The translations under genes were made by a program, and so were the position numbers. A stretch of 64,000 nucleotides of DNA from NCBI GenBank assembly GCA_024137785.1, contig JAHRHZ010000222.1, positions 35,804,296 through 35,868,295 of the forward strand, in the 5' to 3' direction. Numbering within the stretch: position 1 is the stretch's first letter; each line of letters opens with the position of its first letter. Positions 1 through 64,000 of this stretch are shown in pieces. Below the pieces are notes generated by a model, which worked only from the letters and a program-made list of their open reading frames with translations, searched no databases and was not told the origin of the DNA. The DNA comes from Ginglymostoma cirratum (taxonomy: Eukaryota).

Positions 1-300
1 CCTGTTTAGATAATATGCATTTTTTATTCTTCTTGCCAAAATTGCGAGTTTCATATTTTCCGACGTTACATTCCATCTGTCAGATATTTCCCACTCAGTT
101 GACATATCTATTTAGTGTCTTTATGTCCTCTTCGCAACATACTTTCCTGGCTATCTTTTTTGTGTCTTCAGGAAACTTAGCAACTTCACCAGCAATCCTT
201 TCATCCAGATTATTTTGATACATTGGAAGAAAGGGAGGCTCCAACGCTGATCCCTGTGGCATACCACTTGTTACGTGTTGCCAGCCGGAAAATGACCCTT
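1..300 (-). mobile_element. CR1-like LINE reverse transcriptase fragment
   Basis: Translation SGWQHVTSGMPQGSALEP...VAKFPEDTK (degenerate PQGSVLGP/FADDTK). Confidence 0.8.
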
Positions 301-1749
301 TTGTTTTGATTCTGTAAACAAGCCAGTTGATTGAAAAATTACTTCTGTGTAATTTATATCTGGTACTTGAGGTATAATCAATCTGAGAAATAGACCTCCT
401 CTGAAACATTGATGAATTTTCTATTTTTGGATTTGTAAACTATGTCAAGGATGCTGGGGGTGTAATGAAGTCTAAGGAAATGTCTGTGAAGAATCAGCCT
501 GACTTCATTTGATAGTGTATGGGACAGTAACTCATAGGGCAGTAATACTGCATGCCTTGGGTTGCTGTGAAAGTTTTAGGGCTTCACAGTGATGTAGAAT
601 ATGTAGTTCAACTACAGCCAAACTGGCATGAGCTTGGTCATTAGGTTTATGTGATTTTTATTTGAATTCAAAGAGAGAGTTGCATGTTGCTTTTTGTGCA
701 CTAGCTGTGCATAATATATATGAAGTAAATATTTTAAACTTGATCTGGTGATTTTTGTTTTTAAAAAAGAACATTTTTTTTAAAGACTGTAAGTAGTAGA
801 AAGGATGGTAATAATTTAAGAAAAGTTCCAGAGTTCTGTATGTGTGTTTCAACTATGGATTACGAACATAACTTTCTCCTGACTATGCGGGAGTCCAAAA
901 CTGGCAGTATAACTTTGTATCGCTGGTTTGCAGTGGTGAAAATTGGTGCCAATCTCATACACTATACTGCAGGTAATCAAGCAAAAACTTTGACCAGTTG
1001 TCAGTTTTTCGACTGGATTTTCATCCTCCAGGCAGATAGTGGGATGCTTCCAGATTGATGTGCTCCAGAACAGGACCTACGTTGGTAGGGGGTGGTCACT
1101 GCTGTTGGGCCAGCCAATAACAGAAAAAGTTTGGAGCGAGCACAGGACTCTCTGTTGTGGAGGTGGGCTGTTACTGAGTGATGTTGTGGGACTTCAACCC
1201 AATCATAATGGGGGAGGGGTGGAGAAAAAGCTCTCCACCCCTCACTATATTCTCAGTCCCTTGCACACCCCATATCCCACCTATGTCAGATCATGATCCC
1301 TCCCATTCTCTATGGTGTCTCAATACCCCCACCCATGCCATTCTATACCCCTCATGTCATGTTAATAATTCAGATAATTGTTCACTCGGGATTAATTAAC
1401 TGCATGGTTAACTGTCGGGCAGAGTCAGGACATTTTTACGCAATCTGCATATGAATTCTATAAAAACAAATTCTCACTCAAAAGAAAATTTGCAGAAAAC
1501 CCCTATGGCCCCTCTTGCGAGGCTATGGCACTTTGATACCTGTTCACCCACTATTGAATGTACGAAGAACACACCAACAGAGGAACAGGTCCTTTGGCCT
1601 ACCAAGACTGTGCTGACACATGATGCCTTTCTAAACTGAGAACCTTTTGTCTCTGCTGTCCGTATCTCCTGTGTTCCGTGAATTCCTTATGTAGAAACAA
1701 TAAATCCTATACTGACAGTTGCATTTTTTTTTAGAAAAGCTTCAGAAGC

Positions 1750-2230
1750 TATGGGAACATAGGAGTTAGGAGCAAGAGTAGGACTTTTAGCCCCTCAAAC
1801 CTACTCTGCCATTCAATGAGATTGGTTTGTTGTATCAATTCTGCTTCCTTGTCTGCATCATATAATCCCCTTGACTCCCTTGTTTATCAAAAATGTAGGT
1901 AACTCAGCCTTCAATAAAGTTAAAGCTTCTATTGTCTTCTGGGAAAGAAAATTCTACATACAATAAAGAAGATCTAGGAGAAAAAATGTCAATCCTGTTC
2001 TGTCTTAAAAGGGTATCATCTAATTCTCAAGTTATGTCCAATGGTTTTAGTCTTACCCAGAAGTAGAAACATCGTTTGGATATCGGTCTTGTCCAGTCTC
2101 TGCATGATCATTCATATTTCGATTAGGTTGCCTCTTATTCTTCAAAACTCCAATGTACATTGTCTTAACCTGTTTAACATCATCTGCATAAGTTAATCCT
2201 TCCATCCCAGCAATGAGTCAGATGAACCTC
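1750..2230 (-). mobile_element. CR1-like LINE 3' end
   Basis: GAACATAGGAG tail and a 3' region similar to other CR1 ends in the window. Confidence 0.6.
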
Positions 2231-5200
2231 AAGCCCATTTAGGTCTTGTAACACCTGAGTCCTGCTTAATTGGTAGCTCCTGGCTGTCTGATCTCACTAT
2301 CAATTTCAGTGTTTATTTAAACAAGGCTAAGAGGGTTCAGCGTATTGCAGTTTCAGTTCTTTAAATTTAAAAGGGTCTGAACGAATGCCACTTTTATTGG
2401 GCTGTAGTGAAAATAATTCTTTTTTTAACATAGTGGAACATTGTCAGAGTTACTTATTAAAATCATTTTTGACACATCCAACTGTAACTGCGGGGTTCAT
2501 TGTTACGTTACATGTATAGTGGGTGAATAAGCATCAAACTTACGTAGTCTGGCAGATGCGAGGTTGAATGGGAAGCTATGGCAGGGGGTTGGGGTGGGGG
2601 GTGATGATGGGTTTTAGGGAATGCTTAGGGATTTCTGGCCTGGTGTTTGGAGGAGAGCTGTACATGGGGAGGTGCAGTTGAGCCTACTGTTCAAATGATT
2701 CCCTCACGCACACAGTGGTTCGTGACCCCTCGATGGCACCACGAAACACCTCCTTTTAAAACAAAACTGGCCCAAATCCTTGAAAATTGCGAAGGAGTAG
2801 GGTGTGCTTATCTTTGTAGTGGAGCCAGCCAGGTTAGGTCTGCTGGGTGCAGGCTTTCAACCAGAACCAGTGATGCCTTAAAAGGCCCTACTGAAATTAG
2901 AAAGCCTGACATTGGGGTTGGGAATCTGGAAACTGGTTCCCACCTGCCAAGGACAACTAAGTTATCCTGACTCGGTGAAAACCTACGCCTATGTCTGAGC
3001 CAGATGAATTTATAAATTCATCAAACTGGGGGAAAAGTGACATAAAAATTAAGTTGAAAATTAATTCTGGTTGGAATGAAAGTATATATTCTGATTAAAT
3101 TGACACCTTTATACAAATAACCCTTTTTTGGCATGGAGTTTTCCTGTTTGATTTGTAAAAATTATGAATCTAGATCGTCTTTTTCTACAGAATGAAATAT
3201 ACAGGAATAAAATTTTAATCAGTTACAAAAAAACTTGTGTTTTTTTATATAGCTTTAGGCAACAGAGAGGCGAGGTGGCAGGTTTCTGAATTAAGGGAAT
3301 GATTTGGTGAGAAATTGGTACATTAGTATTTCTTTTGAACGAAAGCTCAATACTTTGATGTTTACCACATGAGCAAATGCTGACTCAGTGGAACTCCAGC
3401 TTGAAGGTTATAACTCTTAACTAGTTTTGGGTATGTAGAAATAATTTGTTTAACTCTTGTTGCTGAATATCCAGCACTTATATTTCATGGAGTCATGAAG
3501 AAGGTTGGTGAGGACAGAGACCGGAAACTTGTTGCATCTTTTCTCAAGTTGCTCTTCCATATTTATACTTATTTTTCCACTTCAGTCCGCATCAATCACA
3601 CTCGACCATGGCTAACATTAATAGTGATCTATGATCAGCCAATTATCAGGCTGTTTTTACAGGGTGGAGCCAGTCTTACATTTTCTTTTTGTTTTGGAGT
3701 GTTCTTTGCAATGGTCTAAATGTGAACTGGTGTCAGCTCCATTTTTCTTAGAACAGCATAGTTCAGACTGTTATATTCATGTTGTCTAGTTAGAGGTTCA
3801 GCAATCTAATGTTCACTGTCATGGGACTGTTTCATTTTGGAAGTTATAACAGCAGTGTGCTTTTGAGCGCAGCATGATACTTGGATGGCATCATTCATTT
3901 TTTAAAAAATATTACTAATTTCTACATGAACAAATGTTCAGAATCTGATTGGAGCAGCAGGCATTAAGGATATTTTGTATTATAAACAGGCAGGCACTAT
4001 TTTCATTTTGAGAGGAATTTTAAGGAGCACTATTGATAGTTAGGGTGAGGATTTTGATTTTCTGTAATGTCACATTGACTGTGACATTTTGAATAAACCA
4101 GTGTTACTGATTGTAAAACCTTCTTTCCTTTTAATTCTGTTATGCATTTGGGTTTCGTTCCAATGTCAGATTGATCAGCTCCGTCCAGGCTCCATCCAAG
4201 ATATCTAAAGTTTTTTTGTGTGAACCTAGGTTGGGCACCATTACTGAATTCCTGTAAAAATGAATGTGCCTTGTTAAAGTATTTATAAGTTTTAAACCCT
4301 GAAAGCTTATTTTGCTTAATTTCTTACATATAAGTTCCCAACAATGGCATCACAAAGCGTTAGGTAGCTGAAAAGAAGCATACTGGGAATAGTTTTACTT
4401 TGGCTTTGGTGATTGACGGGTTGGAATCTTCTTTGATCTTCAAAATAAATTTCACTGTTCTGGCTAACATAGAAACAGTGTTTAAATTTTAACTTAATGA
4501 ATTAGCTACTGCATTTAATCCTGTCTGATCTATGGCCAAAATGTATTTTCTTAGCATGAGAATAAAGCATCAAAGTGTTCCGAGTGAATATGTGAAATAA
4601 AGCATTTAATTTGGCAGTTGCTACCTAATAGGATAAACAGAGAATAAGACAGAATTGGCAATGCAAACTTAGAATGATCCAGGCTACAGTTTGCAATTCT
4701 TACTACATATCTTGGTCCTATTAAACCCATGAAGAAAGATCAAGGTGTGCACAAACTTTATCATTGCAAAGATGCAGATATGATTTTATGTACTTCAGTG
4801 GGAGAATCATGGTCAGTTAACTGATCAACAGAGATGTAGCCAGTGGAAATTTTGGAACATTAATTAATACAGTTTTACTTCCCCCAGACTGTTGTGCTGT
4901 AATGGAGCCAATGCATATTATCTAGCATCACACCAAGTCACAAGAATAATGAACTAACCAGCTGCTTCTCAGCCAAGCTTTCCATCAGCCCTCCACTTTC
5001 TCTTTGACTGGTAGCATTGTCCTAGTAAAATGCTTATTGCTACCAACGCAGTGTAAAATGGGTGGAATATTCCCAGGCACTGAATGTAATGGGCATTGGT
5101 GAAGAATGTTGGGAAACCCGTGTGAAATTGGCATTAAGGAGCCTCTTGATGTCGAGCGAAATGCCTCATTTTGTAAAGAAGTGTTGAATGAGATTGTTAC

Positions 5201-7744
5201 TAGTGAACAGCGAAAGGTCTATTTGCATGCATTAACATGAACTAATATTTCATTATTAGCTAACCTCACCTCATTAATATTCAGTTTCCCATTCTCTTAC
5301 CTATCAGATAGAAACTAGATGGCGACAGTTCCTGACTTGAAAATTGGAGCGGTTACCTGGCGACTCCACCTCGCCAGTTGCTCCTTCAGCTCTTCATCTT
5401 GGACACCAGGCAGCAGTCTCGCAGTGCATACTGTCTGGACAGTGATGGCTCTCGCTCACTTCCCTCCCAGTCCATAGAATCTGACACATACCAGCCTCCT
5501 CCGACCCTCATAGTACATCCCTGACCCACTTGCAACCCAGTTCTTCATCTCCATGCTGCATTTTGGAGCACACTGATACTTTTAATTGTAATGCTGCTAC
5601 GAGGACACTTTGCATCCAGGAACAGGCGCATATTTGCTAGCGTCTCAGGGATCCTACCTTTAGCAATCTCTTTGCACTCATTCGCTTTGCATCTGCTTGG
5701 ATTCTTGTAGTGTCCATACCTTGCTTTGTATTTTGCAATTTGCCTTTCAGCCAGAGCTTAAATGTTCCTAGTTCTTTTTTGTCGTGACTTGCCTTTTCTG
5801 CCAATTTAAAAAATGAGGCAGCTTGTCATGGTTGTCCACATTCACCAGTCGAGTGGATGGATGTGTCGTTGTATGGCACTGTCTGATGTTAATCTTGTAC
5901 ATGTACTATGCACCAGCAAATCTAAGGGGAGTAGTCCTCACTCAAGTGAAGGGAGACACCCTTCAGTCAGGGGTTCTGGCAGAGTCAGCCAAAGACAGCC
6001 CCCCCACCCCGCCTGGTCAGTTGGCCACTTGGGACGAACAGGATCGGGGGTGCTGTACCTCTGTAGCCTGCAGTGTTTGGTTCATGAGGGGATATGGCTT
6101 CAGTTTTAGATGATGTGAGGTGTTTCACAGGTCAGTAGCATTACACAGGCACCCATTGAGGACAGATGAAAAACATGTGCTCACACTAAATGTACGTGAC
6201 CCTTGGTGATTAACCTGCTGCGTGGACCACAAATCCTGGCCCAAACACTCAACCACACCCTGCAGCATCCAGTATCAATGCCACTAATGGTTTGTTGCAC
6301 AAACAATGTATTGCGACCTGGAAGATTCATCTTAGTTGTCAGAGTTGCAAACATTTTCCATGTTGCTGTAGCCAGCACGTGATGCAGGAGCTGTCCACTT
6401 CACATCGTGGACAGTAGAACCTCATGAACGGTTCAGGAAGGATCAGCTTAATATCTCGTAGTTGCTGCTAGACAGATGTTCACTCACATAGCTAATGATG
6501 GAACAGTGAATATATTTACAAAAATGGGAATGTACTGAGTGATGTTTCACCCATGCCAACCGACATGCCTTCAGAAGATCGCCTTCTTTCTCTCTATCCC
6601 ACATGACTGGATGCAGTCCCAGGCTTCCCAGCAGGGGTGGAGAGAGCACGCCCTGTGGTGGAGCCTATTTACCTTAGGGCTTTAGTCAAGCAACGGTGGT
6701 GGTGGGGGGTGGGATGGGGGAGGGGAGTGTGGTTTGTTGAGGTTAGAGGGTGCAAACATGCTGAGTGTGTCATGCCCTTGAACTAGGGCCTGTATGTGGG
6801 TCTTCCTCTGGCTGGCTGCCAGCTGGGACAGCCCAGTCTCCAAGTGAGGGACAGGCAGCTGTTGTGAAGTGTAGGTCCCTTGATTCTCCCCTCCCTCTCT
6901 GCTGTTGGCGCTGTGCGATTGGCGGTGTGCGTCACTGATTAGAGTGATGGAGTGCTCGTCTGTATGTACATCCAGCAGACATTGAGGGTACTAGACTTGG
7001 ATCTCCATGGCAGCTGCCACCCTGTCTATGGAGGCAGCCAGACTCTTATGTGCTGGAGGCAGCATGATACACACAGCATTGGTGCAGCTGTGCAACCTTT
7101 GAGTCAGTTTCTCCAGTGCCTCTGACACTCCTGTGTCTGCTTGTGCATTGGAATGAAGTTGTTAATTGCCAACACCATGAATTTCTCTCCTGCCTGGGAC
7201 TGAGTAGGTGCCTGCTCTTCAGCAGTCTGAGTGCCAGAAGCTTGGGGTGTTGCTTCTTTCTCTCACTGCAGATACAGAGGACTGATGTATCACCAGTAAC
7301 TGTTCCCAACTGTGATCAAGCAAAAAGTACCCCCCTAGGTATCAAGATCTGGACTCACGGTGGGTGCAGGAGGCAAAGATGCCAGTGCATGCAAACTGAG
7401 CAGCCCCTCCTCCAAAGTGAAGAAGGGATGTGTAGTGAGGCTGCTCTCTTGGCCACCACAACCATGCAGCTGCCACTAGTAGCTGTGGGAGACAACAGGG
7501 AGACTGTGTCACAAACAAAGGCTAGGAGATTGGGCATGATGAGAGTACATCCACAGTGGCATTAATGGGAGAGCAGCACTTTCTCACATCTTTCTTGGTT
7601 GCCAGGACCTGGAGGTTTCAGTATCACCACATGAACAGCCAGAGCCAACATCCTCTCGTAGGGGGCTAGGAGCTGAATATTGGGCGCCATGCCATCTGTC
7701 CTGGCTGTCTCTGCCCTGCTGTCGGCCGCTTTCTCCTAGAATTT

Positions 7745-7988
7745 TTCAGAATCCCTACAGTGCAGGAAGAGGCACCAATCCTCCAAAGAGCATCTCATCA
7801 GACCCCATTGTCGCCTGGGGCTTCTACCAATCTACGTAATCTGCACATCTTTGCGCTGCTGAAGGAATCCCACGTACACGGGGAAAGTGTGCAAATTCCA
7901 CACGGACAATCACCCAAGGCTGGGATCAAACACTGGTCCCTGGCACTGTGAAGCAACAGTGCCAACCACTGTGCCACCATACCACCCC
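7745..7988 (-). mobile_element. HE1-type SINE, internally deleted
   Basis: Tail AGAATCCCTACAGTG and head GTGCCAACCACTGTGCCACC, with a shortened body. Confidence 0.75.
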
Positions 7989-8004
7989 ATAATTTATGCA
8001 CTCA

Positions 8005-8340
8005 TTGGATGTGGGTGTCGCTGGCTGGCCCATCCATAGTTGCCCTTGGGAAGGTGGGAGAGAGATGCTGCAGTCTGTGTGCTGTAAGTAGACTCTTAAT
8101 GCCATTAGGGAGGGAATTCCAGGATTTTGACCTAGCAACAGTGAATGAATAGCAATATATTTCCAACGATGGTGAACACCTTGGAGAAGAGCTTGCAGGT
8201 GGTGGTGATCCCATGTTTCTGCTGCCCGTGTCGTTGGAAGGTGCTATCTCGGGGTATTTGCTGAATTTTGCAATGCATCTTACAGAAAGCGCACACTGCT
8301 GCGACTGAGTTTTGGTGGTGGGTGTGAGTGAATGTTTGTG
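8005..8340 (-). mobile_element. CR1-like LINE 3' end (second family)
   Basis: Translation SKSWNSLPNGI. Homologous to 16100-16580 and 19200-19480. Confidence 0.6.
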
Positions 8341-10000
8341 GAGAGTACCTCAATAGACTTCACTGCAACATCTAAAGTTATGCAGTCTGCGCTTAAAACC
8401 TTGTTTACCACCAGTCCAATACGATATGAGTCAGAGTTTGCGAGTTAGTGGAATGAGGTATCACTCATCCTTAAATGAAGGTGCTTTTGTTTGTACGACA
8501 CGTAGGAAGAATGAAGCACTGCCTCAGGGAAGTGTGCAGTCATGAATGATCACATAAGCACACAAAGTAGCCATAAATGTGGGATATGAATGGAGGCATG
8601 GAACTATCACAAGATATTCCCAATCAAATCACCAGAGACAAGGGAGTGTTGCTTAAGTACATGCAGAGAGGAGATTGTTTTATCTCCGTTAGTTGGCGAA
8701 GTAGTGTGATGCCAGCAGTGTGGGTTCAACTCCTGACACCAGCTAACGTTAACATGAGGGACTCTCCGTCTCAACCGCTGCCCTCACCTGAGGTTGGTGG
8801 CCTTCAGGTTAAATCACCACCAGGCTCTCGCTCGCTCTCATGGGAGATGCCGCGTTGAACTGCTGCAGTCTGTGTGCTGTAAGGAGACTACAATGCCATT
8901 AGGGAGGGAATTCCAGTCTGGTAAGACTATGGCAACTTGACTTGATGTGCAGAAAGCTCTGCCTTTTGATGTCTTGAAAGTAAAGGAAGAAATCAAAAAG
9001 AGGCATGCAGTGCAATCCATGGGCGATGTCTCACTACTTCCCTTCACTTCACAGCAAGCAGCAGTATAACTACGCTCTAAATCACAAATCAATAGGAATC
9101 TAATGAAAAATCAGAATAACTTTGTGTCATACTTCCATATAATTCATTACTTTTATGTTCCATATATATTTCTGAACTCCTGTTGTGCAGATTCCTTTTT
9201 TTATATAGCTGTCGTCCTTTGATAAGGTTTCAGTAAGGATTAAATTTTACTGGTAGAAATGGAATATGGTTTATTTCCATATTTATGTGATTAACTGGAT
9301 TACACAGCTAGTTTAAAAATCTAGCTTGGGGAGGAGGTTTAGTACACCATTACAGAAAGTGGAGTTTTGATCATTACCAACTTTCACAACAGGTATCTAA
9401 AATTTTCATTTGATCCAAGTAATTTCTATTTACTAATGACCTGATTTATTCAACTACGCAGCAAATAACAATTATTTTACACTATACTAGCCTTTAAAAG
9501 AGGATTTGTTGTCATTTATAGTGTTTGCTTAGATATGTACAATGGAATCAAGACAAGGTTTACAAATATCACAAGGCAGCATATCAATGATGTTGTCTCC
9601 TAAAACAATCATACTTCTCACACGTATTGAAATAAAACCGAAGGTAAAAGGCTTGTTTACAGATCATCGATTTTAAAAAAAAAAATTCTACATTTTTTTT
9701 CAATAGAGTAGGAAGCAGATAAAGAAATCACCTGTAAAGATTCTCATTGTGGTGCAATGATGTTAGCAAAGCAGTGAGGACTGTGTATCATTCATTGACT
9801 ATGAGAGAGGCTGTTTATGGCTGTTCCAAATGTGAAATAGACGTTGAGAGATACACTTAATAATAGGATACATTGAAATTATGACCTTGACAAATTTTGG
9901 ATAGGCACAATTGTTAATAGCAAGGTTCAATGATCAAGTGTTTGCAGTGTCACCTCAAGGCTATGCACCATGAAATGAACTAAAGCTTTAACACAGTTAA

Positions 10001-10350
10001 TAGAATCCCCACAGTCTGGAAACAGGTCTTTGAGCCTAACAAATCCACAGCAACTCCCCAAAGAGCGTCCCACCCAAACCCATTCCCCTACCCTTTTCCT
10101 GTAACCCTGCATTTCCCATGGCTAATGCACCTAACCTACACATCCCTGAATGCTATGGACAGTTTAGCATGGCCAAACCACTTGCACATCTTTTGGACTG
10201 TGAGAAGAAACTAGAGCACGCAGCAGAAACCCGTGCATACACAAGGAGAATGTGCAAACTCCATACAGACAGTCGCCCGAGGGTGGAGTCGGACCCAGGT
10301 CCCTGGTGCTGTGAGGTAGCAGTGCTAACCACTGAGCCACCGTGTCACCC
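10001..10350 (-). mobile_element. HE1-type SINE
   Basis: Reverse-complement copy, moderately diverged. Confidence 0.88.
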
Positions 10351-11409
10351 TTAATTAGTTACCAAAGAGCTTCTCAATCGTACAATCGAGGGATTGGAGT
10401 TGGATTTTCATTAATTTTAAGGGCGGGCCTAATTCATCAGCTACAGCTTCCATCTTACAAAATTATTTGCTTTGTCGGCAGGTTACCATTAATGTACTTT
10501 TTTAAAACTAATGCATAACAGACATTCCTTCTGATAAATTAGTCACAAAAAATGAGTAAGGGCTAATCTGTTAATTTGTTTCTAGAAAAATGAAATGATT
10601 AGAGGCTTTTAATTTAAAAGTGTTCAACAAATATTGTTTTTATAGAGCGTCAAGGTAATTGGAATTGGTGGTAAATCAGGCCTAGAACTAGACTAAGCTA
10701 AAATTAACCTTTGCTCATATTTACCTGGAACCACTCCAATTGGCAAGGTTTACTGGGACTGTTTATCAGGAGCTTCTCCATCACAGGAAAACTCTTTGAT
10801 TTCAAAATAACATACTAATCCTGAGATATTCATTGCAAAATACTCCTCATTGGAAGACTATGCTGTTAATACGGCACTCGAGGAGCTGCTGGCTGTAACT
10901 CAGGATTTCAATGTAATGCAGCCCAATATACTTACCAGGAGCTTTAATTCCTACTGCATGCTTGATTTCCCCATCGTAACACCAACTGTGGTGAAGGGAA
11001 ATTAGAAAGATTCCTGTTCACATTGCATTTTTCTGCCTGATTGCTATCACTGTAGGCTGGAACTCTAAAGCCTTGTATCTTTGGGCTAAATGTAGCAGGT
11101 TTTCATACCCAGTCACCTTCAAGGCTTGTTCTGGAAGGCCATAAACAGTTGTCAGGGGTGGCACTTGCAACACTTCAATGAAGCAGACTGCTGGTGAGAA
11201 GCCTAGAGATACTGCTGACACATCACTAGACTAGTTTGCGTGAAGCGCAGATAGAAAGGGAGAAAGGGGTCTTCAGGACAGTGCTCAATGAAGAAACGGC
11301 CAGCTAACCATCCAGAAACTAAGATAAGACAGCTTGGCAGAAAGGTGTTGATTTGCTGCAATGACTAAAGTATACCTTCTCAGAAATTATCAGATTGATT
11401 GACAGAGTT

Positions 11410-11747
11410 GGGCGGCACGGTGGCTCAGTGGTTAGCACTGCTGCTTCACAGCGCCAGGGACCCGGGTTCAATTCTAGCCTCGGGCGTCTGTCTGTGTGGA
11501 GTTTGCACATTCTCCCCGTGTCTGCGTGGGTTTCCTCCGGGTGCTCCGGTTTCCTCCCGCAGTCCAAAGATGTGCAGGTTAGGTGGATTGGCCATGCTAA
11601 ATTGCCCGTAGTGTTCAGGGCGGTGTAGGTTAGGTGGGTTGTTGGGGGGGTGGGTCTGGGTGGGATGCTCTGAGGTTCGGTGTGGACTCGTTGGGCCGAA
11701 GGGCCTGTTTCCACACTGTAGGGGTTCTGTAAATTCTATGAAAAAAA
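11410..11747 (+). mobile_element. HE1-type (V-SINE) tRNA-derived SINE, full length
   Basis: GGCGGCACGGTGGCTCAGTGGTTAGCACTG head with A/B boxes, central V-domain-like core, ATTCTATG/A-rich tail. 7-bp flanking duplication AGAGTTG (11404-11410 and 11748-11754). Confidence 0.9.
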
Positions 11748-13299
11748 AGAGTTGATGACCAGAGTTGCCTGGAGCACGGTTTCTAGCTTCCTATTCCTCT
11801 TTTTTTTTTGTTTTTTTTCTTTTTGAAACAAATATCTTGCTCACATTTTTCTGATGATATCGAAATTTGTATTTTCTCCATGTGTCAAATCGTAACAGAA
11901 GTGTTCTGTGTCTGGATGACCTGGAGAAATGGGCAAAAAGTGGAAAATTCCACCGACATGTGGAAAGTCATCATGGAGTGCAGTTGTGCAAAAGGAGAGC
12001 TAGGAACAAAAACGGAATGTGAGCTTGAGTTTTTTTTTTCAAGACCAATCAAGATCAAGAGAGTGGAGGTTCTTGAGCTTAACTTTCCAGAGGAATATGA
12101 TTTGCGTGACACGGTGATATCTTCACCAGCTGGGCATTAGCTAAACCAAGCCAACTGTAACTCCAGCGCAAAAATGTAGATGGAAGTCGAGTCAACTACT
12201 GAATTTTCCATGGAGAAAGGCCTCATCCACCCATGTATATCATGAGCCGGCTGTTTAGTTTAAATCACCAGCAGTTGTCTCTCTAATGAGAGACCAGCCT
12301 CCTGGTCCTCTAGGATTTATGGCGACTTTGCTTACTTTACAGATTGAAAAGGTTAGAGACAAATCCAAAACCAGACAATAATGGCAGCACATTACCTTTC
12401 AGCTTATTGGCTCCAGACCTTCATTTACCAAACATTGTTGTATTTTGGTGCCCGTTAAATGCCCGAACTGTATTCTGAATATGCCATTTGGAGATCCAGT
12501 GATTAGACCAACTTATTGTTCGATGCACTGTTCACAAAAAAAAGGTAAAATCTGCTGCTTTGGATGCATCTTCCCGAAGCTAATAAGATTGATAGTAACA
12601 ACACCTTTCAGAGAAAAATCCATGGCACTGATTCATGATTTTACACTGTTTTGTCAGGATAAACTTGTAAACTAAAATAGTGCAAATACATTTAAGTTGC
12701 CACATTTTAGTTTGTGGGAAGCCGCAGATATTATTTTGTGGTTACTGAAAGGTTGTGAAGTTTTATTTCGGCAAAGGTGACGATCTTTTTGTTTGGGGTT
12801 GAGGGGAGGTGGTCTTGGGAAGATTTTGCTTTTTTTCCCCTAAATAGTTTGTGTGTCTTCTGCCTTTATCCGCAGCTATACTTGAGTGACCCATAACAAA
12901 CCTCCACTCTAGCAATTACCATCTTGCACTTCCTTGGCATTCCATCACCTAATTAAATAAAAACACTGAGGTCAGAATATGGGATTTGACCCAAAATCTA
13001 AATTAAATAGTTAGTGGTTTCTGGAAGTTATTGCAGTACTGTTTGGCTATTTAGTTTGCACTGAAAGAAAAGATGCTTCTAATGGATAACCCAAACAACT
13101 CACCACAATATCTGGGGGAGGATGAGGGAGTCAATCCCTTCAGATATTAACTTCCATTACAGTCAGTCCTGTAGTAAAGAAAGGATTTTTACAATGTCAG
13201 TTCTGTTTCTCTTGGGATAGCTCAGATCATCTTTTGGAAACTAGGACATGTACATAACTATATGCGAGGAATGGGAAGCTGTTTACAATATGTTGGGAA

Positions 13300-14500
13300 G
13301 TGTTGCATTAGCTCATTCACCGGATGTAGTCATTGCCTCGCACTTCCATGCTGGGAACATTATTAGCTACTTTTCAGCCCAACCTTAAATTTTGTCCAGG
13401 TTTTGCCGCATTTGGACATGAACTGCTTCGGTATCCAAAAGTGTTGTGAATGGTGCATTATTTAATTGTCACTGAATATCCCCACTTATGATGCAGGGGA
13501 CATTATTGATGAAGTAGTTGGAGATGGTTGGCCCGAGGACACTACTTTGAGGAACTTCTGCAGAGATGTCCTGGGATTGAACTCCAACAACACAACCATC
13601 TTGCTTTTGTGCCAAGTGTGAGTCTGACGAGCGGAGTGAGTACCAACCCCCTCACTGCCACCCCCCCCCACCCCATCCCAATTCCATATTGACACTTGAT
13701 TAGCACCCTTGATGACATTGTCTTTCACTGTTACTGATGATTGAGAGTAGACTGGGGTAGTAATTGATTAGGTTGTATTTATCCTGCTTTTTGTGGGTAG
13801 GACATATCAAGGAAATTTTAAACATTGAAAATATTGTAACTGTACTGAAACAGCTTGGCTAGGAGCATAGCTAGTTTGAAGCACAAACTATCCATACTCA
13901 TGGCTGCCCTCCATTATTAGATCATTATTAGATTATTATTAGATCTGTTGAACATCCATTCCATTCAGCATTACTTCCACACAGCATGAAGTGTCTTCAG
14001 AGAATACAGGGCTTCATCTCTACAAGGGCTGTGCAATCGTCACTCTTGCTAATATTGTCATGGATAGATGCACCTGCTATTTATAAATTGGTGAAGATGA
14101 GATCAAGAGCATTCTCCTTCTTTTTTGTTGGTTATCTCATCACTTGCCGCGTGCCCAGTCTAGCAGTTGAGCCACTTTGGTGATTGTTATTGATATTCCC
14201 CTCCCAGAGTATATTCTGTGTCCGTGCCAGTTTCAATGTATCTTCTGAGTGGTGCTCAACATGACAGAGTACTGATTCATCAGCTGAGAATCTGGGGCAA
14301 TGGATGACAACCAGCAGGACCTTTCTTTGCCCATGTTAAGCCTGCTGCCATGAAATGTCTTGTGTTCTGGGTCAATGTTGAGGATTTCCATGGCAGCTCC
14401 CTCCCAACTGTACGCCACAATGCTGGTGGGTCTGCCCTGTTAGCAGAAGTGCACCTGGCCGCAGGTGGAGATGGTGGTGCTTGGGGGCATTGTCTGTAAT
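13300..14500 (-). mobile_element. Decayed CR1-like LINE
   Basis: EN/RT-like remnants, homologous to 47690-48740. Confidence 0.55.
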
Positions 14501-14964
14501 ATATGATGATGTGCTTTGTGTTTTCTATAAATTAGGTGGCATAATATATACCGCAAATTTTGATTCTTATTGAGACCGATATCATGCTGTTCTTTTACGA
14601 CACGAATTAATTATTTACTCGGCTGAATTATCACAGCCTTACACACAGTCTGGGTGCTATGCTTACTGATGTTACTGTACATCACATACACAGTTGACTG
14701 ACTGATGACAGTATATGGACTCCATGATGCAGAGTAATTGAAGGTGAGGCAAGTGTCTTTATACTGGAGTGTCCCATCATATCTTAAAGGTACAGACTTG
14801 GCTGGTCAGGAATCTATGCCATAACATAGCGGCATGATTCCAGAAGAATTATTTTGTTGGATTGTTGCTTTGCTAATCTGTGAGAAAGCTCTTCCAATTT
14901 TAGCACAAGCTTCCTAATGTTAGTAAGGAGAACTTTGCAGAGTTGACAAGGTTTGTGTATGCAT

Positions 14965-15097
14965 TTAGAAATAGCAGGAACTGCCGATGCTGGATTCTGA
15001 GATAACAAGGTGTGGAGCTGGAGGAACACAGCAGGCCAGGCAGCATCAGAGGAGCAGGAAAGCTGACGTTTTGGGTCTGGACCCCTCTGCAGAAAAT
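14965..15097 (-). mobile_element. Penelope-like terminal repeat, short copy
   Basis: Minus strand reads CTGCAGA-GGGGTCCAGACCC-AAAAC-GTC followed by the family tail. Confidence 0.7.
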
Positions 15098-15476
15098 TTG
15101 TTGTTTCTGGTGTGTTGGTCAATGCTGCGTGATCTGTCTAAACTTATTCCTTGTTGTAAAACTTTTTGGATGTTAGACTCAATGGAGTGGTTTGCTAAGA
15201 TATTTCAGAGGGTACTTAAGAGCCAACCATGTTACCATCAGTCTGGAGTCGCATGTAAATCAGCCCAGGTGAGGATGGCAGATTATCCTACCCTAAAGGA
15301 GATTAGTGAACTCAATGAATACTATACAGTTTGCAGGAGGTTGGGAGTCTTGAGCTATTAAATAATCCAAATAACTTTTTCAAAAAAAAACTCATTAGTA
15401 TGTTAACAAAGTCAACTTGGCAACAAATCTATATTAATTAAAAGCTCAAGACAGCGAATGCTGGAAATCGGAAATA

Positions 15477-15642
15477 AGACCAAAAAAGGTGCTGGAGAAA
15501 CTCAGCAGGTCTGGCAGCATCAACAGAGAAACAGAGTTAACGTTTCAAATTCAATATGACTCTTCACCAGAAACCCGTTAGCTGTTTCACTTTCTACAAA
15601 TGATGCCAGATTCGCTGAGTTTCTCCAACAGTTGCTGATTTG
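15477..15642. mobile_element. Third PLE-like family, inverted-arm element
   Basis: TGCTGGAGAAACTCAGCAGGTCTGGCAGCATC paired with GATGCCAGATTCGCTGAGTTTCTCCAACA. Minus-strand CTGGTGA...GAAACGTT motif in the middle. Confidence 0.6.
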
Positions 15643-16094
15643 ATGACCGCAACCTGTGATGTGTAGTAACAAATTTAAAATGCAAAAAACTGAAAACGTT
15701 TGCTCCGATTCTGTTTACTAAGTAGACCTGCACTTTGTGAATAATTACAGTACTTTACATACTGAAATGGTCACAATTGTGCTCTCCTTTCATTATTTTA
15801 TACCTTCCTTTTATTTTAGTGACTGCATATAAGCTGTCTATAACTGTTATAAATTAAGATGAATTATTTTATTTGTACTGATCACAGTTTGGGAACTGAT
15901 GGTTTTCCAATAAACAAAATAACTACCTAACTAATCTCTGTCTGTTTAATCTGTATATCCAAGACATGAGGAGTGCAGCAGTGGTTGCAAGGGATCAGAG
16001 TCAGCACCTCCGATAGCAGTTTTAAATACCTTAAATGATAATATTTTGATCTTACGATTAATTTAGTTTTGCTAATTTCAGAAAAGATGATTAA

Positions 16095-16580
16095 GTTCAG
16101 AAACCAAACTGGACCAGCTGTACAAGTATTCTGGCCATAAGAGTGGGTCAGAGGCAAATAACTCAACTCCACAAATCCTGTTCACCACCTTCCATGCACA
16201 AATCAGGAGTGCAATGGAATATGCTTTATTTACTTGGATGAATGCATCTCCAACAGCATTCAAGAAACTCTACATCATCCAGGTCAAAGCTGTCACTTGA
16301 TTGTCACCCTATCCACCACCTTTAAATATTGATCAGTGTTACACCATGGCAACAATGTGTACAAGAAATACCGCAGCATTCACCAAGTTCCTTCAACAGC
16401 TCCTTCCAAACCCATGACCACTACTATCCTGAAAGACATGGGCAGCACATGCATGGGAGCACCACTACCTGCAAGTTCCCCTCTAAGCCACACACCAAGT
16501 TAACTCTGAAATATATTGCCATACCTTCACTATGACTGGGTCAAAATCATGGTAACTCCCTTCCTAACAGCACTGTGGGT
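16095..16580 (+). mobile_element. CR1-like LINE 3' fragment
   Basis: Homologous to 19140-19480, ending AAAATCATGGTAACTCCCTTCCTAACAGCACTGTGG. Confidence 0.6.
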
Positions 16581-16651
16581 GATAATTTTGTAAACAGGAT
16601 TAAAGTTCGTATGTTCAAGGGTTTTCAAGATACATATATATTTATCAAAGC

Positions 16652-17000
16652 GTAGCATCCTTACAGTATGGAAACTGACCATTCAGATCATTGAGTCTAC
16701 GAGGAGCATCCCACTCACCTCCCCCCACCCCACCCCAACCCCAACCCCAACCACAACCCTGCATTTTCCATGGCTAATCCACCTAACCGACACATCCCTG
16801 GACACTATGGACAATTTAGCACGGCCAGTCCATCTAATGTGCACATCCTTGACTGTGGGAGGAAACTGGAGCACTGGGAGGAAACCCATGCAGACATAGG
16901 GAGAACATGCAAACTCCACATAGACAGTTGCCCAAGGCTGGAATAGAACTCTGGAACTATGAGGCAGCAGCGCTAACCACTGAGCCACCGTGCTGCCCCC
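16652..17000 (-). mobile_element. HE1-type SINE
   Basis: Reverse-complement copy ~115 bp upstream of the 17115 exon. Confidence 0.85.
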
Positions 17001-17114
17001 AAAATGATCAAATTTAGGTGCATAAATTACTGGAGGTAGTGGTACTTCTTTAGTCCTAACATGTAGTTAATTGACTATAAATTAACACCTTTTTTTTTCT
17101 CTTTTAATTTAAAG

Positions 17115-17221
17115 TTGCCCTACCTCCAGAGAACACTGATGACTTCAATAATACAACTGAAAAGAAAATGGAAAAAGAAGGAACTGGACAAAGTGGTGTG
17201 AAGAAACAACTGAAATTTGAA
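17115..17221 (+). CDS. nkd1: Naked cuticle homolog 1, internal coding exon (about exon 5 in human numbering)
   Basis: Polypyrimidine tract plus AAG acceptor and GTGAGT donor. 107 bp, phase 1 to 0. Translates (V)ALPPENTDDFNNTTEKKMEKEGTGQSGVKKQLKFE, resembling human NKD1 VALPPEKTD...KKQLKFE (recalled). Confidence 0.93.
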
Positions 17222-18291
17222 GTGAGTTTTTGTGTAGATAGATTTTGTTATGGATGAGCAAAGTGTACACAATGACACCTATTATTAAACCTGGGATTAA
17301 AATGTGGGCGAAGAATGACACGAACCATTCTTGATTGTTGTAATAACCCACCTCGCTCTGCTTTGATGAGGGAAATCTGCCGTCCTCCCCTCATCCAGCC
17401 TACACGTGACTCCAGACCCACAGCAGTGCGATTAACTCTTAAGTGCCCTCTGAAATAACCTCGCAAGGCCTAGGATATTGAGTATAACTCTCTTCCTAAC
17501 AGCACTGAGAGTGTACCAGCCCCGTGTGGACTGCAGCAGTTCAAGAAGGCAGTTCACCGCAAACTTCTCAAGGGCAATTTAGAGATGAGCTGAACCTGGC
17601 TGGCACCCTTGAAGAAATAAAAAGCAAGGACTTCCCCAGGTTTCTTTGTAGTGTTGTAACCTAAACAGAATGGCCTGCATTTTCTAATGGCCAGGTGGTT
17701 ATTTCTGTAATGCAGACGGGAGTTGTGCATTAGGACCTTGCAGAATACCCAACATTGCAGATTCTAAAGGAGTTTTTTTGGGGAAACTGAAGATTCCAAT
17801 GGGTGATCAGCCTCTGCCTGGAGCCCTGCAAAAGCATCTATTTAAATCAGTTTGGAGGGTTCCACTGCAATTAAGTAAATAGTTACTCAGGAAAAGTTAG
17901 ACTGTTAAATGCTCTCGTGTAACAACTGAACTGATCCCTTTAACTTACTATGTATACCCTCAACTAAACTGCCCCCTGCTGAAGATCCACTCACCTGAGA
18001 CCCTTGACTAGCCCTTCCTCAAAATTGATATCTGCAGCCCACCCTAACCCTACCTACATGGCTGAATCTTCAAATCACAGAATGCAACAACTGACGGCTG
18101 TGAAAAAATAGGCATGCTTTGCCTTTCCTCGATTATCTTGCACTATGAGGGAGCTGTCATAATTGAAGCATGTGCTATATTTCTGAAGAAGCCCAAATCT
18201 GAATCTCCTTTCAGACATGTGGGGCTCTTTAAGATAACAGTGCGGCGTGACAGTCATAGATTGATTTCCATTCTGTGGAAAATACAGTCTA

Positions 18292-18493
18292 ATAGAATCA
18301 TAGAATCCCTACAGTGTGGAAGCAGGCCATTCAGCCCATTGAGTTCACACCAACCCTCCAAAGAGTATCCCATCCAAACGCACTCCCTTCCTGTAACCCT
18401 GCAATTTCCATGGCAGATCCACCTAACCTGCACGTCCCGAGACATTACGGTCAATTTGGCATGGCCAATCCACCTAACCTGCACATCTTTGGA
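18292..18493 (-). mobile_element. HE1-type SINE, 3' part only
   Basis: ATAGAATCATAGAATCCCTACAGTGTGG tail. Truncated where a PLE-like fragment begins. Confidence 0.75.
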
Positions 18494-18496
18494 GTC

Positions 18497-18660
18497 AGGG
18501 TTTGAGTGAAGATATGTAGCTCTGATGCTGGTTGTAGATGTTGGTGTGTTTGTCGAGCTGAGAGGTTTGATAGACGTTTCGTCCCCTTACTAGGTGACAC
18601 CCTCAGTGCTGTGGATCCCCCTGTGAAGCGCTGTTGTCTTGTGCTGGTTCGACTTTATAA
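18497..18660 (-). mobile_element. Second PLE-like family fragment with hammerhead-like motif
   Basis: Minus strand CTGAGGG-T-GTCACC-tagtaa-GGGGAC-GAAAC-GTC (18573-18606). Confidence 0.55.
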
Positions 18661-18729
18661 TATATATATTCTAGTAAAATTCTTCTCAGTAGGTATCTGG
18701 GAAAGCAATTGAAGGCATAATTCATAAAA

Positions 18730-19960
18730 AGCAAGATGGTTGTGGTTGTTGGAGGTCAATCATCTCAGCTAAAGATCATTTCGACAGGAGTTCTTCAACA
18801 TATTGTTCAAGGCCCAACCAACTTCAGCTAATCCATTAATGATCCTCCCTCCATCATAAGGCCAGAAATCAGATGTGCAATCATCAGTGAACAATGTTCA
18901 GCACCATTCATGACTGACAGACTGCTTCAGTATCTATATTCCAATGCAATAAAATCTGGACAATATCCAGGCTTGGGCTGACAAGTTGCAAGTCATGCTC
19001 ATGCCATGCAAGTGTCAGGCAATGAATATCTTTAACAAAAGAGAATCCTACCATCCGTGCCTTTGCATTCAATGACATTACCACCCCATTATCAGCATCC
19101 TGGATGTTACCATTGACCAGAATCAACTAGACGAGCCATAGTGTGGCTACAAGAAAATGTCAGAAGTTAGTAATCTTTTCATGAGAAACTTGTCTCCTGA
19201 CTCCCCAAAGCATGTCCATCATTTACATGTCACAAGGCAGGACTGTGATAAAATACGCCCCACCTGCCTGGATGAGTGCAGCTCCTACAACACTTGAAGC
19301 TTGACACCATTCAAGATAAAGCAGCCCACTCAATCTCACAGCAGATCCAATATAAATATATTGCCATTCCTTCAGTGCCACTGGCTCAAAATCCTGGAAT
19401 AGTCTTTGTAATGGCATCTTGGGTCTACCTACAACAAAAGGACTGTAACAGTTCAAGAAGGCAGCTCATCAACACCTTCTTGAGGCCATCTCCCACATCA
19501 GGACATGTTCTTTCAGCATCTACCCTGTCAAGCACCCATAAGATCGTTCTTGTCTCAACAAAATCACCCCTCACTCTTCCAAAAATCAATGGATACAGGC
19601 CCAACCGGTCTAAGCTTTCCTCGTAAAACAGTACCTTCATCCCAAGAATCCATTAAGTGAACCTTTTCCAAGCTGCTTCTAACTCATTTACTCTTTCCTT
19701 GAATCAGGAGACAAAAAACTCACTATGGTGGTCCAGATCTCTGCTTTTATATTCCAGTCCCTTTGCAATAAAAGAGGTAATCACTTGCTGTACCTGCATA
19801 TTAACCTTTCATGTTTCATGTATAGCAGAGAAGACCCCTCTGTACCTCAAAGTTCTCTCTCTATTCAGACAATATGCTGCTTTTCTGATCTCCCTGCCAA
19901 CGTAGACAAGTTTGCATTTTCCCACATTGTACTTTATCTGCCAATTTTGTGTCCAAATTT
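18730..19960. mobile_element. Two abutting CR1-like LINE fragments (+ then -)
   Basis: Plus-strand RT remnant to ~19485, then minus-strand YEESLDRLGLYPL...RVRGDFVET. Confidence 0.65.
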
Positions 19961-20465
19961 TAGGTCCAGTAGTTTTCCATGCTGGTTTTTCTTGACTGAA
20001 TTAAGTGTTGTTCCCAACATTCAAAAAATTGCAATGTTAGTGCCAGATGTGGAGAAATTCTGTGCCAAGTTGCAAAGCAGAACATGCATAATTTCAAAGA
20101 AACACAATTGCTTGTTAGATTTTAGCTGATGTTCAGGATGAGCTCTTGTACGTATTTGTACAGATGGCACCAATACTTTTGTATTTGTATATAGAATCAA
20201 TCCTGACATGTTTGTACAGCAGTTTTGCTTACCAGCTGTATGATCTAAACTAAATACTACTAACAGGCTGCTGTATAAATCTGAACTGGCAATAGGTGGA
20301 AAGCAGTTAATGATATAGCATCAGTCAGGTGAAAAATTGTTATATTGCGATGGAATCATTTGGGTGATAACTGGAATCTATCCAATTGTTAGTTTGGCAA
20401 CTACTTCCTGGCTTCACATTTCTCCTCTGATTTTTGGTCCTCTGTGCAAATCAGCGAGAGCAGAT

Positions 20466-21247
20466 GAGAACATAAGAACCGAGAGGAGCAGAAGTCGTCC
20501 CTCAAGCCTGCTTCGCCATTTGATTTGATCATGGCTGATCTCATCAACTCCACTTTCCTGCCCATTCTCCATTACCGCTTCAACCCATTACTAATTAACA
20601 GTGTGTTTATCTCCTCCTCAACTTTACGCAGTGCCCCTGCACCCACTGCACTCTGGGTTGACGAATTCCACAGATTCTCCGACCTTTGAGACAAGTAATT
20701 TATCCTCCTCTCTGTTTTAAATCTGCCACCCCTTATCCTAAAACAATGATGTCTCATTCTAGATTGCCCCCCCATGAGGAAACATTCTGTCTGTCAACTT
20801 TGTCAATCTCTTTTAGCATCTTGTATATCTCAATTAGATCTCCAGTCATTCTTCTAAACTCCCAGAGGGTGCAGGCCTAAACTGCTTAATCTCACTTCAT
20901 GAGCCAAACTCCTCATCTCTGGAATCAATCTAGTGAATCTCCGCTGAACTGTCTGCAATGCCAGTACATTCTTACTCCAGTAAGTGGACCAAAACTATGC
21001 ATAAACTCCAGGTGCCATCTCACTAATGCTTTTTTACAGTTGCAGCAACACTTCCCTACTTTTATATTGTATTCTTATTGCAATAAATGCCAAAATTCCA
21101 TTTGTCTTTCTTATTACCTGCTATACCTGCATATTAGTTTTCTGTGATTCATGTACAAGGACACCCAGATCCTTTGCAATGAAGCACTCTGAAGTTTCTC
21201 TCCGTTTAGATAATTTGCCTTTCTATTCCTCTGACCAAAATGGATAA
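20466..21247 (-). mobile_element. CR1-like LINE 3' region
   Basis: SRMRHHCFRIRGGRFKTERRINYLSQRSENLWNS, plus GAACATAAGAAC tail. Confidence 0.8.
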
Positions 21248-22169
21248 CAATGGCATCTTAGTTGTATTAGTCCATTATTGTGTGTTTTAAGTACACTTGG
21301 TATAAAACATTTCCCAGGATGAAGTAGAAAAATCATTTGTGAAATATGTTTTGAGCATTTGATGTGCTCCTTGCAAAAGTAGAACTATCATGTCCATCAT
21401 TACTAATCAGTAGTCCTTGTGGAGAGAGAGGACTTGAGAATCTGGGAATAGTCTTCTGAAGATGGGCAGAGTGGATCTTCCAGTGGCAAAGTAACGACTT
21501 GGAAGTCCTATTTTCATAAGTTCATTTCTAGCTGGCTGACATTGGAGATTGGTATCTTTTCTGGTCTTGGATTTTAGTATTGATTCTCAACTGCAGCACT
21601 TGCCTAACCTGGAATCTCAGCTACTATTGAACCTTTGTCATGTTTAAAACACAGTGATTGCCATGTAAAAGCATGAACAATGCCCATTTCTGCTTGCCTT
21701 GCTGATGGCTTTCTACAGATGGAGTTATCCATTGTCTTGGAGCTAAACTCACCTAATATGGACTGGCATAAACAGGAACCTTTTCTGACTGGAAGCAATC
21801 CTGTTTAGCAGTCTGGTTTGATTTCTTTCTTGATGGAGTATGACACTAAATGATGTTGGCCACTTAACTGCTGGTACACTGACTAGGTCCAAGCCTAAAA
21901 TTGTTTCATTTCAAACCAATTTCATTCATTCATTATATAGAATTTCTGATAAGGGAGCAAAGTGCCATAGCCACTCAGCTTGTAGCATTCCTGCTGGCAT
22001 GGAACTGAGATACACTGACTAGAAAAGGCAGAGACTTGAACTTGAGTTTGTACCTGGATGATATTGGTACACTCTGTAGTTAGTATCAGTATCCACAAGC
22101 AAGAAAAGAGAGAGGTTATCCATGATTCCACACTTTAATGACTTTTACTAGATTTTGTGCACGCACACC

Positions 22170-23620
22170 AAGTTTCCTCTAATCCCCTACTTCCTACAGT
22201 TCTGCCATTCATTGCATATTCCTTTGCTTTGTTAGACTTCCCAAAAGACATCTCCTCACTGCTCAGAATTAAATTCCATTTGCCACGATTCTGCCCGTTT
22301 GTATCATCCTGTAGTCTGAGGCTTTCCTCACTTTTTTTTTAACCACGCCAACTTTTCCTGACACCTGTGAACTGACTGATCAAAGCTCCTACATTGTGTC
22401 TTGATTATTATTGAGTGTTGCAAACAGCAAGAGACCCAGCACCAAACCCTGCAGCACATCACGGGACCCTACCTTCCAGTCACAAAAAACACCATTTGAC
22501 CAATACCCTCTTACTTGCCCACCTAGCCAATTGAGGATCCAATTTGGAAAATTACCCTGGGTCCCATTGGGTCTTAATTTCTTGACCAGTCTCCCATGTG
22601 ACACTTTGTCTAAAGCCTTACTGAAGTCCATGTAGACCACAGAAACTGAGCTATGCTCATCTATGCACGTAGTCGCCACCTCAAAAAAAAATTTCAGTCA
22701 GAACCGTCCGATATGGTCTGCCCTGACAAAGCCACATTGACTATCCTTGAATTAATCATTGCCTCTTCACATGGAGATTAATTCTGTACTTCAGAATTTT
22801 TCCCAAATGTTTCCCTAGCACAGACATTAGATTCAGTGGCCCATACCTTCCTCGTATAACCCTACCATCCTTCATGAATAATGCTACCACATTAGCTGTC
22901 CTCCTGTCCTCTGGCACCTCTCCTGAGGCCTGAAAGGATTTGAAAATTAATGACGGTGCCCCTTGCAATCTCTATCCATGCCTCCCACAGCAGGCTGGGA
23001 TAAATCTCACCTGGGCTTGGGGATTTATCCAATTCTAAGCATGTTAATTTGCTCATACATCCTCCCTCTTGATGCTAATTTTAAGGGTATCACCGTATTT
23101 CAAGTATATTACAGTCCCTGTCCCTGATTTATATACCTACATCATCCTTCACTGTAGTGAATACAGATGCACCATACTCATTTAAAACCTTAACTTTTGT
23201 CTTCTGGCTTCGTTCACAGGTTACCACTTTGTTTCCTAATGGGCCCTGCTCTTTCTCTAGTGATCTTCCTGCTACTGATAAATTTATAAACACCTTTTTC
23301 TTATTTTCCTTTATTTTACTGGCCAGCATTTTATCTTGGCCCCTCTTTTTGCTTTCATAATTTTTTTATTTGGGTAATTCCCTGCACTTTATGCCTTTAG
23401 AGTTTTTGCTGTTTGAGTCCTCTCCATGCAAAAAGGTTCCCTTTCTTTCCTTCTCCAATCCTGTACATGCCTGAACAATTAGGTTTCTCTTGATGTACTT
23501 GTCCTACCCTTTTTTTACCTTTTTATTGGTACATGTTGGTCCTGTACTGTCCATTTCCGTTTTGGGACACTTCTGCTCCAATGTAGATTTTCCTACAAGC
23601 AGCTGTCCCCTACCCTACAT
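22170..23620 (-). mobile_element. CR1-like LINE ORF2 fragment
   Basis: VVYMDFSKALDKVSHGRLV and GEVPEDRRTANVVALF motifs. Confidence 0.8.
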
Positions 23621-23722
23621 TGGCCATTTTTTGCCTTGGAACTTTGTTTAATTTGGTGTTGAATGTATTGAGACATAAAGCTAAGAGAAAGTCTAAAGTT
23701 GTTCTTAAAATGCATTTTACAG

Positions 23723-23818
23723 GAGTTGGAATGTGATGTTTCAGTAGAAGACGACAACAGGCAAGAATGGACCTTCACACTCTATGACTTCGATAACAAT
23801 GGGAAAGTCACTCGTGAG
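23723..23818 (+). CDS. nkd1: nkd1 coding exon, EFX domain / EF-hand
   Basis: ttttacAG acceptor, GTAAAC donor. 96 bp: ELECDVSVEDDNRQEWTFTLYDFDNNGKVTRE, the hallmark Naked cuticle EF-hand. Confidence 0.97.
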
Positions 23819-23984
23819 GTAAACCAAACAAATGACTCACCACATTTTTAGTTCTTTTATTGTTTAAAGATATAACTTTCTTTGGATACTGGTTTGTCTT
23901 AAAACGTTCCTGCTGTAATTGAATGTGAATGTTAAAGTAGAATATTGCAAATGTAAGACTGGCTTTTGACAGTTGTTAAACTTA

Positions 23985-24374
23985 AGCAGACCACTCACCT
24001 ATCCCCTCCTCCCACCTCAAGCCCCACCCCCATCTCCTACCTACTAACCTCATCCCGCCCCCTTGACCTCCCTGGACTGACCTATCTCCTCCCTACCTCC
24101 CCACCTACACTCTCACCTTTACTGGCTCCATCCCCGCCTCTTTGACCTGTCTGACTCCTCTCCACCTATCCTCTCCTCCATCCATCTTCTATCTGCCTCC
24201 CCCTCTCTCCCTATTTATTTCAGAACCCTCTTCCCTGCCCCCATTTCTGATGAAGGGTCTAGGCCCAAAACGTCAAGCTTTCCTGCTCCTATGATGCTGC
24301 TTGGCCTGCTGTGTTCATCCAGCTCCACACCTTGTTATCTCGGATTCTCCGGCATCTGCAGTTCCTATTATCTC
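23985..24374 (+). mobile_element. Penelope-like terminal repeat (long form) with mutated hammerhead motif
   Basis: C-rich segment, then CTGATGA 24247-24253, AGGGTCTAGGCCC, AAAAC-GTC, then the shared GATGCTGCTTGGCCTGCTGTGTTCATCCAGC...GCATCTGCAG tail. Confidence 0.75.
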
Positions 24375-25744
24375 CATTATATGAATATGAGACTTTGAGC
24401 TACTGAATACAACAAGGTCATTTTGGTAAGCCGTTTATGGTGTCTCCAGTCTGTCGCTTCAATAAAAGGTACCTGCTGGCTGTGTACAAATATATTATCG
24501 GGTTCCAGCAACCAAGGAATAAAGCTGAAGTTTGTCACATTTCGAAGTGGATTAATAAGGTAATAGGCCATGTTTTCCTGTCATGATATTGCAGCTGAAT
24601 CATGTTGCCAACACTTGTTAGGCAAGCCATTGCTCAGTTTTCTATACATCTATTTTAAAAAGATGCTTATTCCTTTCCAACAGATCTGTTGATCCTTCTC
24701 ATGCAGATATTTAGAAAAATTGCTACCAGAACAGTGGTACTAGTGCGGCTAAATAAATGGTAACTTGCTGCTGAGTCATAATTGCGCTGGTTTTGTCTTG
24801 AAGAGCTTGTTCATCTCAGTAAAAATATCCCAGAAGTTCTTGGTTGCTTTATATTGTTTAAATAGGAATCAAGCATGTAAAATATTCTGGCTGCTTCTCA
24901 TTGCAGAGAACTGCTTGCTGTTACCGATGTGAATCACTTTCAACAGAACCTGGGAACTTTTCTCTGGGTGCAGAGTAAGAGTTTTCCAAAAATGTCCATA
25001 TATTTTAGGTAAATGGACAGGCTGCATTGGTCCTTCTTGTGCTGCTTCACTGGGAGGTATGAGACCATCTGTTAGAAGGTGGAGATAGCTCTTAGCAGGC
25101 AGCACAAAATTTCCCATTGTTAAGGTGCCCTTTAGAACAGGGATGTCCAACCTACTTGCATGAGGAGTCACATTTAAATTTATTCTCACATGGGATTAAA
25201 ATGCACATTTTGGGATGGTTGGGTGTGACGCGTGAAAAAAGGATTGAAAAACACAATTGAGGCATGAGAAAAGAATGCCATAAAAAATGCTGAGAAATTA
25301 CCAAAAATGACATTCAAAAATTACCAAACAATAGAGCAAACTAATAAAACCCTCTTGCTCTCAAGGAAAAAAGAACTTGAGAGAGAAAGCAGGCCCCCAG
25401 TCGTGCCCCATCAGGGAAGGAGGAGGGGCCGTGGGCCAAACTACAGAGTTGAATTGAATTGAACTAAAGCTGACCTTGTGTTCTCCTCCATTGGCATACA
25501 CTCCAGATGGAATGCGTAAGAAATTGGTCAAAAATGAGCGTCCTTTGTTGTCGGCCTGCGTTTTCCTTGTCTCCTGATGCAGTACATTGATAGATTTTTT
25601 GTGTGGGTGGGGTGTGCGCATCTGTCAGCTCACTCCCAGTCTCCAGGTTCTCACAATTCTCGCTCGTGTACGCTCTCACATTCTTGAACTCTGGTATGCT
25701 CGCTTGTGCTGTCCCTCTCATACACTCACTCACTCTCGTACACT

Positions 25745-25835
25745 CCCTGTCTCTCTCACTCCTTTTTCTTTTCTTTTCTTTTTTCTTTTTCTTTCTTGCT
25801 TTCTTGCTTTCTTTCTTGCTTTCTTTCTCTCCCCT
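25745..25835. repeat. CT/T-rich low-complexity tract
   Basis: (TTTTC)n and (TTTCTTGC)n units. Confidence 0.85.
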
Positions 25836-26136
25836 CCTCCACACGCACACTCATGCACTCCCACTCATACTTGAAGTCCCGATGTATGTGGGAAAGGACA
25901 AGAGCCTTGTCTCTCTTTATCCACCTTCCATCACCCCACCCCATCCCCAACCCACCTGGCAGGCAGCCTCTTCCTTGCCCCACCCAGGAAGTATTTGCCT
26001 TGCACCATCATAAACCTGTGATTGAGGGTTGAGTTTACTTCAGCTTTTCAGACCATGATAACAAAACAGACTCTGCAATCTTTGGGGAGGTGGCCATGAA
26101 AATGGCTGCCTCAGCTTGGCATTCAATTAAGGACAG

Positions 26137-26930
26137 TTTTTTTTTTAATTGCAAAAATATACTTTATTCATAAAAGAAGATCTTTATGTACGTACACATT
26201 CGATGATGCTGCTCAGATCTATATCACCTTTACACAGAGAGGAAAACAAACATTGGGGTTTGAATATCTCTATACTTACAATTAACCTGTACACCTTTAT
26301 CTGAGGCATCAGGATGGTTTGATAACTGAATGGACCCTCATTATACTTTGGCAGAAAGACTTCAGACAGTAGTCTTTCTGCCCCTAGCATTAGTGCATCC
26401 CTCAGCACATAGTCCTGGACTTTGGAATGTGTGTCTGCAACACACACTCAGTCGAGGCCAACACTTTCAACTGGAAGACCAGCAAGTTTTGGACAGACCA
26501 AAGAGCATCTTTCACTGAGTTGATGGTCCTACAGGAGCAGTTGATGTTTGTCTTGGTGTGCATCCTGGGGGACAGACTGTAGAGCCCAGACTCCTGCATT
26601 ACGGAGCTGCTCAGGACGAGACTTGACAAAAAACACTGCGTTTCGCTCCAGACTTCCTTTGCAAAGGCACATTATAGAAGGAGATATGTGACAGTCTCAA
26701 CAGATGGTGTGTCAAGGTTGCCTGGGTCATTGTTGCAGGCTTTCCTTGATAATAACATGATCGAGACCCAGAAGGTCCATCAAGCCGATCAGGGACACAC
26801 TCACTGAATCGAGGTTGGCTGTGATTATGTTCATTGCTGCTTGAGGCCTTGGCAGTGGGACACTGAGGCACCAGCTCTGATGACCTACAGGAGATCACGT
26901 CCGGTTAACTGGCAGTCTTTGCACATGCTG
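26137..26930 (-). mobile_element. Tx1/L1-clade LINE 3' end
   Basis: TINSVKDALWSVQNLLVFQ and HSKVQDYVLRDALMLG. Minus-strand AATAAA (26163-26168) and polyA. Confidence 0.7.
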
Positions 26931-26984
26931 CAATAAAGCTACCAGTGACAGAATGATAGGAAGACTGCAAAATGTCATTCATAT

Positions 26985-27250
26985 TCCTGCCTCTTCCCTG
27001 CCATCCCATTCTGCATTGGCCTGGGAAAATACAGCTTTTAATCCGTCCCGTGTACCATTATTTCACTTTTTTTTTCTGTATTCCCATCTCTGCACTTCCT
27101 TAGAAGCTATTCTTTCTCTATCTAGTTCTGAAGAAGGGTCCTAGATCTTGAAATGGCACCCTGTCCTCCTCTACAGACGTTGCTTGACCTGCTGAGCATT
27201 GCCAGCATATTTAGTTTTAGATCAGACTTCCATCATCCACATTACTTTGC
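26985..27250 (+). mobile_element. Old PLE-like terminal repeat
   Basis: CTGAAGA-AGGGTCCTAGATCTT-GAAAT at 27128, followed by the TTGACCTGCTGAGCATTGCCAGCA tail. Confidence 0.5.
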
Positions 27251-28309
27251 AGTTACGTGAAGAATGAAGCTTTGTTACACGCTTTTTTTTTGCATTTAAG
27301 ACAATGCCCTTTACAGATGTAAAGGCTTTTGAGTAATAATGTTTATCCAAATTACTAGTTTCCTTTTTTCAAAGATTCATTTGCTAATCTGGGAAGCAAA
27401 AGGAGCACTGGGAAATTAACCTCCTGGAAGATTAATTAGGAAACATCATCTTCATAGACTAGTCCCAATTAAAAAAGTACTTTACAATGCTTTGTTATGC
27501 TCTAAGATAAATTACCAGGCTTTGTGAATTTAAAAAGTGACAGGTAATCTCATTCACTGCTACTGTTTATTTTGGAAGCTTTTGAAGGCCTAACTGATGA
27601 TGTTCTTGTGGTCTTTTCAGAATCATTAGTTATGCTGTAATTACCTTCACAGGGACCTCCATAAAATACTGGGAACCAAAATTATTAAATCTAATTTGTC
27701 TGATCCACAAGTTTTACTGCTGTATTTCTTAAAAATGATTTAAATCTTTTGCTGACTAAAATTGCCTGGCCATTTGCATGTCACTACAGTGTAATTTGTG
27801 GGACAATTAAGAGGCTTATAAATTGGAAGCAGGTGAAGCCTTGTGTTTGTATTTTTAGTACATTACTAAATCTAAATCTGATATTATGGTGAGAGCACAT
27901 TGAAGATATTGTACATCTGAAAGTCTTGCTGCTTCTCCTTAGAAGAAAGTTGCCATCACTAAAGGTGAATGCTGCTTTTCTCAACTTTTGACTATGGAGG
28001 AGGCAATGAGGAATAATTCCAGCAGCACTTCCATATACTACCTGCATCTTGTGTTTAAAAAAAATTAACCAAATTTGTACCTTTTGCAGACCTATTCGTG
28101 GCCTATGGGTTGTTTGCACTGTGCAACCATAAGGTTCTGGGATGTAAAAGTAGACATTATGAAGGACAAAATAGTACTTTGACTTTGAATAGTTTTTTTG
28201 CTGTGATGTTTTGCAGTTAGAAATAGCACTTTGTTGACAGGTGTAGCGCTTCTAGCATCATACTACTAATCTTGTATTTGATCATTCGAATATAAAAACA
28301 TACTTTCAG

Positions 28310-29628
28310 AAATAGATAGAAACATAGCAGATAGAAACATAGCTTGAGGGGCCTCCTGCTGTAGGAGGCCATTCACCATGATCATGGGAGATCATCCAAC
28401 TCAATAGCCTAATCCTGCTTTCTCCCCATAACCTTTTGATGCCATTCACCCCAAATGCTATATCTCACCATCTCTTGAATACATTCACTGTTTTGGCATC
28501 AACTACTTCCTGTGGTAACGAATTCCATAGGCTCACCACTCTTGGATGAAGAATTGTCTCATTTCCCTCCTAAACAGCCTACCCTGAATCCTCAGATCAT
28601 GACCCCTGGTTCTGGACACACCCGCCATCAGCAACATCCTCCCTGCATCTTCCCTGTCTAGTCCTATTGGAATTTTGAGTCCCTGAGATCCCCACCCCTC
28701 ATTCATCTGAACTCCACTGAAAACAGTCCTAACCTGGTCAATCTCTCCTCATTTGCCATCCCCAGAATCAGCCTGGCAAATCTTTGCTGCACTCCCTGAA
28801 GAGCAAGAGCATTCTTCCTCAGAAAAGGAGATCAAAACTGCGCACAATATTCTAGGTGTGGCCACACCAAGGCCCTGTATAACTGCAACAACACATCCCT
28901 GCTCCTGTACTCAAAATCTCTCACGATGAAGGCCAACATACCATTTGTCTTCTGTAGCATCTACTGCACCTGCATGCTTATCAGCAATTGGTGCACCAGG
29001 ACACCCAGATGTCACTGCACACTCCCCCCTCCCAATTTACAGCCATTTCGGTAGTAATCTGCCTTCTTGTTTTTGCTTCCAAAGTGAATAACCTCACATT
29101 TATCCAAATTATACTGCATCTGCCATTGATTTGCTCGCTCATCCAACCTGTCGAGATCATGCTGAAGGATCTGTGCATCCTCGTCACAGTTCACCCTCCC
29201 GTCCAACTTGGTATCATCTGCAAACTTTGAGATGTTGCATTTTGCTCCCTCCTCCAAATCATTAATATATTTTGTGAATAGCTGGGGTCCCAGCACCGAT
29301 CCCTGTGGCACCCCAATATTTACTACCTGCCCATTTGAAAATTCCTACACTTTGTTTTCTGCCAGCCAGTTTTTTTAATCCATCTCAGTACACTTTCCCC
29401 CAATCCCATGTGCTTTAATCTTGCATAATAATCTCTTATGCAGGACTTTGTCAAATGCTTCTGAAAGACCAAATATAGTATTGACTGGCTCCCCCTAGTC
29501 AACTCTACGAGTTACGCCTTCATAGAATCCCAACAGATTTGTCACGCATGAATTCCCCTTCATAAATCCATGCTGACTCTGATCCTGCCAGTGTTTTCTA
29601 AATGTTCCGTTATAAAGTCTTTAATAAT
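28310..29628 (-). mobile_element. CR1-like LINE, 5'-truncated, relatively young
   Basis: PQGSVLGPQLFTKYINDLEEGAKCNISKFADDTKL, with an ATAGAAAC repeat tail. Confidence 0.88.
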
Positions 29629-29650
29629 TGTTGTTGTTGTTGTTGTTGTT
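29628..29650. repeat. (GTT)n microsatellite
   Basis: ttgttgttgttgttgttgttgtt. Confidence 0.9.
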
Positions 29651-30100
29651 CACCATCCTGGTATGGGGTTCTTTCAATAGTGTGAAAGAATTGTGTTAAT
29701 TAAATTCTCTGTGAGGTTATGATCTGCAATGCTGTAAGAATAGCTGTCACCAGCTTAAAAAGATGACAAGTGGATATTTCATGAAAAGTATAACACTAAG
29801 TTTACTTTACCCTTCAAAACATAAAGTTTTAATTGGCAGCATTTGGAGACAATCCAATCTTGCACCCCATAACTAAGCAGCAGCACCTGTTTCACACCTA
29901 AATGAATGTTCTGTTGTGAATCTACTTACTCACTGCCAGCACTGCCAATGCACTCTGGGCGTTGCTGTCAGTCTTGATCCTATCCTTACTCAGGGTAAGA
30001 ATTCATCTGGTTGCTATGTATGTTCTTGTGTATTCCTTGACCATTTCTAACCTGGTCGTAGATACGTTGCATTTAGTTACCAGAGAAATTCTTGCCCAAT

Positions 30101-30481
30101 AGCCTAATCCTGCTTTCTCCCCATAACCTTTTTGATGCCATTCACCCCAAATGCTATATCTCACCGTCTCTTGAATACATTCACTGTTTTGGCATCGACT
30201 ACTTCCTGTGGTAATGAATTCCATGGGCTCACCACTCTTGGAGGAAGAATGCTCTTGCTCTTCAGGGAGTGCAGCGAAGATTTGCCAGGCTGATTCTGGG
30301 GATGGCAAATGAGGAGAGATTGACCAGGTTAGGACTGTTTTCAGTGGAGTTCAGATGAATGAGGGGTGGGAATCTCAGGGACTCAAAATTCTAATAGGAC
30401 TAGACAGGGAAGATGCAGGGAGGATGTTCCTGATGGCGGGTTCTGGACACACCCGCCATCAGGAACATCCTCCCTGCATCT
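30101..30481. repeat. Rearranged local copy of the 28402-28820 LINE segment
   Basis: Forward/inverted/forward pieces, flanked by 10-bp duplication TTGCCCAATA. Confidence 0.85.
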
Positions 30482-32629
30482 TTGCCCAATAATTAGCGCT
30501 GCTATCCTCTGACATCCAGCTTTGCAAACAGACTTTTCTGGTTTGAGGCAAGGGGGTGAGTTAGGCAGGCAGGGGAACTTAATTGGGCAAGAGTCCAATT
30601 TTCAGAATCTCAGTGGCAGAGTAAACTTTTGCAACAAGGCTACTCAACCTTAAGAGGCAAATTGATGTGCGTAGTTGCAGAGCACAATAGTCCCCTCTCT
30701 AGAGGTGGCAATGAAAGCGGTTTGAAGGGCAAATAATTGGGGTGAGTTTCCCCCTTTTTTTTTGTCTCCCTAACACTATTGTGTTTAAGTGCTGGGCATG
30801 AAAGTTGATGGATGACCTCCCTGAGGTGAATTAACAGCGACCTAGGGGGCTCAAGTTATCACTGGGCCAATGATCTGCTCTGTCGCCAGGTGTTTGAGAG
30901 AAGCAGGTTTCCAGGTTTGGAAACGAGGATAATCTGCCAGTCAGCTCTTGGAGCAGACCTCTGTTTGCCCAAAACTGGGGTAAATCAGGGACTGGGTAAG
31001 GTCACTGGAGGTCAAACCCTCCCAGAGACCCCCACCCCCACAAAACCCAAAAGAGAAGTTTTTTTCTGTTTAAGTTCATAAAACCTGGACATCCAATGGC
31101 AACTTCCAAGAGCCAGGAACTATTGGCCTGTGGCTGACAACTTCTGGCAGGGCGGGTCTTCAGTGATTTCTTGTGATTTGCCGAGAAGCTCATCAGTCAG
31201 CTCTTCAGTGACTGACTGATCCAGTGAGCTTTCTTACTGGAGGGTTTGGAAAATCAGTCACCAAAAGTGTGAAGGTCACTTGGAGAATGGGCGGGATCAG
31301 GGTCAGGACTCAGCAGGGGAGGGCTGAGAGAATCGGAAAATGACATTGACAAGGCTGGAATTGATGGAAAAGCAGGAAGTTCTAGGGTAACAAATGATAG
31401 GAATCAAGGCAGTGTGTGTGGAAGAAATAGAGATTGATGGGTTACTTGGGGGAGGGTCAGATATATTTGTCTGTTTCATTTCTTTTGAGGATAATTTCTG
31501 TACAATGAAGTGGCAATCAGTGTCAAAAAAGCAGTATGTAAAGAAGGAGGAAGATTTTATTTCGGTGTGTGGGGTTAGCACTTGAATTTTCTTTGGTTGA
31601 CTGAAGGGGAATCCTATAAATGATAGAGCTTGGAAAACCACATAAGGCTGGGTTCCGCTCCCAGTGAACCAGCAATACTCCAGAACTCATGGCACCGCAT
31701 TCCAACAGGATCTCACATCGGCATGGAGGCATAGTACATTGTGAGCTGATTGGCACCTCGTCATGGCCAATATATGGCTGCACCAGGAGGAATGGAGAAA
31801 GATTCGAGCCTTATGGGGCCCAGATGGCGGAACGCAACAGTTTTCGGGATTGGGGGCTCCAGTTTCCTGTGTAGTGGTTTATGGCAGGTAAGGAGGGTGG
31901 GTGACAGGACTTTCATCTCAGAGCAAGGTGACTACAGTTGAGTTCCTTCCTGAAGGAGAGCTCGCCACAGTGTCTGAGAAAGTGCACAGACTTGTTTTAC
32001 GTGTTCTGGGCATTGCATGTTGTCTCCACGCACGTATATTTTGCTATAAAGAGCTGCCCTCTGAGGCCACATCAGTTGGATCTGATGGTGTGTGATGAGG
32101 AAGTCGGGGGAGGAGAGATGCTAGGTTTACAGCAGTGCCATAATGGAGCAGGGTTGAACAGCAACCATCAAAGAAAATGATGACCATATGGATCAATCCA
32201 CCGTATACACAGATCTCCTGAAACCGACACTCGAGTAACAGACAACGACCCATCCCCTGCTCTGAGCACCGTGCAGCTGAGAAGGAACTAGCAATGGAGG
32301 ATAAAGAAGCAGCATAGACAGCAGAGAAACCTGATCCAGCTAACCGGGGACAACATTGATGATGAGCGGTGGCCAAAACCGGAATCTACAGGTGTCAGCT
32401 GCCTTTGACTCATCACGGTGGTGTCGTACAAATTGCAGCTCTTCAATAAGGATCTGTGCCTGAAAGGAATGAGAGACAGTTGTACACCAGTTGCCTTGTA
32501 GTTCACCCAGGCCCCTGAGCTCCTTTGCAAATGGTTTGTTCCAGGCTCCACTGAGGATGTCAGTGACTCACATGTACATACAGAAAGTCACTGATATTTG
32601 ATTTGGAAAATCCCAGGAATTTCCCTTTG

Positions 32630-33800
32630 ATATAGAGATCTAGGCTGCTCTTGCCTCTCTCTTACTTTTTAGATATCGTAAAAAAATTTGCAATTTTCTT
32701 TTATATCAGTAGCTAGTTTACGGTCATATTTCATCTTCTCCTTCCTTTATTGCTTTTTTTTTTTAAAAGTTATCCTTTTTTTTGAAAAGGTTACCAATCC
32801 TTTGGCTTCCCACTAATTTTCACCACATTGTTTGCTTCTTCTTTTGTGTTATGCTGTCCCTGTCTTCTCTTGTCAGCCATGGTTGCCACATCCTCCCCTT
32901 CGTATGTGTCTTCTTCCTTGTGGTGAATTTCTGCTGTGCCTCCCGAATTACCCTCAGAAACTCCTGCCATTGCTGCTCCACCATCTTCCCTGCTAGTCCT
33001 CCCTTCCAATCCACTCCGGCCAGCTCCTCCCTAATATCTTTACAACTGTGTGAAGGTAACTGCAATGTCATTACATCTGATTCCAGCTTCTCCCTCTCAA
33101 ACTGCAGGGTGAATTACATTTAATGATGGTCACTGCCCCCTAGAGGTTCTTTCATCTTAAGCTCCCTCATAAAGTCTGCTTCATTACACAGAGCCGATTC
33201 TGGATTTGGTGATATCACTAAGTCCTCCAAAAAATCTTGTGGACATTCCTCAAATTCCTCTTCTTGAGATGCACTACCAATTTGACTTTCCCAGTCCCCC
33301 ATGATTATTATAACAGTGCTTTTCTTACATGCCTTTTCTATTTTCTTCCCCACATCCTGATTATTTCTGAGAGGCCTAAGCCAAACTCCCATCAGGGTCT
33401 TCTTTTCCCTTTGCGTTCTTCAACTCTACCCACACAGATTCTACCTTTCCGACTCTAGATCACTGCTTGCTATCGATTTAATTTCATTTCTTACTAATAA
33501 GGCAATCCCACCTAGTCTGCCCATCCTCTTGATGGGACATGTATCCTTGGGTATTTAGTTTCAAGCTCTGGTCCTCTTGCAGCCATGTCTCTGTGGTACA
33601 CATAACATTGTACCTACCCATTTCAATCTGCGCTACAAGCTTATTTTCTGATGAAGGGTTTAGGCCCGAAACGTCAAGTTTTCCTGCTCCTATGATGCTG
33701 CTTGACCTGCTGTGTTCATCCAGCCCCATGCTTGTTATCTCTACAAGCTCATTTACCTTGTTTCATGTACTGCCTGCATTATAAACTCACTGCAATGCAA
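32630..33800 (-). mobile_element. CR1-like LINE endonuclease/linker region
   Basis: ELVAQIEM...TETWLQ, IIMGD and EPLGGSDH motifs. Interrupted by the 33642 insertion. Confidence 0.8.
33642..33740 (+). mobile_element. Short Penelope-like terminal-repeat insertion with intact minimal hammerhead ribozyme motif
   Basis: CTGATGA 33648-33654, extra A, stem II GGGT-ttag-GCCC, GAAAC 33668-33672, GTC 33673-33675. Flanked by 9-bp duplication CTACAAGCT inside a CR1 endonuclease relic. Confidence 0.8.
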
Positions 33801-34203
33801 CACCTTCTGTCCTGAGTTGATTTCTGCCTTTGCATAGTTAAGTTCCATATTCTCTGTCCGATTTACTTGTTCTGGAAACTTTAACCTTTTGAGCACCCCC
33901 CCCCCACCCCGCCACTTTAACTTTTTCCATAGTTTTTCATGCAGCTGAAGCCACCCATACCACTATTTAGGTTACAGACTATCCACAGCCCGTGTTATGC
34001 AATACGCCAGGACTCTGGTCCCGTCATGATTCATGTGGAGCCCATGCCAGTGGAACATCCTTCCCCAGTGCTGGTGCCAATAGAGATGCCTCCTCTAATG
34101 AGGAATGGGCCGTTGATGATTGTGACACAGGCCAAGGGGTCATTTACAGAGCAGGAAGAGGCCAGTGATAAGACAAAGGCACACAGCCTCATGGAAAAGG
34201 TAA

Positions 34204-34547
34204 TGAATCATAGAATCCCCACAGTGTGGAAACAGCCCATTCAGCCTAACGAGTCCACACCACCCCTCCGAAGAGCATCCCACCGAGACCCACCCCCCAC
34301 ACCCTGCATTTCCCATGTCTAACATACCTAACCTAAACATCCCTGGGCACTAAGCAATTTAGCATGGCCAATCCTCCTAGTCTGCACATCTTTGGACTAT
34401 GGGAGGAAACCGGAGCACCCGGAGGAAACCCACACAGACACTGGGAGAATGTGCAAACTCCACACAGACAGTTGCCCGAGGCTGGAATCGAACCTGGGTC
34501 CCTGGCGCTGAGGCAGCAGTGCTAACCACTGAGCCGCCGTACCGCCC
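34204..34547 (-). mobile_element. HE1-type SINE, full length
   Basis: Reverse complement of the same SINE (...GTGCTAACCACTGAGCCGCCGTACCGCCC). Confidence 0.9.
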
Positions 34548-34934
34548 AATGGAAACACATTCCAAGCTGACAGAACTACGGATAACTATTCTTCTGTTTG
34601 AGTATTATTTCAAAAAAAACACACCTGCTTGTTGCAAGTCTGCTGCTTCCTATTTGGGACACACTTCATTGGACATTTTAAGGCATTATTTCTTTCTGCT
34701 TCATTAATTAAAGCATCCTGCTTAACTTGGATTCTGCTGGTATTATGATCATTTGCATTAGTCAAACTGTGTAAATAGAAACTTGTCTTTGCACTAATTG
34801 CTCTCAACTGTACGTGAACAGCACTGTGTACTCCTGTGATCTCAGCCTTCCGGAGAGAAGCTCAATTATGGGCCTTGCCTAGAGCAAGCCCATATGTATG
34901 TTATCTTAATATACTTGTATTGAAGGTAAGACAG

Positions 34935-35402
34935 CATATTAGCTGGAGATGTGAAATAAAACAAAGTGCCAGAGAAGCTCAGCAGATCTGGAGGTATCTG
35001 TGGATAGAGAAAGAGTTAACATTTTGAGTCTAGTATAACTTCTTGAGAACTGAACAGGTCTGGAAAATAATCTATTTTGACGTTGTTGCCTAAAGGGAAG
35101 GGGTGGCAAGTGAAATAGATGGTGAGGCTGCCTGGAGCAGAAGACAAAGGGCATGCTAATGGAATGAGGAGACAGATAAAGTTCAAGAATAGATATTAAT
35201 TTTAGATGTGAAGAGTAAAAAAAAAATCTCTGCTGAGTGATCATGTACAAATGAAACAGAGTGGGGAAGTGGATGAAATCGGAATGCAGTTCAGGCTGTG
35301 AATTGTTGAATTCAAATGTTTTCAGGAGGTAGCATTGAGTTCAACAACTTCAGAGCGTGAACACTGTGTTCTCCATTTCAGGAGACCTCAGTCTCTGATG
35401 TG
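34935..35402 (-). mobile_element. Penelope-like 3' end with short inverted segment
   Basis: Terminal-repeat tail on the minus strand, an inverted piece encoding IEFNNFRA* (35334-35360), and a flanking 41-bp direct repeat. Confidence 0.6.
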
Positions 35403-36442
35403 ATGTATGTTATCTTAATATACTTGTATTGAAGGTAAGACAGTATTGAAGGAAGAAGAGGACAAGCTGGACCTAGGAAATGCTGCAAACTCTCCTCCTT
35501 TTGTTGTCCACTACTACCATGATTGGAGATGAGAAGAATCAGTTCCTGGTCATACACAGTCCACCTTGTCCACCGTTCTCACTGTGTCCTGCACATCTGA
35601 TGACAGCAGATGAGAGCATCTCCCAGAGGTTACTGGAGGCGACTAGCATAGGCTGAGTGATCCTCCACGCTTTCAGTGAGCAAATGGCTGTCCAAATGGC
35701 CTTTATTATTGTATCCGGTCCCTTCTGGGACAAGAACGTCCTGCCTGCTCCTGAGATTCATTGTTCAGTGTGGGCTGAAGCTCACATCCATCTTTAATGA
35801 CGTGAGATCTGTGTGATTTTGCAAGGAAACTCAATTCATCCCCGGCCAGAAGTGACTTTCTCTTCCAGGCTTGCCTCCAATTTAGGTGTCATCCTAGGAA
35901 GGTTGCACCCAACATGACTGTGTCAATGTTGCCATTCCTAGTTGACCAAAGATAACGAATCTAACATTGCACCACCTTTTTTTTCCAACATGAAAGTTGC
36001 CATATTTGTTCTTGGTATGAATAAGATGTATTTGTTTGTACTTTCAACAATGCTATCTTTGACTGTGATCGTACTGAGTGAAATAAATTCTTGTATTTTG
36101 AGCTTGTAGCTAAGATTGGCCTTTAATTGACAGTCTCATTCAAAGGCTATAGTGATGGAAACAGGGAATGCTGCCATGATCGGTAAAAGAATACTGTTCT
36201 CAGACTGAAGTCATCCTGCCAGGTTATTTTGTTAGGTTTTGTAGCATATAAGTTAACATGCAGCTTTCTGGCTGTTGGAGTGCATAATTCCTCATTTTCT
36301 TCTGCGTTTAATTTTAACATTCATAAATGTGTTGCATATGTTATAAAGACTCTCAACAGAGCTCAATTTATAGATGTCTGTGTTTTTGGCAGCATCTATG
36401 TTGAAAAATTACTATACCACTTTTGTTTTACTACCTTTGCAG

Positions 36443-36581
36443 GATATCACTAGTCTTCTGCACACAATCTATGAGGTGGTCGATGCATCTGTGAACCACT
36501 CACCGAGTTCCAGTAAAACATTGCGGGTAAAGCTTACTGTGACGCCTGATGCAAGCCAGAAAAATAAAGGCAATCAAACAG
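36443..36581 (+). CDS. nkd1: nkd1 coding exon, second half of EFX domain
   Basis: ctttgcAG acceptor. 139 bp: DITSLLHTIYEVVDASVNHSPSSSKTLRVKLTVTPDASQKNKGNQT plus G. Donor GTCAGA. Phase 1 fits the next exon. Confidence 0.94.
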
Positions 36582-36988
36582 GTCAGACAAGCTTATCACA
36601 CTTGTATGCAAATGAAGGATTATGTCATGTGAATTCCCAGAACACTCTGTCAAAATACTCAGTTTAAGTTGACAGATATTTGTGAAGATCACACTTTCAG
36701 CTAAATAGATTGTAAGCAATCTTTATAAAGGTTTGGATTCATCGTTGCTTCGACAATTATACATAATAAGGCCAATATACTGTTTTGTGTCAGGGATTGC
36801 GTTCAAAGAAGGGTGTTCTGAAATTTCTTCTTCCTGCACCCCTGCTGCTTAATATTTAAAATATTAATTAAGCCTTTCAAGATGCAGGAATGTAAAAGTG
36901 TATGCAATTAAATTAAATGGCTAAAAAAGTACCGTGTTCAAGCTGGACATTTCTCAAAACTGGGTGTAGCCTTCACCACAGGTATTTG

Positions 36989-37304
36989 GGGCGGCACGGT
37001 GGCTCAGTGGTTAGCACTGCAGCCTCACGGTGCTAGGGACCCAGGTTCGATTCCAGCCTCGGGTGACTGTCTGTGTGGAGTTTGCATGTTCTCCCCGTGT
37101 CTGCGTGGGTTTCCTCCGGGTGCTCCGGTTTCCTCCCACAGTCCAAAGATGTGCAGGCTAGGTGGATTGGCCATGCTAAATTGCCCATAGTGTTCAGGGG
37201 TGTGTGGGTTATAAGGGGATGGGTCTGGGTGGGATGCTCTAAGGGTCGGTGTGGACTTGTTGGGCCGAAGGGCCTGTTTCCGCACTGCAGGGATTCTAAT
37301 TCTA
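36989..37304 (+). mobile_element. HE1-type SINE, full length
   Basis: Near-identical to the 11410 copy. Confidence 0.9.
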
Positions 37305-37329
37305 TTTCACTTGTGTCTGTTCTGTACAA

Positions 37330-37660
37330 TGCACAGGATACGCCAACTTCGCAAACCCCTCAGTGCTGCAGCTTTCTGCATTTAAATAACATTCAGCTCT
37401 TCTATTCTTCCTGCAAAAGTGCACGACCTCACATTTCCCCACAGAATGTTCTTTCTGCCAAATTTTCACCCACTCGTTTATATCCCTCTTTGGACAGTCG
37501 TCCTCACCACTTACCTTCCCGTCTATTTTGTCATCTGCAAACCTACAGATCATACATTCACTTCTGTTATCCGAGTCATTAATATAGGTTGTAAATAAAT
37601 GTGGACCCAGCATTGATCCCTGTGGCATATCACTAATTATGATTGCCACTCTGAAAATGC
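37330..37660 (-). mobile_element. CR1-like RT fragment
   Basis: SDMPQGSMLGPHLFTTYIND...RFADD. Confidence 0.78.
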
Positions 37661-38444
37661 CAACTTTCTGTGCTGAATTGTAAGTTGTTTGGTCTAAGTG
37701 TGAGCCACACCGAATAGTCTGGACTGATTCTCTTTGCGAGACCCAGTGGGTTTTCTTCATGTCTCTGATCAAACTCTCCTTATTTATTACATACTACACG
37801 CCAATGGCATCTCTCATGTCTGATTTCCACCCCACCTTACCACCTTCTGTTCAGGAACAATATTCACTCAGTGTATCCCAGAATTCCCTGGCATTCCCTT
37901 GCCTGGACCATCTTTAAATTACCTGTTGTACACCTGGACAAACACAGTCAGCCAACCCTGCATGGTTCCTGATGTTTGCCCTGGAGTTGGAAGACAAAGG
38001 GAAATTGATGCCCTGCTTTGTGGGCAGTGGCATGGAAGTTCTGCTGGGAGAGGTGGTGCTGACTAGAGACTTCCCCTTCCCTGAAGTCCAGTAATGGAGG
38101 CAGCAACACCAAACCACCCAGATCGAGGCAATGTCATGGAGAAATGCTCAGCATAAATGCCACCATCTTTTCTCTTCAGTACCTCACGCTCTCTCTATCT
38201 GCAACTGAACCCACTTCCCATCAAGGCTCGTGCCCTAACACTGTCACTAATGCCAACGCCATCTTCCCCGCTCACACTCATTCACACCAGAGAAGGAGAA
38301 GACGTAGATTTGTAACAGCAGAACTGGAATATTGTGTGTGTCTGTCTGTCGCGCACTCTGTTGCGTGCTCTCTCTCTCTTACCTCTTTCCCCAGCCCCAC
38401 CCCCCCCGCACCCTATCTTGTGGGGGGTGTTGTTGTTGTTGGGG

Positions 38445-38844
38445 NNNNNNNNNNNNNNNNNNNNNNNNNNNNNNNNNNNNNNNNNNNNNNNNNNNNNNNN
38501 NNNNNNNNNNNNNNNNNNNNNNNNNNNNNNNNNNNNNNNNNNNNNNNNNNNNNNNNNNNNNNNNNNNNNNNNNNNNNNNNNNNNNNNNNNNNNNNNNNNN
38601 NNNNNNNNNNNNNNNNNNNNNNNNNNNNNNNNNNNNNNNNNNNNNNNNNNNNNNNNNNNNNNNNNNNNNNNNNNNNNNNNNNNNNNNNNNNNNNNNNNNN
38701 NNNNNNNNNNNNNNNNNNNNNNNNNNNNNNNNNNNNNNNNNNNNNNNNNNNNNNNNNNNNNNNNNNNNNNNNNNNNNNNNNNNNNNNNNNNNNNNNNNNN
38801 NNNNNNNNNNNNNNNNNNNNNNNNNNNNNNNNNNNNNNNNNNNN
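38445..38844. other. Assembly gap (400 N)
   Basis: Run of N. Confidence 1.
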
Positions 38845-39349
38845 TCTCTCTCTCGTTTTCTTGTTCTCTCTGTCTCTCTGTCTCTGTCTGCCTTAAAAGA
38901 CATTGTCCAGCTCCCCTAGTGTGGAACAAGTGTTGGCGGTATTGTTTCAACACACCAATAGTCTGGTCTTTCAAGTTTCATGTTACAATATGGCTTTCAT
39001 ACAGCAGGGAGCACACACATCTTATGTGGCTTGCTCGAGTGAATCTTGAGCCAGGTCATCAGGGACCATTCGTCTTACCTTTGTAGTCATCCTTTAGTTT
39101 GCTGAAATGACTAAAAATCAGTTGGCACCATGAATTTCCACAGACTGATGGTATTCTGACTGCTAGGAGGATGGCAGGCTTTGATTTGCATTTTCTTGGG
39201 ATGCGGATGTTGCAGGCCAGGTCACCATTTATTGTCCATCACAACTTGTGCAGAGGGCCAGTTAAGAGCCAGTCACATTGCTGTGGGTCTAGAATTACGT
39301 GTAGGACAGATGGAGCCATAGTCCTACAGTTTCTTAAACTTGACTAGAC

Positions 39350-39745
39350 CAGTGTTTGGCCTTTGTCCCTCTAAACCTTTCCAATTCGTGTACCTGTCTA
39401 AATGTCTTTTTAGATGTTCTAACTGTACCTGCATCTACCACTTCCCCTGGCAGCTCGTTCCACATACACACCACACACTTCACCTTAAACCTACACCCTC
39501 TAGTTTTGAATTCCCCTACCCTGGGGAAAAAGACCTTGGCTATTAACCTTATCTATGCCCCTCATGATTTTATAATCCTGTATTAGATGACCCCTCTATC
39601 TCCGTCATTCCAAGAGGCCTATCCAGCCCCTCCTTAGAACTCAAACCGTCCAGTCTCAGTAACATCCTTGCAAATAGTTTTTGCACCGTTTTCCAGTTTA
39701 ATAACATCCTTCCATAACGAGGCAACCAGAATTGTACACAGTGCT
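39350..39745 (-). mobile_element. CR1-like LINE 3' fragment
   Basis: Homologous to 56130-56640. Confidence 0.65.
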
Positions 39746-41382
39746 CTCAGGAAGGGACACTAGCTTTTCTTCCCTATGACTAGTTAGCATCTGACACCAT
39801 GAATTGTGGGTAAATCTACCATCCTAGTGCTTGCTTGGCATGTTTAATTGTGGGAAGAGAGGGAATTAAATGGAATTAGCTCTAATGCCCCCTCTGATAT
39901 TTTTTAGAATATGCAGGTGATTCATTTAAATGCGTGTCCCCTTTAAATATTTTTGCATGATCTTAATAAGTTAAATGGGTTGACTTATGTGCAGACTGCT
40001 TTGGACTTTTGTTTGTCACATGGCCTTGTAACTTGCAGGGATCATGTGTTAAAATATTTTATTGTATGAGAAGTTGTCTATTCAATGTAGAGGTGGTATT
40101 GTAGTGGGAATGTCACTGCACTAATAATCCTGTGGCCCACTCTAATGTTCTAGAGATGAGAGTTCAAATCCCATCTGTGGTAGATGGTAAAATTTGCATT
40201 CAACTTTTTAAAACAAAAAATCGGCATTCTTCGAAACACAAAAGAATACAGGCCCCGTTTCCCCAGTCTCTCTGCATAGGACAGACCCACTATCTTGGGA
40301 GCAAGTTTGGTGAATCTTTATCATACTCCCTTCAGGGCATTAATGTTCATCCTGAGAGAAGACCAAAACAACACCTAGTACTCCAGGTGGAGTCTAACTA
40401 AGCTTCTTGGACAGCCAGATGAAACATGGTGATGTCTCATCTGAATGGTGTCACTTTTAACAGTGTAGCACACTTTTAGTTCTGCAGTGAATTTTCAGCC
40501 CAACATTTCTGCCCATGCTCCTGGCTTCTATGTGAATGTGCTACCAATTGAGCCAAGCATACATTTGTGGTGTGGGGCTCAGATAGCTCAGTTGGTGAAG
40601 TATAGCACTTGTCATCTGAGGGTCCAGTGTCCAAGTCCCTGTTTAAGCATTAATGTTCTTGTGGTGCATTTGGTAGGGTCCCAATGTCTGAGCTAGGAGT
40701 CCTGGTTTCAACTCCCCATTCGTCCCAAACGTGTATCTTAACCTCTGGAGCTGATTGGACCCGGACCTGGGCCTCCTGATTCACAGGCAGGGACACTAGC
40801 ACTGCACCAAAAGACCCCTCTCATAATATAACTTAAATAGGCTTATTAAAATAAGTATGCATGTGGTTTTAGTTCATCCAATCAGAATCAACAGGCATCA
40901 ATCTTTCAAGTTTAAATATGCTGCCAGCTGGTAAGCAAAAATAGAGGCATTTGAAATATTCAAATTGGAACTAGATCAATTCGTGGTTCCTGATAAGAGA
41001 TTCACGTTTGGAGCAGAAAACCTCAAAAATAATCTCCTCCATGTTGTCAGGAAGATTATCTATTCCTGCATGTCTTTAACATCTGGTAGAAGCAGTCTAC
41101 CCATGTGTCTGCTGGACTCTTTAACCCTGTTCTCCCTCCATTGAAGAAAAAACACACTAGCCTCGATACAGACCCACCACAATGTTCTGGCCAAGATCAA
41201 CAATGGGGAGAGGGTGGGTGACATGATTGGCCGAAATTCAGGACTTGCTACTTGAAGCTACAGCTCCACCCTCTTGTCAGAATTCCTGATTTGACTTTTC
41301 ATGCTTATAAATATTTGGATATAAAAAAAACTATATTTAGAAGTGAAAGAGCTGATTCTTTTGACTTCCTCCTCCATCTTAG

Positions 41383-41467
41383 ATGTTAACAATTCATGGC
41401 AAAGGCCTGAAAATAAATGTACGGAGGAATCAAAGAATTTTGAGAAGAAAACCCGTGCTCCCCTCAG
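41383..41467 (+). CDS. nkd1: nkd1 coding exon
   Basis: catcttAG acceptor, GTAATA donor. 85 bp: (D)VNNSWQRPENKCTEESKNFEKKTRAPL(R), resembling human ...EKKQRAPLR. Confidence 0.92.
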
Positions 41468-41796
41468 GTAATAAAAGAAAAGCTTTCCATTTCTTTTCTA
41501 AATGTTAAACTCACTGACATTTAGACAGTCTCTGTGATTGCCGTGTAATTATGATGATGTTGGATGATCTTTATTTCACATGTTGTTGCTTTACATCCCC
41601 ATTATTCTACGCTGAAATGTCCCTACAATATGAAAATTAATTGCATCAGTGCTTCACAGTTTACAAGGATGTATGTTGATTTGCCATAAAACTTAGTGTC
41701 ATGTTTTGCCTGCAAAAACTGAATGAAAAATGACTTGAACACCGTCTGGATTAAGTTTCCTATGCAATGAATATTTATCAAGTTACTCTCTTTCAG

Positions 41797-41927
41797 ACGT
41801 CACAACAGTGACCAGCATCCCCAGCAAAATAACTGCCATCGCCACTGTGTGGATGAGAACATAGAAAGGAGAAACCATTACCTTGACTTGGCAGGGATAG
41901 AAAACTACACCTCAAAATTTGGACCAG
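41797..41927 (+). CDS. nkd1: nkd1 coding exon with conserved ~30-aa Nkd motif
   Basis: tttcAG acceptor, GTACAA donor. 131 bp: RHNSDQHPQQNNCHRHCVDENIERRNHYLDLAGIENYTSKFGP. Confidence 0.96.
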
Positions 41928-42578
41928 GTACAAGAATCTAAATTGGAACAGAAAAAGATATTGTCATTCTTTTGCAGGAGACATGTGGCTACTTATTTCT
42001 GTGTTTTGACATCAAGGGTAGATTTCAATTCTTGGCTGGAATGCATAAGCCGATCCCCATTTGTGCCAGAAGAAAGTTTATTTGCTTCGAGGGCCATTGC
42101 ATTATTTGTCATCTTTGTGCCTGGCTGCTGCGCTAAATGGGTATTCTTGTACTCTGGGCAAGTGCAGTATCAGATAGTGCAGATGAAAAGAGATGTCTGA
42201 GCCAGTTCATGAAAGCATTATCTCTGTCCCTGTCAACCCATTTCCCATGGGTCTGTCTGACTAGTGATATCCAATGGTCATACTGGTTGGATGGGACTTC
42301 TTGTACAAGTGGTTACAATCTCAGCTTACATGAACAAATAGGAGACATTTTACAGCACAGAGGATAGCCTGGAGGTTGTATATTTTAGGTTATTACGTAC
42401 ACCTCCCAAGCACTGGTTTGTGAGCAATATTGATCAGACAAATTAGAGCAAGCATTGTGTGGGGGGATAAAAGCATAAAATCAGGGCAAGCAACAAAATG
42501 CAAAGAGAGACTTGGCGTTTGGGCCCTAATAAACATCATCTTTAAGTTTTAGACTGATCTTAAGTGTTTATTCCACAG

Positions 42579-43168
42579 GTTCACCTCCAGCGGCATCTCG
42601 AAAGGAAAATCATGTGAAAGTTTCTCAACATGCCAGATCCCGTTCCCATGATCCTGAGGTCATGCACAGTCACCATAGGAGATCTCAAACTGTGGATGCA
42701 GGGCACAGTCACCTTAATCATTCTTCATACACTCGGATGATTGAATTACAGCAAAGACTACGTAATCAGGACAGCAACAAGCACTTAGTCAAGTCGCCGA
42801 GAACCCTGAGCAAAAATATGATGGCTTCAGTCCAGGCTGGAAGGGTTGGCAAGAACAAGTCTTCACAGAGCCCCTACATGCCACTGACCTCCACTCCTGT
42901 TGTAGTCAGCCCAAATATTCCATATCTACCCATGCAGCTTGGCCAACAACATCAACAGAGTCACAAGAAACACAAGCAAAGATCTAAGGACAACCATCAA
43001 GTGTATAAAGCCTTCCAGCCCCCTTCAAGAGTAGTAGAGCAAGAGCATGTGAGGGATTTGCCTTCCCTTATGCTATACGAAGGCCATGTTGGTCGGATTG
43101 TTCAGAGACATGAACATCATCACCACCATGAACATCATCACCACTACCATCATTTCTACCAGACATGA
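42579..43168 (+). CDS. nkd1: nkd1 last coding exon with poly-His tail
   Basis: ttccacAG acceptor, in frame with ORF 42614-43168. Contains RSRSHDPE, ELQQRLR and HKKHK, and ends QRHEHHHHHEHHHHYHHFYQT*, an NKD1-type terminus. Confidence 0.96.
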
Positions 43169-45660
43169 ACAGAGAAGACCAGGACATTCAATAAGAACTA
43201 AAAGCCACAAAATTCAGTTTGAAGGAGATATTTCTGACTGGATTTTATCACCTTCAGTCCACACAGTATTGTTGATATTAATTATAAGATGCAAGGTTCA
43301 TTACTTTGACAGTGAATAATAATGACATGAAGTGAAACTCGAAGACTTTTGAACAGCTGGCTACCTCTCGTGTTAATTCAGATTTTATTTTCTTTAACCT
43401 ATAAAATGTGCCACAGGGGGTTTTAATGTCCTGCATACTTGTAACCTTTTTGTGTTGTCCAGAGTATCATTTGCATTTCTGTATATGAAATATTTTCTGT
43501 ACTAAGATTCACGTTAACCATATTTGACAACTCTACAGTTGTTACGATACTGTAGTTTTAATTCTTCCTTCTGGAGTCAAATTGTTTTCTACCTTTTTGA
43601 GATGTAGCCTAAAGGAAAGAAACGCTGCTAAGTGTTCTGAAAGATTTGTGCCGAGATATGGTGCATTTTTTTTCGTACTTTATTTGGTTGTTTAAATTCA
43701 TTTTCTTTCTGGTGAAGAGTTGTTGATTTGAATGTTTTGTGACAACACCAGTTTGAATTCTTTTGAAATATCAAAGACAGTGGCATGTCTCCCAGGTTGG
43801 TTCTAATCTGACTGCATATCTATATATATATATGGAGTGAATTGCTTAGTCAAATCTGTGCACCTAATCTTTCAAAACTTTGTGCAGTAGTTAGTGCACG
43901 GTGTTGCACATTGGAGGCTTACCGTCTGAAGTTCTTGGATGTAATCACTCACATGCGTTTCAGAAATGTATGCAGTGGTAGTTCTAAGAATGTGTATGAA
44001 TGCAACTAACCCCAATATTATAGCACTGAAATTCTGTCACTCCAGTCCCACCAACTGGAGAAATTCAAGGTCGCCATAACAGTTGACCCTGTGTTATGGG
44101 ACTGTGTGACACTGAAGGTGCAATGCTCTATACACATTTCGGAGAAGTTAACAAGTATATATTCTATCTCAGGTGCATTTTCTTTTAAAACTGTGGTTTG
44201 ACTTTTTTTTTGAAATACAAATCTTTTCTGAAAGGAATGACAATGGACTTCTTCATGAGTCGTGCACAGGGAAGGTGGGACACAACTTGATACAGCCAAC
44301 TTCAGTTTTCAAGTAGGGTCTCTAACTTTTATTGAACTAGCATAGGAGATAATCAAATGAAGATACCTCACCCATAATGATATTCAGAAGCCCGTTGGGA
44401 GTTAGTTGTGGTGAGTCTTTGCACAAATGGAAGAAGGCTGTGAACGAGTGAGATATCCTGATAGTTGTATAGCGTCTTAACTGTACTGCAGAGGAAGTCT
44501 AAAATACTACGTGCTGCTGTTGATGATTAAGTGTTCAGCCCTTTACACACAGCAATGAAGATGTCCCTGCAAAAAAAAATCATAGTTTTGCTTCAGGAAA
44601 AGCTTAGTAGTAAATTTCAATGCTTGTTTTCAGATAGGAAATTGATTAGAGAATCATTCTTGTATTAAGCAGCAAAATAAACTTAAATCACACGGTAGAC
44701 TGTTGTTACCGTTAAGGTCATGTGATGTATTACCAATAATGATTGATTTTGGGGAGGATAACCTTTGCAGTCCGTTTGAACACTTTGTCCGTTAAACTGA
44801 CACAGCTTTGTGTGTTATGCGGAGTAGAACAACACAGACTGAAGTTAGGTATGTTTACCCCATGTTCACATTTATTCTGATGTCACCAGAAGTTGCTGTG
44901 TGAATTGGGCTTTCTTTCACATCTGTGAAAAAGACACGTCTTTTGGCGTGAAAGGACAGTGCCGTGGGCAGTGAAATCACCACTCTCAAATTATAGAAGG
45001 AAATGTTTAAAGAATATACTGTTCTATTGCAACAGCATCCTTGAAGAAAACATTCTAGTCATATTTCAAGGATCCTTTTCAGATTTACTAAGGAATTAAG
45101 GAGGCCATGAACTTTTTCATTTATATGGACTTAGACAGAGTTGTACCTTGATGCTAGGTATGTTACAAACACTGCTCATGTAGCGGTCTTTCCCTTCAAA
45201 GTATACTTTGTATTTATAAAATATATATTGGACTGAAAATGACATGTCTGCTAAGCATATTGGTTTTTTTGTGTCATAGTTATTTTTTAATTATTAGCAA
45301 TCCTGTGTTAACAAACTTAAGTCTAATGCAATCTTGTTTCCATCACTAGTATATCTTACACATCGTGTACATTCCCAACATGTGTAGTGTTTTCTGACAG
45401 CCTTGTAAAAGAACAGTGTTTAAATTTGCATTGACTACATATTGTACCATTCAGTTGTAAAACTATTTGTGTAACACAATTCATGTTCCCTTCTGAAATA
45501 AGTTTTTTTTTTTTGGTATCCCTTTAATTGAATATATCTTTTCAGTATTTTGTATAGTATATATAGATGGTTTTGATTAAATGCTTTATTTATTTAATAG
45601 TAAAACTGTGCCAACAGGAACCCCTTTTCATTAAAGGTAAATTAGTCAAACACCTCAACG
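43169..45660 (+). other. nkd1: Probable nkd1 3' UTR
   Basis: Repeat-free AT/U-rich stretch after the stop. Candidate polyA signals AATAAA 44676-44681, ATTAAA 45576-45581 and ATTAAA 45630-45635. The end is inferred. Confidence 0.6.
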
Positions 45661-45929
45661 ATCCTGTGTCCCAGAGACTAATTATTTGGCATTGTTCAGC
45701 AGTATTTCACTGAGTCCTCGGGGACCAGTGATTTTTGATCTATATGACTGCCCACCATTTTGGCAAAAAGGCAAACCTGACAATGGCAATTCTGTAGACC
45801 CTCATGAGACCCAATAAGAAATATTGTATACACAGTCACAAAGTTTTTGCATTATTTATCTTGCCAAAAAAGGAACATTTGGACACGAGGGCCGTAAGTC
45901 AGTCAAAGACACAAACTGCTAATGTGAGT

Positions 45930-46050
45930 GTGAGTCGCCATTGTCTTACCAGACCATAGAGCTGCTCTCTCATTAGGGAAAGAGATGACTGGTGGTGATT
46001 TATCTTAAGGGCTACCATACCTCTGGTGCAGTGAGAGTTTGAGGAAAGTC
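45930..46050 (-). mobile_element. Third SINE-like family fragment
   Basis: AAATCACCACCAG...TCTCTAATGAGAG...ATGGCGACT motif, also at ~8720-8940 and ~12240-12330. Confidence 0.5.
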
Positions 46051-47689
46051 CTTCAGTGTAATTATGGTTACTAAGAACCAAATTTTATAGGTTTGTTATG
46101 ATTTTGGAGGCTAGTTATTGTTTAGTATTGTGTCATTATTTAAAATATATTACCGTTCTTCATTTTGAGAAGAGAATATTGAACAGTACTAAATATAAAT
46201 ATAAAATATAAATTATGAAAGTGCTTAAAGTTCCAAATTGGCTTCTTTGAATGTAGTCACTTGAGTCTATTGAAGTAATAAAATTGGGAACCCAGAAGCA
46301 ACCAGAATTCAACACCTAATCAGTCTTTTTTTTTTTTGTCTTTACAATAGACTGCAAGTGTATCTGGATTAGTTTATGCATAGCAATTGGTAATTGTTGT
46401 GAAATAACATTAAGTGAAAAGGAACCTATTGGAAGTACAGAATCACAAAAATTATGTTTACAAAAGTAACACTTAAAAATTGTACATAGTAATAAGAAGG
46501 TAATTACTTTACAGATATAAATTATAATCAATTAAAGTTTTTGAGAATTTGATTTACCAGGCTCATTTTAATCCTATAGGGTAACCATATATTTACCAAG
46601 AGCAATGTAACCAACAATTAAAGAAACTAATTTGAGACATTTGAATAGTTGATACAGCATCAAAAGCAAGTGCTGTTATTACAAAAATAATTAACGTTTT
46701 ATCTTCTTGTATCCTTTTGTCTGCTTCTGGTTTCAATTTAACATTTTAGTAAATGCCAATGATTTCAGGAATACCGGCTGGAGATATTACTGAGGTTGCA
46801 AGCGTATGAAAGAGAGATTAATATTATGAGAGCACAATCTATTAAAATCGCTATTGCAAATGCTTCAAACATGTTTAGAATGAACTGATAAGAATTGAGT
46901 TTTCCATTATATCATTCTCAATCCATTCTCCAAACGAGTTCCCCCATACTGACAACGTATTCATTTAAGAAACCTTTAATAGATATTGGACGAATGAATT
47001 CCTCCTGATGGTGTCATTCAATCACTGTTAAGTAATTGCTGTTATGTACATTTCAATCAATTAAGTTGGACCCATCTTTAACAAAGATTATAAATTTTGT
47101 TGGCTGGGCAGTCTGTATCTTGACCTGCAGTTTCAACTTGTATCCTCAGGCAGTATGTTATATTGTAGGTTATGCAACAGGTTAAAATCTTATACAAGTA
47201 TAACACTGCTTTTTATACAGACATGGGGCTGAGCTGCATGTACACTAACAATGTTTAGATTTGAAAAGAATATGTTTTCACTGTAGCCTCTAGATAAAAT
47301 GTAGCTCACTTTTCAGTTTTGTCTGTTAAAATAACTCCTTCGGTCAGATGATATCCACAAACCAAATGGTACATTAGGGAGAACCCTTTGGTAGAATAAA
47401 AAGTACTTTACTGACTCTCGATTACAGTGGCAATCCCAATACTCCTCAAACTCCCCAAGCCTGTATAAGCAGATGGCATCCTTCATAAAATAGTGAGATT
47501 TTTAACTCCTTCAACACATTTTCAGTTGATCTGATTGACAACCGAGCCCAATTATGTTTCTTCAAATGTCATGCAGTGGTTCAGCTAGAAGTATCTCTTT
47601 TTTTTTTAAAATGTGCTTTATTCCTTAAACATACACTCTTGGATAGTTTACTACCAAAGTGAGCTTGTAATTGTCATTGAATAGCAAAG

Positions 47690-48740
47690 TCAACAACCTG
47701 TTTCATCACTTTGTTAATGATTGAGAGTAGACTAATGGAGTAGTAATTGGTTGGATTTGCTTGGTTGGTTTATTGTCCATCACTGTTGATGATTGGATGT
47801 GGCGGGATTGCAGATCTCAAATCTAATCTGTTATGGGATCACGTAGCCCTTTCTGTCCCATACTGTTTCTGCTGTTTCGCATGAAAGTAGGTCTGTGTTG
47901 TAGCTTCACCATATTGACACTGTTTTAGTGTGACTAATGCTACTTTTGGCATATCGTCCTGCATTCTTCTTTCAGCCTTCATTGATCCCCTGCCTTGGTG
48001 GTAGTGGTAGAGTGAGTGATTGGTCAGACCTTCAGTCCACAGATTGATGGTTGACCACAACTCTGCTACTGCTGATGGCCCACAGTGTCTCAGAGTTGCT
48101 AGATCTATTTGAAGGCTATTCCATTTAGTGCAATGATACTACCACCCAACAAGATGAAGGCTCTGCTCATTGTGAAGATGGGACTTTGTCGCCATGTTGA
48201 CTGTGCAGTGTTCACTCCTTCCAATACTGTTCTGGATAGATGCATCTGCATGAGGGAGATTGAATACAAGATCAAGTAGATTTTCTTCTCGTGGCAGATC
48301 CTGTCTAGCAGCTCTATCCTTTAGAACACAGCCAGTAGTCATGCTAACAAGCCACACCTGGTGATGGACATCCCCCACTCAGAATACATTCTTGTGCCCT
48401 TGACACTGCAATGCTTCCTCTGATGTATTAATTCATTACTTAGAGGAACAGTACATGGTAATTGTAAGAGTTTGATGTAAATGTTTGATCTAATGACATG
48501 AGACTACTTTGAGTTAGGAGTCCATATCGAAAACACTTAGGCCAACTCCCTGTGCCTGAATATATCCCACTGTTCCACCACCTCTGGCGGGTCTGTCCCA
48601 CAGTTGGGATAGGACGTCGGGATGGTGAAGGTGGTGTCTGGAACGTAGTAATAGTAGTGGAATCATTGTCTGTAAGTAATGTCAAAGTATTGCTTGACCA
48701 GTCTGTGGGACAGCTCTGCTAATTTTGTCAAAAGCCCTTT
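47690..48740 (-). mobile_element. Decayed CR1-like LINE
   Basis: MGDVHHQVWL...ENLLDLV...SIGRSEHCTV endonuclease remnants. Confidence 0.65.
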
Positions 48741-48854
48741 GCATTAGTTAGAAATGCCACACTTTTTGGTGTTGGGGCCTTAGCTATTTGCAATCTAAAT
48801 CGATGACTTGAATAAAGAGACCAAATTTATGGTAGCTAAACTCGTGCATGGGAT

Positions 48855-49165
48855 CAAGCCCCACCCCCATTTCCTGCCTACTAGCCTCATCCAGCCCCCT
48901 TGACCTGTCTGTCCTCCCTGGACTGACCTATGCCCTCCCTAACTCCTCACCTTTACTGGCTCCATCCCCGCCTCTTTGACCTGTCTGTCTCATCTCGACG
49001 TATCTTCTCCTCTATCCATCTTCTATCTGCCTCCGCCTCTCTCCATATTTATTTCAGAACCCACTTCCCCTCCCCTATTTCTGTAGAAGGGTCTAGGCCT
49101 GAAACATCAGCTTTCCTCCTCCTCTGATGCTGCTTGGCCTGCTGTGTTCATCCAGCTCTACACCT
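48855..49165 (+). mobile_element. Penelope-like terminal repeat, diverged copy
   Basis: Colinear with 23985-24374. Motif CTGTAGA-AGGGTCTAGGCCT-GAAACATC at 49081-49108. Confidence 0.72.
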
Positions 49166-52100
49166 GGATTAAATATCAACAGGAAATGACTACCTGACAC
49201 TGGAGCATCCATGCCTTTAACAGGGTAGTGCCCATCCACAAAGGCTGCCAGTCAATCATTGGACTAGCAGCTTTCCAGTCCCAGTAGGGCTATTGGTTAC
49301 TGCTGGGATTGTAGCATTGTCTATGACATTGTCTATGTCTTAGAACAATGAGTCAAGTTCTTTGGGATCAGGCCCAGGTAAAGGAAAAGAGGCCATTCTG
49401 AGGTTAGACAGATATTTTCAGCAGTGGTGACATTTGTGCCCGAGAGTTTGCCCAATCAGAAAAGGTCCAATTCCTATTAAAGTTTGTAGCAAGGCCCCCA
49501 AAATTTATTTAAACCAAAACCCAAATAATTAGCCACTTACAGGACTCGATGGGACTTTAGGTGGGAAGTCTGTCTTCAGCCTTCCGCACCGCTGACTTAA
49601 TCCAGGAGAACTATGAAGGTGACTATCTTTATGTCTCTCACTTGCCCTCTTGATTGTATAATCCACCCCAGTTTCCTGGGGAGAAATTTGCCATGCCCTA
49701 GGTATCCAGCTAACTCCCTTAATGTACTGCAAATTGCAGGAGTACCCAGCACCTTTTACTTACAATCAAGTGCACATCTACACAAATCCAATATGTGCTG
49801 CTAAATAATGAGGTTGAGTTTTGATTCTGAATTATTTCCTATTTAATGCAACTTTTTTAGTTGTTTTGCTAAGCTATTACATAATGCATTGCATTATTTT
49901 CCAGTGGGAAATTGAGGAGCATTAAGAAAACCTCACCAAGCTAGAGTGACATTTTTTGTATTTAGGAAGAATCAACTTAAATTGGCCACTTGTCCTCCAG
50001 ATCCTATTTCAGACCAGTTTGATTAAATCTTTTGTAAGTCTTCAGATAATCTTGCTCTGTAGCAATTCTACTTAACTGAAGACAGGTTTTGCAAACAGTG
50101 CAATGTCTGAAAGGGTAAAGGTTTCATTCTATGTGACCTTTTTCTAGTTCTCACATTATCTGAATACAGTTTAAAAGTAGTTATATCCTTTGAGGATTGC
50201 AAAGGATGTGGTTTAACCTAAACACCATGAAATGAAGGATTATATTAACAGCGATTTAAAGATTTGTAGTATGGATATATTGCTAAAATTATAGATGTGA
50301 AAATATTATTAAATTTCATTACATTTTCTCCTTTTGCAGAAATTCAGCAGCAAGAATCTATGCTGTATCAAAGTTAGTCGTTCACTGCTGAATTTGTAAC
50401 AGCTTAAACCTATATTCTATTAATTTTTAAAAATGTTTGCTGTGTCATTCTATCTAAAACTCCAGTCACAATCAATTATAACTAAATTCATTAACCTCTT
50501 ATCAGTGTCTCCAAAACATATTATTCCTGTTCATTCCAAATAGTTTAATGAACAAAATTCGATACCCACATCAATTTTAAAGATACCTTGGATTATACGG
50601 CCCCTTTTATGAATTGGTGCCAAAAATCCACGAACTGCTTTTAAGTGTACTGGAGAAGTTTTATCCTGTGATGTGTGTAACAGTAAGCACTTAACATTAA
50701 CACACTGTTTCTCTCAATAAATAAAGGATAAATGCATATGACATTAAAAAAGCTGTCTACAACAGCAGTGACTTTAATTTATATACAGTTTTACTGTTAT
50801 AAAATATCCCAACATGCCTGACGCGAGTGCAATAACACAAAAAAAAAGTCACTACAGGCAGAACCCAGGTTGCAAACAGGTCCATTTGCAAGTTGATTTG
50901 TATGCAAGTCAGGATCCCATGCACAACAATATAAAGTGCTGTCTGCAGTAGAAGAAATGTTCATGTTTCTGATATTTAAAATTATACCCATATGCGATCA
51001 CATTTGTAAGTATAAGAGTTTGTAAGTCAGACATTTATAATTTGGGGACCCCCCCCAGTATATTGTCTTAGTGCCCCATCACACCAAAACATGATGACTG
51101 GGGAAGCAGTTAAGGGAACGGACAACAAGTGCAATGTTAGGTTGCTGTTTTCAGCAGTGCCATACTCTTTTCATCAGTGTGCTGATTGTTTCAATGGCTG
51201 AAGAGGAGGGGAGGTCCACGGTTTCTGGTCACCAGCCAGTGTGTAAGCAGGGTCCCTATTCCCACCTCTTGGGTAATTTTTATGAAGATACTGGGTTGAG
51301 AAATGTGATGGCTAACCGTGTGTAGTAGTTGGTTAATGATTTAAGAGGTGTATTAAGACCAATCTACTATTGATGACTGACAGCTCCTCTGGTGCAGTGA
51401 CGATGCCCCTACTCTGGACCAGAGGTGGGTTCGCATCCCACCTGTTCCACAGGTGGGTTATAATGTGTCTGAGCAGCTGGACTCAAAATATTTACAGTGT
51501 TTGGAATTGACCTGTCAACAATCAGGCCCCATGCTAAGAGGGAATACTGGCTAATGAATTGAATTGGATTCAAGGATCAGAGTGGAGAAAAGATGTTGCA
51601 TTTACCAAACACTTTTATTCCCCTACCTCACCCAAACACGGTCTGGTCATGAGTGCAATGGTGACCCCAAGTGTAGCTAAAGGAGAAGATTCCCATCTGT
51701 ATTGATCGTCTGATGGTGGCTACTTTTTATATTACAAGTCTTAACAGGATACCTCTAATCTGGGGCATCACTTCTTCACATATTTTCAATTCTCAAATCC
51801 AATGGCAGGCTGCTTGTCTTTTACTGCTGGATGGCTTCCTCTTGGCTATCCTACCTCACAGAACTGTCGTCTATCCTTCATTGGACTGGACACCTGGAGG
51901 CAGCCACTTCACTGCCGGCCTCCATATAACTCACTCTTGGTGTCCTGGTGTTGGCATATTTAGGATCCAGACTTGCATTTCCTCCTGACATTGGGATCTT
52001 GTGGCTCAAGTGAAAAGTCTGTCCAGTGAGTGATTTTCACCAAAATAAAGTTTCGTTATTCTATATTTTTTCAACAATTTAAAATCTCTATTAATAGTGT

Positions 52101-53194
52101 CAGACTTGTAGAGTTTGCTTTCAGCTTGTATTAGGTTGATTTGAAATGAAGGCTATCCCCCTAGGGTTTAAATGATAGACATGTGGCTAGTTCTCTCAGC
52201 CTGTATACTGGGATATATTGAATTACCTGCTTGATATATATCCTGGGGTTTGATTTTAATATGGAAGCAGCTGAATTGTCACATTAGCTGTCTGTGAGAG
52301 TATAATGCAAATCAGCTGCTTTGGAGCTCTGGAGAATTCAGAGCTCGATGTTACTTTGAAATTTGATCAGAACTCCCCATAATTTATATGTCAGCAAAGA
52401 CTTCCAACCTTCTACAGTACAAATAGAATAGAATAACAGAGAATAAAGTAAAAAAATAACAGACAGCTGTCTTCAATGCTTCTATTTTTGAAATAAAATA
52501 ATATTTTGGGCATTATGCTTAGTTTCTTTGCAATTTAGTACTAACAACATTATCAGCATCATATGGAAATATTCATTAAGTGTGGAGATGGTTACGAGCT
52601 GCAGTATGTTGCCAAAATGTGTATTGAGAAACTGATAATATGGCTTGATGTTTGACATTATGTTATTTGACCATACACAATACATTTTGGCATATTTTCA
52701 AACTTGTGTTTGCAATATACTTATCCCTTCTATGAAGCAATGTAATTATGGTATGTTTTGAGATAAGCTTCATGCAATAAAAGCCATACTATGGAAGAAA
52801 TAATAATAGTTGCTGAGATATGTTTGAGGGCCTGTGCTGACAAAGTGTTTTGGTGTTCACAGACACCATGGATGCCTGGACTATTGTGAAACACAATTCC
52901 CTGCAGATGGAACATGCATAAAACTAAGATCTAATTGCTGTAGCTGTTCCTTCTGATAGATATCTATTAGTTTAAAGGAATCTGCATTTGGAAGGCAAGA
53001 GCGTTGTGCAATGTATATAGGCTTACTTTGCAATAACCAGCGCAGTAGACTGGTGCAATATATTGATACATTGTTTATTCAGTTTCTAAGATTCAAAAGA
53101 ACATTGCAACTGGTGATAAGGTTATAAAATGCATTAAAATGTAACTATTTTACTTAATGTTATGTTTGCTCAAGTAGCTAATTAGATCATATTA

Positions 53195-53780
53195 AGGATG
53201 GCAGGATGGGTGCTGTGTCACAGCTGCAGCATGTGGGACCACCTGGTTGCCAATTTGATCCAGTGCAAACTGCTGAAAATTTATGAGCTGGAGGCTGAAC
53301 TACACATGCTGGATTGCATCAATGAGGGAGAAATTTACTTGGATTCTTTAACTAAGAGGAAATAAATCCTTTTTGGATTGAGTGTTCTGATGTGGTCAGT
53401 GGTCTTGGACAAGGAGTATAACTGTGTGTAGAACAGGTAAAGTAACACAAAGGAACAAGAACAGAGAAGCCTTAACCTTTCCATTGTTCAAACAGGTTCG
53501 AGGTTCTTTCAGCTTGTTGGATGAGAAGGGGAGTTGCAGATTGGACGATCTAATCAAGCACAGTAATATGATACAGAAACCTATTCAAATAGTAGGAGGA
53601 AACAGGAATGTAGTGGTAGCAGAGGACAATATAATCAGTGAGTTGACACTATTCTCTGGTGCAAAGACCATGCATCTAGATGGCCATTTATTTGCCTAGC
53701 ACTAGGGTTCAAGACATCTAGACAGCACTGGAGAAGAAATCTGCAGTGGGAAGATGAGGGTCTAGTTCTCATGGTCCAGG
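53195..53780 (+). mobile_element. CR1-like ORF1 remnant
   Basis: Cys-x-SCSMW-like start and VVVAEDNII (esterase-like VVGDSII) remnants. Confidence 0.45.
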
Positions 53781-54476
53781 TTTTCTCTCGACAGATGCTT
53801 CAAGGCATGCTGTGTTTTTGCAGCACTGTATTGTCAATAAGGGAGATAGATTATTGGCAGAAAAATTGGAAAGTCAGTTCAGTGGTCTCTGCTTCTTGAT
53901 TCCAATGATAAGACGATTCTTCTTCAGTTAGCCAGGTGCTTGGTGTTCAATTGTCTTTCTCTGGAAGCTTCCACTGATTTGTAAGATATGCAGAATGACT
54001 GATTCACGTGGAAAATGTCTCTGCTTTATCAATTTAAAAGCTATAGCTTGCAGCATTTGCTGCAAGGAAGTTAAATAGTTTTCTTCAAGTTTAAACTTTT
54101 GTTTTACTTCAGAGAACTGGCAGCATCTGCTGTGGAAGACAATTTCAAATCATTCTGTGTCTCTCTCTCTCTGTCGGTGTGTCCGTGCCTCTGTAACTTG
54201 TTTCCGGTTCTAACCGGCTCAGCTAGCTGAGCACCAATCAGCTTCACTTATAAACAACTCCTAAGCTCCTGATCATTTGTTCTTTGCAGGAACCCATAGC
54301 TGCAAGAAAACAGAGATTGTAACAGATTTCAAATTCCTTTCTGTGAAATCATACAGCCATCCTGGTAAATTCTTATTTTGAAAAAAAACAGTTCTTTCTC
54401 CTTGCAGCTATACTTTTTAAAGATCAAGAAATAAAACAATATGGTTCATACATTGCACAACAATATATGAACCATG

Positions 54477-55080
54477 ATAACAAGCATGGGGCTGGATGAA
54501 CACGGCAGGTCAAGCAGCATCATAGGAGCAGGAAAACTTAGGAAAAACTTAGCAGGAAAAGTTTTCCTGCTCCTATGANNNNNNNNNNNNNNNNNNNNNN
54601 NNNNNNNNNNNNNNNNNNNNNNNNNNNNNNNNNNNNNNNNNNNNNNNNNNNNNNNNNNNNNNNNNNNNNNNNNNNNNNNNNNNNNNNNNNNNNNNNNNNN
54701 NNNNNNNNNNNNNNNNNNNNNNNNNNNNNNNNNNNNNNNNNNNNNNNNNNNNNNNNNNNNNNNNNNNNNNNNNNNNNNNNNNNNNNNNNNNNNNNNNNNN
54801 NNNNNNNNNNNNNNNNNNNNNNNNNNNNNNNNNNNNNNNNNNNNNNNNNNNNNNNNNNNNNNNNNNNNNNNNNNNNNNNNNNNNNNNNNNNNNNNNNNNN
54901 NNNNNNNNNNNNNNNNNNNNNNNNNNNNNNNNNNNNNNNNNNNNNNNNNNNNNNNNNNNNNNNNNNNNNNNNNNNNNNTCAAGTTTTCCTGCTCCTATGA
55001 TGCTGCTTGGCCTGCTGTGTTCATCCAGCCCCATGCTTGTTATCTCGGATTCTCCAGCATCTGCAGTACCTTTTATCTCG
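54477..55080. mobile_element. Young PLE-type insertion with inverted arms (spans a gap)
   Basis: Minus arm 54477-54539 and plus arm ending 55079. 15-bp duplication AATATATGAACCATG at 54462-54476 and 55081-55095. Confidence 0.75.
54579..54978. other. Assembly gap (400 N)
   Basis: Run of N. Confidence 1.
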
Positions 55081-55414
55081 AATATATGAACCATGTTTTT
55101 TATCTTTAAAAAGGCCTTATCAAAATACACAAAACTCCCCAATTTACCTTAATTTTTAAATACCAAATTGACGGAAAGCATGGACTTGTTTACTGTATTT
55201 TAAAAAATTAATTACAAAAAAATTCCATCTACAACATTTGAGCTATCAATTAAATCTAATATATAGTATTTCTGTTTTACTCCTTACTTCCATCATACTG
55301 TAAGTACACTTTTCTCCTGACTATCAGCCCTATTGTAATATATTTCCAACACATTGACATTACACACCTCTTGTCCTGAATTCTCACTACGTTATTTTTT
55401 AAAAATTATTTCAT

Positions 55415-55755
55415 AGGATGTGGTTGTCACTGGCCAAGCCAGCAATAATTGCCCATCCCTAATTACCCAGAGGGCAGTTAAGCATCAACCAGAATGCTCT
55501 AGGTCTGGAGTTACATGTCAGCCAGACCAGGTAAGTGTTGCAGATTTCCTTCCTTAAAGGACATTTAGTGAGATTTTTTTTTTTCCTGGCAATCAGCATT
55601 GCTTTTGTGGTCATCATTAGACTCCTTAATTCCAGATATTTATTGAATTCAAATTCCACCATTTGCCAGAGTGGGATTCAAGCCTATGTCCCCAGAACAT
55701 TATGTGGGTTTCTGGATTTATAGTTTAGTCATAATGTAACTAGGCTATTGCCTCC
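55415..55755 (-). mobile_element. Second tRNA-derived SINE family
   Basis: Shares the GAGGGCAGTTAAG...GGTCTGGAGT core with 17370-17465, 15205-15310 and 39200-39310. Confidence 0.6.
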
Positions 55756-56129
55756 CCATTCATATCATTTAGCTCTTTCTTGATTTGATAAGGTCCAGTG
55801 ACCATGCTATTAATGGTTTCCAAGAAACAGATAACAACTTTAACACTTTGACTCCTGCAATAATGTTTTGGATCTTTTTGTATGCTCTAGTGATCAATAT
55901 TTCTTGGGTTCCCTTCAAGTGATTTTTTGCCAACTCTCACGCACAGGTCAGTTTGGTCTTGGAAATTAAAGGCAGAGATTGGAGGTGTAATTTCTAAACT
56001 TTGGATTATTAACTTTTTAAAAATTAATTTGTGGTCCTCTCACCTCATGTTAATATATTCATTCAAAAGCCTTAAATCCTGCAACTCATTCCAAGTGAAT
56101 CTAATGGTAAATACTAACAAAGCAATTCA

Positions 56130-56640
56130 GAGTCGTACTGTCATACAGCATGGAAACAGACCCTTTGATCCAACTAGTCCAAGATGACCATAATCCCAAA
56201 TTAAACCTGTCCCACCTGCCTGTGCTTAGCCCACATCCCTCCAAACATTCCTTATTCATGTACTTATCTAAATGTCTTTTAAACATTGTAACTCTACCCA
56301 TGTCCATCACTTCTTCTGGAAGTTCATTCCACACACAAACCACTCTTTTTTTAAAAAGCCCCTTATGTCTTTTTAAATCTTTCTCCTCTCACCTTAAAAA
56401 TATGCCCCCTAGTCTTGAAATCCCCCAATCTAGGGATAAGACACCTGCCATTCAGTTTATCTATACATCTCATGATTTTATGAACCACTATAAGGTCACC
56501 TCTCAACTTCCTACACTTAGCCTATCCAAACTCTCCTTATAATGCAAACCCTCCATTCCTGGAAACATCCTAGTAAATCTCTTCTGAACCCTTTCCAGCT
56601 TAATAATACCGTTTCTATAACAGAATGATCAGAACTGCTT
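56130..56640 (-). mobile_element. CR1/HER1-like LINE 3' end
   Basis: VCVWNELPEEVMDMGRVTMFKRHLDKYM. Confidence 0.8.
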
Positions 56641-56804
56641 TAGACCCAAAACTATTCTATAGGCATTACTTTAATAAGAATGACACAGATCTCTCTTAGA
56701 ATCAAAAATCCAGCCAAGAGCCCTAAAATGTTATGACCCAGCTAATGTTATGACTGAACAAGTCAGGTATCAGTCTGAAACCTGAACAAATAGATTATAT
56801 GAGA

Positions 56805-57170
56805 CAGCAAGAACTGCAGATGCTGGAGTCAGAGATAACAAGGTGTAGAGCTGGATGAACACAGCAGGCCAGGCAGCATCAGAGGAGCAGGAAAGCTGAA
56901 GTTTTGGGTTAGTACCCTTATTCAGAAAAGTAACACTTGTGTGACTTTTGAATGTTAATGAGATGCTCCCCTGTTTGCTGAACCATTCTTGATAAAATAG
57001 CCAGAATGAGAGGACAATGTTGATAAGGTGAGTGCCAAGCTGCCAAGAATAGTAATCTGAGAATGTTCATATTTGTATCAGTTTCTGTTTATGGTTTTAT
57101 GAAAGTTTTCCAGTTCCTATGATGCTGGCTGGCCTGTTATGTTCCTCCAGCTCCACACTATGTTATATCA
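56805..57170. mobile_element. PLE-type terminal-repeat arms in inverted orientation
   Basis: Minus arm ~56805-56928 with a degenerate hammerhead motif, and plus arm 57103-57168. Confidence 0.65.
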
Positions 57171-57794
57171 GATAGATTATATTTTGTTTTGTCTCGGTTT
57201 TAACAAGGTGATCTCTTTACTAACCAAAATGAATGAAAATAAAATTGAATAATCCCAACTATTTACTTACAACATAGATGAAAAGAATTGAAATACAATA
57301 AAACTATAAAACACCCCTTTGTAAGTTCCAAAGAAAAAGCAACATCTCTTTCTCATTACAATGAAACACCCCTTTTACAGTACTCACAGCAGAGAAAAAA
57401 TATTTCCCAACACCGTGATAGGCTTAAAGTAGGTTGGATTTTAGCTCCTAGACACAAAATGCTGATAGCTTCTTCTTTCTGATGCTATCAGATACCTAAG
57501 CTGAAACATACTCAGCTTCAAGTAACCATGTCAGGGTTTTATTCTAACACTTCTTATTTGAGTCTATCGCTAACTATTTATTCTCAAGTAAACTAGTTTT
57601 GATATATTCTCTTCTGGTTAAGAGCCCTGCTTTATACAACCGTAATCATCAAGGACTTCACAGCATTTTCCAAAACAAAGTAAAGCTGAAAAAATGTTTC
57701 TGCTTTCGAAGCTATGAATGTTTCACCTAAGTTTAAAAAAAAACTTTAACTGTAGAAATTTCGATTAATTTCAAAGCACTAAAGTGAAACAAAG

Positions 57795-57996
57795 AACTGT
57801 GGATGCCAGAAACTGAAACAGAAACAGAAATTGCTGGAGAAACTCAGCAGATCTGGCAGCATCTGTGGAGAGAAAGCAGAGTAAATGTTTCAGGTCCAGA
57901 AGGCTCACTGGACATAAATCATTGACTCTATTATCTCTTCACAGATGCTGGAAGATGTGCTGAGTTTCTCCAGCAATTTCTGTTTTTGTTTCAGAC
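57795..57996. mobile_element. Third PLE-like family, inverted-arm element
   Basis: AACAGAAATTGCTGGAGAAACTCAGCA versus TGCTGAGTTTCTCCAGCAATTTCTGTT inverted arms. Confidence 0.65.
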
Positions 57997-58199
57997 CTTA
58001 AAGCACAATGGTTTATGATGCTAGTTTGTAAAAACATTCTAAGTTAAGCAAAAACCTGTTAGTGCTGCCAAACCGTTTTAAAATAAATCACCATGTCTAC
58101 AGAAACACTTGAAGTTAATTATTATCTTAAGGTACGCAGAAAATCCACGTGTCAGTAACACAATGTGCAAAACCGAAAAATATATACTATATCAGACAG

Positions 58200-58750
58200 T
58201 TTAAGTTTGAGTTGTCTTGGCTAGACATTCCCATGAGTCAATGGGAATATTACATTTTTTCAAGGACACTTTGAGGACATTGTTGAAGTAGTTTCTCTGC
58301 CTTCCTGGTAACTCCTTGCCTTGATGAAGGTCAGAGTAGAAAGGCTGTTTTGGAAATCTTGTGTCAGGCATGTGGAGGATGTGGGCCACCCAATGCATTT
58401 GATTGACAATAATCAAGAGTCTGGACACACGGGATGTTGGCCTGAGAGAAAATGTTGTGATCGGATTGTGTGTCCTGCCAGTGGATTTGCAGGATTTGTA
58501 GAGTCTTTGCTGGTGATATTTTCCTCAGTATTTAAGGTATCTGTTATGCAATGTGAAATGCAATCTAGAGGGCTGAGAATGCGTCTGCCCTGTAGACCAT
58601 GAGCTTGCTGTTGGGTTTGAAGTCGTCAAACACTCTGTTCCTTAGATGGCCTAAAGACTGCATTGGCACACCGGAGGTGATGTTCTGTTCCATTGTCAAT
58701 GTGTGCCTTTGCTGAGAGGAGCCTTCTAAAGCAGCATAATTGATCCACAT
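58200..58750 (-). mobile_element. RTE-clade LINE fragment
   Basis: MPDTRFPKQPFYSDLHQGKELPGRQRNYFNNVLKVSLKKCNI, typical of an RTE ORF C-terminus. Confidence 0.72.
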
Positions 58751-58999
58751 TGGCTAATGACTCACCTTATATCTTGCTAGTTGGAATGCTGTGTTGTGAG
58801 CTGTGGTGTGAGCTGTTCCAGAAGTTTAGCCTTTAGCATCCTCTAATCCAGTGTTTTTACACCTGCTCTTGGCTGCAATGGAACTTACAGTGGGTGAGGG
58901 AGGGCCTAATGGCCATGGTCCATGTAAGTACCAATGCCATAGGTAGAACGAGTAAAGACGTTCTGCATAAAGAATCTAGAAGCTAGATACTATCTTGAA

Positions 59000-60795
59000 A
59001 GGCAATATTTCAAGGGTTAAATAATCTCTGCATTATCACTACAGCCTTAAGCAAATTGGCTTAGTGTTTATAAAATTAGAGAGTTGAACATATGATTCAA
59101 AGATGGGTGTGGGACCAGTGGACTCCAGTTTCTAGGACACTGGTACAGTACAGGGGAAAGTGTGGGCTGTACCGTTAGGAGGTACAGCCTCTGAAGCATG
59201 CTGGGGCCAATTCTGTTGTGAACAACTAAACTAGGAAAGTGGAGAGGGTTTTAATCTATATATTAGGCACAATTATGGAAAGATGCGGTATATCAAAGAG
59301 TTAGAGAAAAAAGAGCGGGAAGTGGTAATGGAGAAAACTAGGGTCAGAATATGGCAAGATGGGACAGTGAAAAAAAAAGTATGCATGAAACAAACAAGAT
59401 GAGATTTTACAAAGATAACAAAAAGATAAAATTAAAGGCTTTGTATTTGAAGGTTGGTAGCATTCATTTTTTAAACAAATTGAAAGTGCATGTTAAAATA
59501 AATAGCCATGATATTTATTACAGAGACATGGTTTCAGGATAACAAGACTTGGGATCCTGAGTATTGAAGGGAGGCAAAGTTGAATGTGCAGTGTTGTTAA
59601 TCAACGATGGCATTTGTGTAATTAGCAAGGATCAGGAGTTCAGTATATAGAATCTGTTCGAGTGGAGGCTAGGGTTAATAGGAAAATGAACTTGCCAGTT
59701 TGTGTGTGGTCTGCAGACAATGCCAACATTAACCATTATGTGGGACAAAGTTTACAAGAAGATATATTGGGTGCTTGTGATAAAATGACAACAGTAATCA
59801 TGGGTGACTTTAATGTACATAGAAAATTGAAAAATCAGAGTAGTTGACGTGGGCTGGATGAGGAGTTTTTAGAATGCTTTCAAGATAGAGCCACATGTTT
59901 TGGGCCAGAGCAGGTTATATTAAACCTGCTCTTTTGTAACTAAATAAGTGAGGGAGAGGATCAAAGTTAAGGAAAACGCACATAGCAGCTCAAAGCTGAG
60001 TGGCAGGTCAGATGATTGGTCACAATATAGAAGGTCACAATATATTGGTCACAACAGCATAGAAGGAATACAAGGTTAATCAGGTGAAGATATTAGAAGA
60101 TGAGAGGAAGCAACCTAGGAATATATAAACAGATAGCCATAGATATTTAAAAAGGAATGGACTAAGTAAAATGAGTGTTGGTCCTCTAGAGTGTGAGAAT
60201 GTGAGTTAATAGAAAATAATGAGGAAATGATGGATGAAATAAACAAATGTTTTACTTCACTATACAGGATACAACAAACTAAGTCAAGAAGTGGAAGGCG
60301 GAGACGAACTAGGCGAAATCATAATCACCAGCGAAGTGATACTAAGCAAATGGATGGACCTGCAGCCCAACAAGTCTGTGGGCTTAGATGGACTTCATTC
60401 CAGCATCTTAAAAGAGGTTGTTACAGAAGTACCAGATGCCAATTTTCCAAACACCCTACATTCAGAAAAAGTTGAATCAGACTGTAAAGTAGTAAGTACT
60501 GTCCTTTCATTCAAGAAACAAGGGAAGCAGAAAACAAGAAACTATGGGCTGGTTACCTTCACATCTGTCATGAGGAAGGTGTTAGAATCAATCATTAAAG
60601 AGATTATAGTTGTATACTTAGAAAAACCCAAGGTAATTGGGAAGAAACGACATAGTTTCTTCAAAGGGAAACACACATAACCAATTTATTGCAGATCTTT
60701 GAAGAAGTAACGTGCACTGTGGATAAAGGAGACCCTGTAAACACACTGTATTTGGATTTCCAGAAACATTTGATAAGGCACCACATCAGAAGTTA
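59000..60795 (+). mobile_element. CR1-like LINE (EN to RT), interrupted
   Basis: TVIMGDFN, KSVGLDGLHSSILKE, NYGLVTFTSVMRKVLESII, YLDFQK. The continuation lies inverted at 61050-61339. Confidence 0.8.
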
Positions 60796-60877
60796 ACAAG
60801 CATGGGGCTGGATGAACACAGCAGGTCAAGCAGCATCATAGGAGCAGGAAAACTCGACGTTTCGGGCCTAAACCCTT
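60796..60877 (-). mobile_element. Young PLE-type arm
   Basis: Minus strand AAGGGTTTAGGCCCGAAACGTCGAGTTTTCCTGCTCC..., same subfamily as 33642. Confidence 0.75.
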
Positions 60878-61339
60878 AGAGACAGATTCAACACAAAGGT
60901 TTCAAAAGAGATCTGGATATTTATTTGAAAGTGATGAGTTTAGAGCGCTGCGGAGATAGGGCTGGAAAATGAGACTAGCTAGGTAGCTCTTTTGGGAGCT
61001 GGTACAAACACAATGGGTCAAATGACCTCCTTCTGTACTGAAAAATTCTATACTTCTATGATTCTACGTAATCTTCAAAACTTTCCTACCTATCTTGGCA
61101 TCTTCCATGAATTTAGTTACCATACTTTCACTCCCCTCATCTAAATCATCGATGTAAATTGTAATAAGTTGAGATCCAGTACAGACCCCTATGTGACTCC
61201 ACTATTTACATTCTGACAATCAGACAAAGTCCCATTTAATCGTCCTCTCGGTTTAGTGCCAGCCAATTTTCTATCAATGCTAATATGTCATCCCCTACAC
61301 CATGTGCTTTTATTTTCCACAATAACTTCTGATGTGGTG

Positions 61340-61443
61340 GAGATAAAAGGTACTGCAGATGCTGGAGAATCTGAGATAACAAGCATNNNNNNNNNNATGA
61401 ACACAGCAGGTCAAGCAGCATCATAGGAGCAGGAAAACTCGAC
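61340..61443 (-). mobile_element. Young PLE-type arm (contains a 10-N gap)
   Basis: GAGATAAAAGGTACTGCAGATGCTGGAGAATC...GGAAAACTCGAC, the reverse complement of the 54979-55079 arm. Confidence 0.75.
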
Positions 61444-62770
61444 TTGAAATGTTGACCCCGAATTACTGACATGCCAACTAATGGAAACAGAATATCCTTC
61501 TTTACCCTGACAAAATTGAACATAATTTTGAACACCTCAATAAGGTCATCTGTTAGTCTTCTCGGCTTCAAGGAGAGTAAGACCAATCTTTCCTTGCATT
61601 GAAAATCCCTCATTGCTGGTATCATTTGAGTTAATCTCCTTTGAACTGTCTCCAGGATTTTAACATCCTTCCTAAAATAAGGTGCCAAGAACTGAATACG
61701 ATACTTCAAATATTTGTAGAGGTCTAACATCACTTTGCTTTTATACACTAGTCGCAGTTTATAAACCCAATGATATTAAGAGCCTTCTTAACAACTGTTT
61801 CAACTTGCCTGGCCACCTTCAGAGAATAGTGCACATGAACTCCCAAGGTCCCTTTGTTCTTGTACTCCCCCTAAGTTTGTACCATCGAGCCTGTTTTGTA
61901 TCTCTCTGTTTCTTCTACCAAAATGAATTACCTCACATTTCTCGACCAGCTAGGTACCTGGCCCATTTGGCCGACTTATCAATGTACTTCTGAAGTTGCT
62001 TGGCATTATCCTCACAATTCACTATTCTCCTTTTCTTCGTATCATGTGCAAATTTAAAGCTTTCACCATCAACAGCCAAATTGTGCATATAAATCAGAAA
62101 CAGCAAGGGTCCCGCCACCAGTCCTTGAGGAACACTATTTTCAACTCGTCTCCAATCTGAGAAATGCCCATCTATAACTGTCCTCAGTTTAGCCACCTTC
62201 TAATCCATGCTGCCAAGAACATATCAATACCAAACATTCATATTTGCTAACAAATCTGCCATGTGGCACCACATCAAATGCTTTCCAAAAGTCCAAATAT
62301 ACAACATCTACAACGTTATCCTCATTCACTCCCTGTGTCACCTTGTCAAAGAACTGAGTTAAAATTGTCAGACATGACCTGTCCTTGTTTACCTTATCCT
62401 GTACCATAGCTTCTATTAGTTTTCCCTCTATTGATGTCAAACTGACAGGTATGTCGTTTCCTGAATTGTCCTTTGCCCCTTTATTAAACAAAAGTGTCAC
62501 ATTTGCAATCCTGTGTTCGGATAGGCCTGGAAAATTTCTGTCAACGACTCCACAATTTGCTCCTTTACATCTCTCAGCAATCTAGGACGTATCCAATCTG
62601 GGCCTGGTGACTTCTCTACCTGGAGTCGTGCCAATCTTTTCAGCACCTCTTCTTTATCTATACTATACTGCTCAGTTGCTCAACACCCACATTTCCAAAT
62701 GGGCCATTGTCACCACCTTCTAATTTTGTAAACAGAGAAGCAAAATATTCATTTGGTACCTTTGCCATAT
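61444..62770 (-). mobile_element. CR1-like LINE ORF2
   Basis: DVVYLDFWKAFDVVPHGR, SVPQGLVAGPLLFLIY, LETVQRRLTQMIP. Confidence 0.85.
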
Positions 62771-63099
62771 CCTACTCCCTAACTCCTGAAACTGATCCTG
62801 CAGGTCCTCTAGTCTATCCCATTCTATGTTGTTTGTTCACCCTCCTTTTCCAGAGCTTTATCCAGCCACTTTGTTATGCCCCAAACCCTTGCACCCAGGA
62901 GGCAACAGATCATTCAGGACTCATGTTCTTGGCTGCAAACTAGACTTCTCTTGAATTTTTGAGTAACCCACCACTACTACCTTTTTAATCTGCCTACTAG
63001 AGTCTCTCTCTTCTCCCAGTTGAGCCTTGGGCACCATGGTACTATGGTAAGGGAGTTACAGACGGTCATAGATTTTTGCCCACTCTTCCTATCATATGG

Positions 63100-63890
63100 G
63101 AAGCTGTGAAGTTGTTCAATTTAACAGGAGGAATGAAAAAGTGGACAATTACTCAGAGTGACTGCAGAATTTTAAGGTGCAGAGGGATTTGGGTGTTCTG
63201 GTGCATGAATCACAAAAGGTTAGGACGCAGATACACCACATAATTAAGAATGCTAATGGAATGCCATCCTTTATTTCAAAAGGAATTGAACATAAAATTA
63301 ATAATGTTATTCTTCAGTTATACGGAACACTGGTGAGACCACATGTTCAATACTGTGTGTAGTTTTGATGTCCTTATTTAAGGAAGGATGTAAATGCATT
63401 GGTGGTTCAAAGGACATGTGCTACGTTGATACTTAGAATGAGCGGATTGTTTCATGGGGATACGCTGGACAGACGGCTTTGCTTCTACTGGAGTTTATAA
63501 AAGTGAGGGGTGATTTGTTTGAAGTGTATATGATTGTGAATGATCCAGACAAAATGGATATGGAAATGATGTTTCCTCTTATGCGTAAGTCCAGAACTAA
63601 GGGGTACTGTTCTAAAAAAAAGTTGTCCTTTCGGGACAGACTTGAAGTGAATTTATTTCTCTCTGAACGTTTTGCAACTTTGCGAATCTCTGTATCAATA
63701 GCTGGAGGAGATACAGTCACTGAATACTTTTAAGGCAGAGGTGGAAGGACCTTGTTAGGCATAGTAATCGGGGACTATCAAGGGTAGATGGGAAAATGGA
63801 ATTCAAAACACAAAGAGATCAGCATGGTCTTAACTGAATGGCAAAGCAGACTTGAAGGCCCCAAATGGACTACTTCTCCTATTTAATATG
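63100..63890 (+). mobile_element. CR1-like LINE 3' region
   Basis: QRDLGVLVHESQK...LYGTLVRPHVQYCV and RGDLFEVY. Confidence 0.82.
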
Positions 63891-64000
63891 TTTAAATGTT
63901 CATTCTGTCATATACCTGTGTGAATGTATCGATGATAGTTTGGAGCTCAGTCTCTGAATGTGTGCATATGTAATTGTCAGCTGCATGAAACAACTTGATA

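Follow-up and report, generated by a model that had tools for sequence, protein, structure and literature searches.

A 99-bp insertion carrying a minimal hammerhead ribozyme motif lies within the window, i.e., the whole 64,000-nt stretch of Ginglymostoma cirratum DNA analysed here, and it raised two questions: (i) whether it was a mobile unit in its own right or a piece of a larger element and (ii) what fixed the point at which it began. The minimal hammerhead of Penelope-like elements (PLEs) is conserved; its activity in vitro is weak, and insertion does not require it in the one system that has been reconstituted. More than 40,000 near-identical copies of a young family that has intact ORFs offer a direct read-out of the hammerhead's role. 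The insert was read as one of tens of thousands of short ribozyme-bearing copies of a PLE end, not as a separate self-spreading element. With a probability of about 0.65, it represented the inserted hammerhead-bearing end of an autonomous PLE, most likely a dead-end cDNA that reverse transcriptase (RT) began internally and extended as far as the capped RNA 5' end. Judged from the copies themselves, the spot at which many short copies began is likely the start of the element's own RNA. Positions bearing a sign are given relative to hammerhead C3 (window position 33648 = 0), and the literature is cited for its accessible sections.

The insertion and its target site

The insertion (33642 to 33740, plus strand) was bounded by a 9-bp target-site duplication, CTACAAGCT, at 33633 to 33641 on the left and 33741 to 33749 on the right (both plus strand), and the sequence read gave 99 bp between these two copies; counting the T/C-ATTT that comes next would lengthen the left duplication to 14 bp, one mismatch included. 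The insertion corresponded to the 5' leader/pLTR end of a Neptune-type PLE, from the putative RNA start to the first 3' end site, and positions 33645 to 33740 recurred exactly in L081, L339 (twice), L343, and L353. The 9-mer was present once in all 14 homologous flanks fetched (13 identical and one with one change), and the upstream 52 nt aligned gap-free to the left flank of the window at 36 to 42 positions in nine of these 14 homologs. The clean 99-bp insertion with a 9-bp target duplication, as proposed in an earlier sequence-only reading, was thereby borne out. The right flank had 40 matches in the genome. Contigs from four runs at the window locus contained no joint spanning an empty site. 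The locus itself is an ordinary insertion and probably inert.

The insertion was hosted by an old CR1-like LINE relic on the minus strand (32650 to 33860; 69% identity over about 1 kb to L253). The host had been named a CR1 relic: the old LINE relic stood, while the CR1 name depended on endonuclease motifs in the flank translation that we take to be of CR1 type, and Pfam gave no significant match on this translation.

The hammerhead motif

The minimal type I hammerhead core occupied 33648 to 33675 on the plus strand and was composed of CUGAUGA (33648 to 33654), an extra A (33655), a 4-bp stem II (33656 to 33659 with 33664 to 33667; three G-C pairs and one U.G), GAA (33668 to 33670), the palindrome ACGU (33671 to 33674), and C17 (33675). 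Stem I was formed by 33645 to 33647 with its 3' strand 33676 to 33678 (plus strand), and it measured 3 bp in the window copy and 4 bp in the parent; the T run constituting its 5' strand had one T more in the window copy than in the parent. Cleavage was predicted after 33675, between +27 and +28. All core nucleotides of a minimal type I hammerhead were thus found intact as first described, together with the extra A and a palindromic stem III. A15.1-U16.1 and H17, which mark the PLE-type minimal hammerhead, accompanied CUGANGA and GAA, and so did G10.1-C11.1, the extra nucleotide after A9, and a palindromic stem III, which was ACGU in most families.

The loose core motif had two matches in the window versus 1.29 expected, a number not above chance, and an Rfam scan of the window returned no hammerhead at E ≤ 5; the latter blank lowers the case for filing the motif in an Rfam family, not its functional likeness, as the Rfam models call for longer stems. 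Neither the monomer nor the dimer took up the active fold in its minimum-energy structure, and the fold of the unit (z -0.33) formed stem II but mispaired the core, thermodynamic folding being uninformative for such motifs. In a 130-nt form (L118:1580-1725, minus strand), a 10-bp helix could form between the core and the end of the tail, a possible off state (146-nt fold, z -0.81).

Conservation across families

The full hammerhead descriptor matched 278 times in 1.31 Mb of fetched, repeat-selected loci and not once in a shuffle, and these matches fell into about six families. The core boxes were invariant in all 10 natural family exemplars, which had been chosen by these boxes; 91% of cells paired, seven of 10 pairs were changed on both sides, and slid controls were at most 46% paired. 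The covariation score was reached by none of 500 shuffles, a test inflated by relatedness. Stem II and the core were demanded by the descriptor, and hence the 100% pairing of stem II was circular; stem I was not demanded, and it was 85% paired with two-sided changes in all four pairs. Family G, shifted by one column in the MAFFT alignment, was kept outside the pair count; by eye it retained a 4-bp stem I and a 5-bp stem II, with the palindrome AGCU (two copies). Minimal hammerheads of further, distant families (an AGCU palindrome; a stem II of 6 bp plus an extra U) were also seen in the same genome at L070:1061-1103, L385:627-674, L216:892-939, and L322:4101-4142.

An intact core was retained in 52 of the 102 clean copies described below, and the comparison indicates that selection on the ribozyme acts in the parent lineages while single copies decay. 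The check on copies suggested in the sequence-only reading found core nucleotides conserved and stem I covarying; by these comparisons, the motif of the 99-bp insertion is a real conserved ribozyme motif of predicted activity.

The relatives within the window had been described as mostly keeping their pairing, and this description failed: the whole motif was kept in none of the six copies cited, and the GCCC/ACCC change was one-sided. G12 was mutated in the copies at 24247, 15065-15092, and about 56900; CUGANGA was damaged in those at 49081, 15065-15092, and about 56900 and absent through truncation from that at 60856; the copy at 27128 had both core boxes and a degenerate stem III. Being decayed or changed on one side, the window copies were dropped as covariation evidence.

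Copy number and the parent element

A 54-mer of the unit, from +30, had 41,604 exact occurrences (control 0), and a 46-mer of the sister subfamily had 11,467; for the unit, 40 of 389 candidates were scored, and they gave at least 40 identical places, counting that in the window. The PLE family is young, as had been stated for the unit.

Copies sampled irrespective of their 5' end often continued upstream into shared sequence. L081 displayed the layout inverted pLTR, 5'-truncated ORF with RT and endonuclease (EN), and then pLTR, hammerhead, and tail. The parent ORF had its ATG 166 nt after C3, downstream of the tail, and its start stretch had 944 exact matches; an open, gap-free 1,037-aa frame was present in three of 20 fetched loci (L336 to L338; DNA identity 97.1-98.7%). 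The protein contained RVT_1 (PF00078, E 6.5e-7) and GIY-YIG (PF01541, E 7.2e-5) domains with a CX4CxxC linker between RT and EN, and its best named homolog, at 80%, came from Chiloscyllium punctatum, in keeping with the cartilaginous-fish element postulated earlier. Classified by the linker motif alone (criterion from the accessible sections of PMC8557442), the parent would be of Neptune/Nematis type. The other traits of EN+ PLEs were likewise present: pLTR, partial tandems, inverted 5' copies, 30-40-bp tail, and duplications. The proposed search for a parent PLE therefore succeeded, an RT plus GIY-YIG ORF being joined to the hammerhead pLTR, and the PLE origin was upheld by the 96-mer 33645 to 33740, which was unchanged in four of eight long ORF-bearing copies examined and showed one to three differences or a gap in the rest.

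The leader of L339 had a 14-codon frame beginning within CUGAUGA and a 39-codon frame that ran from +44 and ended 2 nt before the main ATG; the first leader AUG (inside CUGAUGA) was absent from family E. Many copies in L101 to L130 consisted of the leader and the initial 70-130 nt of the ORF fused with either a second stub or a 3' piece of pLTR; these joins look like RT template jumps and may mark the RNA 3' end.

Ends of the copies

A total of 199 copies were aligned from loci picked by downstream anchors, and 102 clean copies were kept after removal of 29 beside N gaps, 15 at locus edges, those below 92% identity, and the reference itself. The 3' ends of these 102 fell mainly into two groups, 46 at +83 to +103 and 42 at +124/+126, with one at +114; 13 were alignments stopped by a sister-subfamily indel, and the reference ended at +126, so 3' ends could not register further out. 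The first site (33730 to 33741, plus strand) is a candidate internal RT start, as suggested by the 3' end histogram and by the accessible sections of PMC11167929; the second lay about 33 nt beyond and was absent from the window copy, which ended at the first. The interval between the two 3' ends is the PLE tail, which two internal RT starts explain in vitro according to the same source.

As for the 5' ends, 34 of 102 were located at -6 to -1, which defined a junction hotspot at 33643 to 33647 (plus strand) with an initiator-like A (33643) and the T run of stem I; 32 were scattered over -10 to -947, three lay at the cleavage site (+28/+29), and 18 lay elsewhere in +2 to +45. A second 5' peak at the foot of stem II (+5 to +7) comprised the remaining 15 of 102 copies (e.g., window 60791-60877) and may reflect a second start site or a stall. 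Genome-wide, exact copies of -3 to +22 had a non-parent base at -12 in 9,176 cases versus 18,052 that were parental to -13; hence, roughly 35-40% of copies with -3 to +22 intact began within a few bases of stem I.

The 73 hotspot junctions comprised 40 simple ones, 29 inverted ones, two direct duplications, and two beside gaps. Of 30 loci with identical copies, 18 had a detectable duplication, and in 15 of these it overlapped the leading TAT by at least 2 nt; a fixed 5' TAT as part of the unit was rejected as query bias, the leading bases varying by copy.

Separate unit or parental end

The unit had been taken for a separate, non-autonomous, retrozyme-like derivative, which would be an independent element of about 100 nt whose transcripts cleave themselves as dimers and which, mobilised in trans, propagates through its own lineage. 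Such an element would fit the sharing of both ends by thousands of copies, the derivation of animal non-LTR retrozymes from PLE pLTRs (accessible text of bioRxiv 10.64898/2026.07.22.740005), and the few short tandem pairs (L049/L050). However, none of the five variable sites found showed a variant private to short (38) as against long (46) copies, only five of 102 copies had another hammerhead on the same strand within 400 bp, the unit was not permuted at the cleavage site, both 3' ends were shared with long copies, and the leading bases differed among copies. The 96-mer persisted in ORF-bearing copies and the 18,052 5'-half copies continued into the parent pLTR, and the claim of a separate unit was given up; a separate retrozyme-like element is already largely refuted, and we hold it to be very improbable. 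Membership of the class of non-LTR retrozymes was rejected as well, since the unit was neither tandem nor separate from its coding parent, contrary to the definitions in the accessible sections of PMC7229834 and bioRxiv 10.64898/2026.07.22.740005.

Origin of the fixed 5' end

The preferred reading, a dead-end cDNA reaching the capped RNA 5' end, would proceed as follows. Pol II would start at the A four bases before C3, so that the RNA would open with the hammerhead as its first 32 nt; the target would be nicked by the GIY-YIG domain; RT would begin at either of two internal sites, about 93 or 126 nt after C3, and run off the RNA 5' end, often copying the cap as an extra base; and the cDNA would join the target via microhomology or fold back into an inverted copy. 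Most templates would be uncut when copied, and the ribozyme would be under selection in the parent lineage. A stub lacking the upstream TATA-like box would not spread further; the internal TATA-less promoter reported for Penelope of D. virilis (PMC2377424, accessible sections) means that stubs might not be wholly silent.

A TATA-like box was located at -31 from the hotspot A in family A (the parent) and was missing from the window stub, while in family E this A was part of TCAGTT and TATAAA stood at -29; the initiator and TATA readings follow consensus sequences that we presume to apply. Family E had non-parent upstream sequence in 71 of the first 100 of 7,524 matches (counted by eye), and it adjoined its own GIY-YIG ORF, with 41-61% amino-acid identity in four of 30 loci. 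A G came before the retained A/CA/CCA at 13 of the 19 simple hotspot junctions that the duplication did not cover (by eye; binomial p 3e-4), and truncation points elsewhere had it in five of 18 cases (Fisher p 0.022); the remaining 21 simple junctions stood outside this count, the duplication covering the start or the A being missing. G also preceded 11 of 22 junctions of family E (p 0.02, not corrected for duplications). Eleven of the 19 junctions tested had no detectable duplication, so the extra G may be templated. Full-length L1 insertions derived from capped RNA are described as bearing an extra G where the cap has been copied (PMC11702581, accessible sections), and microhomology with the target was seen here at many hotspot junctions. 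Penelope of D. virilis (PMC2377424, accessible sections) and Chlamys-3 are known to have a start site within the pLTR, and the RT of an anole PLE in vitro starts internally at two sites, accounts for the tail, and uses uncut RNA as its main substrate (PMC11167929, accessible sections).

Among short ORF-start copies reaching the hammerhead (n = 11, by eye), six began at -3/-4, three ran upstream, and two abutted gaps. None of 16 long-ORF copies started at -4: seven ran on upstream, six started downstream of the hammerhead, and one each started at +2, started at +28, and abutted a gap; long copies would accordingly need longer, multimeric, or jumped templates. One unstranded poly(A) RNA-seq run gave 34,986 reads, 91% of which read through into unrelated sequence, with no end pile-up, the library being unsuited; a second run had only 10 matching reads.

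The same 5' pile-up might instead be a premature stop or joining hotspot on longer RNA from the same parent, the stub being an ordinary 5'-truncated PLE copy. RT would then stall either as it exits the hammerhead, folded and perhaps bound by protein, or as it enters the C-rich tract, and AT-rich target ends would anneal to the T run; this agrees with the overlap of duplication and leading bases in the 15 of 18 cases and at many hotspot junctions, with the preference of the anole PLE endonuclease for ATT (accessible sections of PMC11167929), with the long-ORF copies reading past the hotspot, and with the second 5' peak at the stem II foot. We nevertheless judge it unlikely, as other T runs were not hotspots (+31 to +34, 5/102; -34, 1/102), family E, which differs in sequence and has no C run, peaked in the same register, and neither the G excess nor the TATA spacing is predicted by it.

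Far less credible is copying of the stubs from ribozyme-cut RNA, with self-cleavage setting the 5' end. By eye, 14 of the first 100 of 4,086 matches without G12 apparently started at +28, versus about three per position at +22 to +27, and the intact-ORF copy L338 started at +28/+29 with a 13-bp duplication; against this, starts at +28 made up at most about 2% of copies, some two to three times the level just downstream, A-rich chance matches inflated the +28 count, and the window copy retained the entire ribozyme. About two thirds of these first 100 matches were point mutants; the scaled number of +28 starts was about 700-900 copies, and starts at +29 to +36 gave 1,605 matches with a half-sensitive filter. 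The cleavage site was thus rejected as the main 5' end (3/102 at +28/+29, with a weak genome-wide excess), and RNA cut by the ribozyme could be no more than a minor template, in agreement with the in vitro result for the Anolis element PAc (PMC11167929, accessible sections). L338 (G000:C39:27721000-27729000, minus strand), with an open 1,037-aa frame from the predicted cleavage site, may derive from ribozyme-cut RNA.

Copies that mostly keep the ribozyme whole and begin at its first base argue against cleavage defining the template end, and the 5' profile points to a role of the hammerhead at the capped RNA 5' end. A wider version of the RNA-start reading is put forward tentatively, at somewhat less than an even chance: the hammerhead of the shark Neptune-type PLE would be the first 32 nt of a TATA-driven capped mRNA, in a register conserved across diverged families; internal RT starts in the 5' leader would give strong-stop-like cDNAs integrating by the ten thousand; and the genome would record RNA start, cap, and, in about 2% of copies, self-cleavage. 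If the hammerhead does form these first 32 nt, the ribozyme would be a decapping switch, not a tool excising the element from a host transcript, and cleavage would also remove the upstream AUG in the young family.

Comparison with known systems

The minimal type I hammerheads of metazoan PLE pLTRs (PMC4209133, accessible sections) shared with the present motif the core boxes, the extra base between 9 and 10.1, G10.1-C11.1, the palindromic 15-16 region, a short stem I, the pLTR location, and the occurrence mostly as single dispersed motifs from truncated PLEs. Stem II was 4 bp here versus 6-8 bp in schistosome and fly motifs of that source, with a stem I of 3-4 bp here, and neither the coincidence with a start site nor sharks are mentioned in its accessible sections. 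Resemblance extended to the EN+ PLEs Neptune and Nematis (PMC8557442 and PMC3846280, accessible sections): a single ORF with RT and then GIY-YIG, the CX4CxxC linker, a pLTR, an inverted 5'-truncated copy, a 30-40-bp tail, and 8-15-bp duplications. TATA plus Inr in the pLTR is also recorded there for rotifer Pen2a. Unlike the EN+ PLEs in these sources, the present family had a very high share of stubs of about 95-130 bp with a fixed start.

Poseidon PAc of Anolis carolinensis (PMC11167929, accessible sections) similarly had two internal RT starts with two 3' ends, a hammerhead near the ORF start, and uncut RNA as the apparent main template; however, PAc belongs to a different clade, and the ORF here lay 166 nt after C3, downstream of the tail, rather than at stem II. 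The non-LTR retrozymes of animals (PMC7229834; Li et al. 2026 bioRxiv; accessible sections of both) were likewise non-coding and PLE-related with a type I hammerhead, but they are tandem repeats, mostly of 150-450 bp, with circular RNAs, whereas the unit here was monomeric and dispersed, and a coding parent contained the identical sequence. Stubs of this kind are prone to mis-annotation as SINEs or retrozymes. A start at hammerhead stem I or mass shark stubs were not found described in the literature covered, which was mostly outside subscription journals. The locus is a real insertion with a conserved ribozyme motif of a known element kind, and the fixed start is a real side pattern.

Other repeats in the window

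Three further regions of the window carried related copies: (i) a longer pLTR copy of the sister subfamily (24001 to 24374, plus strand) with TATA-like box, hammerhead (G12 mutated), and tail; (ii) an inverted pair of same-family stubs flanking a 400-N gap (54476 to 55079, both orientations), read as a fold-back insertion; and (iii) a same-family stub starting at +6 and lacking CUGAUG (60791 to 60877, minus strand). N gaps sat in the middle of inverted pairs, in the window at 54476-55079 and beside 29 of the 199 sampled copies, and this central position suggests that fold-back insertions are under-assembled. At 30401-30492, a near-perfect hairpin of 80-90 bp matched several miRNA models far below their gathering scores and is possibly a MITE-like repeat.
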